Source: Escherichia phage SDYTW1-F1-2-2_3
DNA: 64,000 nt
Direction: 5' to 3' (one strand)
Sequence record: OR296290.1
Shown here: positions 1-64,000 of the stretch, piece after piece
How positions within the stretch are numbered: the first letter of the stretch is position 1
Layout of the letters: the number at the start of each line of letters is the position of its first letter
Program-made: the position numbers and the translations under genes
The notes under the pieces: model-generated
What the model saw: the letters and a program-made list of their open reading frames with translations, nothing else
Told to the model about the DNA's origin: nothing
Databases searched by the model: none

Positions 1-372
1 TAAAGCCTTTGCTTCTTCCTCTCCTTCAAGAAGTGTTCCAGAACCAGAATGTAGATCATCGGGTCGAGAGAAGATTTCTTTAGGTATAAAAATATCTACT
101 GCTCCATCTTTATATCTACGACTCATCTCATTCCAAGAAAAACCAACTTGGTGCTTCTGTAGCTGTCGTGCAATTGCTATAGGGGCTTCGCATCTGAAAC
201 TAGCTTGTGGGTGGCGAAAAGGACTTACATGTCGTTCCCGAGCCAGGAAATTAATTAGACGGGTGTCACTCTCTTTTAGCTCCTCTCTTTCTACTCCCAT
301 GGTTACACGAGCAGCGTTGACTACTGTAAGATCAGAACCGAAGTTATCAATTAATGAAGCTTTGATTGTCAT
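1..372 (-). CDS. thyX: ThyX-like flavin-dependent thymidylate synthase, 5' part; gene continues past window start
   Basis: ATG at 372 with AAGGAGA SD. Manual translation MTIKASLIDNFGSDLTVVNAARVTMG...HVSPFRHPQASFRCEAPIAIARQLQKHQVGFSWNEMSRRY parallels the ThyX core, but the RHR motif reads KHQ. Confidence 0.6.
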   Translation of the reverse strand, partial: MTIKASLIDNFGSDLTVVNAARVTMGVEREELKESDTRLINFLARERHVSPFRHPQASFRCEAPIAIARQLQKHQVGFSWNEMSRRYKDGAVDIFIPKEIFSRPDDLHSGSGTLLEGEEEAKAL

Positions 373-838
373 TTATATAAGTCTCCTTGACTTTATTATA
401 TTCCCTAGAGGCTTCTTCTACGGTTGAGAAGAGTCCTATGTGCTTAGATTTAAATACCGCCCGGTAAGCAATAGAGCCGCTTTTTCTTCTATGAACAGTC
501 ACTCCAATTACTCCGGTTGATAGGTTATTACTCTGAGCTATTTTGTTGAGACCATTCCCTGACCTAGTAGTCCCTCTAAGGTTCTCTCTTTTATTATTCA
601 GTCTGTTGCGGTCTATGTGGTCCACTTCTTCAGGAAGTAATCCAGTGTCCCACCAGTAAGCAAGTCGATGAGCATAATACCTAACACCTTTATAAATGAT
701 TCTCAAATACCCATTGGTATTTACAGAACCAGCTATAGACCCTTTGTGTCCTTTTCCATAAGTTTTAACCCATCGGAAATCTCCAGTCAAGGGGTCGTAA
801 TCAAGAGCTTCTTTTATTGATGGGTCAATATCATTCAT
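347..838 (-). CDS. HNH homing endonuclease with AP2-type DNA-binding domain
   Basis: 163 aa; HRLAYWW...VDHIDRNRLNNKRENLR (HNH) then GVIGVTVHRRKSGSIAYRAVF (AP2-like). Last 8 codons overlap the thyX start. Confidence 0.7.
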   Translation of the reverse strand: MNDIDPSIKEALDYDPLTGDFRWVKTYGKGHKGSIAGSVNTNGYLRIIYKGVRYYAHRLAYWWDTGLLPEEVDHIDRNRLNNKRENLRGTTRSGNGLNKIAQSNNLSTGVIGVTVHRRKSGSIAYRAVFKSKHIGLFSTVEEASREYNKVKETYINDNQSFIN

Positions 839-853
839 CCGTGAATTTCCTTA

Positions 854-1063
854 TTAATATTCTTTTACATAATAAACCACTAAGGTTCCCATCTCTGACA
901 GTGTTGATTTATGTAAGCTTACTTTACTATAAATCTTTGGGGTCATCTTAAGAGCCTTCTTAAAACGGCGAGCATCTTTACGAGTAGCAAAGTGCTCTGT
1001 AACAGGTATAGCCGGGTCTTGGTAGAGGTAATATACCACCGTCCAATATTTTTTCATAATCAA
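854..1063 (-). CDS. small protein, VYY-tail paralog family (copy 1)
   Basis: 69 aa; shares W..v....TRK.AR..KK...(V/I)YY pattern with 2917-3532 copies. Confidence 0.45.
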   Translation of the reverse strand: MIMKKYWTVVYYLYQDPAIPVTEHFATRKDARRFKKALKMTPKIYSKVSLHKSTLSEMGTLVVYYVKEY

Positions 1064-1332
1064 ACACCTAGGGCAGTAGTTAAGAATGCTTTCAGGTTTG
1101 CTTCGGTCTGCATACCAGAGAGACTATAGTGTGCACCACTATTACGGTCAGGTACAACGAAAGCAGGGATGCTTCTTACACCATACTTAACAGCTTGTTC
1201 ACGACCATCACCTTCAAGGATGTTAATCTCTTCTACTTCTACATCGAACTCCTTAACAACCTTCTCAAAGGTAGGAACCATTGCTTTACATGGAGCACAC
1301 TGATCACTATAAAACTTAATCACTTTAGACAT
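1060..1332 (-). CDS. glutaredoxin/thioredoxin-fold redoxin (CAPC active site)
   Basis: Track ORF trimmed to ATG 1332 (MSKVIKFYSDQCAPCKAM...); CxxC near N-terminus followed by a redoxin-like fold pattern. Confidence 0.6.
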   Translation of the reverse strand: MSKVIKFYSDQCAPCKAMVPTFEKVVKEFDVEVEEINILEGDGREQAVKYGVRSIPAFVVPDRNSGAHYSLSGMQTEANLKAFLTTALGV

Positions 1333-1333
1333 T

Positions 1334-1510
1334 CTATTCCTTGTTAATAAACAGGTTGATATGACGTTGGGTAGCAGGAACAACAATAAAAGATTTATAC
1401 TGACCTTTTGCTAAGTCATGAGCAATCTTCTTTGTTTGACCAAGACCCATCACACAGCCACTAACGATAATGGCATGTGCTTGCAACTCTTCAGGGAGTT
1501 TTAGTTTCAT
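1334..1510 (-). CDS. hypothetical protein (58 aa)
   Basis: Below track cutoff; ATG 1510, stop 1334-1336; fills gap between flanking genes. Confidence 0.3.
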   Translation of the reverse strand: MKLKLPEELQAHAIIVSGCVMGLGQTKKIAHDLAKGQYKSFIVVPATQRHINLFINKE

Positions 1511-1522
1511 TCTTCAGGTTCC

Positions 1523-1708
1523 TTACAGCATAGCAAGAATGATAATAAGAGGTAATGTTATAGCGAAATTAATAAGAACAGCGCTGCCTAGCTTGATAGC
1601 TTTAACATCCTCTTCTGATGGGTTTTCTTTAATTGCTAAATTTCGAGCTTTATATATAACAGTACCAATTATTAACGACCACACGGCCCACACAATCAGT
1701 GAAATCAT
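1523..1708 (-). CDS. small membrane protein (paralog A)
   Basis: 61 aa, MISLIVWAVWSLIIGTVIY... two hydrophobic segments; SD AAGGG upstream. Confidence 0.45.
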   Translation of the reverse strand: MISLIVWAVWSLIIGTVIYKARNLAIKENPSEEDVKAIKLGSAVLINFAITLPLIIILAML

Positions 1709-1717
1709 ATCAAACCC

Positions 1718-1897
1718 TTATGCAGTCAGGAGGTGAAGCAGGAATGGGATAACAACAGCTACGATAACCATGATGGTTGATGCTGTTTGAATCTCACCTT
1801 TCTTGTCAGGAGTTTCTTCAATAAGCTTGCCAGAAGCCCAATAGATACCACCACCAATAAAGATAGCCCAAATACCCCATACGATTGCTGATAACAT
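1718..1897 (-). CDS. small membrane protein (paralog B)
   Basis: 59 aa manual ORF MLSAIVWGIWAIFIGGGIYW... parallels paralog A; replaces track ORF 1759-2013. Confidence 0.4.
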   Translation of the reverse strand: MLSAIVWGIWAIFIGGGIYWASGKLIEETPDKKGEIQTASTIMVIVAVVIPFLLHLLTA

Positions 1898-1958
1898 ATA
1901 TCTATATCCTTATAAATAAGTTCGCCCCACCTCGGGTTAGGAGACAGGGCGGAGGTTT

Positions 1959-2522
1959 TTAGTAAGACACATCGCCACTTGAGTGGGACATGTTGCTCTT
2001 GACGAAGTAGCAATACTTGCCAAGACCTTCATTAATTTCTTGAAGCATACTCTGATCAACTGGATAAGTGGCTAAATCACCATCAAACTCATCCATCTTC
2101 TCTATAATACACATCAAGGTCATGCACATATCAGAGAGCATACCATCCATGTCTAGGTCAGCATTACCCTCTGAGAACCAAGCATGGGAGAGATAATTGG
2201 CTGCTGTAGCATCCACTTTAACACAGTGGTAACGCATACGTTCAGCAATACGATCTCCTACTTGCCGTGCGTAATCTTCCAGCTCATCAAACATACCATG
2301 AACACCCTGAAATCCTGCACCAGAGACGTTCCAGTGGTAGTTTTTAGCTTTAATATGCAAGAGTTCCATGTTAGCTTGTAAGCAGCTCAGGATGTGTTCT
2401 AGGCTGTTTCCACTAATCATACCCTGCATCGTTTCAAGGCGAGAGATTGAAAGCTCAGACCGGTCTAACATATTATAGTCGGCACGACCGATTTCAGGTA
2501 AATCAAAGACATTCTTATGCAT
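1959..2522 (-). CDS. Dps/ferritin-like protein
   Basis: NYHWNVSGAGFQGVHGMFDELEDYARQVGDRIAERM matches Dps signature region; start moved to ATG 2522 (GGAGA SD). Confidence 0.6.
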   Translation of the reverse strand: MHKNVFDLPEIGRADYNMLDRSELSISRLETMQGMISGNSLEHILSCLQANMELLHIKAKNYHWNVSGAGFQGVHGMFDELEDYARQVGDRIAERMRYHCVKVDATAANYLSHAWFSEGNADLDMDGMLSDMCMTLMCIIEKMDEFDGDLATYPVDQSMLQEINEGLGKYCYFVKSNMSHSSGDVSY

Positions 2523-2844
2523 TTGGGTTATCTCCATCAAGTTCAACTGAATTAGCAACGTTACGTTCGATGTTTGCCATTACCTGCTGGGTAATTACGA
2601 TGCAGTTCTGTGGGTCTACTGACTTAGAACGTCCCATTTCAGGGTCATACACCTTAACTCGCTTAGCAGTTGAACCTGTGACCTGAAGAACCTTCAACAG
2701 ATATCCCTGATTACCGATAGACCAAGCAACAACATCACGATTCTTGATAAAGCGACCAAGCATATCACGATGATAAAACTGTTGCATCACCTTGGATTTT
2801 GTAATCTCTTCAGTGGGCGGGGCCACTTTACTCAAATCTAACAT
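2515..2844 (-). CDS. hypothetical protein
   Basis: 109 aa; AATGTATATA motif about 38 nt upstream of ATG. Confidence 0.5.
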   Translation of the reverse strand: MLDLSKVAPPTEEITKSKVMQQFYHRDMLGRFIKNRDVVAWSIGNQGYLLKVLQVTGSTAKRVKVYDPEMGRSKSVDPQNCIVITQQVMANIERNVANSVELDGDNPNA

Positions 2845-2916
2845 AACTCTCTCCTGTAAAATACAAATTCTTATTGTACTCTATATACATTTGAGAGTTA
2901 CCATATCTACTACCAA

Positions 2917-3126
2917 TCAGTAGTAAATTACTTTAGACATAAAAGAACCCGAGTTAGGGTCTTCGTACCAGCGATGTATATCAGCGCTTTTTACTATTGT
3001 GCCCAGAGTCTTCAACTGTTTCTTAGCAATACGAGCCTCTTTGCGAGTGTCAAACAATTTGATGCTATCTTTTCTCGTGTGTTGATCAAGATCCCAAACA
3101 ACACGAATCGCCCACATCTTTTTCAT
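2917..3126 (-). CDS. small protein, VYY-tail paralog family (copy 2)
   Basis: 69 aa, ends VIYY; tandem with next two copies. Confidence 0.5.
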   Translation of the reverse strand: MKKMWAIRVVWDLDQHTRKDSIKLFDTRKEARIAKKQLKTLGTIVKSADIHRWYEDPNSGSFMSKVIYY

Positions 3127-3335
3127 TAGTAATGTACCTTTCCGCTGATATAAACACGACCAGAAGAATACTCCTTGGCCTTATGGATACTGATACTGTT
3201 GACCACGTCACCAGTAAGCATAGTCTTTTTAAAATCTCGAGCCTGTTGACGAGTAGGAAGTGCAGTCATAGTCATACCACCTGATGCCCACTTAATCTTT
3301 GCTAACCAAAACTGTCTCATAGTGATTGGTCTCAT
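3126..3335 (-). CDS. small protein, VYY-tail paralog family (copy 3)
   Basis: 69 aa, ends KVHY; stop/start abut neighbours. Confidence 0.5.
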   Translation of the reverse strand: MRPITMRQFWLAKIKWASGGMTMTALPTRQQARDFKKTMLTGDVVNSISIHKAKEYSSGRVYISGKVHY

Positions 3336-3532
3336 TAATAATAAACCTTGCTGTTGGCAAAAAGAGCACCTTCGTTATTCACAATAGCTTTTCCTATTGT
3401 AACCTTATTGAGTCTAAAAGTAGACTTGTATTGATTTTTGACCCTACGTGCGTGATCTCGAGTCTTAACAAAATCTAAAGCTACTAACTCTCCAGTCGTG
3501 TTATCATGTACACGAACAATCCACTTTTTCAT
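3335..3532 (-). CDS. small protein, VYY-tail paralog family (copy 4)
   Basis: 65 aa, ends KVYY. Confidence 0.5.
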   Translation of the reverse strand: MKKWIVRVHDNTTGELVALDFVKTRDHARRVKNQYKSTFRLNKVTIGKAIVNNEGALFANSKVYY

Positions 3533-3735
3533 TTTATTAAACCCTTCATATAGTTATAAAGATCATTAGAGGCTTTACCCCATTCAAGGTGCTTCTTATC
3601 CATATAGCTCTTACAAGCTTCTTTACTACTTTCATCACAAGTATCAAATCGATGACATGCTCGACCAAATGTCATAGCTTTTAATTGAACCTCGGTAGTC
3701 AAACCTTTCAGTTCTTGGAACTCTTCTTCAGTCAT
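3529..3735 (-). CDS. hypothetical protein (68 aa)
   Basis: ORF packed between flanking genes with 4-nt overlap. Confidence 0.4.
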   Translation of the reverse strand: MTEEEFQELKGLTTEVQLKAMTFGRACHRFDTCDESSKEACKSYMDKKHLEWGKASNDLYNYMKGLIK

Positions 3736-4269
3736 TTACACACCTTTAGATGCAACCACACCTTCAGAATTATTATAACGGCCTTTCACTGCATAGGAAT
3801 GTTCCCCTGCATGAGAGTGCTCAAACATAACCATCTGACCGACACGCATACCAGCACGAACTCGTAAGCTGTGGTGTTTGGTTACATTGTGGAATTCAAA
3901 CGTCAGCTTACTGCTGTTAAATCCTGCATCTGCCCATCCGGCGTGAAGGTGGTTCAAACCACAACGAGCCATAGACGAACGCAGAACAAACAGACTTGAG
4001 ATGTTATCTGGAAGATTAAACTCCTCCATGGAGTGAGCCAAGAAGAACTGACCCGGAGTGATAACCAAACCCTCTTCAGGAATCTTTACTTCCTTCCACT
4101 GAAGATTCTCTTTCGCATCAATATCAACGATGCCATCAGCCTGTTCTTCAACAAGGATAGTATCACCAATACGGATATCCACACTAGCAGCGTTAACATA
4201 CTTATGCTCCGCATCCAGATAGCCATTATCAATTACATCGTGCAGTTCAACACTTCCTAGTAAACTCAT
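3736..4269 (-). CDS. dCTP deaminase/dUTPase-fold protein
   Basis: RSSMARCGL...AGWADAGFNSSKLTFEFHN resembles dCTP deaminase signature. Confidence 0.65.
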   Translation of the reverse strand: MSLLGSVELHDVIDNGYLDAEHKYVNAASVDIRIGDTILVEEQADGIVDIDAKENLQWKEVKIPEEGLVITPGQFFLAHSMEEFNLPDNISSLFVLRSSMARCGLNHLHAGWADAGFNSSKLTFEFHNVTKHHSLRVRAGMRVGQMVMFEHSHAGEHSYAVKGRYNNSEGVVASKGV

Positions 4270-4278
4270 TCTTATTCC

Positions 4279-5577
4279 TTAGTTATTTGTTTCCATGTCA
4301 AAAGAGATTCCACGACCCGCTTCATCGGCAAACCGAACTGTACGGGTTTGAGGCTCTAATACTTCAGGGTTGTTAGCAACAAACCGATCAGCGAGATTGC
4401 GGCTGACGGTCTCAGCTAATTCACCATGAGAAGGGACGTCAAGATCACCAACAGCGAAACCCTGACCAGAGAACTGGTGACGGCTGACAGTCAAACCATT
4501 TGATTGACCATTAGAACGTCTAGACAACCACCGCTCAAATGAATCGCCAGTAACACCAAGAGCTTCTTCAAAAGATGTTCTACGAGTAGAGCTTAGATTT
4601 CGTGCTTCGTTTGCTCGACGTCTTGCAGGGGCTACAAACACCCCTTCAACTGCATTGTGTCGGTTAGGTTCATCTTCCCGACCAAGGAGATCTCCTCCTG
4701 TATTGGTTGTTAAGTTTGTTAACCCTTCAGACCAATACGCACGAATCTGACTAGAGCCATTAACACTTGACATTAACTGAATCTCTTCGTAAGGGATTCC
4801 AAAGAATCGACTCATGTCTTGGTCAACACAATATTGAGGACTTGCTGTGTCGCCAATAAGAGATACTTGACCTTGACTATTAACCAGATCCCTGACCATT
4901 TGAGGTATAGGTTGTTGCCGAGCATGTGCCATATAATGAAAAGCAACTCCCGGGGTTTGGAACCTTAACACTTGTGAGTTAGGCCACTTCTTGTGGACAT
5001 ATTTAATCTCTCGAGCAGTCACAACCACTGGAATTGGAGAAGTCATAGCCAAGTATCCATGAACGGTCATGAATAGCTTATCAAGAGTCATAGCACCACG
5101 ACACATCATAGGAAAATTACCCAATACCTCTTCAATAGAAGTAGGATAATTAAACATGAATTGGATACGAACCCCATTCCACTGAAACTCAATGATATCA
5201 GTGAATGTTAATTGAGAAGTTCCTGTGTATGGCTCATCTGTAGCTTCAGCAAGAAGGGATGAATACTCAATATCTTGTGATTCAAGCCATTCCTTCACGT
5301 TACTTTCAATCTCTCTTCCAAGAGCTTGCCAACGGTCAGTTGGGATGAACATGTTTTGAGTTCTTGGTGTTTGTCCTCTGACAATAAAGATATCAATGTC
5401 ATGTGGAGCTGTGTTATTAAGCACAGCATCACGAACAGCCCCACCAGTAATGAGGGGACAGATACCGTCTGGAACCAAGTTGTTGTTAATCAACTGTTCA
5501 ATGAAATGACGACCAACAGTAATATCAGGTTGTTGAGCAACCTTATCTTCAATTCGGTTAATCGGAATAACAATCAT
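4279..5577 (-). CDS. Pol-beta superfamily nucleotidyltransferase (CCA-adding / poly(A) polymerase-like head)
   Basis: Start set to ATG 5577 (MIVIPIN...), 1 nt after exonuclease stop. Motif GGAVRDAVLNNTAPHDIDIF matches the GGxVRD...DxD NTase signature. Confidence 0.6.
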   Translation of the reverse strand: MIVIPINRIEDKVAQQPDITVGRHFIEQLINNNLVPDGICPLITGGAVRDAVLNNTAPHDIDIFIVRGQTPRTQNMFIPTDRWQALGREIESNVKEWLESQDIEYSSLLAEATDEPYTGTSQLTFTDIIEFQWNGVRIQFMFNYPTSIEEVLGNFPMMCRGAMTLDKLFMTVHGYLAMTSPIPVVVTAREIKYVHKKWPNSQVLRFQTPGVAFHYMAHARQQPIPQMVRDLVNSQGQVSLIGDTASPQYCVDQDMSRFFGIPYEEIQLMSSVNGSSQIRAYWSEGLTNLTTNTGGDLLGREDEPNRHNAVEGVFVAPARRRANEARNLSSTRRTSFEEALGVTGDSFERWLSRRSNGQSNGLTVSRHQFSGQGFAVGDLDVPSHGELAETVSRNLADRFVANNPEVLEPQTRTVRFADEAGRGISFDMETNN

Positions 5578-5578
5578 T

Positions 5579-6133
5579 TTACATTTTCCAATATAATGAA
5601 GGTGGGTCGTAAGGGTCAAATCCTGTGAGTTCACACAAGTATTTATAAACCTTAACGGTTAAGTTAACGTCCTGTTCACAATAAGTAAACATATCTTCAG
5701 TGAAAGCATCCCATGCTTCCTCTTGCTCACCGTAATCACCTTTAAGTTCCTCTAAGAACTCACCCCATTGCTTCAAGCCATGACCTCTTGGGCCATGTCT
5801 AGGGTCACCTTTCGGGTACTCAGGACTGTCACCAATACGGTCAGGTTTAAGATATCGACTAAGACATAGAGTGTCGAAGACGTTAAAATGATATTTAATC
5901 AGATTGGGATACATCTTCTTCAGAGCACAAAGGTCGAAGTCAATAATATTATGACCTACTAGCACATCAGCTTCTGTAAGTTTACGAATCCCATCTTCAA
6001 TTTGGTGAGGCCGATAGCCCCACCTTTCACCAGTTTCAACATCGAAGATGTAAATACACCACACTTTAGTTATGTCATCGTACAGTGCATTACTCTCGAT
6101 ATCAAATGCAAACACTTTCTTTTTCTTTACCAC
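5579..6133 (-). CDS. DEDDy-type 3'-5' exonuclease
   Basis: GTG start; Exo I FDIES, Exo II HNIIDFD, Exo III YCEQD motifs. Confidence 0.7.
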
Positions 6134-7917
6134 GGTGAAGCTCCATCTGCTTGATTGACGAGAGAAGCTGCATCCTCTCCGTTAGTCAAAACGAATGGAT
6201 TATCTTCATCAACTTCAAAGTCTTCCCTTTCTACAAGTCTACCGGTTTCGCTGATATACTTAGTATAGCAGACACCCGTCTGACCGTAGTTACGTTCTTT
6301 CAGTAACCGAATGACTGAGAGGTTCTTAGCTAAGCCGTCAGCTTGCTTGTCACGCTCAAAGCCAATGATACACTGACACCAACGCATAAGGGAACGAGAG
6401 CCAGTGAACTGCACTTCACGTACCTGTCCACCTTCTTCATGAGGGGCACCACCTGCCGGAGCATTAAGGTGAGATAGCACGAAAGCGGTAAAGTCTAACT
6501 CTTTACACATACCAGCAAGCTCAGAAGCAATCTTACTGATTTCAGTGTTAATCTCTGAAGGTGTTAAATGAGACACCAGAGCGGTAATGTTATCAAGGAT
6601 GATAAACTTACACTGGTTTTCAACTACCCAGAAACGGATACACTGTTTAATGTCTTCCCATTCGTTCTGCCCAAAGTTGTCATATAAGAAGAATTTATCT
6701 GCATAACGAAGTGCTTCATTACGCAAATCCTCCTCGTCATATTCAACATCGGGTCGGTGGAAAGGAATTGATGCTGACTTACCAGCGATGTTCTTAACAG
6801 ACATGCCTACCTTCTCTTCCAAGAAGAAGCCACCCCCATTAAAACCATGCTCTAAGCACAGATGAGCAACCAGCTCGTGAGCAATTAGTGTTTTACCACT
6901 ACCTACACCACCACCGATTGCTACCACCTCTCCCCATCGAATACCGAAGGTCATCTCGTTCAGAGTTTTCCACGGATATGGGATACCCCACTCCGCTTTC
7001 TTCAGAGCATCATCAAGGCAATCGAAGATTGTTACAGCGCCAGCAGGAGATTCTCGCTTTGCTGAATACTTAAGGATATTGAATAACTCTTGACCACGAC
7101 CAGACAGAAGCATGTCATTCGCATCCTTAATTTCTTTCTCCACACCGTTGTATGGGAAAGTTCCTTTAGGGATACGAGCAAACTTGACATGAGGGAATAA
7201 AGAACGACCTTTTGTTAAAGCTATCTCACCTGCATCGTCGTTGTCCATGCAGAGCACAACCTCCTCAAAACCATTTACGAAGTCTCGATTACGAGACAAC
7301 ACAGAAGAGATTGAACCTGCACCGAACGGTAAAGAAACACATGCTGGTTTAATGTTTGTTGCATTTGTAAAAGCTGTAAGGACATGGAAACCAGACATAC
7401 AAGATAGCGGGTCTTCAAAAATGAATAGCTTCTTGTTGTACACATCTCCACGCTGAGCCTGTGCCATACCAAATAAATCTGCTTCTTTCACACTGCCAAC
7501 GTAATAGAACTTCTTACTGTCAAGCAGCTTAACCTCATAACCGACAATGTTTCCATCACGTTCACGAGGAAAGAAGTAGCTGTCTGGAGTCTGACCATCA
7601 GTCTGACTTAGACCAATGCGACACTCAAAACGCTCTGATACGGCTTTAGGTATTAAACGTCGAGTAAGTTCACCCTGAGGAAGTTCTAAGCAATCATCTA
7701 AGACTTCTCTTAACTCTTCAGGGGATAACTCTTTCTTCTCGTTTGGAGTAGGTGTAGTGCCCTTTTCGAACACTTCGTAATTCCCACAACGGTTACAACT
7801 TCCCCACTCCTCACCTGTCTCTTCGTTACGGAAGAGAATCATGTGGTTGTGGGTTTTATCACGACCATGAGAGATACATTCCTTACAACCTGTGTCTCCC
7901 AAAATGATCTTTGACAT
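6127..7917 (-). CDS. primase-helicase (T7 gp4-like)
   Basis: N-terminal Cys4 zinc ribbon (CKEC...CNRCG), central primase region, C-terminal DnaB-type helicase with Walker [10 protein letters not shown]. Confidence 0.85.
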
Positions 7918-7943
7918 GCTCTTCCTCCTTGGAATCCTTGAGC

Positions 7944-8147
7944 TTAGTAGAACGAACGAATTTCATCCCACACTTGTTCCTGTTCTTTCCTATAAAAAGA
8001 AAGTTGGGTCTTGAACATCTCCACTGATGATTCAAAGTTTTTAGATTGTGCAGCTTCAACGAAACGTTCATGTCGGTTGATTTTGCACCGTAGCATTAAA
8101 TACTTGGCTTCAAGTCTCCGAAGAGCCTGTCTTTTCTCAAGATTCAC
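7944..8147 (-). CDS. hypothetical protein (67 aa)
   Basis: Track ORF in gap between helicase and GGCT genes. Confidence 0.4.
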   Translation of the reverse strand: MNLEKRQALRRLEAKYLMLRCKINRHERFVEAAQSKNFESSVEMFKTQLSFYRKEQEQVWDEIRSFY

Positions 8148-8556
8148 TTTTCAGATACTCTGACCAGTCGCCAGATTCAACCAGAACGTCTTGTTCTTCG
8201 TCAATGTGATAAATCCAAGCGATAACAGTTTCACCTGAGTCCAGCTTAACGGCAATCTGGGTGCGTTGATAGAAGCTGTCTTCAGGGCTACGTTTGTTGT
8301 AACCTTCCAGTCGGTCATATGGGCCTTCCAGACCTGCTTTGTCAGTAGCAAACACTTCTACACGAACAGGCTTATTGTTATTGCTGTGTGCAAGAGAGAT
8401 GCTTGGGAAGTAGGAACCACCATAACGGAACAGATCAAAGTTGTCTTCAGTCCAACCTTCACCAATTGACTTAGCACCAGCTCGGTCATTAACTAGATAA
8501 TTAGCTTGACCACGACGAAGAGAACCATAAGTTGCTACGTAAATTACTTCTGACAT
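8137..8556 (-). CDS. gamma-glutamyl cyclotransferase (AIG2/GGCT-like)
   Basis: VATYGSLRRGQANY N-terminal motif plus downstream EG...Y pattern typical of the GGCT fold. Confidence 0.6.
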   Translation of the reverse strand: MSEVIYVATYGSLRRGQANYLVNDRAGAKSIGEGWTEDNFDLFRYGGSYFPSISLAHSNNNKPVRVEVFATDKAGLEGPYDRLEGYNKRSPEDSFYQRTQIAVKLDSGETVIAWIYHIDEEQDVLVESGDWSEYLKSES

Positions 8557-8625
8557 TATCTATACCTTTGTTGGTTTGTTTAGTTTATCCGAACTAGCCT
8601 CCTATCTCAAAGAGGCTAGAGCAGA

Positions 8626-8811
8626 TTACTCTGTAATAAAGATTTTAATCACACCGCAGATTACTTCATCATTAAAAGAAGCAACAACTTCTTTATCCTG
8701 ACAGAACTCTACTTTACCATTATAAGAGTTGAAGTAGTCAGCGTCAATATCCATTGCTCGCATTTCGCCAGCTGCATTGGTGTCTTTAAACAGAACTTTA
8801 TACTTATTCAC
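8626..8811 (-). CDS. hypothetical protein (61 aa)
   Basis: Track ORF, leftward, abuts next gene. Confidence 0.4.
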   Translation of the reverse strand: MNKYKVLFKDTNAAGEMRAMDIDADYFNSYNGKVEFCQDKEVVASFNDEVICGVIKIFITE

Positions 8812-9056
8812 AGATATGTTACTCCCTTGTCTTGTTGTGCTTCAGAGATGATACGTTCTACGCATTCCATAGAGTATTTATCACCACGTTTTAGGAAAGT
8901 TACAATTGCAGAGAATTGATTACCAATCATTCGCTGATTAGTAATACCCCACTCCTCACACAATTTACGCAACTCTTTACGAGAGCCTACAATAAGAGGC
9001 TCTTTTTGTTCCATCATTCCATTTTGTACTAGATCTTCCAATGAAAACATATCCAT
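8808..9056 (-). CDS. hypothetical protein (82 aa)
   Basis: Track ORF with 4-nt overlap to downstream gene. Confidence 0.45.
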   Translation of the reverse strand: MDMFSLEDLVQNGMMEQKEPLIVGSRKELRKLCEEWGITNQRMIGNQFSAIVTFLKRGDKYSMECVERIISEAQQDKGVTYL

Positions 9057-9062
9057 ATATCC

Positions 9063-10259
9063 TTAGTAGTTTACAACAGTGCCATCATTCAGGGTAAGGC
9101 TATTAATCTGCAACACACGACCAAGCTGACGATCGCTAATCGGTGCGTTCCAGCCAGAGCGGTAGAAGTTACGACCACAGAAGAACAAGATCACATTACT
9201 TGCTACAGTCGAACCGTTTTCAGGATGCTTGATGTTAGCGATATAATAACCACGACGCAGATTACGACGGGTTACCGGGTTGATCTCTAACCCTTGTTCT
9301 TCAACTTGCATTGTTTCAGGAACAGGCTCCGAAGACTCTTCAGCAACTGGCTCGGCTGCCAATGCAAAGTTCTCATCACCTGCTGATTCAGCAAATTCTT
9401 CTTCCACTTCTTCAACAGGCAGTTCGTAAGCAACACGGTAGTCAGGATCAACACCAGAGAAGCTCTTAACAAACTCAACAATATTGTGAGTATAGGTTTC
9501 CAGAGTTGTTCCAGTCAGTCCCGGAGCTGTATTGACTTCCAGAACCCAAGCGTTAGTTCCTTTGCTAATCAGATCAACAGCACCGAAGTTCAAACCCAGA
9601 GCAGATACAGCTTTGTGAGCTTGAATCAGAACTTGATCAGGAGGTGCTTCAGTGAAGGCGTTAGAATAAACCCAACCAGTGTGGTGGTTGCGAATATCTT
9701 CACGATAACTTTCCAATTCACGATAACCGTTACGACGAATCTTCTTCTGAACGTAAGTGATAACACCCTCAAACACATGAACACGCCATTCACGACGTGG
9801 GCCTTGGATACCTTTGGTGTACAGAGGAGCATCTGCAACACCTTCTCGTGTAAGACGAACAGTAATACCTTCTCCAGAGTGACCAGTTAAGGTTCCACGT
9901 TCATAAACAATTTCATTCCGGTTCCAGTTCTGAGCTACTTCACGATCGATGGTGTATTCAACAGTTTTGACTTCAGCTAAACGCAGTGCGTTAAATGCTG
10001 CAACTTTGTTAGCCGCTCGGTTCAAGGCAACCACAGAGTTCAACACAGTTGCGCCACCGAAGAAAGAATCGTTGTATCGACGGTTTCCGTAGTTGACAAC
10101 AATATCACCAACCCGAGAACGATAACGAGAACCCTCTGATACCAGAGACATTACGTTAGCATTTAAGCGAAGTTCCTGAATCTTAGTGTTAATTGCAGAA
10201 GTAAGTTCACGAACTGAATCAGAAGGGCCATAAGGAAGAACACGGATACGAGTAGTCAT
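9063..10259 (-). CDS. ATP-grasp ligase (RimK-like)
   Basis: ALGLNFGAVDLISKGTNAWVLEVNTAPGLTG matches ATP-grasp C-terminal motif; acidic C-terminal extension. Confidence 0.7.
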   Translation of the reverse strand: MTTRIRVLPYGPSDSVRELTSAINTKIQELRLNANVMSLVSEGSRYRSRVGDIVVNYGNRRYNDSFFGGATVLNSVVALNRAANKVAAFNALRLAEVKTVEYTIDREVAQNWNRNEIVYERGTLTGHSGEGITVRLTREGVADAPLYTKGIQGPRREWRVHVFEGVITYVQKKIRRNGYRELESYREDIRNHHTGWVYSNAFTEAPPDQVLIQAHKAVSALGLNFGAVDLISKGTNAWVLEVNTAPGLTGTTLETYTHNIVEFVKSFSGVDPDYRVAYELPVEEVEEEFAESAGDENFALAAEPVAEESSEPVPETMQVEEQGLEINPVTRRNLRRGYYIANIKHPENGSTVASNVILFFCGRNFYRSGWNAPISDRQLGRVLQINSLTLNDGTVVNY

Positions 10260-10261
10260 TG

Positions 10262-10486
10262 TTAGATACCTTTAAGTTTAAGAATTTCGTTACGAGTTTT
10301 TTGAATCTGAGCTTCAATTTCGAAGTAGTCGTTGAACGCATCGTTCTCTACTTCATCGGATGGTGCATCAATCAGACCGAAAGCGAACGGATACAGCTTC
10401 CGCTGCTCCGTTACTAATTCGATATGAACTCCTATATAATACTGTAGGAGAGTGATCTTTGGTTTCTTAGGAACCAGATTTGACAT
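10262..10486 (-). CDS. hypothetical small protein (74 aa)
   Basis: Between ATP-grasp and GAT-II genes. Confidence 0.4.
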   Translation of the reverse strand: MSNLVPKKPKITLLQYYIGVHIELVTEQRKLYPFAFGLIDAPSDEVENDAFNDYFEIEAQIQKTRNEILKLKGI

Positions 10487-10700
10487 GAGGTTCTACCTTA
10501 ATGCCTTTGATTTTTACATAATCAGCAAGTACGTTATTGATCACCGTTGGGAAAGGAACCTCAACCTGTGTCTCAAGTACTTGACCAATACCAGCTTGCA
10601 TCCACTTCTGGATTGCACGAAGGTTATCACATCCTGTGCTCGTCATCGGGATACGTCGAGTAGTTACAACGTTATCCAGCATCATCTTACGAATTTCCAT
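10467..10700 (-). CDS. hypothetical small protein (77 aa)
   Basis: Immediately downstream of the GAT-II gene. Confidence 0.4.
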   Translation of the reverse strand: MEIRKMMLDNVVTTRRIPMTSTGCDNLRAIQKWMQAGIGQVLETQVEVPFPTVINNVLADYVKIKGIKVEPHVKSGS

Positions 10701-10702
10701 AC

Positions 10703-12733
10703 TTAACCTCTATTCAATGAACATTTAGGAGAATTACAATAAACTTGATTCATAGAACCAAGCGTACAACTTTCAGCATCGCGCCACGGAATCTGCTTAA
10801 AACACTCTGAGCAGTAGCCGAGGGTTGACCACATGGCTTTGGTGAAGTCAGTGCTTCGGTTTCCGTCGAAGCTGACAACAGTTTTGCGGAGAGCTGTTCG
10901 TGATTCAGGAAACACACCTGCTTTCTCAGCAGGTTCCTCCTTTTTTGGCTTAGTTGAGATTGCAAAAATACTGTTGCTACGTTTCTCAACATAAGCATCA
11001 ACAACATCCTCCAGAGTGATGCCTGTCTGTTTCGCTGAGGAAGGTAATACAGTCATACGACCGATCATATCTTCAGTTACACGTAAAGCAAACTCAGGAC
11101 GACGGGCGTTTGTTGTATCTGTTGCTTTAATCCAGACATAACCATCTTTGATCGTAGCATTAGATACCTTCTTCTTTACATCTACAGCGCAGACTTTACA
11201 GATATCTTCACCACGAAGACGACTAAGTTCTTCATCGAACTCATTCTCCGTTTTAACTTCACCGCAGATTTCACAAACACCAATAGGAGTTTCCTCCTCT
11301 TCTTCATCTTTAGGTTTAGTCAAACCTTCCAGACATTCAGGGTGCCAGTAGCATTGATATGCGAAGACTGCTTTAGGTGCATCCTTCCAATCAATGTGTT
11401 TGTCACAACCACCGCAATCACCATGAGAGTGTGCTTCCCAGAATTTACGAGTGATAGTAACGCCATTCTTGTTGACGAAACTATCATTCATATCAAAAGG
11501 GATATCATCATCGAAGTCAGCAGTAGTAGACTCAGGCTCCTTTTTCTCCAGAGATGGGTCAACAAAACGACCTGCTGTGATTACTAAACGAACCATAGCA
11601 TTAACTTCGGAGATGCAGGATACTGTCCCACGGTAAACGATTTTAGGGTCTTTCAGGGCATCCTGATAAGCCTTAATGTCTACGTTATGAACATCGCCTT
11701 CAATATACTCTTGAGACTTCTCATCGTAGATATAACCAATCATCTTACCACGAGAAGGAACAGCACCAGCTGTTGCATAAGGAACAAACTCATGTGGTGT
11801 GATTTCCACAGTCATGTCGCGGCGAATGTCAATGTTTCGATCGCTTGCGATTTTGTTTTGACTTACCACTGCGTTTCTTCGACGAACGTCTGCCGCTGTC
11901 ACTCCCGGCTTCGTGTCGTAAGGATTGCTTGTACTGCTTTTTGAGGAACTTTGATAATTGCTTTGGCTGTAGTTGTTCGAGTAGTAATTGCCCCAACGAT
12001 TGATTACCGTAAAAACCGGAAGCTCGTGGGCGACCTCTTCAACTAGAGTCATACTGTTGTTTGACATATCAAAGATATATTCTGTACCAACTTTACATTC
12101 AAAGTGCTCATCAATTCGGTTTTTGTGAGACTTAGAACGCTTCAGAATCCACATCAACATGTCTTCTTCAGAAGCACCAAACCAATCTCTGTTACAACGT
12201 GCGAGATGGAAAGGACGCTCTTCATTACGGATGATATGAAGGCGGTTATCAGAAGCATCATGCCAGATTAAGGTGAAAGCACCATCCAGCTTTTGAATAG
12301 TCTCTGCTGCACCAATAGTGTTAATAGAGTGGCAGATGTTCTCACTGTCTACCTCGAAGTTTTTGCTGTCAGGTAACAGATCTTGGTCCATCAAGGTTCC
12401 GTTATGAACCAGAGTGATGTTACCATGTTGGAAAGGATGGGCGTTCTTGGCGTTAACTGCACCTTTCGTTGCATGACGGCTGTGACCAACAATCCATGAA
12501 GGCGCTACAGTGTAAGCTGTTTCACCAGTGGTGTGTTTCTTGTACTCATCTTGAAGGATGAATGCGAAAGAAGGAAGTGCCTCTTTATAAGTGAAGACTT
12601 CCTTAGTGCTCTTACGCTGACCAAAGATACCAGAGGAATGTTGCCCTCGGAATACCCCAGCATAAAAGAGTTGGTTAAATACGTCTAAATCAGTGCTTGA
12701 CAGATTACCGCCAGCTAATACGATGCCACAAAT
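10703..12733 (-). CDS. class-II (Ntn) glutamine amidotransferase with Cys-rich C-terminal region; probable AUU start
   Basis: Frame open upstream of track start to 12736; manual translation (I)CGIVLAGGNLSSTD...GHSRHATKGAVNAKNAHPF is a GAT-II Ntn domain. No ATG/GTG/TTG precedes Cys; AGGTGG SD lies 7 nt before ATT. Confidence 0.65.
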   Translation of the reverse strand: MCGIVLAGGNLSSTDLDVFNQLFYAGVFRGQHSSGIFGQRKSTKEVFTYKEALPSFAFILQDEYKKHTTGETAYTVAPSWIVGHSRHATKGAVNAKNAHPFQHGNITLVHNGTLMDQDLLPDSKNFEVDSENICHSINTIGAAETIQKLDGAFTLIWHDASDNRLHIIRNEERPFHLARCNRDWFGASEEDMLMWILKRSKSHKNRIDEHFECKVGTEYIFDMSNNSMTLVEEVAHELPVFTVINRWGNYYSNNYSQSNYQSSSKSSTSNPYDTKPGVTAADVRRRNAVVSQNKIASDRNIDIRRDMTVEITPHEFVPYATAGAVPSRGKMIGYIYDEKSQEYIEGDVHNVDIKAYQDALKDPKIVYRGTVSCISEVNAMVRLVITAGRFVDPSLEKKEPESTTADFDDDIPFDMNDSFVNKNGVTITRKFWEAHSHGDCGGCDKHIDWKDAPKAVFAYQCYWHPECLEGLTKPKDEEEEETPIGVCEICGEVKTENEFDEELSRLRGEDICKVCAVDVKKKVSNATIKDGYVWIKATDTTNARRPEFALRVTEDMIGRMTVLPSSAKQTGITLEDVVDAYVEKRSNSIFAISTKPKKEEPAEKAGVFPESRTALRKTVVSFDGNRSTDFTKAMWSTLGYCSECFKQIPWRDAESCTLGSMNQVYCNSPKCSLNRG

Positions 12734-12812
12734 TTTCTAATCCACCTGAAGGGTAAACCCTTTCATCTAATTAACCTTTAAATTGTGCCCCTTTGCCAGA
12801 GGCACCCATTGA

Positions 12813-13916
12813 TTACAGCGCTTGCTCTAACTGATTTTCCAGATGATCTGGAATGTACCCTGTGATGTTGTTATCACTGTGTCCTGACTCACGTAGCAAG
12901 TCAAAAATAGCACGGATACGTTGCTCTGGTGCAGATCGTACAGTAGATAGATCGGTAGTACGAAGCATAACCAGAATCTCTTGGTACAAGTTGTTAGCGT
13001 TCCCTCGGACATATCCAAGGAATCCGTAGAAGTCTGAGATATGACGTAGGTCAACAAGAACTTCTCCGTTGGAGTTGGTTCGACGTAAACGAATACGACC
13101 AGACTGTTCTACTTCATGAGAACGACAATACAAAACATCACGGGCCATACAATACCCTGAATGCAAGTCCGACTCGTCCAGATTGTAATCCAGAGGAAGG
13201 TAAGGAAGCATTGGGGCAAATCGTACAGTATTTAAATGCTCGATAAACTGATCATTGCTCATCTCTGCGTTATCTAAAGCCAGCTTCTTCAACATCAAGA
13301 AGCGGTTAACCAGATTGAGAAGTTGACCACGTTTCCACTTAGGCTCACTGATACGGAACTCAATCGAACCATATTGGGCAAGTGGCAGAAGGTTCAGAGA
13401 TGTATATTTATCCCATGAACGAACCAGACGGTTGAAGAACTCTTCATCGTCGTAGTTAAATGCGTCAGAGGCATTCATTACCTGTGCTTGTACCACTGCG
13501 AAAGCAGGGCAGAAGTTGCTACGGTAACGATGGTAGCCTGAACACTTGAACAACATCTTTTCATAGAAGGTCCAAGCGAGAATGGTTTTCTTGAGGATAT
13601 TACTATCAGCATCCCTCATATCCATATGAACGTGAGTAGAGCAACGCCAAGTCCCCTCGGCGTGCGATTCAGCTACAGCTTCACTCAGGTTGTTGATAGC
13701 GTCTAACAACTCCTGTCCGTTGTAAGGTCGTGAACATACCATTTCACAACCATTACGCAGGGAACCATCCTCTGTACAATCCCACATATCTGCTTCGATA
13801 TGATCGGAACCTTCGAGTTCAAGTTCAATACCGACACCGCACTGAAGTGCAATTGAACTATGCGCCTCAGTTAAATGACCTTCTCGATATCCAAAAGTTT
13901 GCGCTACAGTTGTCAT
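12813..13916 (-). CDS. amidoligase (glutamine-synthetase-like)
   Basis: GVGIELELEG...DGSLRNGCE...CSTHVHMDMRD pattern of GS-like amidoligases. Confidence 0.6.
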   Translation of the reverse strand: MTTVAQTFGYREGHLTEAHSSIALQCGVGIELELEGSDHIEADMWDCTEDGSLRNGCEMVCSRPYNGQELLDAINNLSEAVAESHAEGTWRCSTHVHMDMRDADSNILKKTILAWTFYEKMLFKCSGYHRYRSNFCPAFAVVQAQVMNASDAFNYDDEEFFNRLVRSWDKYTSLNLLPLAQYGSIEFRISEPKWKRGQLLNLVNRFLMLKKLALDNAEMSNDQFIEHLNTVRFAPMLPYLPLDYNLDESDLHSGYCMARDVLYCRSHEVEQSGRIRLRRTNSNGEVLVDLRHISDFYGFLGYVRGNANNLYQEILVMLRTTDLSTVRSAPEQRIRAIFDLLRESGHSDNNITGYIPDHLENQLEQAL

Positions 13917-14530
13917 AATGAATCCACCAACGTAATATTGTAATTGCTAAGGTTTTCAGAAATGTGATGAAAGTGTTCCAGAAGTCGCATCGGTTGCTGA
14001 CCGTAAGAGTCACGAGGCGCTTCCAGATCTACTTGTCCTACCAGTGCACCTTTATAATGCACCTTACCATCAGTAGGGTTGATGTAAATATAACGAGTGA
14101 CCAATCCTTCGAATTCAGGATTGAACAGACTGTAAACCATCTCCCCGGAGATAGCACGACCAACACCCGGAGCATTTCGAATCTTGTTACCCATCAAACC
14201 CTTTGCTCTCTGACGAACAGGGTTAATATGAGTCCAGCTTACAGTGTTACCGTTATGGAACAGATAACCAACATCAGGTGATTCAAGAATCAAGGTTGGG
14301 TCGAACACTGGAATATTCATCGTAGTATTTCGAAGATTCCCTTGCTCGTTCTTGTACCACTGCTCTACAACAAAGTACAGAGCCTGTTCTGCTTCGTGAG
14401 AGAAGTCATCACTGCGGAAGTTACCGCTCTGCTCAACACCAATCACAAAACACGGAAGGTTGATATTACCTGCTCGTTTAGCAATCCATGTACCATTATA
14501 GTAATGAGAAAAATCAGCTACTAAGCTCAC
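13913..14530 (-). CDS. hypothetical protein (205 aa) within ligase cluster
   Basis: Track ORF, 4-nt overlap with upstream gene; no motif recognised. Confidence 0.5.
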   Translation of the reverse strand: MSLVADFSHYYNGTWIAKRAGNINLPCFVIGVEQSGNFRSDDFSHEAEQALYFVVEQWYKNEQGNLRNTTMNIPVFDPTLILESPDVGYLFHNGNTVSWTHINPVRQRAKGLMGNKIRNAPGVGRAISGEMVYSLFNPEFEGLVTRYIYINPTDGKVHYKGALVGQVDLEAPRDSYGQQPMRLLEHFHHISENLSNYNITLVDSL

Positions 14531-14539
14531 GATAACCTC

Positions 14540-15349
14540 TTATGCTACCTGAAGGAGTTTGATCTGCTGGTCAGCTTCTTTAACGTTGTTGCCGTTAATG
14601 ATTTCATGAAGCTTCTCAATCGGAAGGCGAGAGTGCAATGCCATCAGAGTGGACATATCACACTGCTGAACAACCTTGTCAACCTGATCGTAAACAAACT
14701 TACGATTTTCACGATCACTAATCCAGAAATTAGACAGTGAACGATATTCAATACCGTAGTCTTTATAACGGATTGCAGACGCTTTACCGTAGAGTTCTTT
14801 ACGGCGAGTATCTTTATCCATAATAACTGCTGGAAGAGATAGGAAGTAATCACACAACACACCCAGCATCATCTGAGTTTGCAGAGTGATATCCAAAGCA
14901 CCAACTACGCCGAGATGTACGTGACCACCGGCAGTACGAAGTCCCTTATTCTGAGAAGTCGGGGATGGGTTCTTCTGACCAGTGAAAGCGTTGAAATCAG
15001 GAGTGCATCCGAAGATGAACGCTGATTCATTGAAAGTCTTCATCTCTTCTTCAGTGAAGATGTGAGAGCTAACACCCGGAGCTGTTTCCATGTCCAGTTT
15101 GTTCAGGACATTGTTGGTGAGATCGATACCACGTTGCATGTTATCGTTAAACGCTTCAAAGCCGCTCTGTGGGTCAATATCAAACTCAGCCAGTACGTTG
15201 TCCTCTTGAAGACGAACATCCTTAGCCAGAGTGATCTTATCGTCCTTAGAACAACCTAACAGACCAGCTACAGAGGTGATAATACCATTGCTGGTACGAA
15301 CGAACATTTCCGGGTCGCTTCCTATTAAGAATTTACGTTTAGTAGTCAT
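14540..15349 (-). CDS. amidoligase-like paralog (269 aa)
   Basis: FLIGSDPEMF ... AGGHVHLG parallels the G-x-E-x-E and HVH motifs of 12813-13916; weak. Confidence 0.45.
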   Translation of the reverse strand: MTTKRKFLIGSDPEMFVRTSNGIITSVAGLLGCSKDDKITLAKDVRLQEDNVLAEFDIDPQSGFEAFNDNMQRGIDLTNNVLNKLDMETAPGVSSHIFTEEEMKTFNESAFIFGCTPDFNAFTGQKNPSPTSQNKGLRTAGGHVHLGVVGALDITLQTQMMLGVLCDYFLSLPAVIMDKDTRRKELYGKASAIRYKDYGIEYRSLSNFWISDRENRKFVYDQVDKVVQQCDMSTLMALHSRLPIEKLHEIINGNNVKEADQQIKLLQVA

Positions 15350-15816
15350 GCTTTAGTCCAACCTTTATGAGATAGATAGTTTTTAAATCTGCCACTGTGC
15401 ACAGCGCCCATGTGGCCTTGATGTAAGTCGTTGCTTCTACAGAAGTCTCTAAGATTGTATATTGTTACAACCTCGCCATCTGGAGATCTAAACTTCCAAA
15501 ATCTAGCATTCCCTTTCACAGCGTTTTCTTCACTGGTCAGAAGTTGGAAATTACTTGGGTGGTTATTAAGTTTATCACCATCGATGTGATCAACAGTCAT
15601 ACCATCCGGAATAGGTCCAATAAACAATTCATACATAAGTCTATGTAATAAAAAGTTCCTTGTTATCTTTTCAGGGGCTTGCACTGTTGTAAACTTTAGA
15701 TAACCATCCTTATCAGGAAACAGTTTCCTCTGTTTCCCTGTTCTTGAATGGAATATACTACCATCTTCGAACACTAAGAAGGTAGCAACTCCGACTACTA
15801 ACTCCCTAAATTCCAT
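15346..15816 (-). CDS. HNH homing endonuclease
   Basis: HRLMYELFIGPIPDGMTVDHIDGDKLNNHPSNFQLLTSEEN HNH core. Confidence 0.7.
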   Translation of the reverse strand: MEFRELVVGVATFLVFEDGSIFHSRTGKQRKLFPDKDGYLKFTTVQAPEKITRNFLLHRLMYELFIGPIPDGMTVDHIDGDKLNNHPSNFQLLTSEENAVKGNARFWKFRSPDGEVVTIYNLRDFCRSNDLHQGHMGAVHSGRFKNYLSHKGWTKA

Positions 15817-15843
15817 AGGAAGGAGCCAATAAGGAAAGCGCGC

Positions 15844-16815
15844 TTAGTCATTGTAATACTCCACTAATTCAGAAAAGAGAGATGAGATTGTGTTACCAAC
15901 TTCTTCAAGAGTAAGACCGGAATCTGCTCCAGTTCTTTGAATCAGTCGGGCTGTAAAGTTTTGTACTGTAATGTTTCCCAACTTGTCGTCTATTGCTTCA
16001 CGTTTGTGACCATAACAGTTGGACCAGAGTCTTAACCACTCTGACATTGTTTCATACTCGTCCGGGTCTTGATCTTTAGCACGAGCAAATCTTCGTAAGG
16101 CATCTTGGTTATGGTTACGAACATAACCATTCTCGTTGTCGCCAACACCGAAGGGGTTTTGAACCCATACTTGCTTCGTGTATTCATCAGAGTCTACAAC
16201 CAAAGGAAGGAATGCTGCTGCTGACATATTGTTATTAACAACAATAGAGGTGCTCTCGCTACTCCCATTGGCTCTTCCTCGTTGAGACCACCCACCGAAG
16301 AAGTCACGACCCAACCCAGCTAACACTAGAGCGATGCCGATGCGTTTACGCTTCAGCCACTCTTCCCTGTCTTCAATTCCTTCTGCTAGGAAATCCATTC
16401 CACGATACTGCCCTTCCAGAATACTACGGAAAAGCATAAGTCCTGTGAAGATCTGATCTGCTGGATGCTCACGGAGGTTGACAGCAACACTATTCGCTGA
16501 AGTGATTGTAAATACGTCACGATAGCAAGACATAGAGTTCATAATGTCTGCTGTTTCAACCAAGTTCTTTTCAATATCAGATGCAACATGACCGTGAAAA
16601 GAGTGAGTCCAGTAATTCAACATCTCCAATTGCAAGTTGATATCACGGTTGAAGCGTCTATAATGCCTCTCTCCCATGATAACTTCACCATTAACATCAG
16701 TTACGCACTGGCCTTGCATGTAGTTGTGGATACCGAAGCATCCACGACCTAAGAACTTCTGTTCCCCTAAATCTTGTTGAAGACTCAGAGGTACGATCGT
16801 TGTGGAGATTGACAT
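15844..16815 (-). CDS. hypothetical protein (323 aa)
   Basis: Long ORF, no motif recognised. Confidence 0.5.
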   Translation of the reverse strand: MSISTTIVPLSLQQDLGEQKFLGRGCFGIHNYMQGQCVTDVNGEVIMGERHYRRFNRDINLQLEMLNYWTHSFHGHVASDIEKNLVETADIMNSMSCYRDVFTITSANSVAVNLREHPADQIFTGLMLFRSILEGQYRGMDFLAEGIEDREEWLKRKRIGIALVLAGLGRDFFGGWSQRGRANGSSESTSIVVNNNMSAAAFLPLVVDSDEYTKQVWVQNPFGVGDNENGYVRNHNQDALRRFARAKDQDPDEYETMSEWLRLWSNCYGHKREAIDDKLGNITVQNFTARLIQRTGADSGLTLEEVGNTISSLFSELVEYYND

Positions 16816-16825
16816 AACTAACCTT

Positions 16826-18022
16826 TTATTTTCCTAAAAATAATCCGCTCATAACACCATCCCACTCAGAGGACGGAATCACTGAATACTCCGAACTTTG
16901 GTCCAGAGTTCCACTACTAAATCGCTGAACAATGTTATAGATGTTGAACATATCTTTAGTCTCAGCGCGATAAGCGTAGACTAGTCTGTCAGCCGTTCTT
17001 TCATCTTTAGATACTCGACGAGCAAAGGTAACCAGAAGGTTATCACCTTTCAGTATTTCTGACTCATCTTTTACTAAATCAGGATGCATAACTGGCAAGA
17101 ACATCGAGTTATTAACTCTCAATTCTGCTGTTTCGTCATTATCATAATGAATCCACTTAAAGTCTTCATCACGGAAGTGACCGCATCCATCTCTGTATGA
17201 CTGTTGACGCCAAGGTACTTGGAATGCTTCAGCATACTTATCAGCCATGCCTACTGTAAACAGCGACGCTGGGAAGATACAAGCATCCCAATCATTACCA
17301 ACCAGAGTTGCTTTCGTTTCACCCAAGAGGTTAGTGTAAGTGCTAACCATTCGGGAATAAACGTAAGCCTGAAGGATTGTCCAACCTTCAACCAACCATT
17401 TATGAAGGAAGGTTTCAACTTGACTCTCTTCATCTTCACAATAGAAGGTTCGATCTAACATCAAATAGAACAGACAACGATCAGCAGGAACATTCTCAGT
17501 TGCTACACCCATAAAACCTTTATCGTGCCAGCGTAAACAGGAGGGACGATCTTTGTCCACAAATGCTTCCATAGCTTCCAGTACAGCACGAGGTGTGGTT
17601 TGATGTTCAGGGTTTTTACTGTTCCAACGATCAATGTTATTCTTAGGAGGTGTGTCTTCATCTTCATACGAACACCAACTTAAAGCTTCAGCTACGTGCT
17701 TTCCATCACGCCAGCGTCTAAAACCTAACATCTTCATGTGAGTTCCGGAGTTCCAGATATGCTTGATTTTACACATATCCATTTCTCGACTTAACAGGAA
17801 CTCTTCCCCATCAGCACTACGAACGTTAGCTTCTTCATGCCACACTCGAACGTGCATATTCCACCCATGAGTTGCCTCATACATGTTAGGGTCGAAGTAT
17901 TCATCTTCGTCATCATCTTCATCAACGCCACCATTATAGTTGCGAAGCTGAAGGAACCCATAACAAGGAGGGTGGACCGTTAAAACATTACCTTCAGTAT
18001 CTTCTAATGTTACTGGAAACAT
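16826..18022 (-). CDS. hypothetical protein (398 aa), acidic
   Basis: Long ORF, no motif recognised. Confidence 0.5.
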   Translation of the reverse strand: MFPVTLEDTEGNVLTVHPPCYGFLQLRNYNGGVDEDDDEDEYFDPNMYEATHGWNMHVRVWHEEANVRSADGEEFLLSREMDMCKIKHIWNSGTHMKMLGFRRWRDGKHVAEALSWCSYEDEDTPPKNNIDRWNSKNPEHQTTPRAVLEAMEAFVDKDRPSCLRWHDKGFMGVATENVPADRCLFYLMLDRTFYCEDEESQVETFLHKWLVEGWTILQAYVYSRMVSTYTNLLGETKATLVGNDWDACIFPASLFTVGMADKYAEAFQVPWRQQSYRDGCGHFRDEDFKWIHYDNDETAELRVNNSMFLPVMHPDLVKDESEILKGDNLLVTFARRVSKDERTADRLVYAYRAETKDMFNIYNIVQRFSSGTLDQSSEYSVIPSSEWDGVMSGLFLGK

Positions 18023-18033
18023 TATACCAACCT

Positions 18034-18396
18034 CTATTGGTTTTTAATCAACTCAATCGACTTACGGATATAAAGAATATCTCGGAAGTTTCGATAGTTG
18101 TTCATAAATTGGTGCTTCTGGAAAGTAGCTTCTTCCAGAGCTTTCTTTGCTTCTGTGTAGTTTTTACGGGCAAGATGTACAACCCGCTCTGGTAACACAT
18201 TTGCATGACGGATGACATACTTGTGAGCTTTCATGTTGCTTTGCTCACGAGTAATCTTACCTTTAGCAACTTTGATACCATTTGCAATCCAAGCAAGTTC
18301 TTGCTCAAGCTCATCGTTGGACATTCCACCGAGATTTGATGCAACCTTGTTCAGAGTTTCAATATTAACGTTGCCCTTAATGGGACGTGTATTCAT
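18034..18396 (-). CDS. hypothetical protein (120 aa)
   Basis: Track ORF. Confidence 0.45.
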   Translation of the reverse strand: MNTRPIKGNVNIETLNKVASNLGGMSNDELEQELAWIANGIKVAKGKITREQSNMKAHKYVIRHANVLPERVVHLARKNYTEAKKALEEATFQKHQFMNNYRNFRDILYIRKSIELIKNQ

Positions 18397-18398
18397 AC

Positions 18399-18626
18399 TT
18401 ACTCCTGTTGTTTACACTCGTCAATAACCCACTGATAAGTGGATTGCCCAGAAAAGAAACACTGAATAAATCCAGATGTTCTCTGCGTTACCAGTGCTAG
18501 TGCACAAATCACTACCGCTGCTGCTAGCAGTTTTAAATCTAATTTAGACATATTTCCTCTCGTTGAATTTAAAAAAGGACTCTCCGAAAAGAGCCAAGCT
18601 TTAAATCCAAAAAAGATATCACCCAA
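18399..18626 (-). CDS. small membrane protein (75 aa)
   Basis: Hydrophobic segment LKLLAAAVVICALALV. Confidence 0.4.
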   Translation of the reverse strand: MGDIFFGFKAWLFSESPFLNSTRGNMSKLDLKLLAAAVVICALALVTQRTSGFIQCFFSGQSTYQWVIDECKQQE

Positions 18627-18778
18627 TATCTGTGGATAACCTGCTCTTAAAATATCTATCCGACGGATGTTTGAGGATTATTCCTCGCCCTAGCATCGGC
18701 CCCATACGGGAAATATATTAAGATTAGGTTAGTTGAGTTAGAATAACTCACATAGCCCTCCGAAGAAGGCTATAGGCG

Positions 18779-26371: not shown

Positions 26372-26402
26372 AAAGAAAAGGCGCTACCCGTTAAGATAGC
26401 GC
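26372..26402 (-). terminator. intrinsic terminator after 26428-27336
   Basis: Minus-sense GCGCUA-loop-UAGCGC followed by CUUUUCUUUU. Confidence 0.5.
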
Positions 26403-26427
26403 CTTATGCTTATTTGAATTATCTTAC

Positions 26428-27336
26428 TTATGCTGCCTGACGTGCCGCCATAATCTCAGCTGCCTTGCGCAATACTTCTTCTTCTTCTGCTTTCGCAGCT
26501 TGTTCGGTACGGGTAGCAACCGTTGAAGAGATACGACCGCGCAGACTTTCTAACTTCTCCTGCATAGCTGCAACAACCTTTTCCATTTCATCAGCGTATG
26601 AATCAAGTGATTCTAATTCCTTGCTTGATGCGTTCATCAGATAATCGTCAGAGATCGCTACCGTTGAAGCCGTGACTTTCTTGATGAGTGAATCAAAGGA
26701 CTTTTTAACTTTCCCCACTTCTTCACTCAAGGCAATAGTATTATCACTGGTAGCGCCATTACGCTCATCAGCCAACAATTTGGCTTCGATACGGATTGCA
26801 TTCAAGCGTTCAACTAAAGCGTAAATATCTTGGTTAAAATCTTCCTTGTTTTTCGCCGGGATTTGCAGATGGGCAGCCACGTTGTCATTGCAACCTTTGT
26901 AAAAATTAGGGTTATCGACTTCAATTTCACGGCCTAAAGCAAAGTTTTCGAAAGCATTTGACCAGCGAGCGCGGTTTTGTTCCATTTTGGCCTTAATTTG
27001 CGCTTCTTTCGCATCTTCTTTCGCTTTCGCTTCACCTTCCAGATTAATCCACTTCTTACGACCATTCGCCGCATCAGTGTTAAACTTGATAGGAGTTAAG
27101 AAAGTGATTGCAGTGGCGATCACATCCATATCGCGGAAACGTTCGGTTAACAGGAAATCAACCGCCGACTGCAATACATCTAACTTCTTGCCGTTGCTAC
27201 GGAAGTGCTGCAAGTGCCCTAACAGAAAATTAGAAACATCTTGTTTGATCGCCGCGTTATTACTACGAATGTTGTTAGCCAGTGCGTTAAAACCAGATTC
27301 TTTTACCAGATTAAAAATTTTAGCCATGATATTCAC
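26428..27336 (-). CDS. hypothetical coiled-coil protein (302 aa); first gene of leftward block
   Basis: Long ORF adjacent to the central control region; terminator hairpin immediately downstream. Confidence 0.5.
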   Translation of the reverse strand: MNIMAKIFNLVKESGFNALANNIRSNNAAIKQDVSNFLLGHLQHFRSNGKKLDVLQSAVDFLLTERFRDMDVIATAITFLTPIKFNTDAANGRKKWINLEGEAKAKEDAKEAQIKAKMEQNRARWSNAFENFALGREIEVDNPNFYKGCNDNVAAHLQIPAKNKEDFNQDIYALVERLNAIRIEAKLLADERNGATSDNTIALSEEVGKVKKSFDSLIKKVTASTVAISDDYLMNASSKELESLDSYADEMEKVVAAMQEKLESLRGRISSTVATRTEQAAKAEEEEVLRKAAEIMAARQAA

Positions 27337-28148
27337 CTTTCAATTGTAAGGGCACTATGCCCCGCTCTCTATGAGCTTTTTAAGTCGCCATTGACTTATC
27401 GATAATCACTCATTGTTAAGTAATTATTGATAAGCGGGGCGGTCTTGTCAGGAGTTAACCTTGCCGCCCCCTTATCCGTGATGTTTCATCTGGTATCTTT
27501 AATTAGTCGCTATAAACGAAGCCGACCTGATAGCGATGATCAATCATCACAATAAGGCTATGCGTCCGACTCTATTTAATTACATTACTGTAACCGTCGG
27601 CAATATCGTTTACTTTGCTTTCGCTCCCGCCTATCCTTTTATATCAGCTCTCTTTCGCTAGTCATCGCCCACTATGGGATACTATTGCGAAAGAGTCACT
27701 AACCGCCTACTATTCCGGCGTTTTATATCTTTCAGCAGGTTTACTACATAAACCGGCTATGTACTTTCATCGTAAGACGAATCTCAAGCCGTTCACATCG
27801 TAAACGTTCGCACTAAACCTTATTGTTAAATAGCAATTTGCCATTCTTTAACCATCCCCCACCGCCCTCAATTGGGCGTTAATTCGTCGGACTCGTCTGC
27901 CCTGATAAACTTCTTCACTGTAGCACCTTGTTAGCGATGGCTGCCGCTACCCTTAACCGTGGGCGATTAGCTTAAGCCGTTGCGTGTACTCAATGTATCC
28001 GCTTATCAGTGGCGACTTTTCCAGTTAAGGGATTGTAAAGCTGTTTACCCTGATATTTTAGGGAGCCTTACACCGTTTTATCTGGTATGTTTTCCGATGG
28101 TTATTATCATCAAACATATGCAACCGATATATGGGAACGTTTAAATTA

Positions 28149-28906
28149 TTAAAGAGCGGTAAATCTGTCAGTGTGCTTTCTCACACTACGCAACTGTAAG
28201 CCGTTGTTTCGCTTTTCACTGAAGCGGTGATTTGCCTAGTGAGTACGCTCATTATGGACCATGATGTTTTCGCTGTCAACCGCTTTTTTAATCTTTTTCG
28301 TCGTTCCCGCTATTGGGAGGATATATCAACCAGCTTTATTTGATTGAAGATTAAGCGGTGAGGCTTAACTCATGATTCACATTGTTAAAGAGCGTTTAGC
28401 CTTTTATAGTGTCTGCTAATCACTGCATCATTAAAGGCTTACTTATTCATTAACGGGGCGCCTAAGCCCGAACTAATCGCCGCACTGTGTGCCACCTTTC
28501 CCGCGATACGTTGATTTGGGAACTAGTTAACGTTGTTTTGTTAACTTGTGGTTAGTATGAACTACCTTAACCACGTTTGCAACCTCTTTTTTATCATCTT
28601 CTTTTATTCTTTTCCCTTATCTCGCGTGAGTCTATGCGAAAGGGCAAGATGATAAGTTTTTAAAGAGCGGGATGCTTTAAGTCATCGCTGACTATGCTCA
28701 CTATATATCAGGCTATTTTCGGTGTCAATACTCTTTTTAAGAATATTTTCACTTTCTAGCCTGATTTTTAAAGAGCGGGGCAATTTCTTGCCTTGTATGT
28801 TTTTCATCGTACCCGATGAATTGAAGTATACGCCAACCAGTGAGTAATGCAATAGGGTAGGGCAAATTATTTTAAACTTTTTCACTATAGGAAGATAAAA
28901 GAGCGG
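28149..28906 (+). repeat. array of five direct repeats with core TTAAAGAGCGG
   Basis: Copies at 28149, 28385, 28660, 28768, 28896; copies 3 and 4 share the 15-mer TTTTTAAAGAGCGGG. Confidence 0.6.
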
Positions 28907-29112
28907 GCGCACGTGATACATCAAAGGAAACGGCTTGTAAAGCGATATTTAGCGGCCTAAAACGCACTGTAGCGAGCTAAAAGGGAGTAAGGTATACAAT
29001 CACCTTAGAAAAGAAAAAAGCCTCATAGTGAGGCTTATAGGAAGGATTTAAAGCATCAGATAGATTATGACCATAGGCATGACCACGGCACAATAAAGGA
29101 GAAAGATTAAGC

Positions 29113-29487
29113 CTATGGATTTATACACTGACCGTTACCGGATTCCATTTCATTCATAGACTCATCAAAGAGCGTCAACGATGAGCGCATCAAGTGATCA
29201 ACCGTAATTTGTTTGCCAGTGGTTTCATTTACCAGTTGAATAGTTTTATCATATGATTGTACATGTTCGAAATCATTTACATGTAAAATAATAACCTTCG
29301 GTGACTTTTTACCAGTATCATAGTTTTCTACAATATAGGTGCACTGTAAACCGTCAACCGTAGCAGGGGAAAACGTTGCAGCCTTAACGCTACCCATAGC
29401 CGACAGCAGGACACCTAACAGGAGAACAACCAGAAAGAAGCCTACAAATACTTTCACTACGAATTTAATAATACCCATGATAATCAA
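29113..29487 (-). CDS. membrane/secreted protein (124 aa)
   Basis: N-terminal hydrophobic segment FVVKVFVGFFLVVLLLGVLLSAMG. Confidence 0.45.
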   Translation of the reverse strand: MIIMGIIKFVVKVFVGFFLVVLLLGVLLSAMGSVKAATFSPATVDGLQCTYIVENYDTGKKSPKVIILHVNDFEHVQSYDKTIQLVNETTGKQITVDHLMRSSLTLFDESMNEMESGNGQCINP

Positions 29488-29580
29488 CCTTTAGTTAGAG
29501 AACGTAAGAATAAAGCATATCAGCGACGAATAACGCCACTGTAACAACGAATAAGCACCGCCAAAAACAATCATGAATCA

Positions 29581-29847
29581 TTAGTTGCCTTTACCTTTAA
29601 ATAACGCTACTCTAAGCAGTTCGATCTCTTCCAGTGAAAGAAGAATCCGACGTTGCGCCAAATACTGACCAGCTAGAAGTGAATCCATGATGAGAGCAAC
29701 AGCGGGAAAACTCACCGTTTTAATATTATCGCCGACAATAAACAAGATTAAACACTTGTCAGAGTCATCCGTATATGAGAAATCGATCTCACCGTAATTG
29801 TGGGTTGGGATAGTAAAGCTGTATTCTTTATTCATTTTTGTCACCAC
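29581..29847 (-). CDS. hypothetical protein (88 aa)
   Basis: Track ORF in central island. Confidence 0.4.
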   Translation of the reverse strand: MVTKMNKEYSFTIPTHNYGEIDFSYTDDSDKCLILFIVGDNIKTVSFPAVALIMDSLLAGQYLAQRRILLSLEEIELLRVALFKGKGN

Positions 29848-30092
29848 TTAGGCAAATCACAATCAAGAAGACCAGCAAGCGACAAATCACCGTCAATGTA
29901 GATCGACTTGAAATCATCACGGGTAATTTCAAAATTAGCAAAGGCTAACCAATCCTTAAGAGGCTGAAATTCCATCCTGCAAAAAGTGATAACAGGCAAG
30001 ATTATCTGACCGTCAAGTGTATTAAACATGATAGAGCTTCCACCAACAAAACAAGAAAAACCGTTAGATAATTTAACTTCTTTAATAGCCAT
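29841..30092 (-). CDS. hypothetical protein (83 aa)
   Basis: Track ORF in central island. Confidence 0.4.
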   Translation of the reverse strand: MAIKEVKLSNGFSCFVGGSSIMFNTLDGQIILPVITFCRMEFQPLKDWLAFANFEITRDDFKSIYIDGDLSLAGLLDCDLPKW

Positions 30093-30118
30093 TTTTTACA
30101 CTCCCAAAAATAGATTAT

Positions 30119-30610
30119 TTACTTACTGGCCTTGATGCAGTTGGCTAGATTAACGTGAACTGTATAAACAGCATTATCAGTGTTATTGTAAACCGTGGTG
30201 GCAAGTATTGATTCATTCATCGGGCCATAACTGACCAGATTCGTGACAGCTTTCGCATGGCTGTAACGTTGTACAGTGCCATACGTCACCATATCCGCAT
30301 CATTATCAGTGCGCTTAAGTACCAGATCATTGTTAGGCTGATTGTCCAGTGTTTTGGTACTAACGACCAGACCATTACGAGAAACGTTACTAAATTTAAC
30401 TTTTAAAACTACTTGATTAGTGTCACTATCCGCACCATTGCAAATCATCCAACCCTTACTAACAGAATTAGCGAAGACACTAGCGGCATCAGTTGCAGGG
30501 GCAGGACTAGCAACAGCCTTATCAGAAAGAGATGTGACCAGTGCACTAACACCGATAGCTGCAACCAGTGCATAGCTTGCCAGATTTACTACCTGCATTA
30601 CCTTAGCCAT
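30119..30610 (-). CDS. secreted protein with signal peptide (163 aa)
   Basis: MAKVMQVVNLASYALVAAIGVSALVTSLS signal-like N-terminus. Confidence 0.5.
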   Translation of the reverse strand: MAKVMQVVNLASYALVAAIGVSALVTSLSDKAVASPAPATDAASVFANSVSKGWMICNGADSDTNQVVLKVKFSNVSRNGLVVSTKTLDNQPNNDLVLKRTDNDADMVTYGTVQRYSHAKAVTNLVSYGPMNESILATTVYNNTDNAVYTVHVNLANCIKASK

Positions 30611-30913
30611 TTGTTAACCCTCGTTAATATGTATTTAGTTTTTATGTTTCACAAGATAGCACATATTTCTACTTCATACGTAGGGTCATTGCTCAGTTGA
30701 CCACTTCACTGACTCGATAGTGTCCCAGCTTTCACCAGTCAATCGCAGAGTCCTTATCTTTAAACATTCTCCACTACTTAGGACGATTATCCTTCATGGA
30801 GCTTACTACCATCTAGCTACTTTGCATCACTGCTTCGCTTCGATGAATACAATTTACTACTTCTTAATAAAGAAAGCAAGTCCTACGGGTAAAATATTTC
30901 TACTATCTCTATA

Positions 30914-31327
30914 GGACGGGGAACATACAACCGCAGAACAGACCACGGGGAAACATAGCAAGATAGTGCGGTAATAATATACCACTTAAATAATTGTATA
31001 ACTCAAACATCAAAGACCATTCGCTACGCTCATGCACGCTGAAAAAGAAAGTAATAAAAGAAATAATAACATACATCAATCATTATCCACTTAATTAATA
31101 CATACATCATTATTGCACTCATAATCATCACTATTGAAACTATTTACATTCAAACTATGGGGAACGTGGGCTATTACTTATGGGTATTATATCGCCTTAA
31201 ACTATTGGTACAGTGAGGGACTAGCCTTTCTCTCACTCAGTAAAGGGGAACTAAATAAACGGGTAGGTAATGAATAGGATGGTATACACGGGGAAAGAAT
31301 AACGGGGAGTAGGCACGGGGAAAGGTT
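30914..31327 (+). repeat. cluster of six ACGGGGAA-core direct repeats
   Basis: Copies at 30914, 30943, 31158 (TGGGGAAC variant), 31289, 31302, 31315; CACGGGGAAAG exact at 31288 and 31314. Confidence 0.55.
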
Positions 31328-31517
31328 GGAACGTTGATAGGGATGTAAAGGCATTGCCAATAACCATTTTTTATTTGAGGACTCCCCCTTTTTAACAATT
31401 CGCCGCGGGGTGCCTAGCCCCACTCGGTCAAATCAGAATTTTAAACAGATATATACATCTTTATTTTTTATAAATCTGTATTTTAAACTCTTATATATAA
31501 GGTTAAGAGAGAACTTA

Positions 31518-31679
31518 ATGAATCTAATTAAAGTATTTAGACGGATGAAGTGTAAGCACAATTACTATCTTCTTCGTAAAGCTTACGGGGATGAAAGAAT
31601 ACATGGTCTCTACCTATCAACATGGAAGTGTAAGGAATGTGGTAAGTTGAGATTCAGTACATGGGTGGATAGGCCTTAA
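31518..31679 (+). CDS. small zinc-ribbon-like protein (53 aa)
   Basis: Track ORF trimmed to ATG 31518 (AGAGAGAA SD); CKHN...CKECG. Confidence 0.4.
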   Translation: MNLIKVFRRMKCKHNYYLLRKAYGDERIHGLYLSTWKCKECGKLRFSTWVDRP

Positions 31680-31687
31680 CGTGACAT

Positions 31688-31772
31688 GGCCTTTATGACA
31701 TGAGGGTGCCTTTATGAAGTCCCCTTTACATCAGAGATTATGGGTAGGCCTTTAGATGATAGTGCCTTTATG
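31688..31772 (+). repeat. three GTGCCTTTATG-type direct repeats
   Basis: Copies at 31688-31697, 31707-31716, 31763-31772, plus variant GGCCTTTAGATG at 31748. Confidence 0.45.
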
Positions 31773-31807
31773 GGTAAAACCCCTCCCTTTTCAGAGGAGA
31801 TATAAAA

Positions 31808-32080
31808 ATGATTCTAGACTTTTTATCAGAGTTGATTCCTTACTTCCGCACTGAAAAATGTGCATTTAAAGTTGAAGAAGTTGGGGGCACTGAAGTAATA
31901 ACTTGTTTGGGTAGATTAGTAGACCTAGACGATGATGAAGATTTTGATGTTACAATAGACCTGAGTTCATTGGGCTGGTTGTACATGAGATGCTTTGTAA
32001 CCTACAAGGCTGAGACTTATAAAGACTATCGTTATAGTGATAACACTGACACTGACACTGAAGGAGAGAATGATGAATAA
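31808..32080 (+). CDS. hypothetical acidic protein (90 aa)
   Basis: Track ORF; C-terminal DTDTDTEGENDE. Confidence 0.45.
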   Translation: MILDFLSELIPYFRTEKCAFKVEEVGGTEVITCLGRLVDLDDDEDFDVTIDLSSLGWLYMRCFVTYKAETYKDYRYSDNTDTDTEGENDE

Positions 32081-32729
32081 CAATATGACAGGAACTAATA
32101 CACTGAATGCAATCTATGAGAACATGGGATGTAAAGGCGAGGTTGTTTTCAATGGTGGTCCTCTCCGTCCTTTATCAGAGGACATTCTCTATCTGAACCG
32201 TGTTCATGAAACTACTGGAGGTAAGTCCCAAGTTGAGATGGTAAAACAACTGGCTCATGGTTCTGTGTATGGTTATGCTCCTCCAACCCGTGAAATATGG
32301 GAAGGTTTGATTCCTCGTACAGAAGCTAAAGATGTGAAAGACTATTTCACTGTAGCAAAGGAAGTTAAACGTAAGTGTCCTTCCAATCTAGAAGTTGTTC
32401 CGTATGTATCTACTAAACATGATCATCTCCCTGACTATGCTCGTGCAATGATTGAGATGATTGAAGAAGCTGAATATGAAATGCTCCATGATTACATTAC
32501 CTCCAAAGACGAATGGCATCGTGATGTTCGAATCGAAGAGGATGGTACGGAAACAATTACGTGGATTCACAAGAGTGAGTTAGTAGACGACGCACTGCGA
32601 GACTACGAAAAATTTTTGGTCGACGGCTCTATTCTTTTAGAGGAAGAGAAGGGTGTAGAACTTCCGTGGGAGGGTGAGATAGTTACTTTAGGTAAGATGT
32701 TTAACCTGTCCGTTGGTGATTGTAAGTAA
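32070..32729 (+). CDS. hypothetical protein (219 aa)
   Basis: Start moved to ATG 32070 after AAGGAGAG SD; terminator follows. Confidence 0.5.
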   Translation: MMNNNMTGTNTLNAIYENMGCKGEVVFNGGPLRPLSEDILYLNRVHETTGGKSQVEMVKQLAHGSVYGYAPPTREIWEGLIPRTEAKDVKDYFTVAKEVKRKCPSNLEVVPYVSTKHDHLPDYARAMIEMIEEAEYEMLHDYITSKDEWHRDVRIEEDGTETITWIHKSELVDDALRDYEKFLVDGSILLEEEKGVELPWEGEIVTLGKMFNLSVGDCK

Positions 32730-32734
32730 TGTTT

Positions 32735-32757
32735 GCCTCCCTTGGGAGGCTTTTTGT
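32735..32757 (+). terminator. intrinsic terminator
   Basis: GCCTCCCttGGGAGGC then TTTTTGT. Confidence 0.65.
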
Positions 32758-32785
32758 GTTGTTGATAATGTAGAAGGAGTATAAA

Positions 32786-33259
32786 ATGTTTGGAGAAAAC
32801 GGAGAACTCACACCTGCACAGGTAGCTGAGATTACAGGAAGATTACCCGGAGTAACGGAAGAACTTGAAGGCCGTGGTATGAACCCAAGCAATGGGAAGT
32901 TTCAAAAGGGAAATAAATTCGGACGACCCAGAGGTAGTAGAGGTAAACTGACACAATTAATGTTGGACCGTGTTGCTGCAAGTCATTTGTCTCCTGATGA
33001 AGTGTTAATTCAAATTTACGAAGATCCTAATATTCCACCTGATCTTAGATTCAAGGCTGCATCAAAAGTTGCAGATCTGGTATATCCTAAGGCGGCCTCT
33101 GTTGAAGTTAAGATTGAGGAAGAGAATGTAATTAACGAAGAATCATTGAATGCACAAATCAAGGACTTCTTGACTGGAGCACTTGGTATCGATGTTATGC
33201 CTCCAGAAGAAGACAACTCTGAGGACGCTGAAAAGGGGGAGGAAGCGGACGAGAGTTAA
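32786..33259 (+). CDS. putative terminase small subunit
   Basis: Immediately upstream of TerL; basic GNKFGRPRGSRG motif; acidic C-terminus. Confidence 0.45.
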   Translation: MFGENGELTPAQVAEITGRLPGVTEELEGRGMNPSNGKFQKGNKFGRPRGSRGKLTQLMLDRVAASHLSPDEVLIQIYEDPNIPPDLRFKAASKVADLVYPKAASVEVKIEEENVINEESLNAQIKDFLTGALGIDVMPPEEDNSEDAEKGEEADES

Positions 33260-33420
33260 TTAAAGGAAACAGGGAGCTGTCGAAGATCATCTGATTAACA
33301 ATCTAAGGGTTGTTATAGTTTTATTGCCACGATGTTCTTTTACAGTGTACCCTTGTAGTGGAGAGGGGAGGTTCTTTGACGAAGGGACTTTCCCTTTTCT
33401 ATTTTTAAACTGGAGGAAGT

Positions 33421-34962
33421 ATGTCATTAGATAAACAAATTTATGAAGCTCTAACTGGTAACAATCTTAGTGTAGAGGAAAAGAAAGCACTATTGAATAT
33501 GTTGAAAGAGCGTGACCAATGGAGGAAGTATAATAGGATTTTGTCTTTCAAGGCGTATGACTTCCAAAAGAAATTTTATGCAGCAGGATTGAAGCATCGC
33601 TTTAGATTCTTGTGTGCAGCGAACCGTGTTGGTAAATCTTATAGCGAGGCATACGAGTTTGCTTGTCATGTCACAGGTCGCTACCCAACTTGGTGGACAG
33701 GATATAAATTTAAAAGACCTATCTTAGCATGGGCAGTTGGTATTACAGGGGATTCCACAAGGAAAGTATTGCAAAAGGAATTGTTTGGTACACCTATCGG
33801 AAAGGATACAAACTTATTAGGGACAGGTGTCATTCCTCGTGATGCTATCGTCATTGATACGATAGAACGAGATGGTAACAAACTTCAAATCGTACAAATC
33901 AAACATCAAAATGAGAGAGGAGAGTTTGACGGTTTAAGTACATTAGAATTCCGTTCAACCCAACAGGGTGAACACACATTGATGGGTGCAACAGTTGACT
34001 ACATTTGGTTAGACGAAGAAGACCCATACGAGTCTATGGCTATATTCGCACAGTGCGTCACACGTACACTCACAACTAAAGGTCTAGTTACAATTACAGC
34101 TACACCAGAGAACGGTTTAACTGAACTGGTAGATAAATTTATGAAAGGTGAAGGGGATGAGAACACAGGTTCTCTATATTTCCAGAATGCTTCTTGGTGG
34201 GATGCTCATGCAGACCTAGGTGGACACATCACTGACCAAGATATAAAAGATATGACTGAAGGTATTCCAGCGTGGCAGTTAGAGATGCGTTCAAAAGGTA
34301 TGCCATTGTTAGGAAGTGGTTTGATTTATGATGTATCGGATGACACAATTAAATGTGAACCATTCGAAATTCCTGATACGTGGAAACGTGTCTGTGCAAT
34401 TGATATTGGTATTGATCACCCAACTGCTGCTGTTTGGACAGCTTACGACGCAAACACGGATACTATCTATGTTTACGACTCATATAAAGAAGGTGGCTTT
34501 ACTCCAGTGTATCATGCTCCAGCTATTAATGGTCGTGGTCAGTGGATTCCTGTCATCCTACCGCATGATGCGGACAATACTGAGAAAGGTAGTGGCTCAT
34601 CTGTTGCTCAATTCTATAAGAATGCAGGAGTTAACGTACAGAGTGAGACCTTCTACAACAAAATTGGAATGGATGGTAAAAAGAACTTCTTTGTAGAACC
34701 GGGAATCACAGATATCCGAGAAAGAATGATGAGTGGACGCTTTAAAGTCTTTAACACAGCCGCTAACGCTAAGCTATTCGAAGAGAAAGCTAGATATCAC
34801 CGTAAGGTTGGTAAGATTATTAAAGAACATGATGACTTAATGGATGCAATGCGCTATTCAGCTTGCTCTGTTACACATCGTGGTCGCTCTAAGCATGATG
34901 TTAGCTACGGAAGCGCTTCTTTGTATGAGGCAAACGTAAGCAGATGGAATCAGAGCTACTAA
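33421..34962 (+). CDS. terminase large subunit
   Basis: Walker A-like CAANRVGKS, Walker B IWLDEED, C-terminal nuclease-like region; followed by terminator. Confidence 0.85.
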   Translation: MSLDKQIYEALTGNNLSVEEKKALLNMLKERDQWRKYNRILSFKAYDFQKKFYAAGLKHRFRFLCAANRVGKSYSEAYEFACHVTGRYPTWWTGYKFKRPILAWAVGITGDSTRKVLQKELFGTPIGKDTNLLGTGVIPRDAIVIDTIERDGNKLQIVQIKHQNERGEFDGLSTLEFRSTQQGEHTLMGATVDYIWLDEEDPYESMAIFAQCVTRTLTTKGLVTITATPENGLTELVDKFMKGEGDENTGSLYFQNASWWDAHADLGGHITDQDIKDMTEGIPAWQLEMRSKGMPLLGSGLIYDVSDDTIKCEPFEIPDTWKRVCAIDIGIDHPTAAVWTAYDANTDTIYVYDSYKEGGFTPVYHAPAINGRGQWIPVILPHDADNTEKGSGSSVAQFYKNAGVNVQSETFYNKIGMDGKKNFFVEPGITDIRERMMSGRFKVFNTAANAKLFEEKARYHRKVGKIIKEHDDLMDAMRYSACSVTHRGRSKHDVSYGSASLYEANVSRWNQSY

Positions 34963-34966
34963 AGTA

Positions 34967-34995
34967 AGGGGAGGTTTGTCCTCCCTTCTTTTATT
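34967..34995 (+). terminator. intrinsic terminator after terminase gene
   Basis: GGGGAGGtttgtCCTCCC then TTCTTTTATTT. Confidence 0.6.
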
Positions 34996-35022
34996 TAAGC
35001 TATCAACCGAGGGAGAGAATAG

Positions 35023-37266
35023 ATGGCTAAGCAAAAATATAGTGAAGAGGTGTTGGACGAGTTACGTGTTGACCTTCAACGTCGTTTTAATTACGCTCAA
35101 GGCTACGTAGACACAGCTGTTAAGGGCTATGCTCGTGAAGCTTGGGAATATTTCTATGGTAACTTACCTGCACCAGTAACTGCTGGCAGCTCTAGTTGGG
35201 TAGATCGTACTGTTTGGGAATCTGTTAATGGTACACTGCAAGATATTATTAACGTATTCTGTTCTGGTGATGAAGCAGTTACTTTCGTAGCTGATAACCA
35301 ACAGGATTCTGATGCTGCTGATGTAGCAACTAAGTTAGTTAACCAAATTCTTCTGCGTGATAATCCGGGATATAACATTATCTCTTCTGCTGCACAAGAA
35401 TGTCTGGTTACTCGTAACTCTTTTATCAAATATTATTGGGATGAGCACACTTCTACTCAAACTGAAGAAGCTGAAGGTGTACCACCGGAAGCATTGGCTG
35501 CATATGTTCAGGGATTAGAAGCTGGTGGACTTAAGAATCTGGAAATCTTCACTGAAGAAAATGAAGATGGTACAGTAGATGTTAAAGTTACTTACGAACA
35601 AACTGTTAAACGTGTGAAAGTTGAATATGTTCCTTCAGAGCAAATCTTTGTTGATGAACATGCTACCTCTTTTGCAGATGCACAATACTTTTGTCATCGT
35701 GTACGTCGCTCTAAAGAAGATCTGGTTGCTATGGGCTTCCCTAAAGATGAGATTGAAGCATTCAACGACTGGACAGACACGATGGACACCACTCAATCTA
35801 CAGTTGCTTGGTCTCGTACTGACTGGCGTCAGGACATTGATGCTGACATTGGTACAGATACTGAAGATATCGCTACTATGGTTTGGGTTTATGAGCACTA
35901 TATTCGTACTGGTGTTCTAGATAAGAATAAAGAGTCTAAACTCTATCAGGTTATTCAAGCTGGTGAGCATATCCTTCACACTGAAGAAGTAACTCACATT
36001 CCATTTGTAACCTTCTGTCCGTATCCGATTCCGGGTTCCTTCTATGGTCAATCAGTCTATGACATTACGAAAGATATTCAGGATTTACGTACCGCGCTAG
36101 TTCGTGGTTATATTGATAACGTCAACAATGCTAACTATGGTCGATACAAAGCTCTTGTTGGTGCATACGATCGTCGCTCTCTGCTTGATAACCGTCCCGG
36201 TGGAGTGGTTGAAATGGAACGTCAGGACGCTATTGACCTGTTCCCATACCATAACCTACCTCAAGGTATTGACGGCCTCCTAGGTATGTCTGAGGAGCTT
36301 AAAGAGACACGTACCGGTGTAACTAAACTTGGTATGGGTATCAACCCTGATGTGTTTAAGAATGATAACGCTTATGCAACCGTAGGCTTGATGATGAATG
36401 CTGCACAGAACCGTCTCCGTATGGTATGTCGTAACATTGCTCACAACGGTATGGTTGAATTGATGCGTGGTATTTACAGCCTTATCAGAGAAAACGGTGA
36501 AGTTCCTATTGAGGTACAAACCCCTCGTGGTATGGTTCAGGTTAATCCGAAACAATTACCAGCTCGTCATAATCTTCAAGTTGTTGTAGCTATCTCTCCT
36601 AATGAGAAAGCAGAACGTGCACAGAAACTGATTAGCTTGAAACAGCTGATTGCAGCAGATGCACAATTAGCACCTCTCTTTGGTTTGGAGCAAGACCGCT
36701 ACATGACTGCACAGATCTTTGAGTTGATGGGTATTAAGGACACTCATAAATACTTACTGCCTCTGGAACAGTATCAGCCTCCTGAGCCGTCTCCGATGGA
36801 AATCCTCCAGCTCGAGATGACTAAAGCACAGGTTGAGAACGTACAGGCTTCTTCTCAGAAGATGATTGCTGATGCATTCGACCAGCGTGAACGTACTACA
36901 TTCGAACAGCAGAAAGCTGCGGATGAATTAAGTCTGCGTCAGGAAGAGTTGCAGTTCAAGCAAGAAAATGCAGCAGATGCTATGACTCTGGAAAACCGTA
37001 AAGAAGATAACAATGCAACTCTGGAACAAGCTAAGCACAAGTTAGCTCTTATGCAACAGCAGGTCCGTCAGTATGAGTCTGTACTGAAAGAATTGCAGAT
37101 GGTTATGGAACATCAGGTTGACCAAGAGAAGATTGTTCAGCAAACTCGTGTTCAGGATAAAACTTTGGAACTCCAGAAGAAAGAAGCAAATGTAACTAAG
37201 AAAGAGCAACAAGCTTCTCTCAAAGATTCACGGATTCCAGGCAAACGTCTTGGAAGTAAAAAGTAA
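35023..37266 (+). CDS. portal protein (putative)
   Basis: 747 aa, directly after TerL and before scaffold/capsid; C-terminal coiled-coil. Confidence 0.65.
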   Translation: MAKQKYSEEVLDELRVDLQRRFNYAQGYVDTAVKGYAREAWEYFYGNLPAPVTAGSSSWVDRTVWESVNGTLQDIINVFCSGDEAVTFVADNQQDSDAADVATKLVNQILLRDNPGYNIISSAAQECLVTRNSFIKYYWDEHTSTQTEEAEGVPPEALAAYVQGLEAGGLKNLEIFTEENEDGTVDVKVTYEQTVKRVKVEYVPSEQIFVDEHATSFADAQYFCHRVRRSKEDLVAMGFPKDEIEAFNDWTDTMDTTQSTVAWSRTDWRQDIDADIGTDTEDIATMVWVYEHYIRTGVLDKNKESKLYQVIQAGEHILHTEEVTHIPFVTFCPYPIPGSFYGQSVYDITKDIQDLRTALVRGYIDNVNNANYGRYKALVGAYDRRSLLDNRPGGVVEMERQDAIDLFPYHNLPQGIDGLLGMSEELKETRTGVTKLGMGINPDVFKNDNAYATVGLMMNAAQNRLRMVCRNIAHNGMVELMRGIYSLIRENGEVPIEVQTPRGMVQVNPKQLPARHNLQVVVAISPNEKAERAQKLISLKQLIAADAQLAPLFGLEQDRYMTAQIFELMGIKDTHKYLLPLEQYQPPEPSPMEILQLEMTKAQVENVQASSQKMIADAFDQRERTTFEQQKAADELSLRQEELQFKQENAADAMTLENRKEDNNATLEQAKHKLALMQQQVRQYESVLKELQMVMEHQVDQEKIVQQTRVQDKTLELQKKEANVTKKEQQASLKDSRIPGKRLGSKK

Positions 37267-37275
37267 GGACGTCGA

Positions 37276-37512
37276 ATGAACATTAGGCATCAATTCAATA
37301 AAGAGCACGCCGCCGCTTTGGCGGCTCTCAATCTTAACGGCAGTCTTGACGCAGCATTAGAGGCATTGAAAGAAAGACTCATGACAGAGATAGTTCAAAC
37401 TGAACCTCATGAGAATAAGAAACGCGAAGATTGTTATCAAAAGTATAAAATGGTGGGTAGCTTAAAAGAGGTCATAAAAGCTGCTATCAATAGTGCAGGA
37501 GATGTTTCATAA
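37276..37512 (+). CDS. hypothetical protein (78 aa)
   Basis: Track ORF; stop overlaps scaffold ATG. Confidence 0.45.
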   Translation: MNIRHQFNKEHAAALAALNLNGSLDAALEALKERLMTEIVQTEPHENKKREDCYQKYKMVGSLKEVIKAAINSAGDVS

Positions 37513-38597
37513 TGCCACAAGATAATTATATTGACCCGAACGATTTTAAATCTTTCCTCCAACTGGATGACCTGAAAGGTTCTTTTAAAGAAGAGCTTGG
37601 TCGATTAGAATCTGAACAAGAACCAGAAGTGGACATTGACGACGAGTTCCCGGAAGATACCGGTGACAACTTCGACTTTGATACCGACCTTCTCGGTGAA
37701 AGCGATGAGCTTAAGTTCGAAGATGAAGATGGTTGGGAAGATCATGATGAGGAAGGCGAAGTCGAAGAAGATGAGGATGACTCTGATGAAGGTGATGAAA
37801 ACACTGAAGTAGAAGAGGAAGACTCAAGCGATGCAGGATATGAAGATGATTCCGCTGACGGTGATGGTGAGGTCTTTGATGTAGACTACGAAACCGTTAT
37901 CACCCTTCCTGATGGACGTGAGATGACTATTGAAGAACTCTCCAATGGCTATCTTACTGGTGCTGACATGACTGAACGAGAGTCAACTCTTCAGCGTCAC
38001 ATGGAAGCATTTGAGGAACGTGTAGTAGGTTTGAAGGATGTATTAGAATTAGCGTCTTTAGAAGCAGACCGAGTAATTGAAGATTACAATGGTTTTGATT
38101 GGGACAAGCTTGCAGTAGAAGATCCTCAAGCATATGTTGAAAACAAACGTTTCCTAGAGAAGTACACAGCTCGTCGTAACCAGCTTGAGCAGGCTCAGAT
38201 GCGTGTTAAGCAGGAAGCAGCAGCTAAAGAACAGGAAGCTTTCCAAGCCAAGAGTGTTGAGTGCGTTAATATTCTGAAACGTGAGATTCCAAATTGGGAT
38301 GAAAACTTATATCAAAACTTAATGCAATATGCAATTGACTTAGGTGCTACTGAAGAAGAAGTATTGAAGGAAAACCGTCCGTCTATTTTCCTAGCTCTCC
38401 ATAAAGCATACCAATTTGATAAAGGTAAGCAGCAGGTGATGGCTAAGATTAAACGTCCCGGTGCTCCACGCAAGGTTGTGAAGTCTGATGCTGCAAAGTC
38501 TCGTACTTCCAATAAGCCAGACAACGCTAAGGTTGCCAAGGCATTCGCAGAGGGTCGCGTTAGTCACGAAGACGCATTCAAATTCCTCGTAGATTAA
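37512..38597 (+). CDS. scaffolding protein (putative)
   Basis: Strongly acidic N-terminal half, helical C-terminal half, between portal and capsid. Confidence 0.55.
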   Translation: MPQDNYIDPNDFKSFLQLDDLKGSFKEELGRLESEQEPEVDIDDEFPEDTGDNFDFDTDLLGESDELKFEDEDGWEDHDEEGEVEEDEDDSDEGDENTEVEEEDSSDAGYEDDSADGDGEVFDVDYETVITLPDGREMTIEELSNGYLTGADMTERESTLQRHMEAFEERVVGLKDVLELASLEADRVIEDYNGFDWDKLAVEDPQAYVENKRFLEKYTARRNQLEQAQMRVKQEAAAKEQEAFQAKSVECVNILKREIPNWDENLYQNLMQYAIDLGATEEEVLKENRPSIFLALHKAYQFDKGKQQVMAKIKRPGAPRKVVKSDAAKSRTSNKPDNAKVAKAFAEGRVSHEDAFKFLVD

Positions 38598-38638
38598 TCG
38601 ACAAATTAATTATTTAATAGTATAGGAGCTAACATAAC

Positions 38639-39700
38639 ATGGCTAATCCAACTTTATTTGTATCGTATGACCAGAATGGTAAAAAACTTTCTTTTGCTAA
38701 CTGGATTTCTGTTCTGTCCCCTCAGGATACTCCGTTCGTATCTATGACCGGTAAAGAGTCTATCAACCAGACTATCTTTAGCTGGCAGACCGATGCACTG
38801 GCAAGCGTTGATGGTAATAACGCACACGTCGAAGGCTCTCGTGCTGAAGACGGCGAAATGAAACCGACTGTTATCAAGTCTAACGTTACTCAGATTCTGC
38901 GTAAGGTTGTTCGTGTTTCTGACACTGCTAACACCACCGCTAACTACGGTCGTGGTCGTGAACTGATGTATCAGCTGGAGAAGAAAGGTAAAGAGATCAA
39001 GCGTGACCTCGAGAAAATCCTTCTGTCCGGTCAGGCTCGTACCGACGTTTTGGCTGACCAGTATCTGACTAACTCCGCAGCCGATCCGACTCAGATTGGT
39101 AAGAACGACACCCATGCAGCTCGTAAGACTGGTGCATTCCAGTTCCTGTGTGCTCACGGCGGTCTGACTGGTGGCGTTGTTGACAAAACCAAGAATGGTC
39201 CTGCTGACCCAGATACCGGTGCTGTAACTGTTAAAGTTGCACAGAACGCTTCTAACCCGGCTACTAACATCGGCTTCGATGAAGCAGATATCTTTGATAT
39301 GACTCTGCAACTGTACACCGCTGGTTCTGAAGCAGATATCATCATGATTAACCCGGCTCATGCTAAGATCTTCGCTGGCCTGCAAGAAAATACTCAGGGT
39401 TCACGTAAGCGTATCTTTGAGAACACCAAGCAGTTCATCTACGAAGTTAACAGCATCACTGACCCGCTGGGCCAGAGCTACAAAATCATCGTTAACCGTT
39501 GGATGCCTACTGATGCAGTTTACTTCTTCCGTAGCGCTGACTGGACCCAGATGGTTCTGCGTGCTCCGAAACGTACTGAACTGGCAAAAGATGGTTCTTA
39601 CGAGAAGTGGATGATTGAGATGGAAGTTGGTCTGCGTCACCGCAACCCGTATGCTTCCGGTGTTCTGTTCACTGCTGCGGGAAAGGCAGTAGCGGCGTAA
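38639..39700 (+). CDS. major capsid protein
   Basis: 353 aa after scaffold, strong GGAG SD, codon usage typical of a highly expressed gene; terminator after the downstream Ig ORF. Confidence 0.7.
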   Translation: MANPTLFVSYDQNGKKLSFANWISVLSPQDTPFVSMTGKESINQTIFSWQTDALASVDGNNAHVEGSRAEDGEMKPTVIKSNVTQILRKVVRVSDTANTTANYGRGRELMYQLEKKGKEIKRDLEKILLSGQARTDVLADQYLTNSAADPTQIGKNDTHAARKTGAFQFLCAHGGLTGGVVDKTKNGPADPDTGAVTVKVAQNASNPATNIGFDEADIFDMTLQLYTAGSEADIIMINPAHAKIFAGLQENTQGSRKRIFENTKQFIYEVNSITDPLGQSYKIIVNRWMPTDAVYFFRSADWTQMVLRAPKRTELAKDGSYEKWMIEMEVGLRHRNPYASGVLFTAAGKAVAA

Positions 39701-40227
39701 CAGTAGATACCATAACTGTTAGTCCTTCGTCGGTTGCAAGCCTTCCGACGGGGGCTACTCAGCAGTTTACAGCTACAGCACAAATGAGTGATAGCTCCAC
39801 ATCAACAACTGGATTTGTTTGGTCCGTTGAGGGTGGTGGGGCTATTTCTGTTTCTGGACTGTACACTGCACCGAGTGCGTCGCAAGAAACCCCGATTACA
39901 GTGAAAGCTACTAAAGGTGGTAAATCCGGTACATCTACGATCTCAGCTATTGCTGACCCTGAACCTACCCTTGTTAGCCGAGGTCCGATTTCAGGGAAGG
40001 TGGGTGGATCAACAACCGCATTCTCTACTATGTTTACAGCAACAAACTCTACCGGAAGTGACTATACTTTTGAGGTAACTCCTCCGGAAGCGGGAACTGT
40101 TAGTGCAGCTGGTCTTTTGACTCTTGCTGATACTGCTATGGGTGCAGTCTCTGTTGCAGCTACACACGAGACTAAACCTCTTGTAACAGCCACTTGTGAA
40201 TTCACAGGTGTAACACCTGCTGCTTAA
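39679..40227 (+). CDS. -1 frame Ig-like (Big_2) extension of capsid protein, reached by putative programmed frameshift
   Basis: Slippery heptamer G_GGA_AAG at 39679-39685; -1 frame open from there to 40227 and encodes VTVDTITVSPSSVASLPTGATQQFTATAQ... Ig-like repeats. Confidence 0.55.
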   Translation, partial: GKGSSGVTVDTITVSPSSVASLPTGATQQFTATAQMSDSSTSTTGFVWSVEGGGAISVSGLYTAPSASQETPITVKATKGGKSGTSTISAIADPEPTLVSRGPISGKVGGSTTAFSTMFTATNSTGSDYTFEVTPPEAGTVSAAGLLTLADTAMGAVSVAATHETKPLVTATCEFTGVTPAA

Positions 40228-40234
40228 AATTAGA

Positions 40235-40259
40235 CCCTGCCTTCGGGCGGGGTTTTTTT
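40235..40259 (+). terminator. intrinsic terminator after capsid/Ig ORF
   Basis: CCCTGCCttcgGGCGGGG then TTTTTTT. Confidence 0.7.
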
Positions 40260-40329
40260 CGTTTTAAGACCTATACAAGCTAGTGTGTAATGTATATTCT
40301 TTGTCTACATATAACAAGGAGGACAACCT

Positions 40330-41082
40330 ATGGCGATGCCTGAAGTGCAAAACCCGACTAACACGTATGGCTGGCTTAAGAAAGCTGTTGCCTTGTGGGC
40401 CGATCGAGACGATGATGAATTTGTTAATCAAATTCCAAACTTTATTAACTTTGCAGAGAAAGAGATTTATCGTAACTTACGTATCCCTCCTCTGGAAAAA
40501 GAAGTGTATTTAGATATTAAAGATGGAGTAGCTTATATTCCTCCTGATTACTTAGAAGCTCAATGGATGATGAGAGCCAAAGACGGAACAATCTTCCAAG
40601 TAACATCTCCTGAGGAGATTAGCTATCGTAGACAGCATGGAACAATTAACCCATCTCACTGGAACAACCAACCTGTTAACTTTGCTCGTTTCGGTAGTCG
40701 TTTCATTTTCTACCCTAGAATCGAAGCAGACACTCCTGTTTACCCTGATGATGGAAGTCCTTTGATTCCAGCAGAAAACTCAGTAATTCTTAGCTATTAT
40801 GCAGATCCACCGGAATTTCATGAAGATGAAGATACTAGTGCAATCCTCACTATCGCACCAGAGCTTCTTCTGTATTTTACTCTACGTCATGCTTGCTTGT
40901 TTGTTCAAGATGATAACGGAGTTCAGAAATGGTCAGCATTAGGAAAAGCTATCCTTGATGAAATGGTAGAGCAGAATAAGAAGCAAGAGTACTCAGGTTC
41001 ACCTATCGCAATTCCGAATAACATGACTCGACTTCAGAGCAGCTTGCCTGATATTTATGGTATTCGTACTTCTCGTGTATAA
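40330..41082 (+). CDS. virion structural protein (putative)
   Basis: 250 aa, AAGGAGG SD, preceded by TAATGTATA motif and terminator. Confidence 0.5.
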   Translation: MAMPEVQNPTNTYGWLKKAVALWADRDDDEFVNQIPNFINFAEKEIYRNLRIPPLEKEVYLDIKDGVAYIPPDYLEAQWMMRAKDGTIFQVTSPEEISYRRQHGTINPSHWNNQPVNFARFGSRFIFYPRIEADTPVYPDDGSPLIPAENSVILSYYADPPEFHEDEDTSAILTIAPELLLYFTLRHACLFVQDDNGVQKWSALGKAILDEMVEQNKKQEYSGSPIAIPNNMTRLQSSLPDIYGIRTSRV

Positions 41083-41091
41083 GGAGATAAT

Positions 41092-44000
41092 ATGATCGTT
41101 TATAATAACCAAGCACCTGATGCAGTGAATAACGTTGGGCAGTTTGGTGCTACAGAAGGCTCTATCGGAGCTTACAAGCAAGCAGCAGAATATGCAGCTG
41201 ATTCTAAGTATTGGGCATTACTGGCTGAGTCTAAGTTTGGCACAATCGATGATCTGATTGCTGAAGTAGAACGTCTATATCAACAGGGTGTTCTGATGCA
41301 GCAAGACATTGAGGCTTTGAAGCAGGATTTTAGAGACCAAGATGCTCATTTAATGCAACTTATCGCTCAGACTAACGCAGCTGTTTCTGATGCACAGAAC
41401 GCTCTGGCTCTTATGGACCAGAAGCTGATTGAAGTTCAGGAACGACTGGATATTCTGTTAGGTATGTCTGTTGACGTCACTACACTTCCTCCGGGAAATG
41501 AAGCTTCTGGGCATTTTGACCCTAACACTGGTGTTATCTCTTTGGGTATCCCTCAAGGTGTTCCGGGTAAAGATGGTACAGTAACAGATTTGAATAACGC
41601 ACCAACCGGTGTTCCTGTTCTTGGTGATGTAGGTTTCTATGTTGATAAAGATGACAACACTGTTCACAAAACGTCTTTAGAGAATATTGCAAACCTTATC
41701 CCATCTGTTCGTTCTATCTCTGTAAACGGCGGTCCTGCTGAGAGTGGTGAAGTTGCTCTAACTCTTGACAAAAGTACTGTTGGGTTAAGTAATGTAGAGA
41801 ACGTGGCTTCTTATAGTAAAGAGGTTGTTGATAACAAAGTTGATGGTTTTATTAAAACATACAGCTCTAAAGCTGAAGCGGATGCAGATGCTGTTAATCG
41901 TGAGGCTGGAGAAACTGTTTTAGTGTGGGAAAACACTCAGTATGTTTTCTACAAAGTGGCTGCTGATAAGATTCTAGATTTAAGTAAAACAGAACCTCGG
42001 GTTATTACTGTCAACTCTCGTATTCCTGACTCTAGCGGTAACATTGATATTACAATCCCTACAGGGAACCCATCCTTGTATCTAGGTGAATTATTGATGT
42101 TCCCTTATGACCCATCTCGCCCTATTTCTTATCCTGGGATTTTACCTGCTGACGGTCGTTTGGTGTCCAAGGATTTGGCTAGCGATTTAGGTGCTTCTTT
42201 AGTTAGTGGTCAGCTTCCGGTTGTGTCTGAGACAGAATGGCAAGCAGGTGCTAAGCAGTATTATTCTTGGGGTAAACTGGCTGATGGGCTGACTGATGCA
42301 GACTCTACCAACTACATCAACATCCGTCTTCCTGATTGGACTGGTGGTGAAGCTATTAGATCTCCTAACCTAACTGGCGATGCTTCTTATGACGGTAAGC
42401 CATTAGATCAGAAACCTTACATCGTTACTGTTAACGGAATTGCTCCTAACGATATCACAGGAAACGTCAACATAACAGCTGCAAATATAGGCGCTTTGGC
42501 TAAGTCTGGTGGTATCATGGACGGAAACTTAGTCCTTAACAAAGCTGTATCTTTACGCAGAATAAAGGATAATGACACTCAAGTTAACATGGTATCGAGA
42601 AGTGACTCTGATGCTTCTGTACTTGGTGACCACTTAGCTAAGACTGTAATAGCTTCTTCCGAGACACCAATCTTCTCTAAACCGGAAGGGGATTATAAGT
42701 TTTATACAGAGGATAACAAACCTACGAACGTTGATGTTGGTGCTGCTGGTATTGATGTTAATGGTGTAAACTCTGACATAAAAACTTTCACTCAAAAGGT
42801 TACGTTCCAGCAACCTGTTACTGTGGCAGATGCTGTTGGAGACTATGATGCTGTTACCTTACGTCAACTAAGAAACCAAGGTGGTGGAGGTGGCGGTTCT
42901 ACGATGAATGGTATCTCCAACTTCAATATTGGTGATTTCCGACTAGTAGATAGTCGAGCTTTTATCCAAGCAAATGATGTTGTGTCTGATGGTCAACTTT
43001 TGAACAGGGCCGAGTATCCTGAGCTTTGGGCGTATGCTCAGATGCTCACCCCTATAGAGGATTCTGAGTGGATTTCAACCCCTTCCAAGAGATCTCAATA
43101 TTCACTAGGAGATGGCTCTACTACATTCCGTGTCCCTGATAGGAATGGTGTTCAGAGTGGCTCTGTTAAGGCTTTATATGGAAGAGGTGACGGTGGAGGT
43201 TCTTACGGAGGTATTTATGATAGTGGGATTCCTGACATAACTGGTCAGTTCAGAGCTTATGGATACAATGCAGGTGAACCTACAGGTGCATTTGGTTCCT
43301 ATAATAGTGGTAGCGCTGAGTTTGAATTAAAATCTACATCTGCTAATTTTACTAGGTACAACACATTCACCATAAGTGCCGGAAGGGTTAACTCTGTTTA
43401 TGGAAGAGCAGACGAGGTCAGGCCTAGATCTTTCGTCGGTGTATGGGTGATTCGTGCTAAAGGGGCTTTCATCGCTGCCAATACAACATGGTCAGTAATT
43501 AATAGTGACACCTCTCGTCCTTCTGACGGAACCACTGTGACTGGTGGTAATGTAATATCTGAATATAAAGTAGGGGCAGAATCTGAAGGTTCAGCCGAGT
43601 TCCGAATGGTTGGAACGATTGGAAGCTCTTATTCTGCTAGAATTGGTGTTTACAACAAAACATCAAGTAAAGGAACTACTTTTGATTTTACTGAGGCCGG
43701 TAATATAGAGACTCCCAAAGGTCGTGTTTTGGTGAAAGGGGATTACGGTGTTGGTGCTCAGGGAAGTGTTGTATTACCTGAAACTAACTATAACCAGCTC
43801 ATAACAGATTCAGATGGTGCCTCATCGTGGGCAGCTGCTAATGGAGGGGGTATACAAACTTCCTATGCCGTAAATAGAATCTGTCAATTTTGGGTAAGTC
43901 TGAGTGGTTCGGCTTATATCAGATCTAATACACTGAACAACAACCCAAAAGAACTCAAATCCAATCTTCCGTGGACAACTCTCCAGAATGCTGGAACCTC

Positions 44001-44292
44001 TGACGCAAATGTCAAGGATATTGGAGATGATTTAGATTTAAATGTCGCTCTAAGTAATATTAAATCTCTTGAATTTAAAAACTTTACTTACAAGAACGAT
44101 GAGAAGAAATCACCACGTAGAGGGGTAATTGCGCAACAAGCAGAACAGGTGGACCCTCAGTATGTCCATAGTGCAGAAAAAAGTGGAGTCATGACTCTTG
44201 ACACTAACCCGCTTTTATTAGATGCCCTTGCTGCTATCAAGCTTTTGTCTGCTAAAGTAGAAGAGTTGGAAAAGCAGTTAGCTGCTAAATGA
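41092..44292 (+). CDS. tail fibre/spike protein with collar domain and C-terminal intramolecular chaperone (S74-like)
   Basis: 1066 aa; YPELWAYAQ...GDGSTTFRVPDRNG collar block; C-terminal DIGDDLDLNVALSNIKSLEFKNFTYKNDE...VMTLDTNPLL chaperone-like end. Confidence 0.7.
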   Translation: MIVYNNQAPDAVNNVGQFGATEGSIGAYKQAAEYAADSKYWALLAESKFGTIDDLIAEVERLYQQGVLMQQDIEALKQDFRDQDAHLMQLIAQTNAAVSDAQNALALMDQKLIEVQERLDILLGMSVDVTTLPPGNEASGHFDPNTGVISLGIPQGVPGKDGTVTDLNNAPTGVPVLGDVGFYVDKDDNTVHKTSLENIANLIPSVRSISVNGGPAESGEVALTLDKSTVGLSNVENVASYSKEVVDNKVDGFIKTYSSKAEADADAVNREAGETVLVWENTQYVFYKVAADKILDLSKTEPRVITVNSRIPDSSGNIDITIPTGNPSLYLGELLMFPYDPSRPISYPGILPADGRLVSKDLASDLGASLVSGQLPVVSETEWQAGAKQYYSWGKLADGLTDADSTNYINIRLPDWTGGEAIRSPNLTGDASYDGKPLDQKPYIVTVNGIAPNDITGNVNITAANIGALAKSGGIMDGNLVLNKAVSLRRIKDNDTQVNMVSRSDSDASVLGDHLAKTVIASSETPIFSKPEGDYKFYTEDNKPTNVDVGAAGIDVNGVNSDIKTFTQKVTFQQPVTVADAVGDYDAVTLRQLRNQGGGGGGSTMNGISNFNIGDFRLVDSRAFIQANDVVSDGQLLNRAEYPELWAYAQMLTPIEDSEWISTPSKRSQYSLGDGSTTFRVPDRNGVQSGSVKALYGRGDGGGSYGGIYDSGIPDITGQFRAYGYNAGEPTGAFGSYNSGSAEFELKSTSANFTRYNTFTISAGRVNSVYGRADEVRPRSFVGVWVIRAKGAFIAANTTWSVINSDTSRPSDGTTVTGGNVISEYKVGAESEGSAEFRMVGTIGSSYSARIGVYNKTSSKGTTFDFTEAGNIETPKGRVLVKGDYGVGAQGSVVLPETNYNQLITDSDGASSWAAANGGGIQTSYAVNRICQFWVSLSGSAYIRSNTLNNNPKELKSNLPWTTLQNAGTSDANVKDIGDDLDLNVALSNIKSLEFKNFTYKNDEKKSPRRGVIAQQAEQVDPQYVHSAEKSGVMTLDTNPLLLDALAAIKLLSAKVEELEKQLAAK

Positions 44293-44300
44293 TTAACAAC

Positions 44301-44320
44301 GCTCCCTTCGGGGAGCTTTT
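44301..44320 (+). terminator. hairpin/weak terminator after first tail fibre gene
   Basis: GCTCCCttcgGGGAGC then TTTT; SD of next gene follows. Confidence 0.45.
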
Positions 44321-44331
44321 AGGAGGATTTA

Positions 44332-46485
44332 ATGTCTAGAGAATTAATGCCCAAATCCGGTATAATGATGCCTCATGTAGTAATCAACAGAGATGCTGCG
44401 GTAGTTGGTGTCTCTACTGTAGATGGAGTTGCTGGTGCAGTTGATCTTACTGGTAAGTACCTACAGAAAACAGATGCGGCAGATACCTATCAAACAAAAA
44501 CTGAAGGTGCTTCTAAGACTTATGTTTTAGATTCTATTCAACCTATCATGGAAGGTGCTTTGTTTAAAGCTGACCCTTTCGTAGATAACAATATCCCTTT
44601 CCGTTCTGCTGGTGCTAATGGTGTAGAATCCATAGATATGATTAAGGTCACTCCAGAGAACTCTATTAAACTTGGAAGTTACGAGTCTTCTGTTCAAGGA
44701 GTAGAGATTCACTCTGCTGGTCGTGTTGTGGTTGTTGATAAGAACGACTCTGGTGTGGAAACCAAGTATCCTGTTTACTCCAAACGCTTCCGTCCTGAGA
44801 TTGAAGATTTACCATTTGCAGCCATAGGCTCTTATGTTAAAGACTCCAAAGGCCGCACGATCGGTGTGAACCGTACAGGTATTAACTCTGATATTAAACA
44901 GTTTACTCAGAAAGTCACCTTCCAGCAGCCTGTAACAATCGCAGATGGTGTGGGTGATTATGATGCTGTAACAATGAGGCAGTTACGTAACAGTGGTGGT
45001 GGTTCTGGTGGTCCTACAATGAGCGGTATCTCTAACTTCGGTATTGGTGATTTCCACTTACGAGATAGTCGCGCTTTTATTCCAGCTTTTGAGGTTACAT
45101 CAGATGGGCAGCTTCTTAATCGTGCTGACTATCCTGATTTATGGGCTTATGCTCAATTATTGACTCCTATTCCTGACTCTCAATGGCTAGGAGATGTTAG
45201 GGAACGTGGTAAATATTCAGTGGGTGATGGTTCTACTACTTTCCGAGTTCCTGACCGAAATGGTGTCCAAGCTGACTCTATTAAAGCATTATTTGCTAGA
45301 GGTGATGCTGGTGTTTCATCTATAAATGGAACAATACAACAAGCTCACGTACCTAATATTTCTGCCAAAATGGACCTCCATGCAGGTGGTTCAGCCAACA
45401 TAATAAGTGGGGCCATTGGAGCTTTTGTAGGCGGTGGTGGCTCAACAACGACTTATAGAACCCCTGGTACGTTAACAGTAAACTCCGGTGCAAGCTCTTT
45501 TGGCACAATGACTTTAGATGCTAGTAAATCTAGCTCTGTGTATGGTTCTATTCCTTCCAACACGGATGAAGTCTTACCTCGTAACTTTACAGGTGTCTGG
45601 ACTATTCGTGCCCATGGTGGGTTTGTAGCTGCTAATACCTCTTGGGCTGTTATTAATAGTGATGCGTCTGCCACACCCGGCGCTTATGTATCTGGCGGGC
45701 AGGTTATATCTAAATATCAGGTTAACGGTGTAGACCGCGCCATTGCCCGCATGAGCGCTGATTGGCGGGTTGGGGATGCCTACCAATCAACAATCCATTT
45801 TTATAATAACTCAACCAATAGCGGCGGAACTGCGATCACTGATTCTCACTACTATTTGAGTGGACCATCTGGACAGATTCTAACTGATTCAAAAACAGGG
45901 ATAGGTGATGCGGGGGGCATGTTTGCGACACCGAATGCAAACGACTTTACTACTAACGGTATTTATGCAGGTGCTGGGGCTAATGGGGTTAACTGGGGGG
46001 ACGCGTATTCGGCACTGCTGCACATGTCTCGCTATAATGCCTCCTCGCAGCGCGCTCAGCTTCAGATCAGTCCCACAGGTTTGTTGAAGGTTCGTGGTGC
46101 CTCCCCTACAACTTGGTCCGACTGGTTCACAATGCAGGCGCAGGGAACTTCTGGACGTGACTTTAAGCGCGACATAACCCCAGCAGACCCGAAAGAAGCA
46201 TTTGACCGGATTGCTTCACAAGATCTTGTCACGTTTATCTATAAGGATGACGAACAGGAGCGCGTTCGTTTCGGTATTATCGCGGAGGATGCGGAGAAGA
46301 TTGCGCCGCAATACATCAAGCACGGCGAGGAGACGGTAGAGGTTGATGGTGAGGTGATCACTCGTGATCATCCGAGAGTCGACGTTAACCCTATTGTCAT
46401 GGATTTAATTGGCGCTGTTCACTATCTCCGTGATGAAGTTGATCAGCTAAAAGCAGAACTGGCTGAGTTGAAAGATAGTAAATAA
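44332..46485 (+). CDS. second tail fibre protein (paralogous collar block + S74-like chaperone)
   Basis: 717 aa; shares about 180 aa block with 41092-44292; C-terminal FIYKDDEQERVRFGIIAEDAEKIAPQYI... Confidence 0.7.
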   Translation: MSRELMPKSGIMMPHVVINRDAAVVGVSTVDGVAGAVDLTGKYLQKTDAADTYQTKTEGASKTYVLDSIQPIMEGALFKADPFVDNNIPFRSAGANGVESIDMIKVTPENSIKLGSYESSVQGVEIHSAGRVVVVDKNDSGVETKYPVYSKRFRPEIEDLPFAAIGSYVKDSKGRTIGVNRTGINSDIKQFTQKVTFQQPVTIADGVGDYDAVTMRQLRNSGGGSGGPTMSGISNFGIGDFHLRDSRAFIPAFEVTSDGQLLNRADYPDLWAYAQLLTPIPDSQWLGDVRERGKYSVGDGSTTFRVPDRNGVQADSIKALFARGDAGVSSINGTIQQAHVPNISAKMDLHAGGSANIISGAIGAFVGGGGSTTTYRTPGTLTVNSGASSFGTMTLDASKSSSVYGSIPSNTDEVLPRNFTGVWTIRAHGGFVAANTSWAVINSDASATPGAYVSGGQVISKYQVNGVDRAIARMSADWRVGDAYQSTIHFYNNSTNSGGTAITDSHYYLSGPSGQILTDSKTGIGDAGGMFATPNANDFTTNGIYAGAGANGVNWGDAYSALLHMSRYNASSQRAQLQISPTGLLKVRGASPTTWSDWFTMQAQGTSGRDFKRDITPADPKEAFDRIASQDLVTFIYKDDEQERVRFGIIAEDAEKIAPQYIKHGEETVEVDGEVITRDHPRVDVNPIVMDLIGAVHYLRDEVDQLKAELAELKDSK

Positions 46486-46578
46486 TCTATTGCCCCTTCG
46501 GGGGCTTTAGTAGTAACTAGAGCTAGTAGGTAATGAAACTAATATATCCCAAGAGGTTAATACATAGGAGATACGTAA

Positions 46579-46797
46579 ATGAAAATGATGAAACAAGCTG
46601 TTTACGGTTTAGTCTGTTTAGGTGCAGGGGTTGTGGTTTCTACAGCAGTTCCTGTTAACGCAGTACATCCATTAGTCACAGCACCAGCTCCTGTTGAGAA
46701 ACTTAGTTCTCAATGCAAGCAGCGAACTATTCAAAATAACTTGGTTGTTATTTGTCCTGATGCTGAATCTAACGCCCTGAGAAAGATACTACCTTAA
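46579..46797 (+). CDS. small membrane/secreted protein next to endolysin (possible holin/spanin-type lysis accessory)
   Basis: 72 aa, single N-terminal hydrophobic segment; position immediately upstream of lysozyme. Confidence 0.35.
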   Translation: MKMMKQAVYGLVCLGAGVVVSTAVPVNAVHPLVTAPAPVEKLSSQCKQRTIQNNLVVICPDAESNALRKILP

Positions 46798-46826
46798 TTT
46801 AAAGGGATCACAAAAGGAGGTTAGAA

Positions 46827-47318
46827 ATGGATAACGTCGCATTGCCACCTGTACAGTTAAACTTAAGCCCAGCTGGAATGGAATTCATCATGAAGCATGA
46901 GGGTATGAGAACCAAGGCTTATAAAGATTCCGCAGGTATCTGGACAATATGTGTAGGGGCTACGCGCGATATGAATGGTTATCCGGTTAGGCAAGGATTA
47001 ACATATTCTATAGAGGATTGTCTAGCTCTGCTAGATAGAGACACACAAGACTCTGTTCGTGCTACTCAGAAAAACATAAAGGTTCCTTTGCTCGTTCATG
47101 AGTTCGATGCACTCACCTCTTTCAACTTCAACGTTGGTAGTGGGGCACTGAGCACATCTAAGTTAAGGAAGGTTATCAATGGAGATGTCAAAGGTGATGT
47201 ATACTCAGAGTTTCTTCGTTGGGATAAAATTACGGTGAAGGGAGAGAAGCAGAGGAGTCAGGGTCTTCATAACAGAAGGGTTGCAGAAGCTGATCTTTAT
47301 ACCGAAGGTAAATATTAA
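46827..47318 (+). CDS. endolysin, GH24 lysozyme (T4 lysozyme-like)
   Basis: MEFIMKHEGMRTKAYKDSAGIWTICVGAT matches the E...D...T catalytic N-terminus of T4-type lysozymes. Confidence 0.8.
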   Translation: MDNVALPPVQLNLSPAGMEFIMKHEGMRTKAYKDSAGIWTICVGATRDMNGYPVRQGLTYSIEDCLALLDRDTQDSVRATQKNIKVPLLVHEFDALTSFNFNVGSGALSTSKLRKVINGDVKGDVYSEFLRWDKITVKGEKQRSQGLHNRRVAEADLYTEGKY

Positions 47319-47330
47319 TGGAGGTGCCTT

Positions 47331-48134
47331 TTGGCTATCGAAAATAATGCGGTAGTAGTTACCGACTTGAATCCACTCTATCCTCGTGATAGGGATTATA
47401 TCTACGAAGGGGCGGCTCAAATCCGCCTCATCAAACAAACACTACAAAACACATTCCCCAATATCACTGAACCAGTTAATGTTGATTCTGATACTTTTAA
47501 GATTATATCAGAGAAGCTCAAGTTTACTGGTGATTCAATGGATGTTGGTGGGCTTATGATTAAGAACGCTACTCCGGGAACTGGTGATAAAGATGTTGTC
47601 ACTAAGGGTCAGATGGAAGCATTCATGAAGAATTGGATGGAGAATAAACTTTATCGTATTGGTTCTTATTACATCACTGAGGAAGATATTAATCCGGGTG
47701 ATTCTATCTCTCTTGGGTTTGGTTCTTGGGCTAAGGTTACTGGTGTTATCATGGGTACTGGTGTAGTTAACCCTGATGGTTCGGTTCCTAATGCTCAGCG
47801 TGTTGAATTCCAAGCAGGTGGTACAGGTGGTCGTGTATTTAATACCATTCGCACTGAGAACGTACCTCTTATGACGATTGACGGTTCTAGTTTTAAAGTT
47901 TCAAGTAACACCCACTCACATAACATGGTCTTTGGTCGTGGAGATGCAAGTGGACACAACAGCTCTCCAAACTGGTATAACCCAGGAACTGGATACAGTA
48001 AGAGAACTGAAGCAGACACTCACACTCACACCATTTCTGGTTCTGTTAGTTTTGGTCGTGATGACATCTCACGTCAACCTATTAACACTTTGCCACCATT
48101 CAGAGCGGCTCACATTTGGAGACGTATTAGCTAA
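47331..48134 (+). CDS. virion/tail protein (putative), TTG start
   Basis: 267 aa; GGAGGTG SD just upstream of TTG 47331. Confidence 0.45.
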   Translation: MAIENNAVVVTDLNPLYPRDRDYIYEGAAQIRLIKQTLQNTFPNITEPVNVDSDTFKIISEKLKFTGDSMDVGGLMIKNATPGTGDKDVVTKGQMEAFMKNWMENKLYRIGSYYITEEDINPGDSISLGFGSWAKVTGVIMGTGVVNPDGSVPNAQRVEFQAGGTGGRVFNTIRTENVPLMTIDGSSFKVSSNTHSHNMVFGRGDASGHNSSPNWYNPGTGYSKRTEADTHTHTISGSVSFGRDDISRQPINTLPPFRAAHIWRRIS

Positions 48135-48143
48135 GGAGGAATT

Positions 48144-51143
48144 ATGGCGCTGTATCCAATCAAGTCTTTAGGTGCTATAGGCGTAATTGCTGATCAGGCT
48201 CCAACGGACTTAGCTCCTAATGCTTTCACTAATGCTATAAACGCTCGCTTTGTTGAGCAGAGGGTTTTTAAGACGGGGGGCAATGCCCCTCTTTCTTACG
48301 TAGATGAAGATAAAGATTTAACACCTCTGTCTTTTGTATCTATGCCTTTTGACTACTATAGCGCAGGCAATAGCTTTCTTGTTGTGGGAACCGATAAGAA
48401 GTTATATAAGCTGACAGATGAAAGCTTGACTGATATAAGCCGTAAGGTTGCTACAGTCACTAAGAGGGCTTCTGCCTCTATTAAGATTTATCCAGTTGTT
48501 TCTAGAATTATTCCTAAAGAGACTGCAATCTCTATGAACTTTAACCAGACTAAAGCTCTCGAAGTTTCTGTTCTTCCAGAGGATGCTAACAATGCTGAAC
48601 TGGTCTGGAGTTTAAGTAATTCTTCTTATGGTCAGATAACAGTAGACCCGACAGATTCTAAGAAAGCTTCTCTAAAATCTCTGAGTAAGGAAGGTAATCT
48701 AGTTGTTACCGTGAAGACTAAAGATGAGACAGTATCTGCTCAGATTGCTGTTAATATCATTGATGGTGATTCAGGTATCTTCTTAAGCCAAGACACGGTG
48801 ACTGTCCGTAAAGGAAGCAATACTACGATTACAGCTGTTACTGGAAAAACTCCTGTGAGCTGGTCTACTAACAACGGAGCTATTGTATCAGTTGTTCCTA
48901 ACACAAATACCCTAACTGCTGTTATCACAGCTAACGGCACAGGAACTGCAACCATTACAGCAGACAATGGAACGAAGACTGCTACTTGTACTGTTAACGC
49001 AATACCTCAGATTGATAGTGTTTCTTTAAGTCAGACTGATGTTACTGTTAACAGAGGTACTCAGTATATTCTCACAGCTACAGTATCTCCAGCTAATGCT
49101 CCTAATAAGAACATTACTTGGACCTCCTCTAATCCAAACATTGCTACAGTATCTGGCACAGGAACAGAAGCTACCATCACTGCAATTACAGCTGGGTTTA
49201 CAGAGATTACTGCTACTACTCAAGAAGGTAATAGAACTGCTGTTTGTACTGTCCGTGTTGAGCTTGCTGGTAGAATGTTAAGATCTTCCTTTATGGCAAC
49301 AGCAGAACCAGAACCAGTTTCTGAAGAAGTTGTAGTTCCTGAATCAGAGGATGTTGTTTATTTTGCAGCACCTACATCTGGAATAGACACAACAGGGATG
49401 GCTGAAGGTAATAGCTTCTACGACTACTCTAACGTAAACGATATGGAAGGTTTTGCAAGAGCTTCTCTCTTTGCCACTCCTCTTGATTCTGTAACATTAG
49501 ATGTTGTCAGTGCTTCTCTTGATGTTGGAGAAGAGATTGTTATTACAGCTACTGCTTCCCCTGAAGGAGAGTATTCATACCTTTGGTCTGTAGATAAAAC
49601 TGGTTATGTTTCTACAACATCTGTAACAGGGAAAACACTTAAACTTACCGCTCTTCGTAAAGGTGAGATTAATGTAACTTGTACAGTAAGCCAGATGACT
49701 CAGAGAGACTATGATGCATTTGATGATTATCCTTGGTATCATGCAGTAATCTCCAACTGTGCAGTAGCAACCACTCATTATGAAACACCTCAGGTTAAAG
49801 AGTTTGAATCTGAATATTTTGTAGATCTTCCGGGATGGGGTGAACAGACAGTAGTGGATAATGATGGGAACCCTTCGGTTAAGAAATTCAACTGGAAGTG
49901 TGAGAGAGTAAGATCTTTCAACAACAGATTGTTTGCTCTGAATATGAGGGAGTCTAATGCATCTGGTGTTACCACTAACTACCCGCTTCGTCTTCGTTGG
50001 TCTAACTTTGCCAATGAGAACAAAGCTCCTACGTTATGGGATGACTTCGCTTATGATCGAGTTGTGTCTTCGGACCTAGCTTCTAATATCGTAGGTCAGA
50101 CTCAGGCGCTAGAGAATGGCTACGCTGGTTACATAGACTTGGCTGACTCTAACGGTAGCTTGATTGATATTCTTCCTCTTAAAGATTACTTGTTCGTTTA
50201 TACAGAGTTTGAAACGTACATTGGTTCTCCAACTAATAACACGTACCAGCCTCTTATGTTCAAGAAACTCTTTAACGATTCCGGTATCCTTGCCCCTGAG
50301 TGTGTAGTAGAAGTTGAAGGTAGTCATTTCGTAGTCACTCAGAACGACGTGATCTTACACAATGGTGCAACTAAGAAGTCAATCGCTTCTAACCGTGTTA
50401 AGAATATGCTGATTAATGAGATATGTCTGGTTAACCCTTTAGCAACTCGGGTGCATTTGCATCAGGACAAGAAAGAAGTTTGGGTTCTCTATGTAGGTCC
50501 GGGAGAGCCGAAAGAAAGCTTCGCTTGTACTAAAGCTGCTGTATGGAACTACGAGTTTGATACTTGGTCTTTCCGTACTATCCCATATGCTCAATGTATT
50601 GGTCTGGTTGATCCTCCTGTTCTTGAGAGAGGTCCAATCTGGGCTGACTTCCAAGAGATCACCTGGGATGACCCTTCAATCAAAGAGCTTGTTTGGAGAA
50701 AAGATGCAACTAACTTCCGTCAGAGGGTTACTATAGTAGGTTCGTTCTTACGAGGTTTCTATCAAGTGGATGTTGGTGCTTTGGATTACTTCTATGATAG
50801 GCTTAATGATAAGGTTATAGAAAAACCACTGGAGATGAGGTTAGAGAGAACTGGTATGGATTTTGATAACATCACTAACGAATGGAATCAGAAACATATC
50901 AACAGGTTCAGACCTCAGACGACAGGTTCCGGTACGTATACTTTTGAAGCAGGTGGTAGTCAATTCTCTAACGAGTATGGTCATCCACACACATCTAAGA
51001 CGTATACGATTGGTGTTGATAGGCATGTCTCGGTGAGACTGAACCATCCATACCTTTTCTATAATGTTATAGATAATGATGTTAACAGTAATGCTGCTAT
51101 CAATGGGTTAACGATAGAGTTTGCTGTTGGCGGGCGGAGATAA
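48144..51143 (+). CDS. large structural protein with Big_2 Ig-like domains
   Basis: 999 aa; at least two Big_2-like repeats (about aa 215-285 and 295-370); terminator after stop. Confidence 0.55.
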   Translation: MALYPIKSLGAIGVIADQAPTDLAPNAFTNAINARFVEQRVFKTGGNAPLSYVDEDKDLTPLSFVSMPFDYYSAGNSFLVVGTDKKLYKLTDESLTDISRKVATVTKRASASIKIYPVVSRIIPKETAISMNFNQTKALEVSVLPEDANNAELVWSLSNSSYGQITVDPTDSKKASLKSLSKEGNLVVTVKTKDETVSAQIAVNIIDGDSGIFLSQDTVTVRKGSNTTITAVTGKTPVSWSTNNGAIVSVVPNTNTLTAVITANGTGTATITADNGTKTATCTVNAIPQIDSVSLSQTDVTVNRGTQYILTATVSPANAPNKNITWTSSNPNIATVSGTGTEATITAITAGFTEITATTQEGNRTAVCTVRVELAGRMLRSSFMATAEPEPVSEEVVVPESEDVVYFAAPTSGIDTTGMAEGNSFYDYSNVNDMEGFARASLFATPLDSVTLDVVSASLDVGEEIVITATASPEGEYSYLWSVDKTGYVSTTSVTGKTLKLTALRKGEINVTCTVSQMTQRDYDAFDDYPWYHAVISNCAVATTHYETPQVKEFESEYFVDLPGWGEQTVVDNDGNPSVKKFNWKCERVRSFNNRLFALNMRESNASGVTTNYPLRLRWSNFANENKAPTLWDDFAYDRVVSSDLASNIVGQTQALENGYAGYIDLADSNGSLIDILPLKDYLFVYTEFETYIGSPTNNTYQPLMFKKLFNDSGILAPECVVEVEGSHFVVTQNDVILHNGATKKSIASNRVKNMLINEICLVNPLATRVHLHQDKKEVWVLYVGPGEPKESFACTKAAVWNYEFDTWSFRTIPYAQCIGLVDPPVLERGPIWADFQEITWDDPSIKELVWRKDATNFRQRVTIVGSFLRGFYQVDVGALDYFYDRLNDKVIEKPLEMRLERTGMDFDNITNEWNQKHINRFRPQTTGSGTYTFEAGGSQFSNEYGHPHTSKTYTIGVDRHVSVRLNHPYLFYNVIDNDVNSNAAINGLTIEFAVGGRR

Positions 51144-51149
51144 CAACAA

Positions 51150-51176
51150 GGGGCTTCGTGCCCCTTTTATTGTTTT
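51150..51176 (+). terminator. intrinsic terminator
   Basis: GGGGCttcgtGCCCC then TTTTATTGTTTT. Confidence 0.65.
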
Positions 51177-51186
51177 GGAGGAACTT

Positions 51187-52200
51187 ATGGGTGCAGGTGG
51201 TTTTCGTAAGAACACTGGTCGCAATAACACCACACTCCCGTACAACGTTGGGTTTCTCAATAATGTACAGGACACAGAAACTTATAACGTAGCCGTGTAT
51301 GATGAACTACAGAAAGTCAGCACAGCTACTAACCAAATGTTCCAAGCTATTGATGAGATTCACGATGAGATTGATGTTCGTATCAAAGCTCTTAATGCGA
51401 TGAACTTACAATTTGATGAGCTTGAGAACAGGATTACTACAGAGATTGAAACAGCTATTGCAGACATCATCACACAGATGGGCAACTTATCCACTGATGA
51501 CATTTGGGATAACTCAGTACAGCCTCCGGTTAAACTGGAAAGCTCTATCTCTGGTATTAAAACAAGTATCGAAGGCAATGATTTAAAGATTCAAACTGTG
51601 CAAGGGATTGTTAATGACCAAGGTGAAGAGATTGCTTTGGTTCAAACAGAATTAACCTCTCAAGGTCAACAAATCTCTGACGTAGACGGCAGAGTTACCA
51701 CTGTTCAAAACTCTCTATCCCAGTACATGAAGCTTACCTCATACGAAGCAACTTGGGGTGTTAACTCTTCTGTTAACGGTCAGTACGCTGGAGTTAAGCT
51801 AACTAACAATGGAACAAACAGTCAATTCCAAGTAACAGCTAACAAGTTCATCGTTGGTAATGGCACGACAGGGAATACTCCTTTTGTGTTTGAGAACGGA
51901 AGAGCTAGGATGGAGTTCGCTGATATAAAGAACGTCAACATTACAACTGCTATGATTGCTAATGCTAGGATTCAGTGGGCACAGATTGATAATGTTAGTA
52001 TAACAAATGCACAAATAACGAGTTTATCTGCTAATAAAATAACAGCGGGAGCTATGAGTGGTTCAAACTGGAGACTCACTGTTGGTGGTGATTTTCAATT
52101 AGGTGCTGGTTCTGGTAGTAACCGGTTGTGGATGAATGGTAGCCGTATCGACTTCTATGATGCAAGCGGTACGCTCCGTATTAGAATAGGGACTTGGTAA
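51187..52200 (+). CDS. virion protein (putative)
   Basis: Track ORF trimmed to ATG 51187 after GGAGG SD, downstream of terminator. Confidence 0.5.
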   Translation: MGAGGFRKNTGRNNTTLPYNVGFLNNVQDTETYNVAVYDELQKVSTATNQMFQAIDEIHDEIDVRIKALNAMNLQFDELENRITTEIETAIADIITQMGNLSTDDIWDNSVQPPVKLESSISGIKTSIEGNDLKIQTVQGIVNDQGEEIALVQTELTSQGQQISDVDGRVTTVQNSLSQYMKLTSYEATWGVNSSVNGQYAGVKLTNNGTNSQFQVTANKFIVGNGTTGNTPFVFENGRARMEFADIKNVNITTAMIANARIQWAQIDNVSITNAQITSLSANKITAGAMSGSNWRLTVGGDFQLGAGSGSNRLWMNGSRIDFYDASGTLRIRIGTW

Positions 52201-52201
52201 T

Positions 52202-53236
52202 ATGGCATATGGAATATGGACAACACCAGCCGGGCCGGGACCAGCTTCTCCGGCTGAGCTTTTTATCGACAGTGGTACTACTTTCCCTCAATTAAGAAAC
52301 AGGGTCAGTGGTAATTTCACCTTTAATGGCAAAACATGTGATCTACCTATCAGTGGGTGGGATGGTAGTGGTCAGATAGTTATAGTACCTACAGGTTCTG
52401 TGGTTTGGGAACGATACATACCTCCTAACGTAACATCAGACGTCTACTGGCTAACTAATATATCTGTTATTAACAGGTCTACTTTCAGAGTTACTATGGA
52501 TTACAATGTTAATGGTTGGATATTTGATATGGCTTTTAATGTTTATCAAATCTGGCCTAGGGCGAATAGAAACTACGGCATAACCTTTTCCAACTCAGCA
52601 GATTACTTCTCTATCTCTGATGCAGGTGTTGTTGGTCAGTGTATCTGGGCTTGGGAGGGAAATATAAATAGTTCTATGCAAATCCCAGCTATTAGCGGTT
52701 TTGATATGAATAGAGCGTCTGTTTTTGCTAACTGGAACAACGGGAGTGCTGGACTGCTGTATAACCCTTCTAACAGGACTGTGTATGTTTATCAAAACAG
52801 ATCTCATAATAACGGGAACACAAACCAAACAGGCTCTATTAGCGGCGTTAGAATCGCAGTATTCTGTGATGGTGCGGGAGTTCCTACTCACAACGGTGGA
52901 CTAAACATATATTCCCCTAATGGTTCTCAATGTGTATTTTCCACATACAGAACACCTTTCATGGTTGATAGGTTTATGCCTATGAGTGGGGGCAATACCA
53001 CATTGTCATACCCTATGATTCCTCTTTCTTATGGAGCTGGAGCCATAAGAGGAAGCGCTAGTGGATGGTATTTCCAACATGCAAGATCTCACACAATGAG
53101 TGGTTCTTCCTTTGGTACAGGTTATGGTAGGATGATCTATTCTTGGTCCAACCAATATGACTTAGGTGGAGGTGGGGCTATTGGTTTAAACATCCCAGTC
53201 CTAGATGCTAGGAAGATTTTTAGAAGCATACAATAA
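52202..53236 (+). CDS. virion protein (putative)
   Basis: 344 aa, tightly coupled to upstream gene. Confidence 0.5.
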   Translation: MAYGIWTTPAGPGPASPAELFIDSGTTFPQLRNRVSGNFTFNGKTCDLPISGWDGSGQIVIVPTGSVVWERYIPPNVTSDVYWLTNISVINRSTFRVTMDYNVNGWIFDMAFNVYQIWPRANRNYGITFSNSADYFSISDAGVVGQCIWAWEGNINSSMQIPAISGFDMNRASVFANWNNGSAGLLYNPSNRTVYVYQNRSHNNGNTNQTGSISGVRIAVFCDGAGVPTHNGGLNIYSPNGSQCVFSTYRTPFMVDRFMPMSGGNTTLSYPMIPLSYGAGAIRGSASGWYFQHARSHTMSGSSFGTGYGRMIYSWSNQYDLGGGGAIGLNIPVLDARKIFRSIQ

Positions 53237-53245
53237 GGAGAGCTT

Positions 53246-54028
53246 ATGGCAATTAGAATGGGTATAGAAGAACTAGACCCGATGGTTCAACAGGCTTCAA
53301 AGAAGTATGGAATACCAGCTGCTTTGATTCATGCTGTAATTCAAAGGGAGTCTAGTGGTCGTCCTAAAGTGGCTTCCGGAACTGGTCCTGTTGGTTTAAT
53401 GCAGATCAGTAAAGGGTTAGCCAAAGACTATGGTTACAAACTAGAAGACAGACTTGACCCAGCAAAGAATATCGATATGGGTGCTCGTTATATAAGAGAT
53501 AACCTGAAAGCTTTCAACGGTGATGTTAAGAAAGCAATGGTTGGTTACTCAGAAGGAACTGGTGGTGCTAAGCAGATGTTCGCTGGTAAGAAAGGATTTA
53601 CTCCTCAAGCTCTTGACTCAATGAACAACAAACACTTCCTCCCGTTTTATGGTGATGCAGCTTCTCAGATTGCTAACCCAATTGGAGCTTTGCAAGCTGT
53701 TCAACCAGTCAATCAGTTTAATCCTGACTTGTTAGACAGAGAGAAGGCTGCACAAGCTCCCACTCAGGCAGAGATTGCTGCTTCTAAGACAGGTGCTTTA
53801 GGTGGTAATCCGGTAGAGTTTTACTCTGATGAAGTCCAAGAAGGAGAAGACCAGAAGCCTCAACAGAACTTTGGTAATGCAGTATTAGGAGTAGCTGCTA
53901 TGCTTGCTGGTAAACCTCCTACATCTCAAACAGTTCAGAGAGCGAGTGCACCACATGCGGCAGGTTCTCAGTACAGCCCACAAACACAAGCAGTGCTTAG
54001 ACGTTTGGCTAGCATTGGTGTTAAGTAA
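53246..54028 (+). CDS. lytic transglycosylase (SLT domain) virion protein
   Basis: AALIHAVIQRESSGRPKVASGTGPVGLMQI SLT catalytic motif. Confidence 0.75.
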   Translation: MAIRMGIEELDPMVQQASKKYGIPAALIHAVIQRESSGRPKVASGTGPVGLMQISKGLAKDYGYKLEDRLDPAKNIDMGARYIRDNLKAFNGDVKKAMVGYSEGTGGAKQMFAGKKGFTPQALDSMNNKHFLPFYGDAASQIANPIGALQAVQPVNQFNPDLLDREKAAQAPTQAEIAASKTGALGGNPVEFYSDEVQEGEDQKPQQNFGNAVLGVAAMLAGKPPTSQTVQRASAPHAAGSQYSPQTQAVLRRLASIGVK

Positions 54029-54047
54029 TAATCGTTAAGGAGGACTT

Positions 54048-55100
54048 ATGTCTTTATTTGGAAAATCAGCTTCTAGCAAAACCACAGTGGCTCCTTCCTC
54101 TCAGGTTGATGCCCTGCTGAAGCAGATTGTTGCTAATGCTCAGAATATGCAGAACAACGATCAGGGATTTATTTCCCAACAGCTGGCTGGGTTTAATGGC
54201 AACCAACAAGGTGCTCTGAATAACTTAGCAGCTTCTACAACTCAAAAGCAATTGGCTGATATGTACACACCTCGTACACAGCAAGGTTTGGACCAACTGA
54301 ACTCTCTTGCCAAACAGTATCAGAATATTGTTAATGGTGGCGGTTTAACTGCTGATGGTGTTAACAACTTTAGTAAAGGATTAAATAGCTCAGCTCTTGC
54401 TCAGGCTACTAGCAAAGCAGCTTCTAATGTTTCTCTTGGCAATGGCTCTGATTCAGGCTCTCTCCGTAGGGCTGCGGCTCAAGGGGCGGCTTTGAATGGT
54501 GCTAATACAAATCTATCTCGTACCATCAATGGTAAGAACATGGGAATCAGTGCTCTTCAACAAGACCAGAACTTCCAGAGAGGTTTGCTTGGTGCTCAGT
54601 CTGGTTTAGCTGGACAGAATCTCAATCTTGGTGCTCAAGGTGTTCAGTCAACTCAGCAAGCTATCCAGAATCAACTTATGGCTGGTAATCTACAACAGCA
54701 ACAAGCTCAAGCTCAAGCAGATATCAATTGGCAAAACGCTATTGGTTCTCAGCAGTATGGATGGAATCAGCTTAACAACCAGCTTAATGTATTAAACAGT
54801 GTAAGCCCAATGGCTGGATACACAATTAAGAATGCTGCTCCGGGGGTTAATACTGGACAACAGCTCCTAGGTGCTGGTATCACTGGTTTAGGTATTGCAG
54901 GTCGTATGGGAGCTTTCTCTCCTAACCAACAGACTCAGAATGCTTGGAGTTCCTATAACAACTCAGGTGGGCAGTCTGGTATGGCTGGTCCTATGATTGG
55001 AGGTTCTAATCTTTCTCAACAGAAAGGTCAGTCTAACTGGTTATCCACAACGGGTAATAATATCTTAGGCGGTGTCTTAGGGGCATTCGGAGCAAACTAA
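54048..55100 (+). CDS. Gln/Asn/Gly-rich low-complexity protein (paralog 1)
   Basis: 350 aa; N-terminus MSLFGKSASSKTT...GFNGNQQGALNNLA parallels the next gene. Confidence 0.5.
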   Translation: MSLFGKSASSKTTVAPSSQVDALLKQIVANAQNMQNNDQGFISQQLAGFNGNQQGALNNLAASTTQKQLADMYTPRTQQGLDQLNSLAKQYQNIVNGGGLTADGVNNFSKGLNSSALAQATSKAASNVSLGNGSDSGSLRRAAAQGAALNGANTNLSRTINGKNMGISALQQDQNFQRGLLGAQSGLAGQNLNLGAQGVQSTQQAIQNQLMAGNLQQQQAQAQADINWQNAIGSQQYGWNQLNNQLNVLNSVSPMAGYTIKNAAPGVNTGQQLLGAGITGLGIAGRMGAFSPNQQTQNAWSSYNNSGGQSGMAGPMIGGSNLSQQKGQSNWLSTTGNNILGGVLGAFGAN

Positions 55101-55112
55101 AGGAGATTTGAT

Positions 55113-56081
55113 ATGGCTTTATTTGGAGGAGGGAATAGTAAAACTACTTCCCAAATGATTCGCCCTGAATACATTCAACAGTATATTGACCAGCTTAACC
55201 AACAGATTGGTAATACTAGTTCAGGGGATTATGTTTATCGTGACAATGTAGGATTTAATAACAACCAGACAGAAGCTCTTAACAACTTGGCACAATCTGG
55301 CGCTCTAGGGACTCTCTCGCAGCAATATATGGATGCAGCAGGTCAAGGGTTAGGTTATCTGGATAATGCCTATAAAGGCTACCAGAGCCTCTCTGGACAA
55401 GGTGGGATTACTGGAGAACAGATTGGTGCTCTTGCTGGTCAACTGTATGATGACGATGCTGTGCAAGCAGCTATTACAGCTAATAATGAACAAGTTCAAC
55501 AGAACCTAGCACGTAATGCTCTTCCTCAGCTAGCTCAACAGTATGCTGGTCAGCAGGGTTCAGGTGCTCGTATGGCTAAGTCTTTTGCTCAAGGTGATGC
55601 TCTGAATCAGATGCAAAGCCAAGCAACAGATATTACTAACAGTGCTTATAACTCGGCTATCAACCAAGCTGAAAGCATTCTCTCTGGTAATAGACAGAAT
55701 CAGGCAGCTGCTCTCTCAGGTCTTTCTACTATTGGTTCTAACCTTTCCAATTTAGGTCAACAAGGTGCTGATCTATCTCAACAACAAATATTAAACCAAT
55801 GGAAGGCTGGGTTGCAGCAACAACAGCAACAACAGAATGAATATGATAATGCCTACCAGAATGCTCAGAACGCAGCTAATTGGGGATGGCAAGATATCAA
55901 CAACCAACTCGGTGCAGCAGGTGTACTTAACGGCGCTCTCGGACAAACTACAACTACTAAAACATCTGGTGGGGGTGGTGGCTTCTTAGGTGGAGCTATG
56001 AGTGGTGCAGCAGCTGGCTCTTCTTTTGGTCCTTGGGGTGCCTTGGCTGGAGGGGTGATTGGCGGGATGGCTAGTTCTTAA
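55113..56081 (+). CDS. Gln/Asn/Gly-rich low-complexity protein (paralog 2)
   Basis: 322 aa; MALFGGGNSKTT...GFNNNQTEALNNLA. Confidence 0.5.
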   Translation: MALFGGGNSKTTSQMIRPEYIQQYIDQLNQQIGNTSSGDYVYRDNVGFNNNQTEALNNLAQSGALGTLSQQYMDAAGQGLGYLDNAYKGYQSLSGQGGITGEQIGALAGQLYDDDAVQAAITANNEQVQQNLARNALPQLAQQYAGQQGSGARMAKSFAQGDALNQMQSQATDITNSAYNSAINQAESILSGNRQNQAAALSGLSTIGSNLSNLGQQGADLSQQQILNQWKAGLQQQQQQQNEYDNAYQNAQNAANWGWQDINNQLGAAGVLNGALGQTTTTKTSGGGGGFLGGAMSGAAAGSSFGPWGALAGGVIGGMASS

Positions 56082-56094
56082 TTAGGAGATAAAT

Positions 56095-57774
56095 ATGCAA
56101 CAGACAACTTACGCTCAGGTCAGAAGTCGTGACCCGAGAAATACTTTCTATGGTGTTAATCCGGGAGCGGCTTCGGCCTCTCCTTATATGGCTAGACCTA
56201 CTCAGACAGCGGATGTTTCTATGTACCAGCGTCCTGCTGTACCTTCATCTCTCGCAGGTCTTGTCTCTCAGGCAGAAGAAGATCAGAATGCTATGGTGAA
56301 TCCGGGATTCCAGCAACGTCTTATGGAACAACAGAATCAAGGAACCCCAACAAGTCTTCAGGGTATTGACATTGGAGCACCAGCCCCTGTAGCAGCTAAT
56401 CCTAATTTATCTACTGATCAAGGTTTGCAGGATGCTGGACTTATGCCTAGTGACCCTCTTCCGGTGACACCTCCTGCCAAGCCACTAGAAACTGGTCCTA
56501 TGGAGTTTACTCCTTCTCAGGTTGAACAAGCACAAGGTGTTGTTAATACTCTTGCTCAAGGACAAGACACCGGTGACGGAATGGCTGCTGCTACTCGTAC
56601 TAAAGATCAAGAGCGTGTTAACAATGATATCTTGCAAGTTGCAAAAGCTAAAGATCCTTCAGAAGCTTGGAAGAAGTTACAGAAAGAACCTTTCTATCAG
56701 AACTCTAGTTTCTATACAGGTTTAATGGGTGTAGGTCTTTCTATCATGTCAGGTAAATCTCCTATCGAAGCATTCCAGATTGGTCAGGGGATGGCTAATC
56801 AAGATGAGACTAAAAAGCAACTGGAAGCTAACCGTGATGCTCTGATTGAACAAGGTTTCTCTCAAGACTCAATTGCAGCTGCTATAGCTCAGGGTGATCC
56901 TTCTCTTCTGAAGATGAAAGCTAAAGACCCTCTTCAACAGGAAGCTCTGTATGCTGCTCGTGAAGAACGTCAGAATGCTGAGTGGGATAGACGTCAAGCT
57001 ATCAATGAAGAATCTGCTGAGAGAAACCGTAAGGCTACTTTGGAAAATCAGTTAGCTCTGGCGGAAGCGCGTGGTGAGATTACTCGCGACAACCTTTTGT
57101 TCAAGAAGGATCACAATGTTCGTAGAACATCTCCCAAGTGGGAAAAAACAGAGGAGCTTGGTGGTATTACTCCTAACTTGCGAGATAAATTACAGCAATC
57201 TTATCGTCCTGTTATTAATGTCCTAGCTTCTCGAAACAAGTGGATGGCTCCTACAGAGGCTGCTATTTCTAAACTAGGAACTGGTGCAAATTCTCAAGAG
57301 AACTCAGCTCAGCAACGTGCTGCTATTGAGAACTTGACTAAACTTATTCAGGGTGGTTTAGCTTCTATTAACGGAGAAGTTATGAATGAGCTTACAGGTG
57401 ATCCAGATTGGGTTAACAACAAGTTGAATAAGATTCAGATGATGGCAGGTCAAGGTCCGACCGAAGCAAATATCAAGTGGCTTAAAGCACTCGGTACAGA
57501 GATTCAAGAGATTGATAAAGAGGCAACTAAGTACCAAGTAGCCCCTCTAGTGGAATCTTTGATTCTTGATAGTGGTTTGGCTCCTGAAAATGCTATCAGA
57601 GCTGCTAACTCTATTTTTGCTCCTGGCTCTGTTCGACTCACTACTGAGGAGTTTAAAGAATGGTCTCGTGGACATAGTAAAGTTCACGATAAAACATTCC
57701 CTGATGACAAGCCTTCTAAATTGAAGGGTGGTGCTTTATCTGGTTCTTCAGATACTAGCTGGTTCACTCAATAA
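56095..57774 (+). CDS. internal virion/ejection protein (putative)
   Basis: 559 aa in late block after SLT and Q-rich genes. Confidence 0.45.
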   Translation: MQQTTYAQVRSRDPRNTFYGVNPGAASASPYMARPTQTADVSMYQRPAVPSSLAGLVSQAEEDQNAMVNPGFQQRLMEQQNQGTPTSLQGIDIGAPAPVAANPNLSTDQGLQDAGLMPSDPLPVTPPAKPLETGPMEFTPSQVEQAQGVVNTLAQGQDTGDGMAAATRTKDQERVNNDILQVAKAKDPSEAWKKLQKEPFYQNSSFYTGLMGVGLSIMSGKSPIEAFQIGQGMANQDETKKQLEANRDALIEQGFSQDSIAAAIAQGDPSLLKMKAKDPLQQEALYAAREERQNAEWDRRQAINEESAERNRKATLENQLALAEARGEITRDNLLFKKDHNVRRTSPKWEKTEELGGITPNLRDKLQQSYRPVINVLASRNKWMAPTEAAISKLGTGANSQENSAQQRAAIENLTKLIQGGLASINGEVMNELTGDPDWVNNKLNKIQMMAGQGPTEANIKWLKALGTEIQEIDKEATKYQVAPLVESLILDSGLAPENAIRAANSIFAPGSVRLTTEEFKEWSRGHSKVHDKTFPDDKPSKLKGGALSGSSDTSWFTQ

Positions 57775-57794
57775 GACCTAAGTCCTGCCTTCTA

Positions 57795-57805
57795 TAATGT
57801 ATATA
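57795..57805 (+). promoter_or_regulatory. candidate phage promoter element TAATGTATATA
   Basis: TAATGTATA at 57795-57803 and 40288-40296, AATGTATATA on minus strand at 2883-2892; each 33-38 nt upstream of a start codon. Confidence 0.35.
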
Positions 57806-57841
57806 GGGGGTAGGACATTTTTATTTATAAAAGGAGACGTT

Positions 57842-60800
57842 ATGGCTAACATTAAACCGTGGGAAGAAGCTTCCAAAGCTCCTGCGTATCTGAATGCCTC
57901 TCCGGAGCGTCAAGCTCAAATGAGAGAACAATATAAGGCAGCAGGTGGCTCTATTCCTGAGGAACGACCAGTGGCACAACCACAACAAGAAGAACGTGGT
58001 GTTATTGGTGAGTTTGCTCAAGGTGTGTCAAATGCTCTTCAATCTGGTGGTGCAAACATCGCAGCTAGTACTGCTAGAGGTGTTGGTGGTTTGGTTGAGC
58101 TTGGTGAAAACCTAGCTGGAGCACAAACTAGTTATGGTAAGCGTATCCAAGAGAATGCTCAAAACCTCTTGAAAGAACGTATGGATAAGATTGAGGATGG
58201 GATTGGTAAAACTGCCGGTCAGTACGCTGGAGTGGCTGCCGATATCGGTTTGACAGTTGCTAGCCCATTAACTGCCGCTGCTGTCATCGCAGGTCGTGAG
58301 ACAGGTCGTGCATATGCAGACCAAACCCCTGAAGAGGGAGAAGATAAGTCTGTTCTGGATGCAGCTCTAGTCGGTGGTGCTAACTATGCAGCTATGAGAA
58401 TCCTTCCGGGTGCTGTTGGTACAGCTGAGTCCACACTTGGACGTATTGGTCAGAACGTTGCTTCTAACGCAGTGGCTGGTGCTAAAGGTGGTGCTCTTAT
58501 TGGTGCTGCTGAAGCTCAGAACAAATATGGTGATGACAATGATCTAGCTAAGACACTAGAAGGTGTTATCACAGAAGGGGCTATGGGTGCTGCATTTGGT
58601 GGTGCAGTTGGTGGGGTTCATGGTTTGATTAGTCGTCCGGATTCTGCTGTCTTTAGGAACACTCCAGAGTATGCGAAGACTGATATTGCTGCTGATGATG
58701 AGTTGATTCGTAGTGCTAAGAATATTGATGAACTGAAAGAAGCCTACTCTAAAGCTGAAACTGCTAATGCTGCTTCTGCCCTTAATCTTCTGGATGAGAA
58801 TGGATTCCGTATCACAGATGCTGTTGCTGTAGATTCTCCTGCTGCTCAGCGTATTCTTAATACAGACCAAGCTCGTGCTGAGAAAGCTGCTTCTGCTCAG
58901 AAAGACCACTCTAACATCCCGGGCCTTAATCCTTTGGCTGCCCCTGCTAAGACTCGTGGTAAAGCTTTCGCTGATAATGAGCACAACCAGAAACAGGCTG
59001 TTGCTATGAAAGATGCAATGGCTGATTACACCAAGGATAACACTAAAACTCTTACAGATGTTCTAGATAATCTAGATCGTGAATTAACCTCTCTCCGAGC
59101 TTCTGGTGACTTTACTGGCAGCCCGATTGATATTAAGAATCGCACACAAGCTGACCGTGATTTCATTGATGCTTACAAGACTTTCTATAATGAAGCAAAC
59201 CGATTCAAAGCTCGTGATGGTGAAGACTTTAACAACTTTGTAGAGAAAGCTACTGAGCTACAGAAGATGGCTGATAACGTTTCTCCAGAGATGAAGAAAG
59301 CTATTGGTGGGTTGAAAAAACTGAAGGGTATGCCTGAAGGTTTTAATCCTATCCAAGACGCTTACACTCTGAACAACACAGCTAAGTTTATGAGCAACCA
59401 AGATCGTGGTTGGACTTCCCTAACTGACGACGGCTTCCGTGAGGCTTCTTCTCCTAGTCTGGTTATGAACACCCTTGGTGCTGCTAAGTATGCTCTGAAT
59501 CGCTTCTCTTCTCAGCGTGCTCGCTCTCAACGTGTTAAACAACAAGAATCTAACAGTGAAGCTATCCGCTCTCTGGCTCGTGGTGATTTGGAAGTTGCTC
59601 GTGCTAAATCTACTGCTGATGAAGCTCGTGCTAAAATGGAAGAAGAACCAGTTGTTGATGACATTAATTTTAAGACGCAAAATGACGTAGAAACCGAACC
59701 GGTTCGGGAGCCTTCTTCTAGTACTGTGACGGAAGAAAATCTTCCTTCTTCTGCTCTTCAAGATTCCCCTCTTACAGCTCGTGATTTAGTTGCGCAAAGA
59801 CGTGCTATCCGTCAGGCTGAACAGCGTCGTGCTGAAGAAGAGGCGGCGGCAGCTCGAGAAGCTCCGGTTGAACAGGCTCCACAGGCTGAACCTCTCCCTG
59901 CTCGTAATCCTTTAGAGGAGCGTCGTGCAATAGAGCAGCAACGTGCTCAAGAAGAGGGCCAAAAGGCTTCATCAGAGGATGCATCTTCTGTTACTAAAGA
60001 ATCCCTCTCTCACTATGCTGAAGATGGGATACTTTCTCAAGACTTAAATGGCAACATTGCTCTTCGCCTAAACCAGTTCACCCCAGCTGAGCAACAGTTT
60101 TTGCGTAACCATAATTTGGTTGACTCAAACGATATGGTCAAAGCTAGTTCTCTAAGACAAGCTGATCCATTACCTGCTCGTGCTCCTAAAGCTCCTAAGG
60201 AAGCTGTACAGGACGTTAAACCGGCAAGTGGTGTAGAACGCTTAGCTGCTATGTCTAGTGCTGCTCGTCAGGCTACTAAAGATCGTGCAGAACGTTTTGC
60301 TCGTTCTCTGTATTCTAAGGCTGCTAAGGCTAAAGCTACTGCTGAAAACTTCTTGGCTTACAAGGGTGATCCTAAGGAATTGATGCGTCGTATTCGTCAG
60401 GAAGATAATGCTATCAACACTGAACGTCATGAAGAGATGGCTCGTAATCAGCTAGCTTCTCAGCAAGGTATTGCTACTGCTAAGAACAACACTGTACGAA
60501 CTAACTTTGCTGAATGGGTTAAGGAACGTGGTCTGCCAGAAGACATTGCTACTAAGGCATTACGTGCTGAAGAGAAAGGTTTAGGTGGGAACGTAACTAA
60601 CTTGGATAGTCTTAAACGTCGTGCTGAAAGGTTGTATCAGAAGCAGCGTGAGGATGAGTTTGATAGACTGTATCAACAAGCTCTAGAAGAGAATAAAGCT
60701 TTCGACAAGAAAGATGCTCCTAAACTGGTTGACCAGAAGAAAGAGCTTCAATCTGAGATTGATACTTTGGTTGATTCAGAACCTTTACGTCCTGCTCAGA

Positions 60801-62422
60801 AAGATGCTATGCGTAAGCTGATGAATGATTATGTAGATGGGAAGTTTAAATCTTCAGAGAAAGCTGGTAGGGAAGAGGCTTTGGAAGTTGGTCAGATGAA
60901 GGATGTTTGGGATGGGTTTATTAACACCTATAACAGAGAAGTGAATGCCTTCAACAAAGCTAACAAGAACTCTCAATATGAAGCTGCTGCTAAACACTTG
61001 CAGGCTCGTGAAGAACGTCTTGCTACTCTGAAAAATAAGGCACAGGCTCGTTCAGATGCTAAAGCTGCTGTTGAGAATGAACGTAAGACTCTAGAGGCTA
61101 TTGCAGCTCAGAAGAGTGAGATTGAGAAGATGATGGAAGGTTTACCTAAGCCTGTTCGTGAAGCTCAGGAATCTCGTACATTGAAACAGTTGGCTGCTCA
61201 CCATGATAAGAACTCTCCAGTTCCTCCAGAGAAGTTCCGTAGTTACATTGAACGTATCCATAACGCCGAGTCAGATTACCTTGACCGTCAGCGTCGTTTA
61301 ACTGATGCAGAGGAAGATGCTCGTCAGGATAAGTGGAACAAGATGTATGAGCAAGCGGAAGAGATGGACCGTAAGTTTGATATAGACAAAAGAGTTAAGC
61401 GCAGTGAAGAGCTTAAAGCTGCTCAGAAGCGTGAGAATGACCTTATGGCAGTACAACGTCAACGTGATGACATTCATCGCCGCCTGATGCATACTATGGA
61501 AGATAAGGGCATATCTAGAGAGGATGCTGAAGCATTTGCTGGTTCCTACATGGATAACCGTTATGCACTTCTTGAGAAGCCTATGACTCCTACTGAACAT
61601 CAGAATGCTCGTTCTCGTATCGAGGCTGATGTTGAGAAGTTTGCTAAGAAGTACGAATCAATGACCCCTATCGAGAAAGAGATTGTTAAGATTACTGGAG
61701 ATACTGAAGGTAAGCTTGATAACTTGGATGCGGATACTAGGAAGGCTGTTGAGGAGGCTCAGAAGGTTGACTCTGATATTAAGAAACTGCAAGAGGAAGA
61801 GTTGGAGATGGAGAAGATTCGTTCTGCTCTGCCTGACGATGAAAAATCTCAAGCAAATTCTGATATCTTGGAAAGTATTAAGCAGCAGGAAGAAGTCTTT
61901 GCTGATAAAGTAGAGAAAGCTTTCTTGAGTGGGAAGAGCTTGGATGAGTTAGCTAGTGTGGCTGAAGTTTTAGACAGGGTTCATGGTGCAGACAAGGCTG
62001 GTAACAACCGTCGCTTTGTACGTGCATTGCAGACTGCTGCTGAAAACAAGAAGAAGTATGGTGATAATCCGGTAGCTTGGTTTAGTGCTGATGATTATTC
62101 TGCTATTGCTAAACTTGGTGCTTCTTCCGCAGGTGGTAACAAATCTAGAGCACTGGAGAAGATCTTTGGTTCTACAGCTGAACAAGCTAAGAGTAAGTTG
62201 CTTGGCAGGGATGATGTAGCTAAGATGAGACGTGTGATTGAAGAGAACCCTGATGTTAAGATTCCTTCTTACAAGACAACGAATCGTACTGAGTACTTGC
62301 AGTTCTTGGAGAAGTTTAATGACGAAGGGAAGCCGAAGATTAAACGTGGCTCATTGTCAGAGAAGCTTGAACGCAGTAAGCGTCAATCGAGACTCCGTGT
62401 AAGAGTTCGACCTAAGGAGTGA
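57842..62422 (+). CDS. giant Ala/Glu/Lys-rich coiled-coil protein (1526 aa), putative internal/ejection protein
   Basis: Start moved to ATG 57842 (AAGGAGA SD); preceded by TAATGTATATA motif; ends at convergent terminator. Confidence 0.5.
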   Translation: MANIKPWEEASKAPAYLNASPERQAQMREQYKAAGGSIPEERPVAQPQQEERGVIGEFAQGVSNALQSGGANIAASTARGVGGLVELGENLAGAQTSYGKRIQENAQNLLKERMDKIEDGIGKTAGQYAGVAADIGLTVASPLTAAAVIAGRETGRAYADQTPEEGEDKSVLDAALVGGANYAAMRILPGAVGTAESTLGRIGQNVASNAVAGAKGGALIGAAEAQNKYGDDNDLAKTLEGVITEGAMGAAFGGAVGGVHGLISRPDSAVFRNTPEYAKTDIAADDELIRSAKNIDELKEAYSKAETANAASALNLLDENGFRITDAVAVDSPAAQRILNTDQARAEKAASAQKDHSNIPGLNPLAAPAKTRGKAFADNEHNQKQAVAMKDAMADYTKDNTKTLTDVLDNLDRELTSLRASGDFTGSPIDIKNRTQADRDFIDAYKTFYNEANRFKARDGEDFNNFVEKATELQKMADNVSPEMKKAIGGLKKLKGMPEGFNPIQDAYTLNNTAKFMSNQDRGWTSLTDDGFREASSPSLVMNTLGAAKYALNRFSSQRARSQRVKQQESNSEAIRSLARGDLEVARAKSTADEARAKMEEEPVVDDINFKTQNDVETEPVREPSSSTVTEENLPSSALQDSPLTARDLVAQRRAIRQAEQRRAEEEAAAAREAPVEQAPQAEPLPARNPLEERRAIEQQRAQEEGQKASSEDASSVTKESLSHYAEDGILSQDLNGNIALRLNQFTPAEQQFLRNHNLVDSNDMVKASSLRQADPLPARAPKAPKEAVQDVKPASGVERLAAMSSAARQATKDRAERFARSLYSKAAKAKATAENFLAYKGDPKELMRRIRQEDNAINTERHEEMARNQLASQQGIATAKNNTVRTNFAEWVKERGLPEDIATKALRAEEKGLGGNVTNLDSLKRRAERLYQKQREDEFDRLYQQALEENKAFDKKDAPKLVDQKKELQSEIDTLVDSEPLRPAQKDAMRKLMNDYVDGKFKSSEKAGREEALEVGQMKDVWDGFINTYNREVNAFNKANKNSQYEAAAKHLQAREERLATLKNKAQARSDAKAAVENERKTLEAIAAQKSEIEKMMEGLPKPVREAQESRTLKQLAAHHDKNSPVPPEKFRSYIERIHNAESDYLDRQRRLTDAEEDARQDKWNKMYEQAEEMDRKFDIDKRVKRSEELKAAQKRENDLMAVQRQRDDIHRRLMHTMEDKGISREDAEAFAGSYMDNRYALLEKPMTPTEHQNARSRIEADVEKFAKKYESMTPIEKEIVKITGDTEGKLDNLDADTRKAVEEAQKVDSDIKKLQEEELEMEKIRSALPDDEKSQANSDILESIKQQEEVFADKVEKAFLSGKSLDELASVAEVLDRVHGADKAGNNRRFVRALQTAAENKKKYGDNPVAWFSADDYSAIAKLGASSAGGNKSRALEKIFGSTAEQAKSKLLGRDDVAKMRRVIEENPDVKIPSYKTTNRTEYLQFLEKFNDEGKPKIKRGSLSEKLERSKRQSRLRVRVRPKE

Positions 62423-62431
62423 TAAAAGAAA

Positions 62432-62470
62432 AGCCCTCAAGGAGAAATCCAAGAGGGCTTTATTTGTTTC
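62432..62470. terminator. bidirectional terminator at convergence point
   Basis: AAAAGAAAAGCCCTC-loop-GAGGGCTTTATTTGTTT: A-run and T-run flank the stem. Confidence 0.55.
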
Positions 62471-62878
62471 TAGATTTTCTTGTAAGTGATAGTTCCTTCT
62501 TTAACAGCTTTATCATAAGCCGCTTTGAACTTTTTCATCATATTAATTTTGCTCTGTTTTATCTTTTCAAAATCCATCAAATTCATCCTCATACATCCCA
62601 ATTCTCTTCAGAAATCTGGATGTTCATCTTCAAAGCATCCTGAGATGCCTCCGTAGAACCAATCTGATTTACTGCCAAGAATAACAACCTCTTCATTCAT
62701 ATACCCTCCTAGATTGTGTTTATAAAATCAGCAAGTTTCTCTTCACTCTCATCAAAAGCTTTTCCAGCTGCTTCCATCTCCCAAGTCTCGGCATTGTCAA
62801 TAAAGCTCTGAGCTTCTAGTAGATCGTGGATTAAGTCGAAGAGTTTATTTTTATCTGCTTGTGTGATCATGTCAGTTC

Positions 62879-63136
62879 CTAGATTAAATCGTAATACTGA
62901 ATAATGTCAGAGAGTTTGAACTCTCGAATCTCATCTTTCTCTACATCTATCGCTGTCATAATCCAACAAGGTTTGCCACCGTTATGAAAACGGGAGCTAG
63001 CAACGGAGGTTCGGAGTGGAATAACGGACCGGTCAGCAACCTCGCCTCTCCAATTGCGATAGCGAAAGCGAAGAACTTGTTGCGTAGATTTTTGATCATC
63101 ACTCGTTTCCTTTTTTGAATTGTTTTCTTGCATCAT
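62879..63136 (-). CDS. hypothetical protein (85 aa)
   Basis: Track ORF; about 35-nt overlap with upstream gene, start uncertain. Confidence 0.35.
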   Translation of the reverse strand: MMQENNSKKETSDDQKSTQQVLRFRYRNWRGEVADRSVIPLRTSVASSRFHNGGKPCWIMTAIDVEKDEIREFKLSDIIQYYDLI

Positions 63137-63500
63137 TTTCCATCTTAGTTTTTAGTTTATGACAAGGGTCTTTACACAGAACCTGAAAACCTTCTTTCTC
63201 GCACAGAGCACGAGAGATGATTTCATCCCAAGTTGCTTCGTGGTCAAGAGGAACTATAGGCTCTATGTGGTCAATAGCCATATCCTTTACAGGGTGGTCA
63301 GAACCACACATGGCACACTTAAAGTGCATTGCCAGTCTTCCTGTCTTTGGATTAATTTTCTGCTCTGTCTTGGCGTCTGCTAGTGCATCGAACATAGGCT
63401 TCCACTTTCTAGTCAGAGAACGAATCCCTGACTTGATGAAAGAATTGTAACGAGCTTCAGTCCACATTCCAGAGCATCTGGTCTTCTCAGCCTTCGCCAT
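63099..63500 (-). CDS. HNH nuclease
   Basis: FKCAMCGSDHPVKDMAIDHIEPIVP...LCKDPCHKLKT: CxxC...DHI...CxxCH HNH pattern. Confidence 0.6.
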   Translation of the reverse strand: MAKAEKTRCSGMWTEARYNSFIKSGIRSLTRKWKPMFDALADAKTEQKINPKTGRLAMHFKCAMCGSDHPVKDMAIDHIEPIVPLDHEATWDEIISRALCEKEGFQVLCKDPCHKLKTKMENDARKQFKKGNE

Positions 63501-63678
63501 AACCTACACTCATATCATCTTCTTCCCATACACGTTTATCCACTCGATGTGATACTTTTTCACGCTTTTCTTTAATATAGCGATTGCCTAATTCATGACT
63601 ATATTTAATACGCTGCTCTTTTCGAGATTCGCGATTGGAGGAGTTTTCATCATATGAACGATAGTCAAATTTACCCAT
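63487..63678 (-). CDS. hypothetical basic protein (63 aa)
   Basis: Track ORF trimmed to ATG 63678 (AAGGA SD) to remove overlap with exonuclease gene. Confidence 0.35.
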   Translation of the reverse strand: MGKFDYRSYDENSSNRESRKEQRIKYSHELGNRYIKEKREKVSHRVDKRVWEEDDMSVGYGEG

Positions 63679-63688
63679 TATAATATCC

Positions 63689-64000
63689 TTATTCCCAAGT
63701 TTTTTCGAGCCACGACCAATCAAATAGGTCTTCCGGAGTCTGACCAACAAAGAGCAGCTGAGCATTCTCAAGCATCTTCTCTTCATCTTCAGTATCGAAC
63801 TTCTTATAATATTCCATTCGTACTATATGATACATGGTCCACTTGTCTGTAACACCAGCCAATAACTTAGCTGCTGCTTTCTTCCCTATTCCTTGACGTC
63901 GAAGCTGAAGCTTACCGCCCCACATAACTTCTTTACGTTCTCCACATCCGGGGATATTATCTGTACCATCTCCAACCAACATCTGATAGAAGAAGTTTTG
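63689..64000 (-). CDS. 5'-3' exonuclease (FEN-type, H3TH region), 3' part; gene starts beyond window end
   Basis: Frame open to window edge; LVGDGTDNIPG...GIGKKAAAKLL resembles the H3TH motif of 5' nucleases, with an insert. Confidence 0.5.
   Translation of the reverse strand, partial: QNFFYQMLVGDGTDNIPGCGERKEVMWGGKLQLRRQGIGKKAAAKLLAGVTDKWTMYHIVRMEYYKKFDTEDEEKMLENAQLLFVGQTPEDLFDWSWLEKTWE

Follow-up and report, generated by a model that had tools for sequence, protein, structure and literature searches.

A phage glutamine amidotransferase gene very probably starts at an AUU codon

The gene for a class II (Ntn) glutamine amidotransferase (GAT) in the DNA analysed here very probably starts at an ATT codon, placed directly before the codon for the catalytic cysteine. 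The window (the whole 64-kb stretch analysed) comes from a Kuravirus and is 99.4% identical to phage NJ01; the features of the locus are listed in Table 1. On the minus strand the leader reads ATG (12766-12764), AAA GGG TTT ACC CTT CAG GTG GAT and TAG (12739-12737). After the TAG come AAA (12736-12734), ATT (12733-12731), TGT (12730-12728) and GGC ATC GTA, the last four codons encoding C-G-I-V, and after the TAG no stop interrupts the frame before the one at 10705-10703. An initial annotation had noted that only ATT and AAA separate the cysteine codon from the TAG, that 112 codons are open before the first ATG, GTG or TTG and that a nine-codon mini-ORF lies upstream in the same frame. The sequence confirms all of this: the first in-frame canonical start is a TTG (12394-12392), which is codon 113 counted from the cysteine. 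Among the real genes of the window, only the GAT gene has a long lead lacking a start codon, of 114 codons; the next-longest such leads belong to antisense shadow ORFs.

Table 1. Features of the GAT locus in the window
Feature	Position	Strand	Remarks
Class II (Ntn) glutamine amidotransferase CDS, full length	10703..12733	-	676 codons from ATT; ortholog of phiEco32 phi32_83
Internal TTG	12392..12394	-	Many public annotations (NJ01, Paul) begin here; mis-annotation losing the catalytic Cys and 112 residues
Ultra-conserved block, 69 nt	12713..12781	-	Leader and first 6 codons; comparison of three Kuravirus clades
TGT, catalytic N-terminal nucleophile Cys1 (predicted)	12728..12730	-	Column C1 invariant in alignments A1 and A2
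ATT, inferred initiation codon (AUU)	12731..12733	-	Sole near-cognate codon between in-frame TAG and Cys1
In-frame TAG	12737..12739	-	Two codons 5' of ATT; inside the SD-start spacer; also the mini-ORF stop
Mini-ORF ATG..TAG, 9 codons (MKGFTLQVD)	12737..12766	-	Same frame as the GAT gene
AGGTGG, Shine-Dalgarno-like	12742..12747	-	8 nt 5' of ATT; GGTGG in place of GGAGG
Hairpin AAGGG-UUUA-CCCUU, 5 bp	12749..12762	-	Ends 1 nt 5' of AGGTGG; C12748 between
Intergenic stem-loop GUGCCUCU / AGGGGCAC after amidoligase stop	12785..12805	-	Fold; compensatory differences between clades
Upstream amidoligase gene (Amidoligase_2, phrog_7469)	12813..13916	-	Domain and PHROG profile matches

The start-less 112 codons are under purifying selection. 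Between Kuravirus clades synonymous sites are near saturation (pS 0.68-0.77) while pN over codons 1-112 is 0.14-0.16, giving a dN/dS of ~0.09, and codons 113-222 are at the same level of selection. The ATT and the leader are identical across three Kuravirus clades that are ~75% identical overall, and the ATT does not vary in any Kuravirus clade examined (~100 genomes). In the 1.7 kb compared between the three clades, no other stretch is as conserved as the 69-nt block around them, where the invariant fraction in 30-column windows is 0.93-1.0 as against 0.2-0.8 elsewhere. Copies of the block occur in 96 GenBank phage records (identical in 68) and in seven metagenome contigs; a search for further variants of the Kuravirus-type leader returned only identical Kuravirus copies.

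Orthologs in Grimontviridae, Lahexavirus, Zobellviridae and other groups have an ATG immediately 5' of the Cys codon, and ATG occupies the position equivalent to the ATT in Privateer, GAP52, SE131, PKM.Hi.22.6, LAh_9, HP1 and TacPo2. Other lineages have ATT or ATC there with no alternative start. Together with the invariance of the ATT, this supports the earlier proposal that initiation at ATT would give an M-C-G-I N-terminus. The locus has what is expected of an AUU gene: a selected coding sequence with no canonical in-frame start 5' of it, an ATT that is conserved between strains at the position of the orthologs' ATG, and a Shine-Dalgarno (SD) sequence at a functional spacing, with an imperfect core (GGUGG; GGCGG in BUCT695). 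The AGGTGG had been recognized in the initial annotation with a spacing of 7 nt; the motif is there, and the actual spacing is 8 nt. The protein of the phage SU10 ortholog has been detected by mass spectrometry (nine peptides) in a study that searched only with the truncated annotation (PMC4281155).

By its sequence the gene product is a class II glutamine amidotransferase, and we predict that it has this activity. The GAT protein scores 55.1 bits against Pfam GATase_6 (cut-off 27) and 27.4 against GATase_7 (cut-off 25), the domain taking up the N-terminal ~1-230 residues; no known Pfam domain was found in the C-terminal ~415 residues. Residues 1-517 cover positions 2-498 of phrog_4736, beginning at the Cys, and in three PHROG profiles the Cys falls at profile position 2. 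Cys1, Arg85, Asn110-Gly111 and Asp128 do not vary among ten diverse orthologs (alignment A1), and neither does Arg28-Gly29; R85, N110-G111 and D128 align with the GlmS motifs HTRWATHG, VHNG and ETDTE. A profile of the orthologs matches structures of GlmS, PurF and AsnB (E values of 1e-9 to 1e-5) and also of GFAT, with the Cys N-terminal, and in human GFAT1 it is the N-terminal Cys that stands opposite Cys1 (residues 1-168 of the query aligned with 1-188 or 2-189 of the chain). The phage protein thus shares with GlmS, PurF, AsnB and GFAT the fold family, by profile match, and the N-terminal Cys, the Arg, the Asn-Gly and the Asp, but its ~415-residue C-terminal region is unrelated to the isomerase, PRTase or synthetase domains of the cellular enzymes. 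The gene is located in an amidoligase/ATP-grasp cluster. A search for bacterial homologs gave only eight loci, mostly phage contamination, and no cellular comparison set; E. coli glmS, purF and asnB have ATG start codons.

In class II amidotransferases the Cys must be residue 1, so the N-terminus is fixed by chemistry and the choice of start codon can be read independently of annotation. In 138 unique relatives the start codon directly precedes the Cys, which is genetic evidence for Cys1 as the predicted mature N-terminus. The annotations themselves differ. In the phiEco32 RefSeq record and in the BASEL phages Bas88 and Bas89 the CDS is already annotated from the ATT. The phiEco32 ortholog, gp83 (phi32_83, YP_001671828.1, 'L-glutamine-D-fructose-6-phosphate aminotransferase'), is 96.8% identical in nucleotide sequence over the start region, and its CDS (56523..54493) has the 2031 nt and the ATT start of the window gene, and there is no real difference between the two. 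Most public records (NJ01, Paul, 172-1, YF01, BUCT695, FBPa8 and Klyazma) give a downstream canonical start, and the NJ01 version is a truncated protein of 562 aa. We infer that gene callers pass over ATT and so settle on downstream starts. In most records, restriction of the caller to ATG, GTG and TTG costs the enzyme its catalytic Cys and as many as 112 residues, so that the protein seems inactive and a 420-nt intergenic gap appears where there is none. Our literature search found no paper discussing the phiEco32-type ATT start.

Weak starts recur across the phage enzyme family. The 138 unique initiation regions comprise 88 with ATG, 28 with ATT, 8 with ATC, 12 with TTG and 2 with GTG, that is, 36/138 with ATT or ATC and 14/138 with TTG or GTG. 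The regions are not phylogenetically independent, and the ATT/ATC share is inflated because ATT/ATC members served as seeds for the second scan; the first, unbiased scan gave 9/71 (13%) outside Kuravirus. Where ATT/ATC cases were checked, no canonical in-frame start lies between the upstream stop and the Cys. The weak starts include an ATT in the isolated phage FBPa8 and an ATC in the isolated phage Klyazma. The proteins of Klyazma (ATC) and of the relatives L266 (ATT) and L262 (TTG) are 98.9-99.4% identical in amino acid sequence, and these genes differ only in which weak start codon they use. A scan of IMG/VR with the degenerate pattern GATTAGAAANNNTGTGG proved too unspecific, returning 120 mostly chance matches of which two were true.

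The ATT/ATC regions also have stronger SD sequences (p = 3e-7), with median energies of -8.85 kcal/mol for ATT and -8.35 for ATC as against -5.95 for ATG. GGAGG stands 7-9 nt upstream of the start in 18 regions, of which 16 are ATT/ATC, one is TTG and one is ATG (Fisher p = 5e-8). These 16 other ATT/ATC regions have the arrangement GGAGG-N8-ATY, with the same spacing as the AGGTGG of the window. The recurrence of a weak start with a strong SD suggests, from sequence comparison, that the enzyme may be kept at small amounts.

A hairpin next to the SD follows the same trend, with median MFE values of -5.3 for ATT, -3.6 for ATC and -0.65 for ATG (p = 4e-8). In the other ATT/ATC regions the hairpins covary, with 97% of cells paired and double changes in 6/6 pairs. 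We defined a hairpin-SD-AUY module as a 5-7 bp hairpin, a gap of 0-1 nt, an SD, 8 nt and AUU or AUC. The window fits this module by architecture and not by covariance score: Kuravirus sites score weakly with the covariance model (14-17 bits, E 0.2-0.9; window 14.4 bits, E 0.94). The hairpin in the window, at -42..-14, folds with -5.6 kcal/mol (RNAfold). In BUCT695 the change is confined to the loop (UUAA), and in the diverged relative L308 the stem is longer (AAGGGA/UCCCUU). The FBPa8 hairpin is unexceptional in energy within its own genome (rank 11/64 genes). The TAG before the ATT is conserved in BUCT695, L274 and L308 (TAG TAA in the last), and L274, with the initiation region GGAGGATTAGAAAATT, has TAG-AAA-ATT before the Cys codon like the window.

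Several other elements were considered for the leader and rejected. An SD-sequestering hairpin, GGUUUACC/GGUGGAUU, is broken by both BUCT695 changes with no compensation, and for this reason the AAGGG/CCCUU hairpin is preferred. A long-range helix around the initiation region in the MFE structure (GGUUAAU/AUUAGCU, GAUG/CAUC) has a z-score of only -1.39 and loses its outer helix in BUCT695. The Kuravirus leader fits the phi32_gp36 promoter (tAATGTAtA, PMC8948821) at 6/9 positions; AATGTAA-like strings occur upstream in relatives. Gene conversion by a homing endonuclease was rejected as an explanation for the invariant leader, the HNH gene of YF01 being downstream of the GAT gene and away from the leader. 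An Rfam search of the leader gave only sub-threshold chance matches and no riboswitch or known cis-element.

The explanation that we hold to with considerable confidence is that a full-length GAT-II is made by initiation at AUU 12733-12731, with recruitment by the SD-like sequence and removal of Met to expose Cys1, and that the weak start has been selected. In vivo, the initiator fMet-tRNA would start at the AUU with the third codon position mismatched. Recruitment of the 30S subunit would fall to the SD-like AGGUGG(A) that lies 8 nt before the AUU, with the small conserved hairpin just 5' of it, and the in-frame UAG two codons upstream, within the SD-start spacer, would block an N-terminal extension. 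Deformylase and methionine aminopeptidase would then strip the Met, leaving Cys1 as the free N-terminal nucleophile; the expected N-terminal peptide of the 676-aa model after Met removal is CGIVLAGGNLSSTDLDVFNQLFYAGVFR, with Cys first. That a weak start is paired with a ribosome-binding site that is strong or structured would be a selected property of the phage enzyme family. Most likely the weak start holds synthesis of the glutaminase subunit low, and an alternative purpose would be to make synthesis sensitive to IF3. In E. coli, AUU and UUG give 6-8 fold less reporter than AUG (PMC3592434).

Ribosomes might instead reach the AUU by termination and reinitiation. They would start at the mini-ORF AUG (12766), melt the hairpin, stop at UAG 12739-12737, be held by the SD inside the mini-ORF and restart at the AUU 3 nt downstream. 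The AUU remains the start codon in this case, and ribosome delivery depends on the mini-ORF. The geometry of stop, 3 nt and AUU is as at the E. coli thrS-infC junction (UAA GGU AUU), where reinitiation and de novo initiation have been estimated to contribute about equally (PMC3592434). BUCT695 retains the mini-ORF ATG despite two other changed positions (MKGLTLQAD), the leader as a whole shows nucleotide-level invariance, and the relative L203 has a mini-ORF of five codons that ends 4 nt before its own ATT. In addition, the GGUGG of the window mismatches the anti-SD centrally, and BUCT695 has GGCGG; with such an imperfect core direct 30S recruitment may be weak, and another route, for example reinitiation after the mini-ORF, may contribute. 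However, L308 has CTG for the mini-ORF ATG and yet keeps the hairpin, SD, TAG and ATT, and the mini-ORF ATG of BUCT695 has no SD ahead of it. The annotated upstream gene of FBPa8 ends ~36 nt before the ATT, and in the relative L186 the upstream reading frame ends before the hairpin. On balance we consider reinitiation possible but unlikely.

That the 69-nt block is kept for a function in DNA or antisense RNA (a regulator site or a plus-strand transcript), with the ATT as a tolerated by-product, is improbable. Its nucleotide invariance does exceed that of the flanking coding sequence, and a sigma-70-like TTGACA-16-TACGAT on the plus strand (12697-12724) is directed into the leader. However, the -35 hexamer has not been kept in the other Kuravirus clades, chance alone would give ~0.9 such matches in this stretch, and the ATT and ATC starts of family members with unrelated leaders would be left unexplained. 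No sense-strand sigma-70 promoter was found.

Readthrough of the TAG, which the initial annotation had offered as an alternative, would start at ATG 12766 and produce a propeptide of 12 residues, whose cleavage would free Cys1, as in B. subtilis PurF. The mini-ORF is in frame with the GAT gene, and some class II amidotransferases do carry propeptides. Nevertheless, the suppressor tRNA that readthrough would call for was found neither in the window, whose only tRNA is Arg(TCT), nor in the remaining 13.8 kb of NJ01 (99.4% identical). TAG is a normal stop here, ending 4/48 long ORFs, each with a second stop 0-3 codons later. The ATG adjoins the Cys in all 88 ATG-start relatives, so the family has no propeptide. 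The start of the upstream ORF is not kept in relatives, L308 having CTG for the ATG and also two in-frame stops (TAG TAA). Within the mini-ORF no synonymous variation is present, and both BUCT695 changes are non-synonymous (F to L, V to A). Readthrough is, on this evidence, extremely improbable. We give equally little credence to the idea that the internal TTG or ATG annotated in most public records is the real start and that the upstream 112 codons are untranslated or decaying (the pseudogene or sequencing error also raised in the initial annotation), because these codons have a dN/dS of ~0.09 and contain the invariant Cys1 and Arg28-Gly29, the same arrangement is found in 96 independently sequenced genomes, and the SU10 protein has been detected.

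The preferred reading, initiation at the AUU, has parallels in known genes. As in E. coli infC, which encodes IF3, the AUU start of the phage gene follows a stop codon at a distance of 3 nt (UAG AAA AUU in the phage) and has an SD upstream. The AUU of infC serves autoregulation by its own product, IF3. The two differ in that the infC product, IF3, feeds back on its own start whereas the phage product is an amidotransferase that is not known to do so, and in that a full gene lies upstream of infC and a nine-codon ORF upstream of the GAT gene. By analogy with infC, the AUU of the phage gene is expected to be less efficient than AUG (PMC3592434). The closest functional analogy to a weak start that keeps an enzyme low is E. 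coli pcnB, encoding poly(A) polymerase, whose AUU start limits expression (Binns and Masters 2002, as cited in PMC3592434). However, pcnB is a single chromosomal gene, whereas the phage weak start recurs across a family as AUU, AUC or UUG, with strong SDs and a hairpin. The phage enzyme would need a free Cys1 just as B. subtilis PurF and GltB do. In those enzymes an N-terminal propeptide is translated from a canonical start, whereas in the phage gene a stop codon stands between the upstream ATG and the Cys, and the relatives lack a propeptide.

To our knowledge, genomes normally have almost no ATT or ATC starts. In the phage GAT family they make up 13-26% of starts, the upper figure coming from the seeded scan, and they are tied to strong SDs. 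Tentatively, and with somewhat less than even confidence, we suggest that the family carries a mobile weak-start module in which a covarying hairpin, a near-perfect SD and a fixed 8-nt spacing accompany a start codon that drifts among AUU, AUC and UUG but does not become AUG. If so, it would provide the first well-supported natural AUC starts in enterobacterial and pseudomonad phages, and the step that sets or regulates glutaminase synthesis would be the selection of the start codon (through IF3 or initiator-tRNA fidelity during infection, for example) and not ribosome binding. With this family one can ask, in a natural setting, what selects for a weak start codon and whether phages make use of initiation fidelity.

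On the minus strand, the start region of the class II glutamine amidotransferase (GAT) gene reads ATG(12766) AAA GGG TTT ACC CTT CAG GTG GAT TAG(12739-12737) AAA ATT(12733-12731) TGT(12730-12728) GGC ATC GTA, and the GAT frame remains open to 10703. The initial annotation had described a frame that runs far before any canonical start, with only AAA and ATT between an in-frame TAG and the Cys codon TGT; both points hold, the first canonical start being TTG 12394 at codon 113. No other real gene among the window's stop-to-stop frames of 120 codons or more has a long start-less lead. The AGGTGG Shine-Dalgarno (SD) sequence is likewise present (12747-12742), but it lies 8 nt from ATT and not 7 nt as first given.

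On the sequence evidence, the start-less codons 1-112 are translated. When the window is compared with the diverged clades Bas89, Bas88 and 101114BS3 of Kuravirus (the genus of phiEco32-like phages), these codons give pS of 0.68-0.77, pN of 0.14-0.16 and dN/dS of ~0.09, and values for codons 113-222 are similar. In the ortholog alignment Cys1 and Arg28-Gly29, both within codons 1-112, are invariant, and the stretch that follows carries GH.R.AT.G, Asn110-Gly111 and Asp128. The conserved residues align to the glutamine site of the GlmS, PurF, AsnB and GFAT structures, with Cys as the chain N-terminus, and Pfam GATase_6 and GATase_7 are both above cut-offs. The Cys aligns to position 2 of three PHROG profiles, so the family consensus is M-C. 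Detection of the SU10 ortholog by mass spectrometry (9 peptides, from a search that used a truncated model and is silent on the N-terminus; PMC4281155) shows that the GAT gene is expressed. The C-terminal ~415 residues (10703-11950, minus strand), where cellular class II amidotransferases have a synthase or acceptor domain, match no Pfam domain and only phrog_4736; they contain several CxxC pairs (e.g. CGGCDK...CYWHPEC, CEICGE...CKVCA and CSECFKQ...CNSPKC).

An ATG directly precedes the Cys codon in the orthologs of Privateer, GAP52, SE131, PKM.Hi.22.6, LAh_9 and Pseudoalteromonas HP1, and likewise in Pantoea TacPo2, PaP3, Lyrsu03, QDWS535, GP100 and VpJYP1. In every Kuravirus examined, including clades only ~75% identical in nucleotides, this codon is ATT. 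The start-less gene is real, and the first explanation offered for it, initiation at ATT to give M-C-G-I, is very probably right; we infer that AUU is used in vivo. The CDS starts at this ATT in the phiEco32 RefSeq record (phi32_83, 56523..54493) and in the BASEL phages Bas88 and Bas89, and is truncated in NJ01, Paul, 172-1 and YF01, so the ATT start is already in databases, though inconsistently, and for this single gene the claim is not new. Our literature search found no paper discussing it. The mis-annotation is systematic: gene callers choose an internal TTG or ATG and lose the catalytic Cys, both in these four phages and in BUCT695, FBPa8 and Klyazma, and a false 420-nt intergenic gap (window 12392-12811) results in NJ01 and Paul.

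Over a 2.7-kb stretch around the GAT start the window is 99.4% identical to Escherichia phage NJ01, its closest record, and ~70 other phiEco32-like phages are 96-98% identical to the same stretch. The minus-strand genes around GAT (see the table) are the phage amidoligase / GAT-II / ATP-grasp cluster, which PMC10580990 attributes to Iyer et al. (2009). In YF01, the amidotransferase gene is followed at once on its downstream side by an inserted HNH endonuclease gene (locus L303, 2502-3008), which the window lacks. A stem-loop (12785-12805, minus strand; GUGCCUCU / AGGGGCAC) directly follows the stop codon of the amidoligase gene and shows compensatory differences among Kuravirus clades (GUGCC..GGCAC versus GCGC..GCGC), and GC-rich hairpins occupy the equivalent place in Privateer, SE131, GAP52 and PKM.Hi.22.6. 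Within the early operon, the window's stem-loop may act in partial termination or in the processing or stability of the RNA.

Features of the GAT leader and gene neighbourhood in the window
Feature	Coordinates	Strand	Remark
COOH-NH2 ligase	14540-15349	-	GAT cluster member
Gene without assigned function	13913-14530	-	GAT cluster member
Amidoligase_2	12813-13916	-	GAT cluster member
Mini-ORF, 9 codons from ATG	12766-12737	-	Ends 3 nt before ATT
5-bp hairpin	12762-12749	-	Immediately 5' of SD
Class II amidotransferase (GAT gene)	10703-12733	-	GAT cluster, after Amidoligase_2 in listed order
Two small ORFs		-	GAT cluster, between amidotransferase and ATP-grasp gene in listed order
ATP-grasp enzyme	9063-10259	-	GAT cluster member
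tRNA-Arg(TCT) gene	21745-21821	-	Sole tRNA in window

Across three Kuravirus clades, nothing else in 1.7 kb is as conserved as the block 12781-12713: its 30-column windows are 0.93-1.0 invariant, compared with 0.2-0.8 in flanking coding sequence, and synonymous sites are near saturation between the clades. Aeromonas phage BUCT695, of another family and with a protein 56% identical, shares this leader except at two positions, one in the hairpin loop and one that turns GGTGG into GGCGG. The leader motif occurs once in the window, and an Rfam search of the leader matched no family. A sigma-70-like match (TTGACA-16-TACGAT, 12697-12724, plus strand, 10/12 positions) is directed antisense into the leader; other Kuravirus clades do not conserve its -35 hexamer, and chance alone would give ~1 match of this kind over the stretch. 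Several Grimontviridae-like phages (BUCT695, GAP52, Privateer and loci L141 and L144) share a string TTTAAATGTAA(A/T), 20-45 nt ahead of the GAT start, that resembles the phiEco32 gp36 promoter element tAATGTAtA; the Kuravirus version is degenerate (TTTAAAGGTTAA).

The mini-ORF stop and the ATT have the geometry of the E. coli thrS-infC junction (UAA GGU AUU), the closest structural analogy to the GAT start, at which reinitiation and de novo initiation account for about half each (PMC3592434). Because the spacing is equal, restarting of ribosomes at AUU after translating the mini-ORF is live as a secondary, rather unlikely mechanism. L308, a diverged phage contig in a Herbiconiux assembly, has no mini-ORF ATG, however. 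Far less probable is the initial proposal that the UAG is read through from ATG 12766 to give a 12-residue propeptide before Cys. The suggested suppressor tRNA was not found: the window encodes tRNA-Arg(TCT) alone, and the rest of the NJ01 genome (13.8 kb) encodes no tRNA. TAG behaves as a normal stop, terminating 4/48 long ORFs with another stop within 0-3 codons each time. The family has no propeptide, since each of the 88 unique relatives with an ATG start has that ATG next to Cys. Additionally, L308 (gCTGGAAAGGGAtttaTCCCTTggagaGGATTAGTAAATT TGC) retains hairpin, SD, TAG and ATT but has CTG in place of the mini-ORF ATG and two in-frame stops, and L274, another relative, reads GGAGGATTAGAAAATT TGT, equivalent to the Kuravirus initiation region but for a perfect GGAGG. 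[quoted passage not shown] Sequencing error is excluded, because ATT is constant in every Kuravirus examined and because 96 GenBank phage records (68 identical) and 7 metagenome contigs carry the 69-nt block 12781-12713. Several short contigs (560-924 bp) of the Herbiconiux daphne assembly NZ_JANLCJ01, L308 among them (L305-L308), encode this phage-type amidotransferase, 48-60% identical to the window's protein, from starts at TTG, GTG and ATT; these contigs appear to be contaminating enterobacterial-type phage DNA in an actinobacterial assembly.

Across the family, 138 unique Cys-anchored initiation regions were collected from two IMG/VR scans based on protein alignments, to which isolated phages and some contigs of genome assemblies (a few) were added. 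They have ATG in 88, ATT in 28, TTG in 12, ATC in 8 and GTG in 2; because ATT/ATC members served as seeds for the second scan, it is enriched for them. In the first, unbiased scan, 9/71 regions outside Kuravirus (13%) have ATT or ATC. The nearest in-frame stop is 2-20 codons upstream in the ATT/ATC cases, with no canonical start from stop to Cys apart from a few that have a distant TTG, GTG or ATG. Two are isolated phages whose annotated genes are truncated: Pseudomonas phage FBPa8 (ATT; cggaggataaaattATT TGC), whose 63 annotated genes start with ATG (52), GTG (7) or TTG (4), and Klebsiella phage Klyazma (ATC; cggaggataatactATC TGT). Which weak codon is used is all that varies between some near-identical proteins: the Klyazma protein is 98.9% identical to that of L266 (ATT) and 99.4% identical to that of L262 (TTG), and the proteins of FBPa8, L224 (ATC) and L223 (TTG) are ~90% identical. 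Among these close relatives ATT and ATC differ by point changes inside one and the same initiation region. The TTG versions have another cassette upstream (TTGGAGGTGYAAT TTG or similar), suggesting that recombination swaps initiation regions. On a neighbour-joining tree, changes between ATT/ATC and other codons number 28 at the least, an upper-leaning estimate because deep branches are unreliable.

Pairing with the anti-SD is stronger in ATT and ATC regions (medians -8.85 and -8.35 kcal/mol) than in ATG regions (-5.95; p = 3e-7), and TTG/GTG regions also exceed ATG regions (p = 2e-4). GGAGG stands 7-9 nt ahead of the start codon in 18 unique regions: 12 ATT, 4 ATC, 1 TTG and 1 ATG (Fisher p = 5e-8). 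As one point change would convert any such region to ATG, the family appears to avoid pairing a strong SD with ATG. In ~20/33 ATT/ATC regions a hairpin of 5-7 bp, commonly with a GUU loop, ends 0-1 nt before the SD, and median MFE at positions -42..-14 is -5.3 for ATT and -3.6 for ATC versus -0.65 for ATG (p = 4e-8). A covariance model built from six hairpin regions recovered 25 sites, of which 24 coincide with GAT starts, the Kuravirus site scoring just 14-17 bits. In its alignment, which is fitted to the model and contains related sequences, 97% of cells are paired, 6/6 pairs show double-sided changes and 0/500 shuffles reached the observed values; sliding the partners along reduced pairing to 19-58%. 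In the FBPa8 genome the GAT hairpin ranks 11th of 64 genes in energy. Judged by these comparisons, the GAT initiation site carries a genuine, conserved hairpin, and the hairpin's link with weak starts is an association rather than a demonstrated mechanism.

With AUU as the start, the most likely mechanism, we infer, is that the 30S subunit would be held by the SD while initiator tRNA decodes AUU 12733, and that Met would be removed to leave Cys1 as the nucleophile. In one reporter study in E. coli, product from AUU and UUG was 6-8 fold lower than from AUG (PMC3592434). The closest functional analogy is pcnB, cited in the same paper, where an AUU start restricts a harmful enzyme. Apparently undescribed are the repeated use of ATT, ATC and TTG as starts by this family of phage enzymes, the coupling of such starts to strong SDs, and the covarying hairpin. 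Placing a weak start codon after an SD that is strong and structurally insulated would keep output of the amidotransferase low, and the arrangement could also make that output depend on initiation fidelity.

Follow-up and report, generated by a model that had tools for sequence, protein, structure and literature searches.

In the early operons of phage HK022, a pair of similar structured RNAs, put, acts on RNA polymerase upstream of terminators, each being ~70 nt long and made of two long irregular stem-loops (PMC9378689). These RNAs, putL and putR, work as folded nascent transcripts with irregular helices. Characteristic of put are its binding to the zinc-binding domain of the RNA polymerase beta' subunit and a suppression of termination that needs no protein factors. 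The element described here, a structured RNA with two copies (A and B) in a phiEco32-like phage, resembles them, in a comparison made by description only, in that two similar structured copies stand in a host-transcribed early region; copy A is upstream of a terminator, although further terminators precede both copies and copy B has only weak or distant ones. Unlike put, it comprises five helices in ~125 nt plus extensions, and it lies kilobases from promoters and right after a stop codon, whereas put lies close to promoters. We regard put as the nearest precedent in logic, although the element does not have put's length or its two-stem-loop build.

The lambda nut and rrn antiterminators are likewise comparable in having two copies in early operons, and nutR, too, occupies a 3' untranslated region shortly before a terminator; unlike them, the element has no boxA (CGCUCUUUA-like) in either copy and is far larger than a boxB hairpin. 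With riboswitches and attenuators it shares covarying helices around invariant unpaired nucleotides, a terminator behind copy A and alternative pairings, whereas it has no Rfam match, a conserved, mutually exclusive antiterminator helix was not demonstrable, copy B is without the same platform, and no ligand is implied. In the early mRNA of T7, RNase III sites lie between cistrons, and the upstream cistron is left with a 3'-terminal hairpin. The element likewise presents an intercistronic structure of shared sequence on a host-transcribed early polycistronic RNA; it differs from these sites and from 3' stabilisers in its too short helices, its two copies only, and its excess of structure and invariant sequence. 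In enterobacterial sRNAs, the usual 3' module is a terminator with a U-tail after an AU-rich stretch. Copy A is similar to Hfq/ProQ 3'-UTR-derived sRNAs in that it begins past a stop codon and ends in UUUAAAG-GGCUCU..AGAGUCC-UUUUUU, an end that copy B does not have; unlike in such sRNAs, what A and B have in common as a conserved module is the structured core on the 5' side rather than a seed with a terminator.

Phage phiEco32 is a model of the takeover of host RNA polymerase by a virulent phage via the gp36 sigma factor and gp79. Promoters for phage sigma (gp36) precede genes 6, 13, 26, 40, 58 and 68 only, and host-σ70 promoters transcribe the upstream part of the minus-strand gene cluster (PMC4331800; PMC4281155).

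Genomic setting

The window, that is, the whole stretch of 64,000 nucleotides analysed, belongs to Escherichia phage SDYTW1-F1-2-2_3 (OR296290.1), which megablast and an alignment with phiEco32 identify as a phiEco32-like phage (Kuravirus). By megablast, positions 17000-25000 match 108 phage records, nearly all of them ~77-kb Escherichia podophages at 90-95% identity. The minus strand is the gene orientation across the first 31 kb of the window. In the phiEco32 alignment, the first helix (hp1) of copy A falls between phi32_91 and phi32_90, and that of copy B between phi32_113 and phi32_112. Along the transcript, both copies come well before gene 68, the first gene for which a phage-sigma promoter is reported, which places them in the early part transcribed from host-σ70 promoters. 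The only tRNA predicted by ARAGORN is a tRNA-Arg(TCT) at 21745-21821.

The three flagged hairpins

The sequence-only reading had singled out three post-stop hairpins with related stems and taken them for a repeated RNA element rather than classical terminators. The first is present on the minus strand as described (18773-18752, AUAGCCUUC-UUCG-GAGGGCUAU, 9 bp including one U·G, with a cUUCGg tetraloop), and a closing U·G lengthens it to 10 bp (18751-18774); it begins 5 nt past the TAA stop at 18779-18781, also as described, or 4 nt counting the closing pair. The second (UAUAGCCCUU-10 nt-GAGGGCUAUG, 10 bp with a 10-nt loop) exists as well, but it begins 9 nt past its TAA and not the 10 nt first given. 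The third was found exactly where it had been placed, at 8594-8619 (CUAGCCUCUU-UGAGAU-AGGAGGCUAG, 10 bp with a 6-nt loop).

In the minus sense, these hairpins fold with −13.1, −13.2 and −14.9 kcal/mol, respectively, against −8.1, −11.2 and −11.2 kcal/mol in the plus sense. They are among the ~30 strongest local hairpins of the minus strand, where ~0.4% of 30-nt windows reach −12 kcal/mol. As in intrinsic terminators, all three are GC-rich, with 9-11 bp stems and −13 to −15 kcal/mol. The U-tract that a terminator carries within 0-2 nt of its stem is missing from all of them (UGAGUUAUUCUA, UGAGGGUGUUCC and UUCGGAUAAACU come next), as judged by eye for 8594-8619, which lies outside the range of our terminator scan (17500-27500). 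Within that range, the scan lists neither 18751-18774 nor 23087-23116. The proposal that these hairpins are not classical terminators is thus borne out.

Their kinship is another matter. A covariance-model search had been proposed as a check, and we built a model from 11 sequences and searched the 64-kb window with filters off. Exactly two strong matches were obtained, at 135.2 bits (E=1e-28) and 105.4 bits (E=6e-22), all else scoring below 17 bits. The 8594-8619 hairpin reached only 13.7 bits (E=0.27); its flanks are unrelated, and UAGCC/GGCUA is all that it has in common with hp1. The repeated element is therefore real for the 18.7-kb and 23.1-kb hairpins, in the minus (mRNA) sense, and does not extend to the third. 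In addition, the repeated unit had been conceived as a shared-stem hairpin, whereas the real unit is a five-helix domain of ~125 nt of which the flagged hairpin is helix 1 only.

We also considered that these might be chance hairpins in AT-rich intergenic DNA sharing a few bases. The pattern TAGCC-N6-22-GGCTA occurs 3 times in the window, where 0.51 occurrences would be expected, and a count of 3 was reached in 3 of 100 shuffles. Since two of the three occurrences are paralogues, the third is no more than the chance level, and an expectation of ~0.5 per window suffices to explain the stem sharing of the 8594-8619 hairpin. For copies A and B, in contrast, the composite two-copy pattern is expected 0.00 times, the E-values are those given above, and the structure is conserved with covariation in three phage genera and in metagenomes. 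Chance is thus refuted for these two copies but still accounts for the supposed relationship of the third hairpin to them; as an explanation of the whole pattern it has next to no probability.

A five-helix domain in two copies

We conclude, with a probability of about 90%, that the early minus-sense polycistronic RNA of this phiEco32-like phage bears a conserved structured domain, of which 18751-18774 forms the first helix. The domain occurs as two paralogous copies, A (18660-18783) and B (23011-23129), which each have a core of ~125 nt and reach ~210 nt and more than 290 nt, respectively, with their extensions (Table 1). On the minus strand, identity between the two intergenic regions exceeds the stems (CCUAUAGCC...GAGGGCUAUGUGAG), and a second common block, GCUAGGGnGAG-loop-CUCnAACAUCCG, follows 60-70 nt downstream (2 in the window against 0.00 expected). 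Alignment and RNAalifold give the consensus order AGUAAC, hp1, hp2, a G-free linker, hp3, and P4 enclosing an internal loop and hp5.

Table 1. Positions of the two copies, their parts and neighbouring features in the window
Feature	Position	Strand	Remarks
AGUAAC 5' motif	18778..18783	-	holds stop codon of upstream ORF; conserved
hp1, copy A	18751..18774	-	10 bp, cUUCGg loop
hp2, copy A	18734..18750	-	U-GAGUUA-UUC-UAACUC-A; alignment
G-free linker, copy A	18711..18733	-	ACUAACCUAAUCUUAAUAUAUUU; CACUAACCUA invariant phiEco32 to 7-11
hp3, copy A	18701..18710	-	CCC-GUAU-GGG; covariation
P4, internal loop and hp5, copy A core	18660..18699	-	P4 CCGAUG/CGUCGG, hp5 GAGG-AAUAAU-CCUC; covariation
3' strand of long-range helix, copy A	18637..18649	-	UAAGA...AGGUUA; closes hp3 and P4/hp5 into a multiloop
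Perfect DnaA-box consensus	18631..18639	-	TTATCCACA; sequence match
Intrinsic terminator, 3' end of copy A	18571..18605	-	A-tract UUUAAAG, stem GGCUCU/AGAGUCC, U6; terminator scan
phi32_113 homologue, ORF upstream of copy B	23125..23343	-	72 aa; small all-beta SH3-like family
hp1, copy B	23087..23116	-	9 nt past stop 23125-23127
Remainder of copy-B core	23011..23086	-	covariance model, 105 bits, E=6e-22
hp2, copy B	23072-23086	-	GAGG/CCUC; alignment
hp3, copy B	23047-23056	-	GGC-AUAU-GCC; alignment
Extension specific to copy B	22840..23010	-	62 pairs, 12 compensatory (RNAalifold, 7 copy-B sequences)
Separate post-stop hairpin	8594..8619	-	10-11 bp; between gp78 and gp77 homologues

The RNAalifold consensus contains 24 pairs, 8 of them with compensatory changes. 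In 33 copies from Kuravirus, Suseptimavirus and Moazamivirus, aligned by fitting to the model, 98.0% of cells pair, compared with 31-48% when partners are slid by 1-3 columns; double changes affect 9 of the 24 pairs, with changes that trace to ~five lineages, and no shuffle matches the observed covariation score. At the level of single helices in these 33 copies, the hp1 stem is paired in 98.8% of cells and shows a compensatory U-A to A-U change along with U·G to C-G changes, and compensatory changes occur in 3 of 6 pairs of P4 and in 2 of 5 pairs of hp5. hp3 (3 bp, RUAU loop) is paired in 100% of cells and covaries between CCC/GGG, GCC/GGC and GGC/GCC. P4 (6 bp) reads CCGAUG/CGUCGG in coliphage copy A and UCGGUG/CGCCGA in 7-11-like phages, and copy B has ACACCG/CGGUGU or UCACCG/CGGUGA; hp5 varies between GAGG/CCUC, GAGC/GCUC and GAG-CUUG-CUC. 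The G·U pairs assign the structure to the minus-sense RNA, with −13.1 against −8.1 kcal/mol for hp1.

Within P4 lies an invariant symmetric 7x7 internal loop, 5'-CUAGGG-N1 / N2-AACAUC-3', in which N1 and N2 change together in combinations that are not Watson-Crick pairs (A/G 18, C/A 13, A/A 2) and switch state within each lineage, a behaviour suggestive of an isosteric non-canonical pair that stacks on hp5. The domain thus has, as terminator-type riboswitches and attenuators do, a conserved core with covarying helices and invariant junction and loop nucleotides. The 5' motif, RRURAC, is kept in both copies in all phages compared.

Several known motifs were weighed and set aside. By eye, the 7x7 loop does not match kink-turn, sarcin-ricin or loop E motifs. 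A CsrA-type GGA sponge is rejected because GGA is lost when N1 is C. Copy A contains a look-alike of the 11-nt GAAA tetraloop receptor (CCUAAG/UAUGG), but copy B is without both halves and hp3 covaries as a simple hairpin. A coding function is rejected by indels of 2, 4, 6 and 7 nt inside the element and an in-frame stop in copy B.

Distribution and conservation

By blastn, copy A is present in 102 phage records, at 85-99% identity in Kuravirus and Suseptimavirus and at 73-75% in the Salmonella Moazamivirus phages 7-11, SE131, SeKF_80 and pSal-SNUABM-01. Kuravirus and Suseptimavirus carry both copies, and the 7-11-like phages carry copy A only within the 24-39 kb examined per phage. Between E. 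coli phages and Salmonella 7-11-like phages, copy A is 74% identical, and the element is the only part of the copy-A intergenic region alignable by blastn between Kuravirus and Moazamivirus. The surrounding 8 kb matched a single Salmonella record by megablast, which needs ~85% identity, so that the flanks are merely not near-identical. The unpaired segments CUAGGG, AACAUC and CACUAACCUA are invariant. Such conservation implies a partner that is equally conserved. The related Cronobacter phages GAP52 and 009 do not have the element, showing that it is not essential to this genome architecture.

Outside these phages, E. coli genomes gave no similarity in a search able to detect long matches only. 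In exact-pattern scans of IMG/VR, JGI metagenomes and GTDB, true copies occurred only on contigs fitting phiEco32-like or 7-11-like phages in size or title, short contigs being unclassified, and all other matches were chance ones in coding DNA. One true copy is on contig L288 of a 'Peptococcaceae' MAG, which is probably mis-binned. With Rfam 15 at gathering thresholds, the whole window gave no match, and at E<=10 the region 18400-23400 returned only the tRNA and four sub-threshold matches, none overlapping either copy; ARAGORN found no tRNA, tmRNA or tRNA-like cloverleaf in either. A keyword literature search on phiEco32-like phages (phiEco32, SU10, 7-11), covering sources other than the two primary phiEco32 papers, returned no mention of the element and, within the same coverage, no paper combining 'boxA' and 'phiEco32'. 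The element is thus an uncatalogued conserved structured RNA of narrow phylogenetic range.

Copy A, the DnaA box and the invariant terminator

Copy A extends beyond its core into a larger fold. In an alignment of 11 full-length copy-A sequences, pairing amounts to 99.1% of cells and falls to 38-53% once partners are slid; compensatory changes affect 12 of the 59 pairs. The linker segments UAACCU (18726-18731) and UCUUA (18719-18723) are predicted to supply the 5' strand of the long-range helix. Pairing reaches 96-98% of cells in long-range helices 3 and 4, with compensatory changes in 3 pairs. Variants of hp2 include GAGUUA/UGACUC, GAGCUA/UGGCUC (a compensatory U-A to C-G change, in SU7-like phages) and a longer loop in 7-11-like phages. 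RNAalifold, run on 11 copy-A sequences, further predicts that AGUAAC pairs with GUUAUU (18741-18746, in the 5' arm and loop of hp2) to form P0, a helix enclosing hp1 that shows G·U to A-U changes; P0 and hp2 are predicted to be mutually exclusive. Three UAAC and two GUUA repeats in copy A allow alternative pairings.

Next to copy A is a perfect and invariant DnaA-box consensus with AT-rich sequence nearby, and the 11-mer GGTTATCCACA is invariant in 11 of 11 copy-A sequences while its flanks vary. A DNA-level element could be envisaged here, namely a replication origin or protein-binding site working through operator half-sites, cruciforms or DnaA recruitment. This is highly improbable, since compensatory changes preserve pairing despite sequence change and G·U pairs make the structure strand-specific, while the 4-10 nt spacing of the hp1 arms is unfit for a dimeric operator. 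The box itself speaks against such a role as well: it is a single perfect box and not a cluster, the only other perfect box in the 64 kb being 36 kb away, and copy B has none in its core or extension. Its first three bases sit in the long-range RNA helix, which accounts for them; the remaining UCCACA is unpaired yet invariant.

Copy A lies, in fixed register, 60-90 nt upstream of an intrinsic terminator, whose hairpin in the scan (18571-18595) is ~150 nt downstream of hp1. The stem and U-tract of this terminator are the same from phiEco32 to 7-11, with a variable loop between the arms, and the 7-11 and SU7 records annotate it as a terminator. The downstream gene begins at 18551, ~20 nt beyond the U-tract, with no room for a promoter. 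By eye, AAGAGC (18641-18647) can pair with GCUCUU in the 5' arm of the terminator in the window and some coliphages, a pairing that, by eye in the 11-sequence alignment, drops to 4-5 bp in phiEco32, SU7 and pSal-SNUABM-01; a conserved antiterminator pairing with this terminator was not demonstrable in the copy-A alignment.

The invariant terminator, with its U6 tail and the AU-rich stretch before it, also invites the idea that the element is processed into a stable trans-acting non-coding RNA, cut upstream of hp1 to yield ~210 nt from copy A and a longer product from copy B, which would sequester or mimic a host component or base-pair with targets. Here the 5' end would be shielded by hp1, whose loop is of the ultra-stable UNCG type in most copy-A sequences. 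Also in line with this idea, the element is more conserved than the flanking genes, on the megablast basis that these are not near-identical; it stays put while upstream genes are swapped among phages; and a ProQ/FinO-family protein is annotated in one 7-11-like phage. Nevertheless, we judge a trans-acting RNA somewhat unlikely. A conserved upstream promoter is absent, and the structured region of copy B has no canonical terminator at its end. In the predicted fold, the invariant linker is taken up by the long-range helix instead of being free, and the window holds 27 linker complements against 26 expected, with no linker target enriched within the phage window; E. coli genomes, moreover, show no long match.

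Copy B and its extension

In copy B, P4 (ACACCG/CGGUGU) encloses CUAGGG-A / G-AACAUC and hp5 (GAG-CUUG-CUC), and the core is followed by ~200 nt of further covarying structure. This extension contains two hairpins with UA-GGGG-UA apical loops (22954-22977 and ~22917-22945), a long hairpin (~22860-22913, apex 22876-22900) and a small hairpin ahead of the ribosome-binding site of a 46-aa ORF (22687-22827). The 17500-27500 scan listed no strong terminator close behind copy B, only weak or distant sites; a strong one (22654-22679) comes after the 46-aa ORF.

Neighbouring genes

In most genomes, the ORF directly before the element encodes a member of a phage-specific family of 72-83 aa with GDVF...TG motifs. 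The family precedes every Kuravirus copy-B site examined that retains a phi32_113 homologue, both SU7 copies, where the two proteins are mutual paralogues (E=5e-8), and all copy-A sites of 7-11-like phages; a few metagenomic copy-B sites have other upstream ORFs. An obligate pairing of the RNA with this SH3-like gene is weakened by at least 6 paralogues in the early region of the window, by distant family members in phage 009, which is without the RNA, and by copy A of the window and of phiEco32, which sits behind unrelated genes. The link between the protein family and the RNA is therefore suggestive and not strict.

In every copy, the element is placed 4-14 nt past a stop codon, which in both copies of the window is that of a small early ORF. 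Together with stable GC-rich stems, tetraloops and the lack of a U-tract, this placement would fit an mRNA stability or processing element, as the sequence-only reading had suggested, in which hp1 or the whole domain would be a barrier to 3'-to-5' exonucleases or would guide an endonuclease to cut between cistrons, in the manner of the T7 RNase III sites. That the unrelated 8594-8619 hairpin is also post-stop, with a GNRA loop in relatives, points the same way. We nonetheless find this role unlikely, because an exonuclease barrier needs neither ~100 extra nucleotides with invariant unpaired bases nor an invariant stem sequence. RNase III requires roughly 20 bp, about two helical turns, and no helix here comes near that length, hp1 having 10 bp and P4 (6 bp), the loop and hp5 (3-5 bp) together spanning ~17 positions.

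A possible role at early terminators

Tentatively, and at somewhat less than even odds, we favour a cis-acting, factor-binding RNA that governs the fate of early transcripts at downstream terminators. The shared core would be a docking site for a conserved partner, its likely contact surfaces being the hp1 stem and the 7x7 internal loop, both invariant, and the partner might be host RNA polymerase, an associated elongation factor or a phage early protein. Acting in cis during transcription, the core would set the fate of the transcript at intrinsic terminators just downstream: the target of copy A would be its invariant terminator, and 22876-22900 and 22654-22679 are candidate terminators for copy B. 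In copy A, the alternative pairings (P0 versus hp2, the long-range helix, and the UAAC/GUUA repeats) may couple folding of the core to translation termination at the neighbouring stop codon and to terminator use. In keeping with such a role, the terminator scan found 7 terminator-like sites within the early region.

Some features of the early region have to be set against this cis-acting role. Three strong terminator-like sites (26405-26378, 25081-25064 and 24996-24977) stand upstream of both copies, such that the element cannot explain read-through there. In addition, boxA-like signals are clustered in the early leader and may themselves give antitermination, which counts against our explanation; these boxA-like 10-mers lie at 28149-28777. 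With at most one mismatch, CGCTCTTTAA has minus-strand matches at 28149-29174 and 33503 and a plus-strand match at 25371, and none in either copy. Further points against are the lack of a strong terminator close behind copy B, the lack of a demonstrable conserved antiterminator pairing in copy A, the presence of copy A only in the parts of 7-11-like phages examined, and the absence of the element from GAP52 and 009.

A bolder reading is that the core represents a new class of nascent-RNA regulator in virulent phages, a folded domain docking on the transcription or translation apparatus of the host, either by itself, like put, or by way of a small SH3/KOW-like early protein encoded just upstream. 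It would sense translation termination at the neighbouring stop codon and so gate the conserved early terminator, giving a delayed-early class without an antiterminator protein of known type. This reading is decidedly doubtful. If control of read-through at an early terminator holds, more than 100 sequenced phages, some of them obtained on pathogenic or multidrug-resistant E. coli, would share an additional regulatory layer and a testable contact between RNA and machinery; if the element is instead a stable non-coding RNA, it would be among the few sRNAs known from virulent coliphages. Either way, it is a well-defined candidate for Rfam, and its history cautions against interpreting single hairpins in isolation.

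A separate post-stop hairpin

The third flagged hairpin, at 8594-8619, is a feature in its own right. It lies just downstream of the gp79 homologue and is kept in phiEco32, SGF2 and SU7 with an 11-bp stem, a GAAA loop, conserved flanks and no U-tract. Its post-stop placement suggests that this genome habitually sets hairpins behind stop codons.

Terminator-like hairpins and a boxA-like cluster in the early region

In the interval 17500-27500 of the window, the early gene cluster contains seven terminator-like hairpins on the minus strand. Two of these sites, 18578-18595 and 22654-22679, were inspected in sequence; each is followed after about 20-50 nt by the start of the next gene, and no promoter is visible between the hairpin and that gene; therefore, early transcription must pass at least these two hairpins. 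A cluster of boxA-like sequences occupies the ORF-poor early promoter region, and the copy at 28385, CGCUCUUUAACAA, is identical to the rrn boxA at 12 of 13 positions. The chance expectation for perfect 10-mers is about 0.1. Upstream of the boxA-like sequences lie sigma70-like promoters, one example being TTGACA-17-CATAAT near 28250-28290. The cluster suggests Nus-factor antitermination of the early operon, of the type known from rrn and lambda. The examined part of the Salmonella phage pSal-SNUABM-01 did not contain such a cluster, and a keyword search of literature other than the primary phiEco32 papers found no link between boxA and phiEco32.

Features of the window, with their coordinates
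Feature	Coordinates	Strand	Basis or sequence
Terminator-like hairpins (7)	26378-26405, 25064-25081, 24977-24996, 22876-22900, 22654-22679, 20577-20596, 18578-18595	minus	
boxA-like sequences, cluster	28149-28158, 28385-28394, 28660-28669, 28768-28777	minus	CGCTCTTTAA
boxA-like, one mismatch	28896-28905, 29165-29174	minus	
DnaA box, perfect consensus	18631-18639	minus	TTATCCACA
Two DnaA-box-like 9-mers, inverted, 2 bp apart	23371-23390	minus, plus	TTATCCACC (minus), TTATTCACA (plus)
Small SH3-like all-beta proteins (at least six paralogues)	23128-23343, 20999-21226, 19234-19527, 23813-24217, 23572-23829, 19747-19986	minus	hmmsearch
tRNA-Arg(TCT)	21745-21821	minus	ARAGORN; 5-kb Rfam search, 57.9 bits
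Intergenic region of early cluster, 295 nt	20518-20812	minus	

DnaA-box-like sequences

All 11 regions examined around copy A of the conserved RNA element, from phiEco32 to the 7-11-like Salmonella phages, carry the perfect DnaA box unchanged, as GGTTATCCACA; its flanks vary among the same regions. The long-range RNA helix of copy A accounts for the first three bases of the box, but not for UCCACA. The inverted DnaA-box-like pair lies directly upstream of the ORF preceding copy B. Across the window, 30 one-mismatch DnaA boxes were observed versus 18 expected.

Other features of the early region and of related genomes

The SH3-like proteins, whose early-region paralogues were recovered with hmmsearch E values of 5e-28 to 1e-5, have no Pfam match and form a multigene family found in no other group, which has expanded to at least six paralogues in the early region. 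When Rfam was searched with the whole window at gathering thresholds, the tRNA-Arg(TCT) gene escaped notice, and negatives of that search are therefore not fully reliable. The intergenic region at 20518-20812 gave a weak match to the covariance model of the RNA element (14.4 bits, E=0.19) and may hold another structured RNA; among its stable hairpins, of which there are several, are 20777-20802 and 20577-20596, the latter terminator-like.

The post-stop hairpin at 8594-8619 (flanks 8557-8625) is conserved, separates the gp78 and gp77 homologues and lies directly 3' of the gene encoding gp79, a protein that binds RNA polymerase. Its version in relatives has a GAAA loop, and in SGF2 an additional gene is inserted right behind its counterpart.

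In the early region of pSal-SNUABM-01, a 7-11-like phage, GenBank annotates a ProQ/FinO-family RNA-binding protein at 13041-13769, about 5.5 kb upstream of the RNA element in that phage. CALKAR010000070.1, an 8-kb GTDB contig labelled as an uncultured Peptococcaceae MAG, bears a copy A typical of Kuravirus; the contig probably comes from a phage and was mis-binned into a Firmicutes MAG.

Follow-up and report, generated by a model that had tools for sequence, protein, structure and literature searches.

A stretch of Escherichia phage DNA 64,000 nt long (the window) contains a point at which gene orientation reverses around some 4 kb of mostly non-coding DNA, raising the question of what kind of locus this is and of what its 1.8-kb ORF-free part might encode. 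Leftward ORFs extend to a 302-aa ORF (26428–27336) and rightward ORFs begin at 31518; close to 31000 the sign of the GC skew flips. A first-pass annotation had read this arrangement as divergent transcription. The strand switch lies where it was placed, but the divergence is an artefact: a linear genome has been circularised, bringing together gene sets from opposite ends, each of which faces inward.

The strand switch joins two genome ends

Kuravirus (phiEco32-like) genomes match the window at 88–92% nucleotide identity; it was assembled from such a phage in circularly permuted form, and the flagged region is the joined physical ends of its linear genome. The early suggestion that genome ends could lie here is borne out by a 193-bp direct terminal repeat (DTR) at 31223–31415 on the plus strand, present as one collapsed copy in the assembly and recognized from record ends, annotations and alignment of ends. 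The Paul, KM01 and IME267 records begin at the DTR and the IMEP8 record finishes there; the repeat is annotated in Paul, 4E8 and YF01; and the alignment gives CT|AGCC as both boundaries. Inside it are three copies of ACGGGGA and, at about 31364–31396, the motif CCATTTTTTA-N10-CCCCCTTTTTA. The locus has the marks of a phiEco32-type terminus, for which a 193-bp DTR and, some 21 nt from the DTR end, an internal motif resembling CCCTTTTTTA-N10-CCCTTTTTTA have been published (PMC4281155).

Two non-coding stretches do surround an island of genes, as had been proposed: the first (27337–29112) holds only short, non-conserved ORFs and the second (30611–31517) is ORF-poor. Their description as repeat-rich was correct as far as it went, the repeats being boxA (GYTCTTTAANA) in the left stretch and ACGGGGA in the right, where five of the six copies in the window fall within 30916–31321. 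Between the island and the DTR lies a right-end non-coding region of about 600 nt (30611–31222, no strand assigned) with ACGGGGA at 30916 and 30945 and AT-rich repeats. This region should hold the island promoter; the promoter scan of the window returned only weak matches for one, and in SU10 a sigma-70 promoter lies about 650 nt from the right end (Table S2, PMC4281155). On the other side of the DTR, the left-end leader (31416–31517, plus strand) precedes the first rightward gene and contains a 26-nt direct repeat (31430–31455 and 31472–31497); 4E8 carries an annotated promoter at the homologous place. That the region is a collapsed genome-end junction and not a divergent promoter region matters for the annotation and engineering of phiEco32-like phages.

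A cassette of fixed position and variable content

The island itself comprises four small leftward genes at the right genome end (29113–30610, minus strand), close to where it was first drawn: 29113–29487, 29581–29847, 29841–30092 and 30119–30610, encoding 124, 88, 83 and 163 aa. The signal-peptide or transmembrane-like N-termini ascribed to two of the products are evident in the 124-aa and 163-aa proteins (19-aa Kyte-Doolittle means of 2.94 and 2.06), and by the same measure the 88-aa and 83-aa products have no hydrophobic N-terminus. None of the four proteins contains a Pfam domain. PHROG labels of "terminase" and "polymerase" for island proteins are artefacts. An intrinsic terminator on the minus strand (29018–29036; an 8-bp stem followed by TTTTTCTTTT in the terminator scan) closes the island transcription unit; a terminator is annotated at the homologous site in 4E8 and SU7 and has been described there in SU10 (PMC4281155).

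Among relatives the cassette is always present and its position is fixed, with variable gene content, and the gap-island-gap arrangement recurs in every relative examined. With regard to the possibility that this is syntenic core of ordinary coding density, synteny and conservation hold across about 100 relatives, but the coding density is not ordinary. The island may hold moron or superinfection-exclusion genes, as first suggested; what bears on this is the terminator, the varying content of an ever-present cassette, the two hydrophobic N-termini and the weak promoter matches.

Early promoters and boxA elements

Inward from the island, the minus strand carries the elements discussed from here on. 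Two tandem near-consensus sigma-70 promoters face inward from the right end, and these early promoters bear out the proposal of a control region. P2 (28251–28279; TTGACA-17-CATAAT; 11/12 in the promoter scan) has a predicted start near 28244 and an A-rich, UP-like tract on its 5′ side; its hexamers are invariant in 29 genomes, and in 24 genomes it stands invariantly at about −940. Its paralogue P1 (28700–28728; TTGACA-17-TATAGT; also 11/12) differs in copy number and position among relatives. P2 and P1 correspond to the SU10 early promoters 73511 and 73996, respectively (Table S2, PMC4281155). A variable module between them (28398–28580), delimited by a BLAST segment map, is found in some relatives and is replaced by about 35 nt in others. 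Our literature search found no Kuravirus RNA-seq, and the start sites and early timing are taken from secondary sources.

We scored the window against the published gamma-proteobacterial boxA consensus, GYTCTTTAANA (PMC5725501). Six exact copies occur in the 64 kb where 0.64 are expected (none of 100 shuffles reaches six), and four of them cluster on the minus, transcribed strand within 28147–28776. By sequence, the repeated motif of the spacer is the boxA consensus of E. coli rrn operons; all four clustered copies keep the critical C4 and T6. Every relative has three to five copies on the same strand, and those at about −821 and −1055 are present in 24 of 24 genomes.

BoxA-1 (GCTCTTTAATA, 28147–28157, an exact consensus match), lies about 85 nt 3′ of the predicted P2 start, within a near-invariant 28-nt block (28139–28166); it is the copy found near −821 throughout the 24 genomes. 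Its sequence in most relatives is GCTCTTTAACAATTTA, which matches the boxA of the E. coli rrnB leader over an identical 16-nt run; boxA-1 is preceded by a boxB-like hairpin (28169–28188) with three compensatory pairs. BoxA-2 (GCTCTTTAACA, 28383–28393) stands at one margin of the universally conserved block, where the BLAST segment map places a mosaic breakpoint. BoxA-3 (GCTCTTTAAAA, 28658–28668), about 25 nt 3′ of the predicted P1 start, follows the hairpin AGUCA-GCGA-UGACU, and boxA-4 (again GCTCTTTAAAA, 28766–28776, exact consensus) directly follows the hairpin GGCAA-GAAA-UUGCC (28779–28792). An obvious transcript is lacking for some copies: boxA-2 and boxA-4 sit upstream of the promoter closest to them. 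We regard the copies as probable Nus sites. The arrangement does not match a lambda-type nut site, in which a boxB hairpin follows boxA on the 3′ side, the hairpins here lying 5′ of boxA and no N homolog being seen among the neighbouring proteins. A fifth, degenerate copy is present at 28897–28906. The literature search yielded no link between boxA and phiEco32-like phages.

The leader is constrained but does not encode protein

The first early gene (26428–27327; 299 aa from ATG 27327) is clearly coding, with a match to phrog_13018 at 8.5e-203 and strong codon periodicity of substitutions (p=2e-36). Its start is most likely the ATG at 27327 (MAKIF..., as annotated in relatives) instead of the GTG at 27336, a reading consistent with the MAK(I/V)FNL start kept in relatives.

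Between this gene and the P2 start, about 0.9 kb (27340–28244) has the constraint, covariation and folding expected of a conserved structured RNA that forms the leader of the early operon. In this interval 56% of alignment columns are invariant, as against 19% at neighbouring codon position 3. The first gap (27337–29112) shows no 3-nt substitution periodicity, either overall (p=0.84) or in any 150-nt window (all p>0.13), and neither periodicity nor a conserved frame is found in 27340–28244. Some GenBank records do annotate hypothetical proteins here (one in NJ01 is called a "cathepsin L-like proteinase"), and short open frames exist on the plus strand, as would be expected if small or unconventional ORFs had been overlooked by annotation. 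These frames, however, vary in position and length among relatives, the minus strand is closed, and the lack of periodicity in every 150-nt window stands against the 2e-36 of the neighbouring gene, so that we give cryptic coding practically no credence. The 1.8-kb ORF-free stretch is neither spacer nor junk: it exceeds synonymous sites in constraint and encodes a structured RNA after boxA elements.

A scan with Rfam 15, covering group I and II introns, RNase P, tmRNA, 6S, GOLLD, ROOL, OLE and rRNA, gave no match at the gathering threshold in the 64 kb; the best sub-threshold hits had E values of at least 0.47 and bit scores far below threshold. The RNA likewise has no E. coli homolog and no match in the literature searched, in which the primary phiEco32 work was covered via secondary sources. 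It is apparently previously undescribed. Earlier publications cover the layout of the region, the DTR and the sigma-70 early promoters of the spacer; what the spacer contains appears to be new.

A two-domain fold supported by covariation

In the alifold structure the RNA consists of domain I (27847–28145), a linker hairpin (27828–27846), domain II (27549–27826) and a 3′ series of hairpins (27350–27548). The consensus fold has 270 pairs, 74 of which show compensatory changes as compared with 34±3 in shuffles, a count to be read with the kinship of the 29 sequences in mind, some covariation reflecting few events in one divergent clade (TH42/PAS59). Slid controls give 5–13 compensatory pairs. Altogether 99.2% of cells are paired, a value attained by none of 500 shuffles, and pairing is 98.7% in eight sequences left out of the derivation of the structure. 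The alifold z reaches −13 and is stronger for the minus strand; the single-sequence MFE is −296 kcal/mol (z=−6.4, compared with +0.37 for the adjacent gene).

The two domains are tied together by a 9-bp tertiary pairing whose arms are AUCGCCCAC in domain I (27959–27967) and GUGGGCGAU in domain II (27664–27672). These are perfectly complementary in 31 of 31 copies, comprising three haplotypes, and both variable positions covary. At the 3′ end, an element that we call anti-boxA (GCUCAUAGAGAGCGGGG, 27358–27375) forms an inverted repeat with boxA and pairs with a boxA copy in both the alifold and the single-sequence MFE folds; this predicted pairing may close the RNA. Its positions are invariant and so offer no covariation. 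With more than 500 nt, no coding signature, many helices and compensatory changes beyond controls, the element has the features of a large structured non-coding RNA, and it is almost certain that such an RNA exists.

G.U pairs make up 11.7% of paired cells, which identifies the minus strand as the folding strand. This bears on two explanations that would place the function in DNA or in replication. A DNA-level signal could serve in packaging, in ejection arrest (like the T5 injection stop) or as single-strand hairpins (like N4 promoters), and the element does lie about 3–4 kb from the leading end, right after a small, first-expressed cassette, a position that we take to resemble the T5 first-step-transfer layout. 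However, on the opposite strand the G.U cells would turn into A.C mismatches, duplex-DNA signals would not be expected to have closing helices with a span of about 280 nt or inter-domain arms that pair across 295 nt, and the ACGGGGA repeats near the DTR are better candidates for a packaging signal; we consider this reading highly improbable. Nor does a replication element seem at all likely, whether as a structured pre-primer comparable to ColE1 RNA II or to T7/T4 origin transcripts or with the DNA itself as origin. Strong promoters beside a genome end and a long non-coding stretch, the typical setting of origins, would suit it, as would the skew change within 3 kb; but that change coincides with the change in gene orientation, no AT-rich unwinding element or iterons occur within 27340–28244, and what the boxA copies imply is a polymerase elongating processively into the early operon, as opposed to an arrested R-loop. 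Moreover, the G.U asymmetry and compensatory changes point to selection on RNA and not on duplex DNA. Together with the upstream promoters, the strand-specific G.U pairs are indirect support for expression of the RNA in vivo, and it is very likely made early, from P1/P2 at their predicted start sites.

A possible route to a functional RNA

The reading that we favor, with a probability of roughly 0.7, is that the locus is a genome-end junction whose right-end part is an early control region with promoters, boxA, RNA and early gene, operating by a Nus-assisted mechanism. Proceeding inward from the right end, the order is DTR, gene cassette and terminator, P1/P2, a hairpin and boxA for each, the RNA of about 0.9 kb and the first early gene. 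Host RNA polymerase would initiate at P1/P2 shortly after DNA entry, and the nascent boxA would recruit NusB/NusE(S10) and other Nus factors, as happens on CRISPR arrays and in rrn leaders. So modified, the polymerase could then withstand Rho over a long ribosome-free transcript, assist co-transcriptional folding of the RNA and proceed into the early operon. Rut-like C-rich windows are absent from 27340–28244 and the transcript is purine-rich; like rRNA, this RNA may itself need no protection from Rho.

One may ask whether the RNA is no more than a 5′ UTR, lacking a partner and any separate function, which by its compact folding shields early mRNA against Rho and RNases or adjusts how the first early gene is translated. 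The RNA and that gene are contiguous, the terminator scan finds no intrinsic terminator before the ATG of the gene, no processing site is mapped between them, the last hairpins adjoin the RBS, and a purine-rich transcript without rut-like windows fits as well. Yet 900 nt, two closed multi-helix domains and a covarying inter-domain pairing far exceed what insulation needs, as does the invariance of 54% of the unpaired bases, with many invariant runs of 9–18 nt in loops and junctions. We therefore consider a purely passive leader unlikely. Because the unpaired bases are under selection as much as the helices, we infer instead a functional particle that, soon after infection begins, would bind a partner from host or phage; the odds that its function goes beyond a leader role strike us as even. 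More tentatively, and with some doubt on our part, the RNA might be the founder of a class of large phage RNAs made in the manner of rRNA (strong promoters, boxA/Nus-assisted folding, leader-trailer closure) and acting in trans among the first phage products. Possible roles in trans are to sequester or redirect a host machine (ribosomal or Nus proteins, RNA polymerase, an RNase) or to blunt host defence; the phages of this group withstand tested defence systems notably well (PMC11990801).

Relationship to known systems

A close parallel is the E. coli rrn leader, which has tandem P1/P2 promoters with UP elements, the order boxB-boxA-boxC and a Nus-factor/SuhB antitermination complex. In both, tandem near-consensus promoters with A-rich upstream tracts are followed by a hairpin and then boxA on the nascent RNA, and the product is long, highly structured and untranslated; a leader/trailer pairing may enclose the phage RNA too. 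In contrast to rrn, the body of the phage RNA has no sequence or Rfam similarity to rRNA, no boxC (UGUGUGGG) follows boxA, several boxA copies lie within 760 nt (some upstream of promoters), and the transcript continues into protein-coding early genes. The early leader also resembles lambdoid N/nut and HK022 put in offering a candidate RNA signal for reprogramming host RNA polymerase, and it shares the boxA core with nut. However, the phage hairpin is 5′ of boxA, in the rrn order, whereas the nut hairpin is 3′, and no N-like protein was identified; the phage boxA is the full rrn consensus, lambda boxA a weakened version. The put RNAs, at about 70 nt compared with 900 nt, do not match.

BoxA is known on other long untranslated RNAs, including rRNA, CRISPR arrays and the suhB leader (PMC7665894, PMC5725501). 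As with the CRISPR-array and suhB elements, an exact GYTCTTTAANA follows a promoter, precedes a long ribosome-free transcript and is conserved at orthologous loci; unlike the CRISPR-array boxA, it is borne by a virulent phage and lies ahead of an RNA that folds, not of a repeat array. The RNA itself is comparable to GOLLD, ROOL and OLE (PMC12286853) in its size class (about 600–900 nt), many covariation-supported helices, long-range tertiary pairing and phage association. It differs in having no homology to them and no match to their Rfam models, in its fixed site downstream of boxA in the early operon leader of a virulent coliphage, and in a distribution so far confined to Gordonclarkvirinae.

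At the level of the genome end, T7 offers the obvious comparison, having a DTR with defined cut sites, short repeats clustered at or near it and inward tandem sigma-70 promoters near one end. In T7 the tandem strong host-polymerase promoters A1–A3 stand at the leading end; here, by contrast, the main early operon comes after a cassette of genes and a structured RNA of 0.9 kb. A T7-like mode of replication and packaging has been proposed for the phage group (PMC4281155). The phage does not encode an RNA polymerase; a phage sigma factor takes that place (PMC8948821).

Coliphages of the phiEco32-like group are common and in therapeutic use, and there has been little study of their molecular biology. 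Across about 100 deposited genomes the 1.8-kb gap is unannotated or mis-annotated; it contains an RNA as large as a ribosomal domain and supported by covariation. If the sequence signals are read correctly, this would be a concrete example in which a virulent phage makes use of the Nus-factor pathway of rrn with no N protein involved. Most other large RNAs of unknown function come from organisms that are hard to grow, and the present one adds an example from a genetically tractable E. coli system: the BASEL isolates Bas86–94 plate on K-12 with restored O-antigen.

Evidence for a structured RNA in the spacer

The main interest of this region lies in DNA presumed to be mere spacer: a predicted structured RNA of about 0.9 kb, preceded by boxA (the Nus-factor element of the E. 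coli rrn operons), that the first-pass annotation did not foresee. The spacer is the ORF-free stretch at 27337–29112, and the RNA is predicted on its minus strand at 27340–28244, 5′ of the early gene (the first leftward gene, 26428–27327, minus strand). An alignment of the early gene and the spacer core covers 21 phages in three genera. In it, invariant columns in the gene follow codon position (73% of first, 82% of second and 19% of third positions), and the 1,058-nt spacer core is almost free of indels, with 56% of its columns invariant. The three-nucleotide periodicity of substitution seen in the early gene (p = 2e-36) is absent throughout the spacer (p = 0.84), which has no conserved open frame and is closed on the minus strand. 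With neither substitution periodicity nor ORF conservation, a protein-coding reading of the spacer was rejected; the “cathepsin L-like proteinase” placed inside it in the related phage NJ01 is a propagated mis-annotation.

On the evidence of these alignments, the spacer core is a predicted large structured RNA of the minus strand. Consensus folding in sliding windows lies up to 13 standard deviations beyond column-shuffled controls, more strongly on the minus strand, and the RNAalifold consensus of an unguided MAFFT alignment (A1) contains 270 pairs, 74 of them changed on both sides. Standard pairs occupy 99.2% of the 5,662 cells of the consensus structure. The 74 compensatory pairs compare with 33.8±3.1 in shuffles, none of 500 reaching 74, and sliding the 3′ partners by 1–3 columns leaves only 5–13 compensatory pairs and 33–49% pairing. 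Because G·U makes up 11.7% of the paired cells, only a minus-strand transcript could form the full set of helices. The structure from the 21 sequences also holds at 98.7% of 2,144 cells in eight further genomes or metagenomic contigs. Folded by itself, the window's own sequence reaches −296 kcal/mol against −230±10 when shuffled (z = −6.4); the complement of the RNA folds 37 kcal/mol more weakly, and the adjacent 900-nt gene gives z = +0.37.

The RNA is mosaic among the phages. In an alignment of 27290–28400 with its relatives (A4), a leader segment in EcoN5 is of the TH42 type and a 3′ segment in contig OERV01000030 of the PAS59 type, suggesting that segments of the RNA are shuffled by recombination with pairing kept.

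Architecture of the predicted RNA

Read along the minus strand, the predicted RNA comprises a leader (28244–28146), domain I (28145–27847) with an 11-bp closing helix, a linker hairpin, domain II (27826–27549) closed by nested helices, and seven 3′ hairpins, the last of which stop just short of the ribosome-binding site. The two domains are predicted to be connected by a 9-bp pairing of a domain I loop (27967–27959, minus strand) with a domain II loop (27672–27664, minus strand), which is perfect in 31 of 31 copies and whose sole two variable positions covary. Invariant positions amount to 54% of the unpaired and 57% of the paired part of the RNA. A specific partner of the RNA is suggested by its conserved loops and junctions together with this putative tertiary pairing.

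Near its end, a 3′ element (27375–27358, minus strand) is complementary to boxA, and in both the consensus fold and the single-sequence fold it pairs with a boxA copy so as to enclose the RNA. Since all positions of this leader–trailer helix are invariant and two sequences have a mismatch, we treat it as a possibility. Within the RNA, an invariant boxA-like sequence, GCTATTTAACA, in which the critical C4 has become A, lies at 27824–27834 (minus strand), in the linker hairpin and the first part of the helix that closes domain II.

Promoters and boxA copies upstream of the RNA

For the related phage SU10, three sigma-70 promoters have been described in the spacer that precedes the early genes, and the last genes are described as having a sigma-70 promoter ahead of them and a terminator behind (PMC4281155). 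Our promoter scan predicts two early sigma-70 promoters on the minus strand of the spacer, P1 (28728–28700, TTGACA-17-TATAGT) and P2 (28279–28251, TTGACA-17-CATAAT), both of which match sequences in SU10 Table S2 (PMC4281155), and a terminator scan places a good intrinsic terminator at 29036–29018 (minus strand), closing the island of small leftward genes. A third candidate promoter (27451–27423, CTGACA-17-AATAAT) was discarded: in other phages its −35 is CTGATA, and its −10 lies inside a helix with compensatory changes. The promoter of the phage sigma factor gp36 (tAATGTAtA) has no exact copy in 27337–31517; exact copies occur elsewhere in the window, at 40288 and 57795. Upstream of P2 the spacer has a modular make-up: some relatives have a 183-nt segment (28398–28580) that others lack, and phages of the SU7, MLP3 and PAS59 types have a 201-nt ORF there (about 4523–4729 in relatives L012, L014 and L022).

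A repeat in the spacer, first read as TAAAGAGCGG, is ACCGCTCTTTAA(C/T)AATTTAAAC on the transcribed strand. A minus-strand boxA explains TAAAGAGCGG better than the readings considered first, which were a sigma-70 spacer element, a recombination linker and a motif of the plus strand. The gamma-proteobacterial boxA consensus is GYTCTTTAANA (PMC5725501). Exact matches number six in the window against 0.64 expected, and four of them, all on the minus strand, are grouped in 630 nt of spacer; all relatives have 3–5 copies each, at the homologous place and on the same strand. In most relatives, the boxA downstream of P2 forms part of a 16-nt run, GCTCTTTAACAATTTA, identical to the E. coli rrnB leader (MG1655), and the window's copy has one mismatch within that run. 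Hairpins with GNRA-like loops lie 5′ of boxA copies, one of them with three compensatory pairs. The arrangement around P2 is constant in 24 of 24 genomes, with P2 ~940 nt ahead of the early gene and a boxA on either side, ~85 nt downstream of the P2 start and ~115 nt upstream; the number of boxA–promoter–boxA modules farther upstream varies among these genomes. The boxA copies are also sites of indel breakpoints, which fits repeat-mediated recombination.

Another exact consensus copy, CCGCTCTTTAACA, lies at 25372–25382 (plus strand), on the opposite strand within the leftward early gene 25162–25605, and is shared by some of the relatives (L003, L015, L020); an antisense signal and conservation only as coding sequence are both possible readings.

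BoxA brings in NusB/NusE together with the other members of the Nus complex, so that RNA polymerase finishes long ribosome-free transcripts, and its chief effect on rRNA is correct folding (PMC5725501, PMC7665894). The phage region resembles an rrn operon in its strong promoters with A-rich upstream tracts, its hairpin and boxA, and its long folded untranslated RNA; the hairpins stand 5′ of boxA, as boxB does in rrn. By analogy, the RNA would be transcribed early and would fold with Nus assistance through boxA, after which polymerase would read through into the early operon.

Distribution and novelty

The RNA matches no Rfam family at gathering or permissive thresholds, and 5,426 E. coli genomes contain no homolog of it. 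Scans of IMG/VR by pattern and by protein gave the same five genomes and no others, and a metagenome scan gave six loci. At their right ends, the Grimontviridae relatives 7-11 and GAP52 lack a spacer of this kind, the boxA copies and the consensus promoters. The papers on SU10 (PMC4281155), SU7 and the BASEL collection (PMC11990801) contain none of the non-coding-RNA terms searched and describe no RNA in the spacer; the 7-11 paper, likewise silent on such an RNA, uses “noncoding” solely for regions possibly housing promoters. The papers searched contain no link between boxA and phiEco32, and a search for a Kuravirus transcriptome found none. Earlier work had already established the terminal repeat, the early promoters and the island. 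What appears to be new is the structured RNA with its boxA context, and the primary phiEco32 papers may carry an earlier remark on the spacer.

Region layout and genome ends

Over the 5.7 kb around the strand-switch region, the window is 88–92% identical to about 100 phiEco32-group phages of Escherichia and Shigella, which belong to Kuravirus and sister genera of Gordonclarkvirinae. The strand switch and the gap–island–gap layout proposed in the first-pass annotation both hold: leftward ORFs run up to a last one of 302 aa, the first rightward ORF starts at 31518, the sign of the GC skew flips near 31000, and between the two sets lie 1.8 kb free of ORFs, four small leftward ORFs (29113–30610, the island) and 0.9 kb without conserved ORFs. 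That description needs one correction, at the start of the early gene, which is probably ATG 27327. The terminase large-subunit gene (33421–34962) lies directly to the right.

The suggestion that the physical genome ends lie here is borne out by agreement among relatives' record ends, annotated repeats and end alignment. Several relatives' GenBank records start at the equivalent of 31223 or stop at that of 31415; direct terminal repeats are annotated at exactly the homologous place in the related phages Paul, 4E8 and YF01; and aligning the relatives' ends with the window delimits a 193-bp direct terminal repeat (31223–31415) with CT|AGCC at both boundaries. Together these indicate that the window was assembled as a circle, with the repeat collapsed to one copy. 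The published repeat size and internal T-run motif of phiEco32 and SU10 agree with it (PMC4281155). Of the divergence described earlier, the opposed gene orientation stands but true divergent transcription does not: what appears divergent is the two ends of one linear molecule, with transcription running inward from each.

ACGGGGA has six copies in the window, and five of them (30916–31321, plus strand) flank the terminal repeat or, in three cases, lie inside it. The CACGGGG core also occurs in the repeats of Paul, YF01 and 4E8; these copies are candidate packaging or end-processing signals. Just inside the left genome end, four of the nine window copies of GCCTTTA(TG) lie between the first two rightward genes (31689–31770, plus strand). 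The first rightward ORF (31518–31679, plus strand) encodes 53 aa with a CxxH...CxxC pattern, falls in phrog_7696 (unknown function) and is possibly a small zinc-ribbon protein.

The island was found in every relative examined, with differing gene content. Two of its products have strongly hydrophobic N-termini, as expected from the signal-peptide or transmembrane segments predicted earlier, and its proteins contain no Pfam domains. Two names found in PHROGs and in many GenBank records are propagated artefacts, namely “terminase” for the 124-aa membrane protein (29113–29487) and “polymerase / DNA polymerase B region” for the 83-aa protein (29841–30092).

Elsewhere in the window, local G+C rises to 0.50 at 39001–40000 from about 0.42 in the rest, and a tRNA-Arg gene with anticodon TCT (21745–21821, minus strand) lies amid the leftward genes, in line with reports on other phages of this group.

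Follow-up and report, generated by a model that had tools for sequence, protein, structure and literature searches.

boxA-like repeats and a covarying leader RNA in an early intergenic region of phiEco32-like coliphages

A conserved spacer in the early gene region

Escherichia phage SDYTW1-F1-2-2_3 is a Kuravirus (phiEco32-like) coliphage, of which we analysed a stretch of 64,000 nucleotides (OR296290.1), referred to here as the window. Between genes that are all read leftward from the minus strand, the window contains a spacer of 1.8 kb (27337–29112) that is 90–92% identical to its counterpart in approximately 95 phage records; these include ES17, ECBP2, myPSH2311, phiEco32 and SU10, and represent Gordonclarkvirinae podoviruses of E. 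coli and Shigella. The spacer is without annotation in nearly all of the 95 related records. In phiEco32 it corresponds to the interval between genes 124 and 125, and in phiEco32-like phages the flanking genes form part of the early class, which is read by the host sigma-70 RNA polymerase. A promoter cluster in this spacer was noted previously for phiEco32 and SU10. The molecular biology of this podovirus group has been described as poorly studied; the region goes unmentioned in the SU7, Kuravirus-expansion and BASEL papers, and in the literature searched, to which Savalia 2008 and Pavlova 2012 did not belong, neither boxA nor Nus factors nor a structured RNA is connected with these phages, and no paper brings 'boxA' and 'phiEco32' together.

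At its upstream end the spacer contains a terminator-like hairpin of the intrinsic type on the minus strand (29018–29036; AAGCCTCACTATGAGGCTT plus TTTTTCTTTT), the counterpart of which is entered as a terminator in table S2 for SU10. This hairpin ends a small early operon comprising four leftward ORFs (29113–30610), so that the spacer is not, as originally predicted, the very head of the leftward gene block. At the downstream end lies the first gene after the putative leader (26428–27339 on the minus strand, including a Shine-Dalgarno sequence at 27332–27339), encoding an uncharacterized protein of 299 aa (phrog_13018) that has no occurrence beyond the same 97 records.

For comparison we assembled 30 loci from the genera Kuravirus, Suseptimavirus and Nieuwekanaalvirus, comprising 18 annotated phage records, four IMG/VR contigs, seven metagenome contigs and the source phage. 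Conserved 25-mers from the leader matched only four viral and seven metagenome contigs, all from the same phage group. The spacer was thought to lack any convincing ORF, and we agree: between 27337 and 28180 the minus strand has no ORF of at least 30 aa, and plus strand ORFs are poorly conserved, three short examples in 27427–28144 being intact in one, one and six of 26 sequences and a fourth (41 aa) in 19 of 26. A hidden protein gene in the structured part of the spacer was rejected for these reasons, since the minus strand offers no ORF of that length and the plus strand ORFs are broken in most relatives. No tRNA or tmRNA was found in the region.

Identity, strand and conservation of the repeats

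The spacer contains five plus strand copies of TTAAAGAGCGG with at most one mismatch, at 28149, 28385 (one mismatch), 28660, 28768 and 28896 (one mismatch). Their spacings of 236, 275, 108 and 128 nt, and the exact 15-mer TTTTTAAAGAGCGGG common to copies 3 and 4, are as first described, and a repeat finder independently picks up the same repeats (families D2 and D3). When the whole window was searched with the same tolerance, six matches were found against 1.02 expected, a number reached in none of 100 shuffles; five are in the array and the sixth is on the minus strand at 25370. An inverted partial copy had also been reported at 27361. The sequence is present, but rather than being a copy of the repeat it belongs to the stem of two small covarying hairpins (27349–27376) in the 5' UTR of the gene that follows.

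If only the plus strand is considered, the repeats resemble an iteron array, an assignment that changes once they are compared with host RNA signals in a strand-aware way. On the leftward, transcribed strand the motif is the reverse complement, CCGCTCTTTAA, with the extended form CGCTCTTTAAnAAT, and it corresponds to boxA, to which NusB-NusE(S10) binds on the RNA; the boxA sequence is UGCUCUUUA in the rrn operons of E. coli, and lambda has CGCUCUUA. The gamma-proteobacterial boxA consensus, GYTCTTTAANA (PMC5725501), occurs six times in the window against an expectation of 0.64. Four of these matches are copies 1–4 of the array, on the minus strand, and the remaining two are antisense to coding genes, one of them, at 25372, not being conserved in ES17.

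Copies 1–4 fit the consensus exactly and copy 5 is degenerate; all are given here as minus strand features, numbered against the direction of transcription. boxA-1 (28147–28157) reads (CC)GCTCTTTAATA AT, and together with its 5' flank forms the longest invariant run in an alignment of 26 leader sequences, the 18 nt AGAUUUACCGCUCUUUAA. boxA-2 (28383–28393) reads (AC)GCTCTTTAACA AT and equals the E. coli rrn boxA TGCTCTTTAACAAT except at the first base; in context it is CGCTCTTTAACAAT, to be compared with TGCTCTTTAACAATTTATCAG / TGCTCTTTAACAATTTATCAGACAATCTGTGTGGGC in the E. coli rrnH leader. In SU7, PAS59 and UKE3 one copy reads GCTCTTTAACAATTTATC and is identical to the rrn leader at 18 of 18 positions. 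boxA-3 (28658–28668) and boxA-4 (28766–28776) read (CC)GCTCTTTAAAA AC and (CC)GCTCTTTAAAA AT respectively, the latter with a small hairpin, GGCAAGAAATTGCC, directly 5' of it on the RNA. boxA-5 (28894–28904; GCTCTTTTATC) is off consensus at positions 8 and 11, is found only in some relatives (ES17 and O18-011), has no convincing promoter directly upstream and follows the terminator-like hairpin (29036 to 29018) by approximately 115 nt.

In the leader regions of the 30 loci, drawn from three genera, all 111 exact copies of the core GCTCTTTAA are in sense, and there is none in antisense. Over 77 distinct contexts the base preceding the core is C in 67 (87%), and the second to fourth positions after it, which were outside the searched core, are 83–100% fixed (A in 77, A in 76 and T in 64). 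The flanks beyond are near random (approximately 0–0.8 bits), and the upstream flanks are often exchanged between phages while the core is unchanged, a phylogenetic footprint in which the core is kept and its surroundings vary. The consensus over these contexts is CGCTCTTTAAnAAT, that is, boxA and the beginning of an A/U-rich spacer, as in rrn and in nutL, where boxA and spacer read cgcucuuaaaaauuaa.

Other features of boxA sites were also sought. No GU-rich boxC (UGUGUGGG) follows any copy, and both boxB and boxC are reportedly dispensable in rrn antitermination. In equilibrium folding the probability of being unpaired is 0.42–0.51 for the boxA copies and 0.43–0.51 for their flanks. A further boxA-like variant at 27826 (GCUAUUUAACAAU / GCTATTTAACAAT / GCUAUUUAA; family D8) was not counted among the copies. 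Its C-to-A substitution is the one known from the lambda boxA16 mutant, and the predicted fold has it base-paired; for both reasons it probably does not work as a boxA. At the right end of Salmonella phage 7-11, boxA is absent. A search of IMG/VR for paired boxA cores 95–125 nt apart returned at least 120 matches, which is about the level of chance as roughly estimated; the only contig with multiple matches among those listed, Corynebacterium phage P1201, has an unrelated perfect tandem repeat.

Promoter-boxA modules and the leader RNA

Promoters were predicted with a consensus scan, which found two strong sites, and with a separate weight-matrix scan of 13 phages. One strong sigma-70 early promoter (TTGACA-17-TATAGT, 11/12) lies on the minus strand at 28700–28728, with a predicted start near 28693 and boxA-3 25 nt downstream, and is the counterpart of the SU10 promoter 'ttgacaccgaaaacagcctgatatatagt'. 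The other (TTGACA-17-CATAAT; 28251–28300, hexamers from 28279 to 28251) has an A-rich, UP-like tract upstream, a predicted start near 28244 and boxA-1 87 nt downstream; it is kept in all relatives and is the counterpart of the SU10 promoter 'ttgacagcgaaaacaacatgattcataat'. A weak sigma-70 promoter (TTGCAT-16-TATACT; 28825–28852, minus strand; weight-matrix score 8.9) would start near 28818, with boxA-4 42 nt downstream; ES17, 4E8, KarlSchell, AidaStucki and O18-011 retain both its hexamers and the boxA position at +42/43. A further site from the consensus scan, 'promoter C' (27451 to 27423), was discarded as spurious because it is inside a covarying hairpin, with the stem 27436–27470, and its -35 hexamer is CTGATA in most relatives.

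The suggestion that the region might be a promoter cluster is borne out for the region itself, with two strong and one weaker leftward sigma-70 promoters, but not for the motif, which is sited downstream of the starts. It overlaps none of the sigma-70 hexamers and begins at least 9 nt beyond the predicted starts, and the possibility that it forms a -10 or -35 hexamer, whichever strand is read, was dismissed because the register is inconsistent among copies and the scans put promoters elsewhere.

According to the weight-matrix scan of 13 phages, the array is a series of promoter-boxA modules, numbering three to five per phage. phiEco32 has four strong promoters, with boxA at +119, +27, +9 and +82, and AidaStucki has five modules. 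Of the 73 strong promoters in 26 distinct arrays, 72 precede a consensus boxA with no other strong promoter in between, the boxA lying 9 to 434 nt (median 82) past the predicted start. Six equally strong promoter-like sites in other parts of the window all lack a boxA within 200 nt. boxA-2 has its own promoter in phiEco32, SU10, EP335 and O18-011, which is replaced in the source phage. All boxA copies point the same way as the early genes, transcription itself being predicted or taken from the literature.

From boxA-1 to the ribosome binding site of the next gene, approximately 0.8 kb of minus strand sequence (28145 to 27349) is conserved in all relatives and contains many compensatory changes. 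For 26 distinct sequences, 75–93% identical to the source phage, RNAalifold predicted 226 pairs, of which 70 are doubly compensatory. Standard pairs account for 99.5% of cells, compared with 33–48% when the 3' partners are slid by one to three columns; the same slid controls have 5–11 covarying pairs compared with 70, and none of 500 shuffles reaches the observed values. The folded strand is the minus strand (99.5% paired against 88.4% for its complement, with 11% G-U pairs), and the single sequence folds with a z-score of -9.4 relative to shuffles. Leader identity to relatives is 85–93%, against 55–85% at third codon positions of the adjacent gene; in SU7 the leader is 87% and the gene 76% conserved.

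In the covariation fold the leader comprises two closed, multi-branched domains on the minus strand, domain 1 (27847–28145; helices 2–15) and domain 2 with a 10-bp closing helix (27549–27826; helices 18–27). Between them is a hairpin (27828–27846) in which the variant GCUAUUUAACAAU is predicted to be paired, and after them come eight more hairpins (27349–27548), several of them covarying, which include the GC-rich stem 27436–27470. Covarying hairpins are also formed by the 87 nt that separate boxA-1 from the 28279 promoter. Among these is a boxB-like hairpin, GUGUG-AGAAAG-CACAC (28171–28186, minus strand), positioned 12 nt upstream of boxA-1, the stem of which covaries to ACGUG/CACGU, GGUG/CACC and AGUG/CACU in relatives.

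Rfam 15 gave no gathering-level match anywhere in the window, the best E-value within 27200–29200 being 1.5 in a search that admitted E-values up to 10; three weak Ysr197 matches on boxA copies were not significant and were set aside. Mimicry of a host sequence was likewise rejected, a BLAST search of 5,426 E. coli genomes giving no match to the leader. The median C/G ratio of the leader is 0.95, with patches of at least 1.5 only in the array part, and it is not conspicuously C-rich or G-poor. As judged from its covariation and size, and from its absence from Rfam, the leader is a candidate for a new RNA family.

Proposed role, alternatives and related systems

The operon downstream of the leader is rich in terminator-like sites, a scan finding 19 against an expectation of 9.0 ± 3.2. 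The first strong terminator-like hairpin on the minus strand is at 26378–26405, and others follow at 25064–25081, 24977–24996, 22876–22900 and 22654–22679. No strong minus strand promoter occurs between 14000 and 27400, and hence the early operon seems to rely for its expression on polymerases initiating in the array. Pfam and PHROGs searches of 19 early ORFs revealed no N-like antiterminator, although small unannotated proteins could escape them.

From the computed identity and strand of the motif, its coupling to promoters and its conservation, together with the structured RNA and the terminator-like sites, we infer that the repeats bind Nus factors, with the following functional consequences. 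The spacer would be the control region of the main early leftward transcription unit, built of modules in which a host sigma-70 promoter is followed, some tens of nucleotides into the RNA, by CGCUCUUUAAnAAU. As the polymerase leaves the promoter, nascent boxA would be bound by host NusB-NusE(S10) and, with NusA, NusG and probably SuhB, the polymerase would be converted into a termination-resistant, RNA-chaperoning complex of the kind formed on rrn operons. Such a complex could complete an untranslated transcript of approximately 0.8 to 1.6 kb that would otherwise be an expected target of Rho, could aid the co-transcriptional folding of the 800-nt leader, and could pass the terminator-like hairpins of the early operon. 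The anti-Rho and RNA-chaperoning roles of boxA are documented for rRNA, and the former also for CRISPR arrays. We consider it likely that the repeats are boxA elements which act in RNA, rather than DNA sites, and that they do so through Nus loading of this kind. This would account for the way in which a single promoter cluster can serve the early operon although the leader is long and untranslated and the operon contains terminators, and would explain a conserved, unannotated 1.8-kb stretch in approximately 100 sequenced coliphages, many of them candidates for therapy.

Complexes of the rrn type mainly counter Rho-dependent termination and are not known to overcome intrinsic terminators efficiently; the intrinsic appearance of the downstream sites therefore counts against the mechanism. 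So do the departure of copy 5 from consensus and the lack of a promoter for copy 2 in the source phage, as well as the failure to find an N-like protein. The composition of the leader, which is not markedly C-rich, and the predicted accessibility of the boxA copies, which is no higher than that of their flanks, say little either way.

Rather than loading factors in cis, abundant boxA RNAs might mainly soak up NusB-S10, thereby starving host rRNA operons of the complex that serves their antitermination and RNA folding, and aiding host shut-off. Several boxA copies per transcript, produced from behind three to five very strong promoters, would suit such a decoy, as would the high-affinity rrn-type form with its extra U, and the boxA copies that lack promoters would give upstream transcripts two to four copies each. 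Nevertheless we think it improbable that this is the main role, because the near one-to-one pairing of promoters and boxA (72 of 73) is predicted by cis-loading and is unneeded by a sponge, while the long untranslated leader and terminator-rich operon present a direct need in cis. The two roles are mutually compatible. It is also unlikely that the repeats function at the level of DNA, whether as iterons of an origin or as operators through which a phage or host protein regulates the early promoters, both of which were offered in the original prediction. In favour of this, the copies are directly repeated within a long non-coding interval with promoters adjacent, some of them are 8–18 nt past a predicted start, where an operator might be, and an early helix-turn-helix protein of 107 aa is encoded at 19983–20306. 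Against an origin, DnaA boxes are at chance level, no recognisable replication initiator gene is beside the array, and the cumulative GC-skew, proposed as a check, has its minimum at the strand switch at 30–32 kb, away from the array. The copy spacing (108–275 nt) is irregular and differs among relatives, and a copy may be anywhere from 9 to more than 100 nt from its promoter. A regulator's binding-site array has no positive evidence in its favour and would leave the boxA identity unexplained. The strand bias is absolute (111 to 0), and the match to boxA runs past the core into the spacer.

Lastly, the repeats might be functionless leftovers from the duplication and shuffling of promoter modules. 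The array is clearly a mosaic, relatives differing by the gain, loss and exchange of modules, and certain flanks recur in more than one module. We regard a passive origin as very unlikely, since the core is invariant amid diverged flanks: its 9 nt are unchanged in 77 contexts and three unsearched positions are nearly fixed, although the flanks are near random, and the block that is conserved is precisely that of an established functional consensus.

Taking the repeats as boxA elements, we assign them to the boxA class as new members whose arrangement is also new, a modular array combined with a large structured RNA. The E. coli rrn leader is the closest known system in the type of signal and in what follows it. 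Both have the rrn-type boxA with an extra U, soon after tandem and very strong sigma-70 promoters, of which one in the phage has an A-rich, UP-like tract; both have a hairpin ahead of boxA (the boxB-boxA order), and in both a long, untranslated and highly structured transcript follows. In the rrn operons, however, one boxA follows P1-P2, whereas the phage has a boxA for each promoter, three to five per array, and the phage boxAs are without a boxC-like sequence after them. The phage RNA is approximately 0.8 kb long, resembles neither rRNA nor any Rfam family and is followed by protein-coding genes, and the element is carried by a virulent phage.

The closest biological setting is the early leader of T7. 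In the T7 record promoters A1, A2 and A3 are at 498, 626 and 750 and gene 0.3 is at 925; a consensus boxA, GCTCTTTAACA, is present in the untranslated leader at 813–823, 64 nt past the A3 start, giving the order promoters, boxA, RNase III site R0.3, gene. In T7 a single boxA comes after three promoters and the leader is approximately 0.4 kb long, in contrast to about one boxA per promoter and a leader of 0.8 to 1.6 kb with two large closed domains in the phage described here. We know of no established role for the T7 boxA.

The lambda nutL and nutR sites are similar in having boxA with an A/U-rich spacer in a promoter-proximal position within early transcripts, and terminators downstream; the addition of one extra U to the nutL sequence cgcucuuaaaaauuaa gives the phage consensus CGCUCUUUAAAAAU. 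They differ in that the phage hairpins are 5' of boxA, with no boxB after it, no N-like arginine-rich protein was found, the boxA consensus is of the N-independent type, and there are many copies instead of one per operon. Use of boxA outside rRNA has precedents upstream of CRISPR arrays (Stringer 2020) and in the suhB 5' UTR (Baniulyte 2017), where it serves in the protection of long untranslated RNA from Rho or in 5' UTR regulation. These share the same consensus but are chromosomal and single-copy, whereas the phage has multiple copies and would represent the borrowing of a host system by a virulent phage. If so, boxA/Nus-dependent transcription would reach beyond lambdoid phages and rRNA to virulent podoviruses that encode a sigma factor.

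The likeness to rrn operons might extend further, and we tentatively propose, as a possibility rather than an expectation, that the spacer is a phage-borne, rRNA-operon-like unit in which strong tandem promoters, every one with a boxA, load the host Nus complex for making and folding an abundant two-domain ncRNA of approximately 0.8 kb, specific to Gordonclarkvirinae and with an early function of its own. The RNA would then be more than a 5' UTR, and might serve in host-factor sequestration, counter-defence or replication priming. Included in this proposal is pairing between the invariant AUUUACC just 5' of boxA-1 and the Shine-Dalgarno region of the next gene, approximately 820 nt away, which, if true, would tie the folding of the RNA to expression of that gene in the manner of the rrn leader-trailer helix. 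Since phages Bas86–94 infect engineered E. coli K-12, the leader RNA is directly accessible to genetics.

Leader RNA between boxA-1 and the next early gene

Between boxA-1, the most downstream member of the five-copy repeat array, and the next leftward gene lies a conserved, non-coding and highly structured leader RNA of approximately 800 nt (window 27349-28145, minus strand). Its consensus fold comprises 226 predicted pairs, 70 of which covary, and its folding z-score is -9.4. It matches no Rfam family and nothing in E. coli. ACCAGATNAAAC has two copies in the 64-kb window, against 0.06 expected, and both fall within the leader (27483-27494 and 28075-28086, minus strand); the two are retained in the leaders of related phages, and the pair could represent a protein-binding or tertiary-contact motif.

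The consensus fold also predicts a long-range interaction, in which AUUUACC (28158-28164, minus strand), directly 5' of boxA-1, pairs with GGUGAAU (27332-27338, minus strand), which lies approximately 820 nt downstream in the Shine-Dalgarno region of the gene that follows the leader. Since each side is almost invariant, covariation lends this pairing no support. The predicted arrangement resembles both the leader-trailer helix of rrn operons and the boxA-linked masking of the suhB ribosome-binding site.

BoxA-like sequences and the composition of the array

Within the leader there is a conserved boxA-like variant, GCTATTTAACAAT (27826-27838, minus strand), which is 79% alike to the second repeat copy, boxA-2, over 24 nt. 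It has the same C-to-A substitution as the lambda boxA16 mutant, and the predicted fold places it in a base-paired part of a hairpin. Elsewhere, phage T7 possesses a consensus boxA, GCTCTTTAACA, at 813-823 (L032 414-424), 64 nt beyond the A3 start and ahead of gene 0.3, which is not annotated in the T7 record. Our search of IMG/VR for two boxA cores 95-125 nt apart also recovered a set of perfect tandem repeats in Corynebacterium phage P1201 (L041 2200-2960; record 5954-7554), with seven units of 109 nt and GCTCTTTAAAAAT present in every unit; these repeats are probably unrelated to boxA of the E. coli type because the host is an actinobacterium.

In SU7 (L003 3829-4029), PAS59 (L004 3823-4023) and MLP3 (L027 2825-3025), the promoter-boxA array encloses an annotated ORF of 66 aa, which shows that the region is a mosaic able to acquire small genes.

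Early operon and strand switch

Inside the leftward early operon, the interval 22654-26405 (minus strand) contains several strong hairpins resembling intrinsic terminators, for example at 26405->26378 and 24996->24977, and no strong internal promoters. The early region also includes a tRNA-Arg (anticodon TCT; 21745-21821, minus strand), as already reported for phiEco32-like phages, and encodes a 107-aa protein (19983-20306, minus strand) with a helix-turn-helix like sigma-70 region 4 (Pfam Sigma70_r4_2, E = 3.6e-7), which may be an early transcription regulator. A 121-aa protein (29113-29478, minus strand) is labelled 'terminase' in PHROGs and many GenBank records; this label looks doubtful because its hydrophobic N-terminus (MGIIKFVVKVFVGFFLVVLLLGVLL...) resembles a signal peptide and the protein has no Pfam match.

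At the strand switch, which coincides with the GC-skew minimum, a non-coding stretch contains four copies of TTCCCCGT against 0.9 expected (30916-31322, minus strand), arranged as two pairs 27-29 nt apart; this stretch is probably near a genome end or terminal repeat.

Follow-up and report, generated by a model that had tools for sequence, protein, structure and literature searches.

The window analysed here is the whole 64,000-nucleotide stretch of DNA from Escherichia phage SDYTW1-F1-2-2_3 (OR296290.1). It contains a gene-free gap of 907 bp (30611-31517), in agreement with a preliminary description that had placed a gap of about 900 bp between a leftward gene island and the rightward late genes, and had noted in it a cluster of six short direct repeats. 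A candidate gene for the small terminase subunit and the gene for the large subunit (TerL) are encoded to the right of the gap, 1.4 to 2 kb downstream of the repeats in its right-hand part (Table 1). The term late genes is inexact, as the first gp36-type late promoter motif is found at 32766, before the small-terminase candidate, and in phage SU10 the genes between the direct terminal repeat (DTR) and the position equivalent to 32766 are considered early. This motif, TAATGTAGA (32766-32774), precedes the small-terminase candidate by 12 bp and is also present at 40288, 41790 and 57795, matching the positions of the SU10 late promoters. A tRNA scan of the window returned a single tRNA, far off at 21745.

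The preliminary description had not recognized the gap as a physical genome terminus. The junction region is 80-93% identical to the corresponding region of phiEco32-like coliphages (Kuravirus, Gordonclarkvirinae), and window 31223-31415 aligns over its full length, with identical boundaries, to bases 1-193 of phiEco32, base 1 of that phage (agcctttctctcac..., agcctttc) aligning to 31223. The linear phiEco32 record begins 2,240 bp before the large terminase gene; its first 193 bases recur at the end of the record, that is, the repeat is present at both termini. Many GenBank records of relatives start exactly at the position homologous to 31223, and for phage Paul the DTR predicted by PhageTerm is 1-193. 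The reads of SU10 revealed sharp blunt ends and a 193-bp repeat (PMC4281155), and nanopore reads of YF01 gave the same terminal repeat ends, with DTRs of 192-193 bp in 30 phages of the group (PMC9965538). By homology, the window is a circularly permuted Kuravirus (phiEco32-like) assembly with one collapsed copy of the DTR. The 907-bp gap would then correspond to a concatemer junction, in which right-end unique DNA is followed by one copy of the DTR and then by left-end DNA, and the repeat is expected at both ends of the virion DNA of the present phage. In the record of phage PAS59 a terminal repeat_region of 275 bp is annotated at 1-275, off the phiEco32-type boundaries; it is probably an assembly overlap rather than a physical repeat.

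Table 1. Sequence elements and terminase genes at the junction. Offsets are distances in nt from the left genome end; TerL, large terminase subunit.
Feature	Position	Strand	Remarks
ACGGGTAA, upstream cluster (right-end unique DNA), first copy	30885-30892	+	identity to window 0.97 in 13 class-A sequences
ACGGGGAA, upstream cluster	30916-30923	+	conservation 0.86
ACGGGGAA, upstream cluster, within invariant CAGACCACGGGGAAACAT	30945-30952	+	conservation 0.98
ATGGGGAA (TGGGGAAC variant at 31158)	31157-31164	+	about 60 bp left of the DTR
CTAGCC, left DTR edge	31221-31226	+	predicted end between T31222 and A31223
DTR, 193 bp	31223-31415	.	homology to the phiEco32, SU10, Paul and YF01 repeats
AGGGGAAC, additional weak copy, offset 22	31244-31251	+	most class-A relatives only
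ACGGGTAG, DTR copy 1, offset 37	31259-31266	+	most widely conserved copy
ACGGGGAA, DTR copy 2, offset 66	31288-31295	+	offset kept in classes A, B and C
ACGGGGAG, DTR copy 3, offset 80	31302-31309	+	classes A and B (offset 80-83); absent in class C
ACGGGGAA, DTR copy 4, offset 93	31315-31322	+	offset 93-95 kept in classes A, B and C
Most conserved DTR block, GTAAAGGCATTGCCAATAACC.TTTTTTA..TGAGGACTCCCCCTTTTTA	31346-31396	.	conservation 0.93
CTAGCC, right DTR edge	31414-31419	+	predicted end between T31415 and A31416
Candidate small terminase subunit, 157 aa	32786-33259	+	directly upstream of TerL; profile matches
Large terminase subunit (TerL)	33421-34962	+	Pfam Terminase_6N and Terminase_6C

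Both edges of the DTR carry the hexamer CTAGCC, which would be cut as CT|AGCC. On the + strand of the window the longer motif CTAGCC[CT][CT] occurs at three sites, two of them the DTR edges. Of about 20 relatives examined, nearly all retain an edge motif of the form CT(A/G)G(C/G)(C/T). We regard CTAGCC as a candidate terminase cut-site motif. The most conserved block of the DTR lies in its right-hand part, and distant metagenomic relatives still have its ACTCCCCC core. The block, which corresponds to the conserved DTR positions ~130-170 of one earlier study (PMC9965538) and to the CCCTTTTTTA repeat of SU10 (PMC4281155), is conserved far more widely than the repeats described below, and it could be the true terminase site, as an alternative or in addition to them.

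The repeats themselves are same-strand A[CT]GGG[GT]A elements, all with a GGG core, located at the concatemer junction. The six-copy cluster of the preliminary description was confirmed, and most of its coordinates, including 31158, 31302 and 31315, were correct, as was the statement that CACGGGGAAAG occurs exactly twice (31287 and 31314). Two copies placed at 30914 and 30943 are in fact at 30916 and 30945, 2 nt away, and further copies of A[CT]GGG[GT]A, at 30885, 31180, 31259, 31585, 31740 and 31770, had been missed. Four copies form an array inside the DTR, with spacings of 29, 14 and 13 bp. Outside the DTR, copies are found 280-340 bp to the left (the upstream cluster, in which the two ACGGGGAA copies are 29 bp apart) and 170-355 bp to the right, where the last two are separated by 30 bp. 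The copy at 31157 terminates an invariant block, CTATTGAAACTATTTACATTCAAACTATGGGG, and may be part of a different element. The two ATGGGTA copies at the far right are interleaved with GCCTTTA, four of whose five copies in the window are at 31689-31770; the stretch at 31666-31780, which separates gene 1 (31518-31679) from the following gene at 31808, carries a repeat family, (G)GCCTTTATG, and sequence similar to this family is present in phiEco32 at 415-470 and 625-680.

The DTR of the window and those of phiEco32, SU10, Paul and YF01 are homologous, 193 bp long and alike in their boundaries, with the ~130-170 block and the CCCTTTTTTA repeat in both. The DTR is already known, and the GGG-core array adds to the short repeats known at the junctions of DTR phages. 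The array at offsets 37-93 and its flavours are not described in the two studies of the group cited here (PMC9965538, PMC4281155); the original phiEco32 papers may mention these repeats.

The preliminary description had proposed that a random distribution of the motif would speak against a function. We found it to be clustered and confined to one strand within the 64-kb window. ACGGGGA occurs six times on the + strand and is absent from the - strand, and all six copies fall within 670 bp (30916-31585). For ACGGGGAA, four copies were found against 0.69 expected, a number reached in one of 100 shuffles. When all 7-mers and 8-mers of the window were ranked by their densest 450-bp cluster, ACGGGGA was the top-clustered 7-mer and ACGGGGAA the top-clustered 8-mer of the whole window; a 7-mer of any kind with five copies per 450 bp arose in one of 60 Markov-1 simulations. 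The degenerate motif A[CT]GGG[GT]A behaved in the same way, with 12 of its 20 + strand copies, and none of the 9 copies on the - strand of the window, in 30885-31770. The bare hexamer GGGGAA showed no window-wide enrichment (16 found, 20 expected), so that the signal resides in clustering and strand bias. In IME267, an independent complete genome, five of the eight ACGGGGA copies are at the junction, and the motif cluster is kept in 12 relatives. The repeats are real and conserved.

To assess conservation along the junction, 13 close relatives were aligned and their identity to the window was scored by segment. Identity was 0.97 at the motif positions of the DTR array and 0.91 in the spacers within it, and dropped to 0.51 in the 56 bp directly to the left of the DTR; two other parts of the DTR, a mid stretch (31324-31345) and the right tail (31397-31415), scored 0.69 and 0.68. 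Thus, the array is conserved, whereas the sequence adjoining the DTR on the left is not. The ORFs that overlap the DTR are not conserved, and since 1-bp indels occur among the aligned relatives, no coding constraint seems to act here.

In more distant lineages BLAST aligns only the last third of the DTR. Nevertheless, offsets 37, 66 and 93-95 persist in classes A, B and C, despite the BLAST-unalignable DNA between them. AAATA(A)ACGGGT was found at offset 37-39 in all lineages examined, and this copy persists even where the small-terminase candidate of a metagenomic relative is no more than 62-77% identical. Scans of IMG/VR returned known isolates and two metagenomic contigs only, one of the two being an unrelated chance match. 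Class C phages have a longer terminal repeat with unchanged left-end motif offsets. What differs between lineages is the flavour of the motif. The array is of the CGGGGA type in class A, of the CGGGG(N) type in KBNP1711 and Bas89, and of the TGGGTA(G) type in ECBP2, Bas86, PAS59 and EK010; at offset 66, the copy reads CGGGGA, CGGGGT or TGGGTA across classes A, B and C. The upstream cluster of the class C phages EK010 and Bas86 consists of two copies of ATGGGTAAG that are 30 bp apart, and that of Bas89 of ACGGGG-type copies. The flavour therefore shifts in parallel in the DTR array and in the cluster located 280-340 bp upstream.

Could the repeats have no sequence-specific role at all? They may have arisen by local tandem duplication and been kept by homogenization of the DTR, the flavours reflecting recombination of mosaic blocks. 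DTR copies 2 and 4 indeed lie in mutually similar 27-bp units (GTA..CACGGGGAAAG), the array spacers are nearly as conserved as the motifs (0.91 as compared to 0.97), and the array and the upstream cluster travel as one block in IME267. These observations, however, do not account for the persistence of offsets 37, 66 and 94 where the intervening sequence is BLAST-unalignable, or of copy 1 in relatives where identity in the small-terminase candidate has fallen to 62%. Moreover, every copy keeps one strand and the GGG core, and a cluster 300 bp away, outside the DTR, has the same flavour. An origin by duplication and recombination alone seems unlikely to us. The suggestion in the preliminary description that the repeats are a protein-binding array is plausible in view of their conservation, fixed positions and parallel change of flavour; its two specific readings, as regulator sites and as an origin, were not supported.

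According to the first of these readings, the repeats would be operators for a phage or host regulator, acting on the early promoter to the right of the DTR or on leftward early transcription. A sigma-70-like promoter has been proposed for gene 1 of SU10 just to the right of the DTR, and the homologous segment of the window (31423-31500) is duplicated; the arrays are upstream of the proposed promoter whether the genome is linear or concatemeric. Yet the repeats are not at a promoter: the one proposed for relatives lies 100 bp or more downstream, the array ending about 100 bp before it, and a scan for promoters and terminators was empty at the array. Rather than dyads, the sites form direct repeats with a spacing of 13-14 bp, and no gene for a DNA-binding regulator was found nearby. 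The distance of the sites is fixed relative to the genome end and not to the promoter, as the class C phages combine a longer repeat with the same left-end offsets. Transcription control is, in our view, a quite improbable function of the repeats. The duplicated promoter-like segment (31430-31497) comprises AAATCAGAATTTTAAACAGATATATA and, at a distance of 42 bp, AAATCTGTATTTTAAACTCTTATATA; in phiEco32 and in SU10 it is present once.

The second reading takes the copies as iteron-like sites beside the AT-rich segment 30960-31150, serving as an origin or in the replication or duplication of the genome ends. The upstream cluster and the DTR array are two direct-repeat clusters that bracket this segment of about 190 bp, and a DnaA-box-like sequence, TTATCCACT (8/9), is present at 31091 in an invariant block, with a related copy at 30979. 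In addition, phages of the T7 type must handle the terminal repeat specially when they replicate (PMC4281155). On the other hand, the AT-rich stretch is rich in indels among close relatives, and an origin has no need of four copies inside the DTR, each a fixed distance from the cut site. Pfam and PHROGs revealed no initiator or Rep-like gene in the neighbourhood, the genes there coding for small secreted, membrane or acidic proteins and for terminase. We consider a role in replication doubtful. This segment also holds a conserved pair, AATAATATACCACTTAAATAAT (30973-30994) and AATCATTATCCACTTAATTAAT (31078-31099), 105 bp apart, the second of which contains TTATCCACT. In the equivalent region, more distant relatives have four to five copies of ACACTTAA.

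The strand bias in G runs (14 runs of G3+ and two of C3+ in 30800-31500) raised the possibility that the repeats act as structured DNA or RNA, in the form of a G-quadruplex or hairpin in a single-stranded DTR, or of a small RNA. Also, ACGGGGAGT at 31302 is complementary to a conserved ACTCCCC at 31381. This complementarity is absent, however, in class C and in Bas89, and no canonical G-quadruplex was found with loops of up to 12 nt. Both strands of the DTR fold no better than shuffled sequences (z of +1.96 and +0.87), and the interval 29500-33000 gave no Rfam match at E values up to 1. The structural reading is largely refuted, and we rate it as highly improbable.

We then considered which protein might read the array. 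The small-terminase candidate, which lies directly upstream of TerL, is a possible reader. Its assignment is supported by a profile of 31 homologues, for which the best matches in the PDB were the small terminases 7JOQ (E value of 0.0026) and 6W7T (PaP3; E value of 0.052), and the same gene has been assigned as the small terminase before (PMC9965538). A single-sequence phmmer search with the candidate gave no matches, its AlphaFold model is of low confidence (pLDDT of 67), and a Foldseek comparison of the model with the PDB was uninformative. In a comparison of five phages, the small-terminase candidate and TerL appeared to track the motif class; the mosaic genes 1, 4 and 5 did not track it and were discarded as readers. 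Co-variation of the small-terminase candidate with the motif flavour was broken, however, by the pair formed by IME267, which has a CGGGGA array, and EK010, which has a TGGGTA array, as the candidates of these two phages are 98% identical.

A whole-genome comparison of ORFs showed that IME267 is EK010-like almost everywhere. Its main window-like block runs from the right-end genes through the upstream cluster into the DTR, of which it includes the left two thirds, and a few other small or tail-related segments are also closer to the window. IME267 is thus a mosaic, with a Suseptimavirus backbone and a Kuravirus or window-like right-end block (from about 73.5 kb to the end), and the recombination joint is inside the terminal repeat. 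The genes of the block code for small secreted, membrane or acidic proteins, with no evident DNA binder among them. Since a single recombination block of IME267 holds the right-end genes together with the upstream cluster and the array, the parallel change of flavour can be explained in part by physical linkage. A reader must accept both the CGGGGA and the TGGGTA flavours. Either a host factor does the reading, or both flavours are tolerated by virtue of the core that they have in common, A[CT]GGG[GT]A; the latter fits the mixture of ACGGGTAG and ACGGGGAA within class A itself.

Together, these results suggest to us that the GGG-core repeats are more likely to be cis-acting signals for DNA packaging or end formation than any of the alternatives, including an array for a gene regulator; we give the proposal an even chance. 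The packaging or end-forming machinery, that is, terminase and possibly a host factor, would assemble at the copies on replicated concatemers, and the copies would assist in duplicating the DTR as well as in positioning the cuts at both of its CT|AGCC edges. A packaging role is favoured by the fixed distances from the left end, the hexamer common to the cut sites, the nearby terminase genes and the orientation of all copies on one strand; the repeated elements adjoin the predicted terminase cut, 37-93 nt from the left CT|AGCC. Two findings call for caution. No co-variation is seen between the small-terminase candidate and the motif, and the block at 31346-31396, which is conserved much more widely, could be the terminase site.

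Repeated binding sites for small terminases are found in other phages, as the R sites of lambda cosB, the hexamers of P1 pac and the pacL and pacR sites of SPP1. Such repeats have been summarized in part (PMC7672466). The present junction resembles these systems in having repeated short elements by the cut site and, nearby, a PaP3-like small-terminase candidate. Unlike the situation in lambda and phage 21, the small-terminase candidate does not co-vary here with the flavour of the motif, and in contrast to cohesive-end or headful systems, the genome ends appear to be blunt-ended direct repeats.

T7 offers the closest analogy. Inspection of the T7 ends revealed three copies of CCTAAAG in the 160-bp repeat, about 12 just to the right of it, with a 13-bp spacing, and several to the left of the right-hand repeat. 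To our knowledge, the role of these arrays has not been established. Like T7, the window has short direct repeats in the same orientation both inside the DTR and flanking it (30885-30952; 31259-31322; 31585, 31740 and 31770), with a similar spacing (13-14 bp in the array), and in both cases a genome with a DTR is packaged from concatemers. However, A[CT]GGG[GT]A is unrelated to CCTAAAG, so that the two arrays are analogous and not homologous, and T7 has many more flanking copies. The T7 model has been invoked for phages of the present group (PMC9965538, PMC4281155), but T7 packaging involves the phage's own RNA polymerase, and the phiEco32-like phages do not have one (PMC4281155).

It also seems conceivable, if improbable, that the copies serve as a positional ruler. 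The factor binding the copies, at steps of about 29 bp (offsets 37, 66 and 94) from CT|AGCC, would not be the helix-turn-helix arm of the small-terminase candidate but perhaps TerL itself or a host protein. The flavours (CGGGGA, CGGGGN and TGGGTA), which the array shares with the flanking clusters, would sort co-infecting Kuravirus-like phages into packaging groups that are incompatible in part. How concatemers are recognized and cut is poorly known for phages with short DTRs other than T7. The group has no T7-type RNA polymerase, and the authors of the SU10 study explicitly call the mechanism unknown (PMC4281155). Repeats at fixed offsets, the CT|AGCC edges and the invariant block provide a testable map of candidate packaging signals in a phage group that is widely isolated for therapy. 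The same elements are of use in annotation, as they allow the true genome ends to be located in permuted assemblies and flag inherited mis-annotations near the junction.

Three inherited names in the neighbourhood of the junction look wrong. The 124-aa "terminase" encoded at 29113-29487 (-) begins with a hydrophobic or signal segment and shows no similarity to terminases, the 83-aa "polymerase" at 29841-30092 (-) is a small acidic protein, and the "ABC transporter" at 32037-32729 (+) has no Pfam match. Lastly, the k-mers TTAAAGAG and TAAAGAGC of the separate array near 28 kb (about 28387) are found three times where distant metagenomic relatives have the corresponding non-coding DNA, indicating that this array is conserved too.
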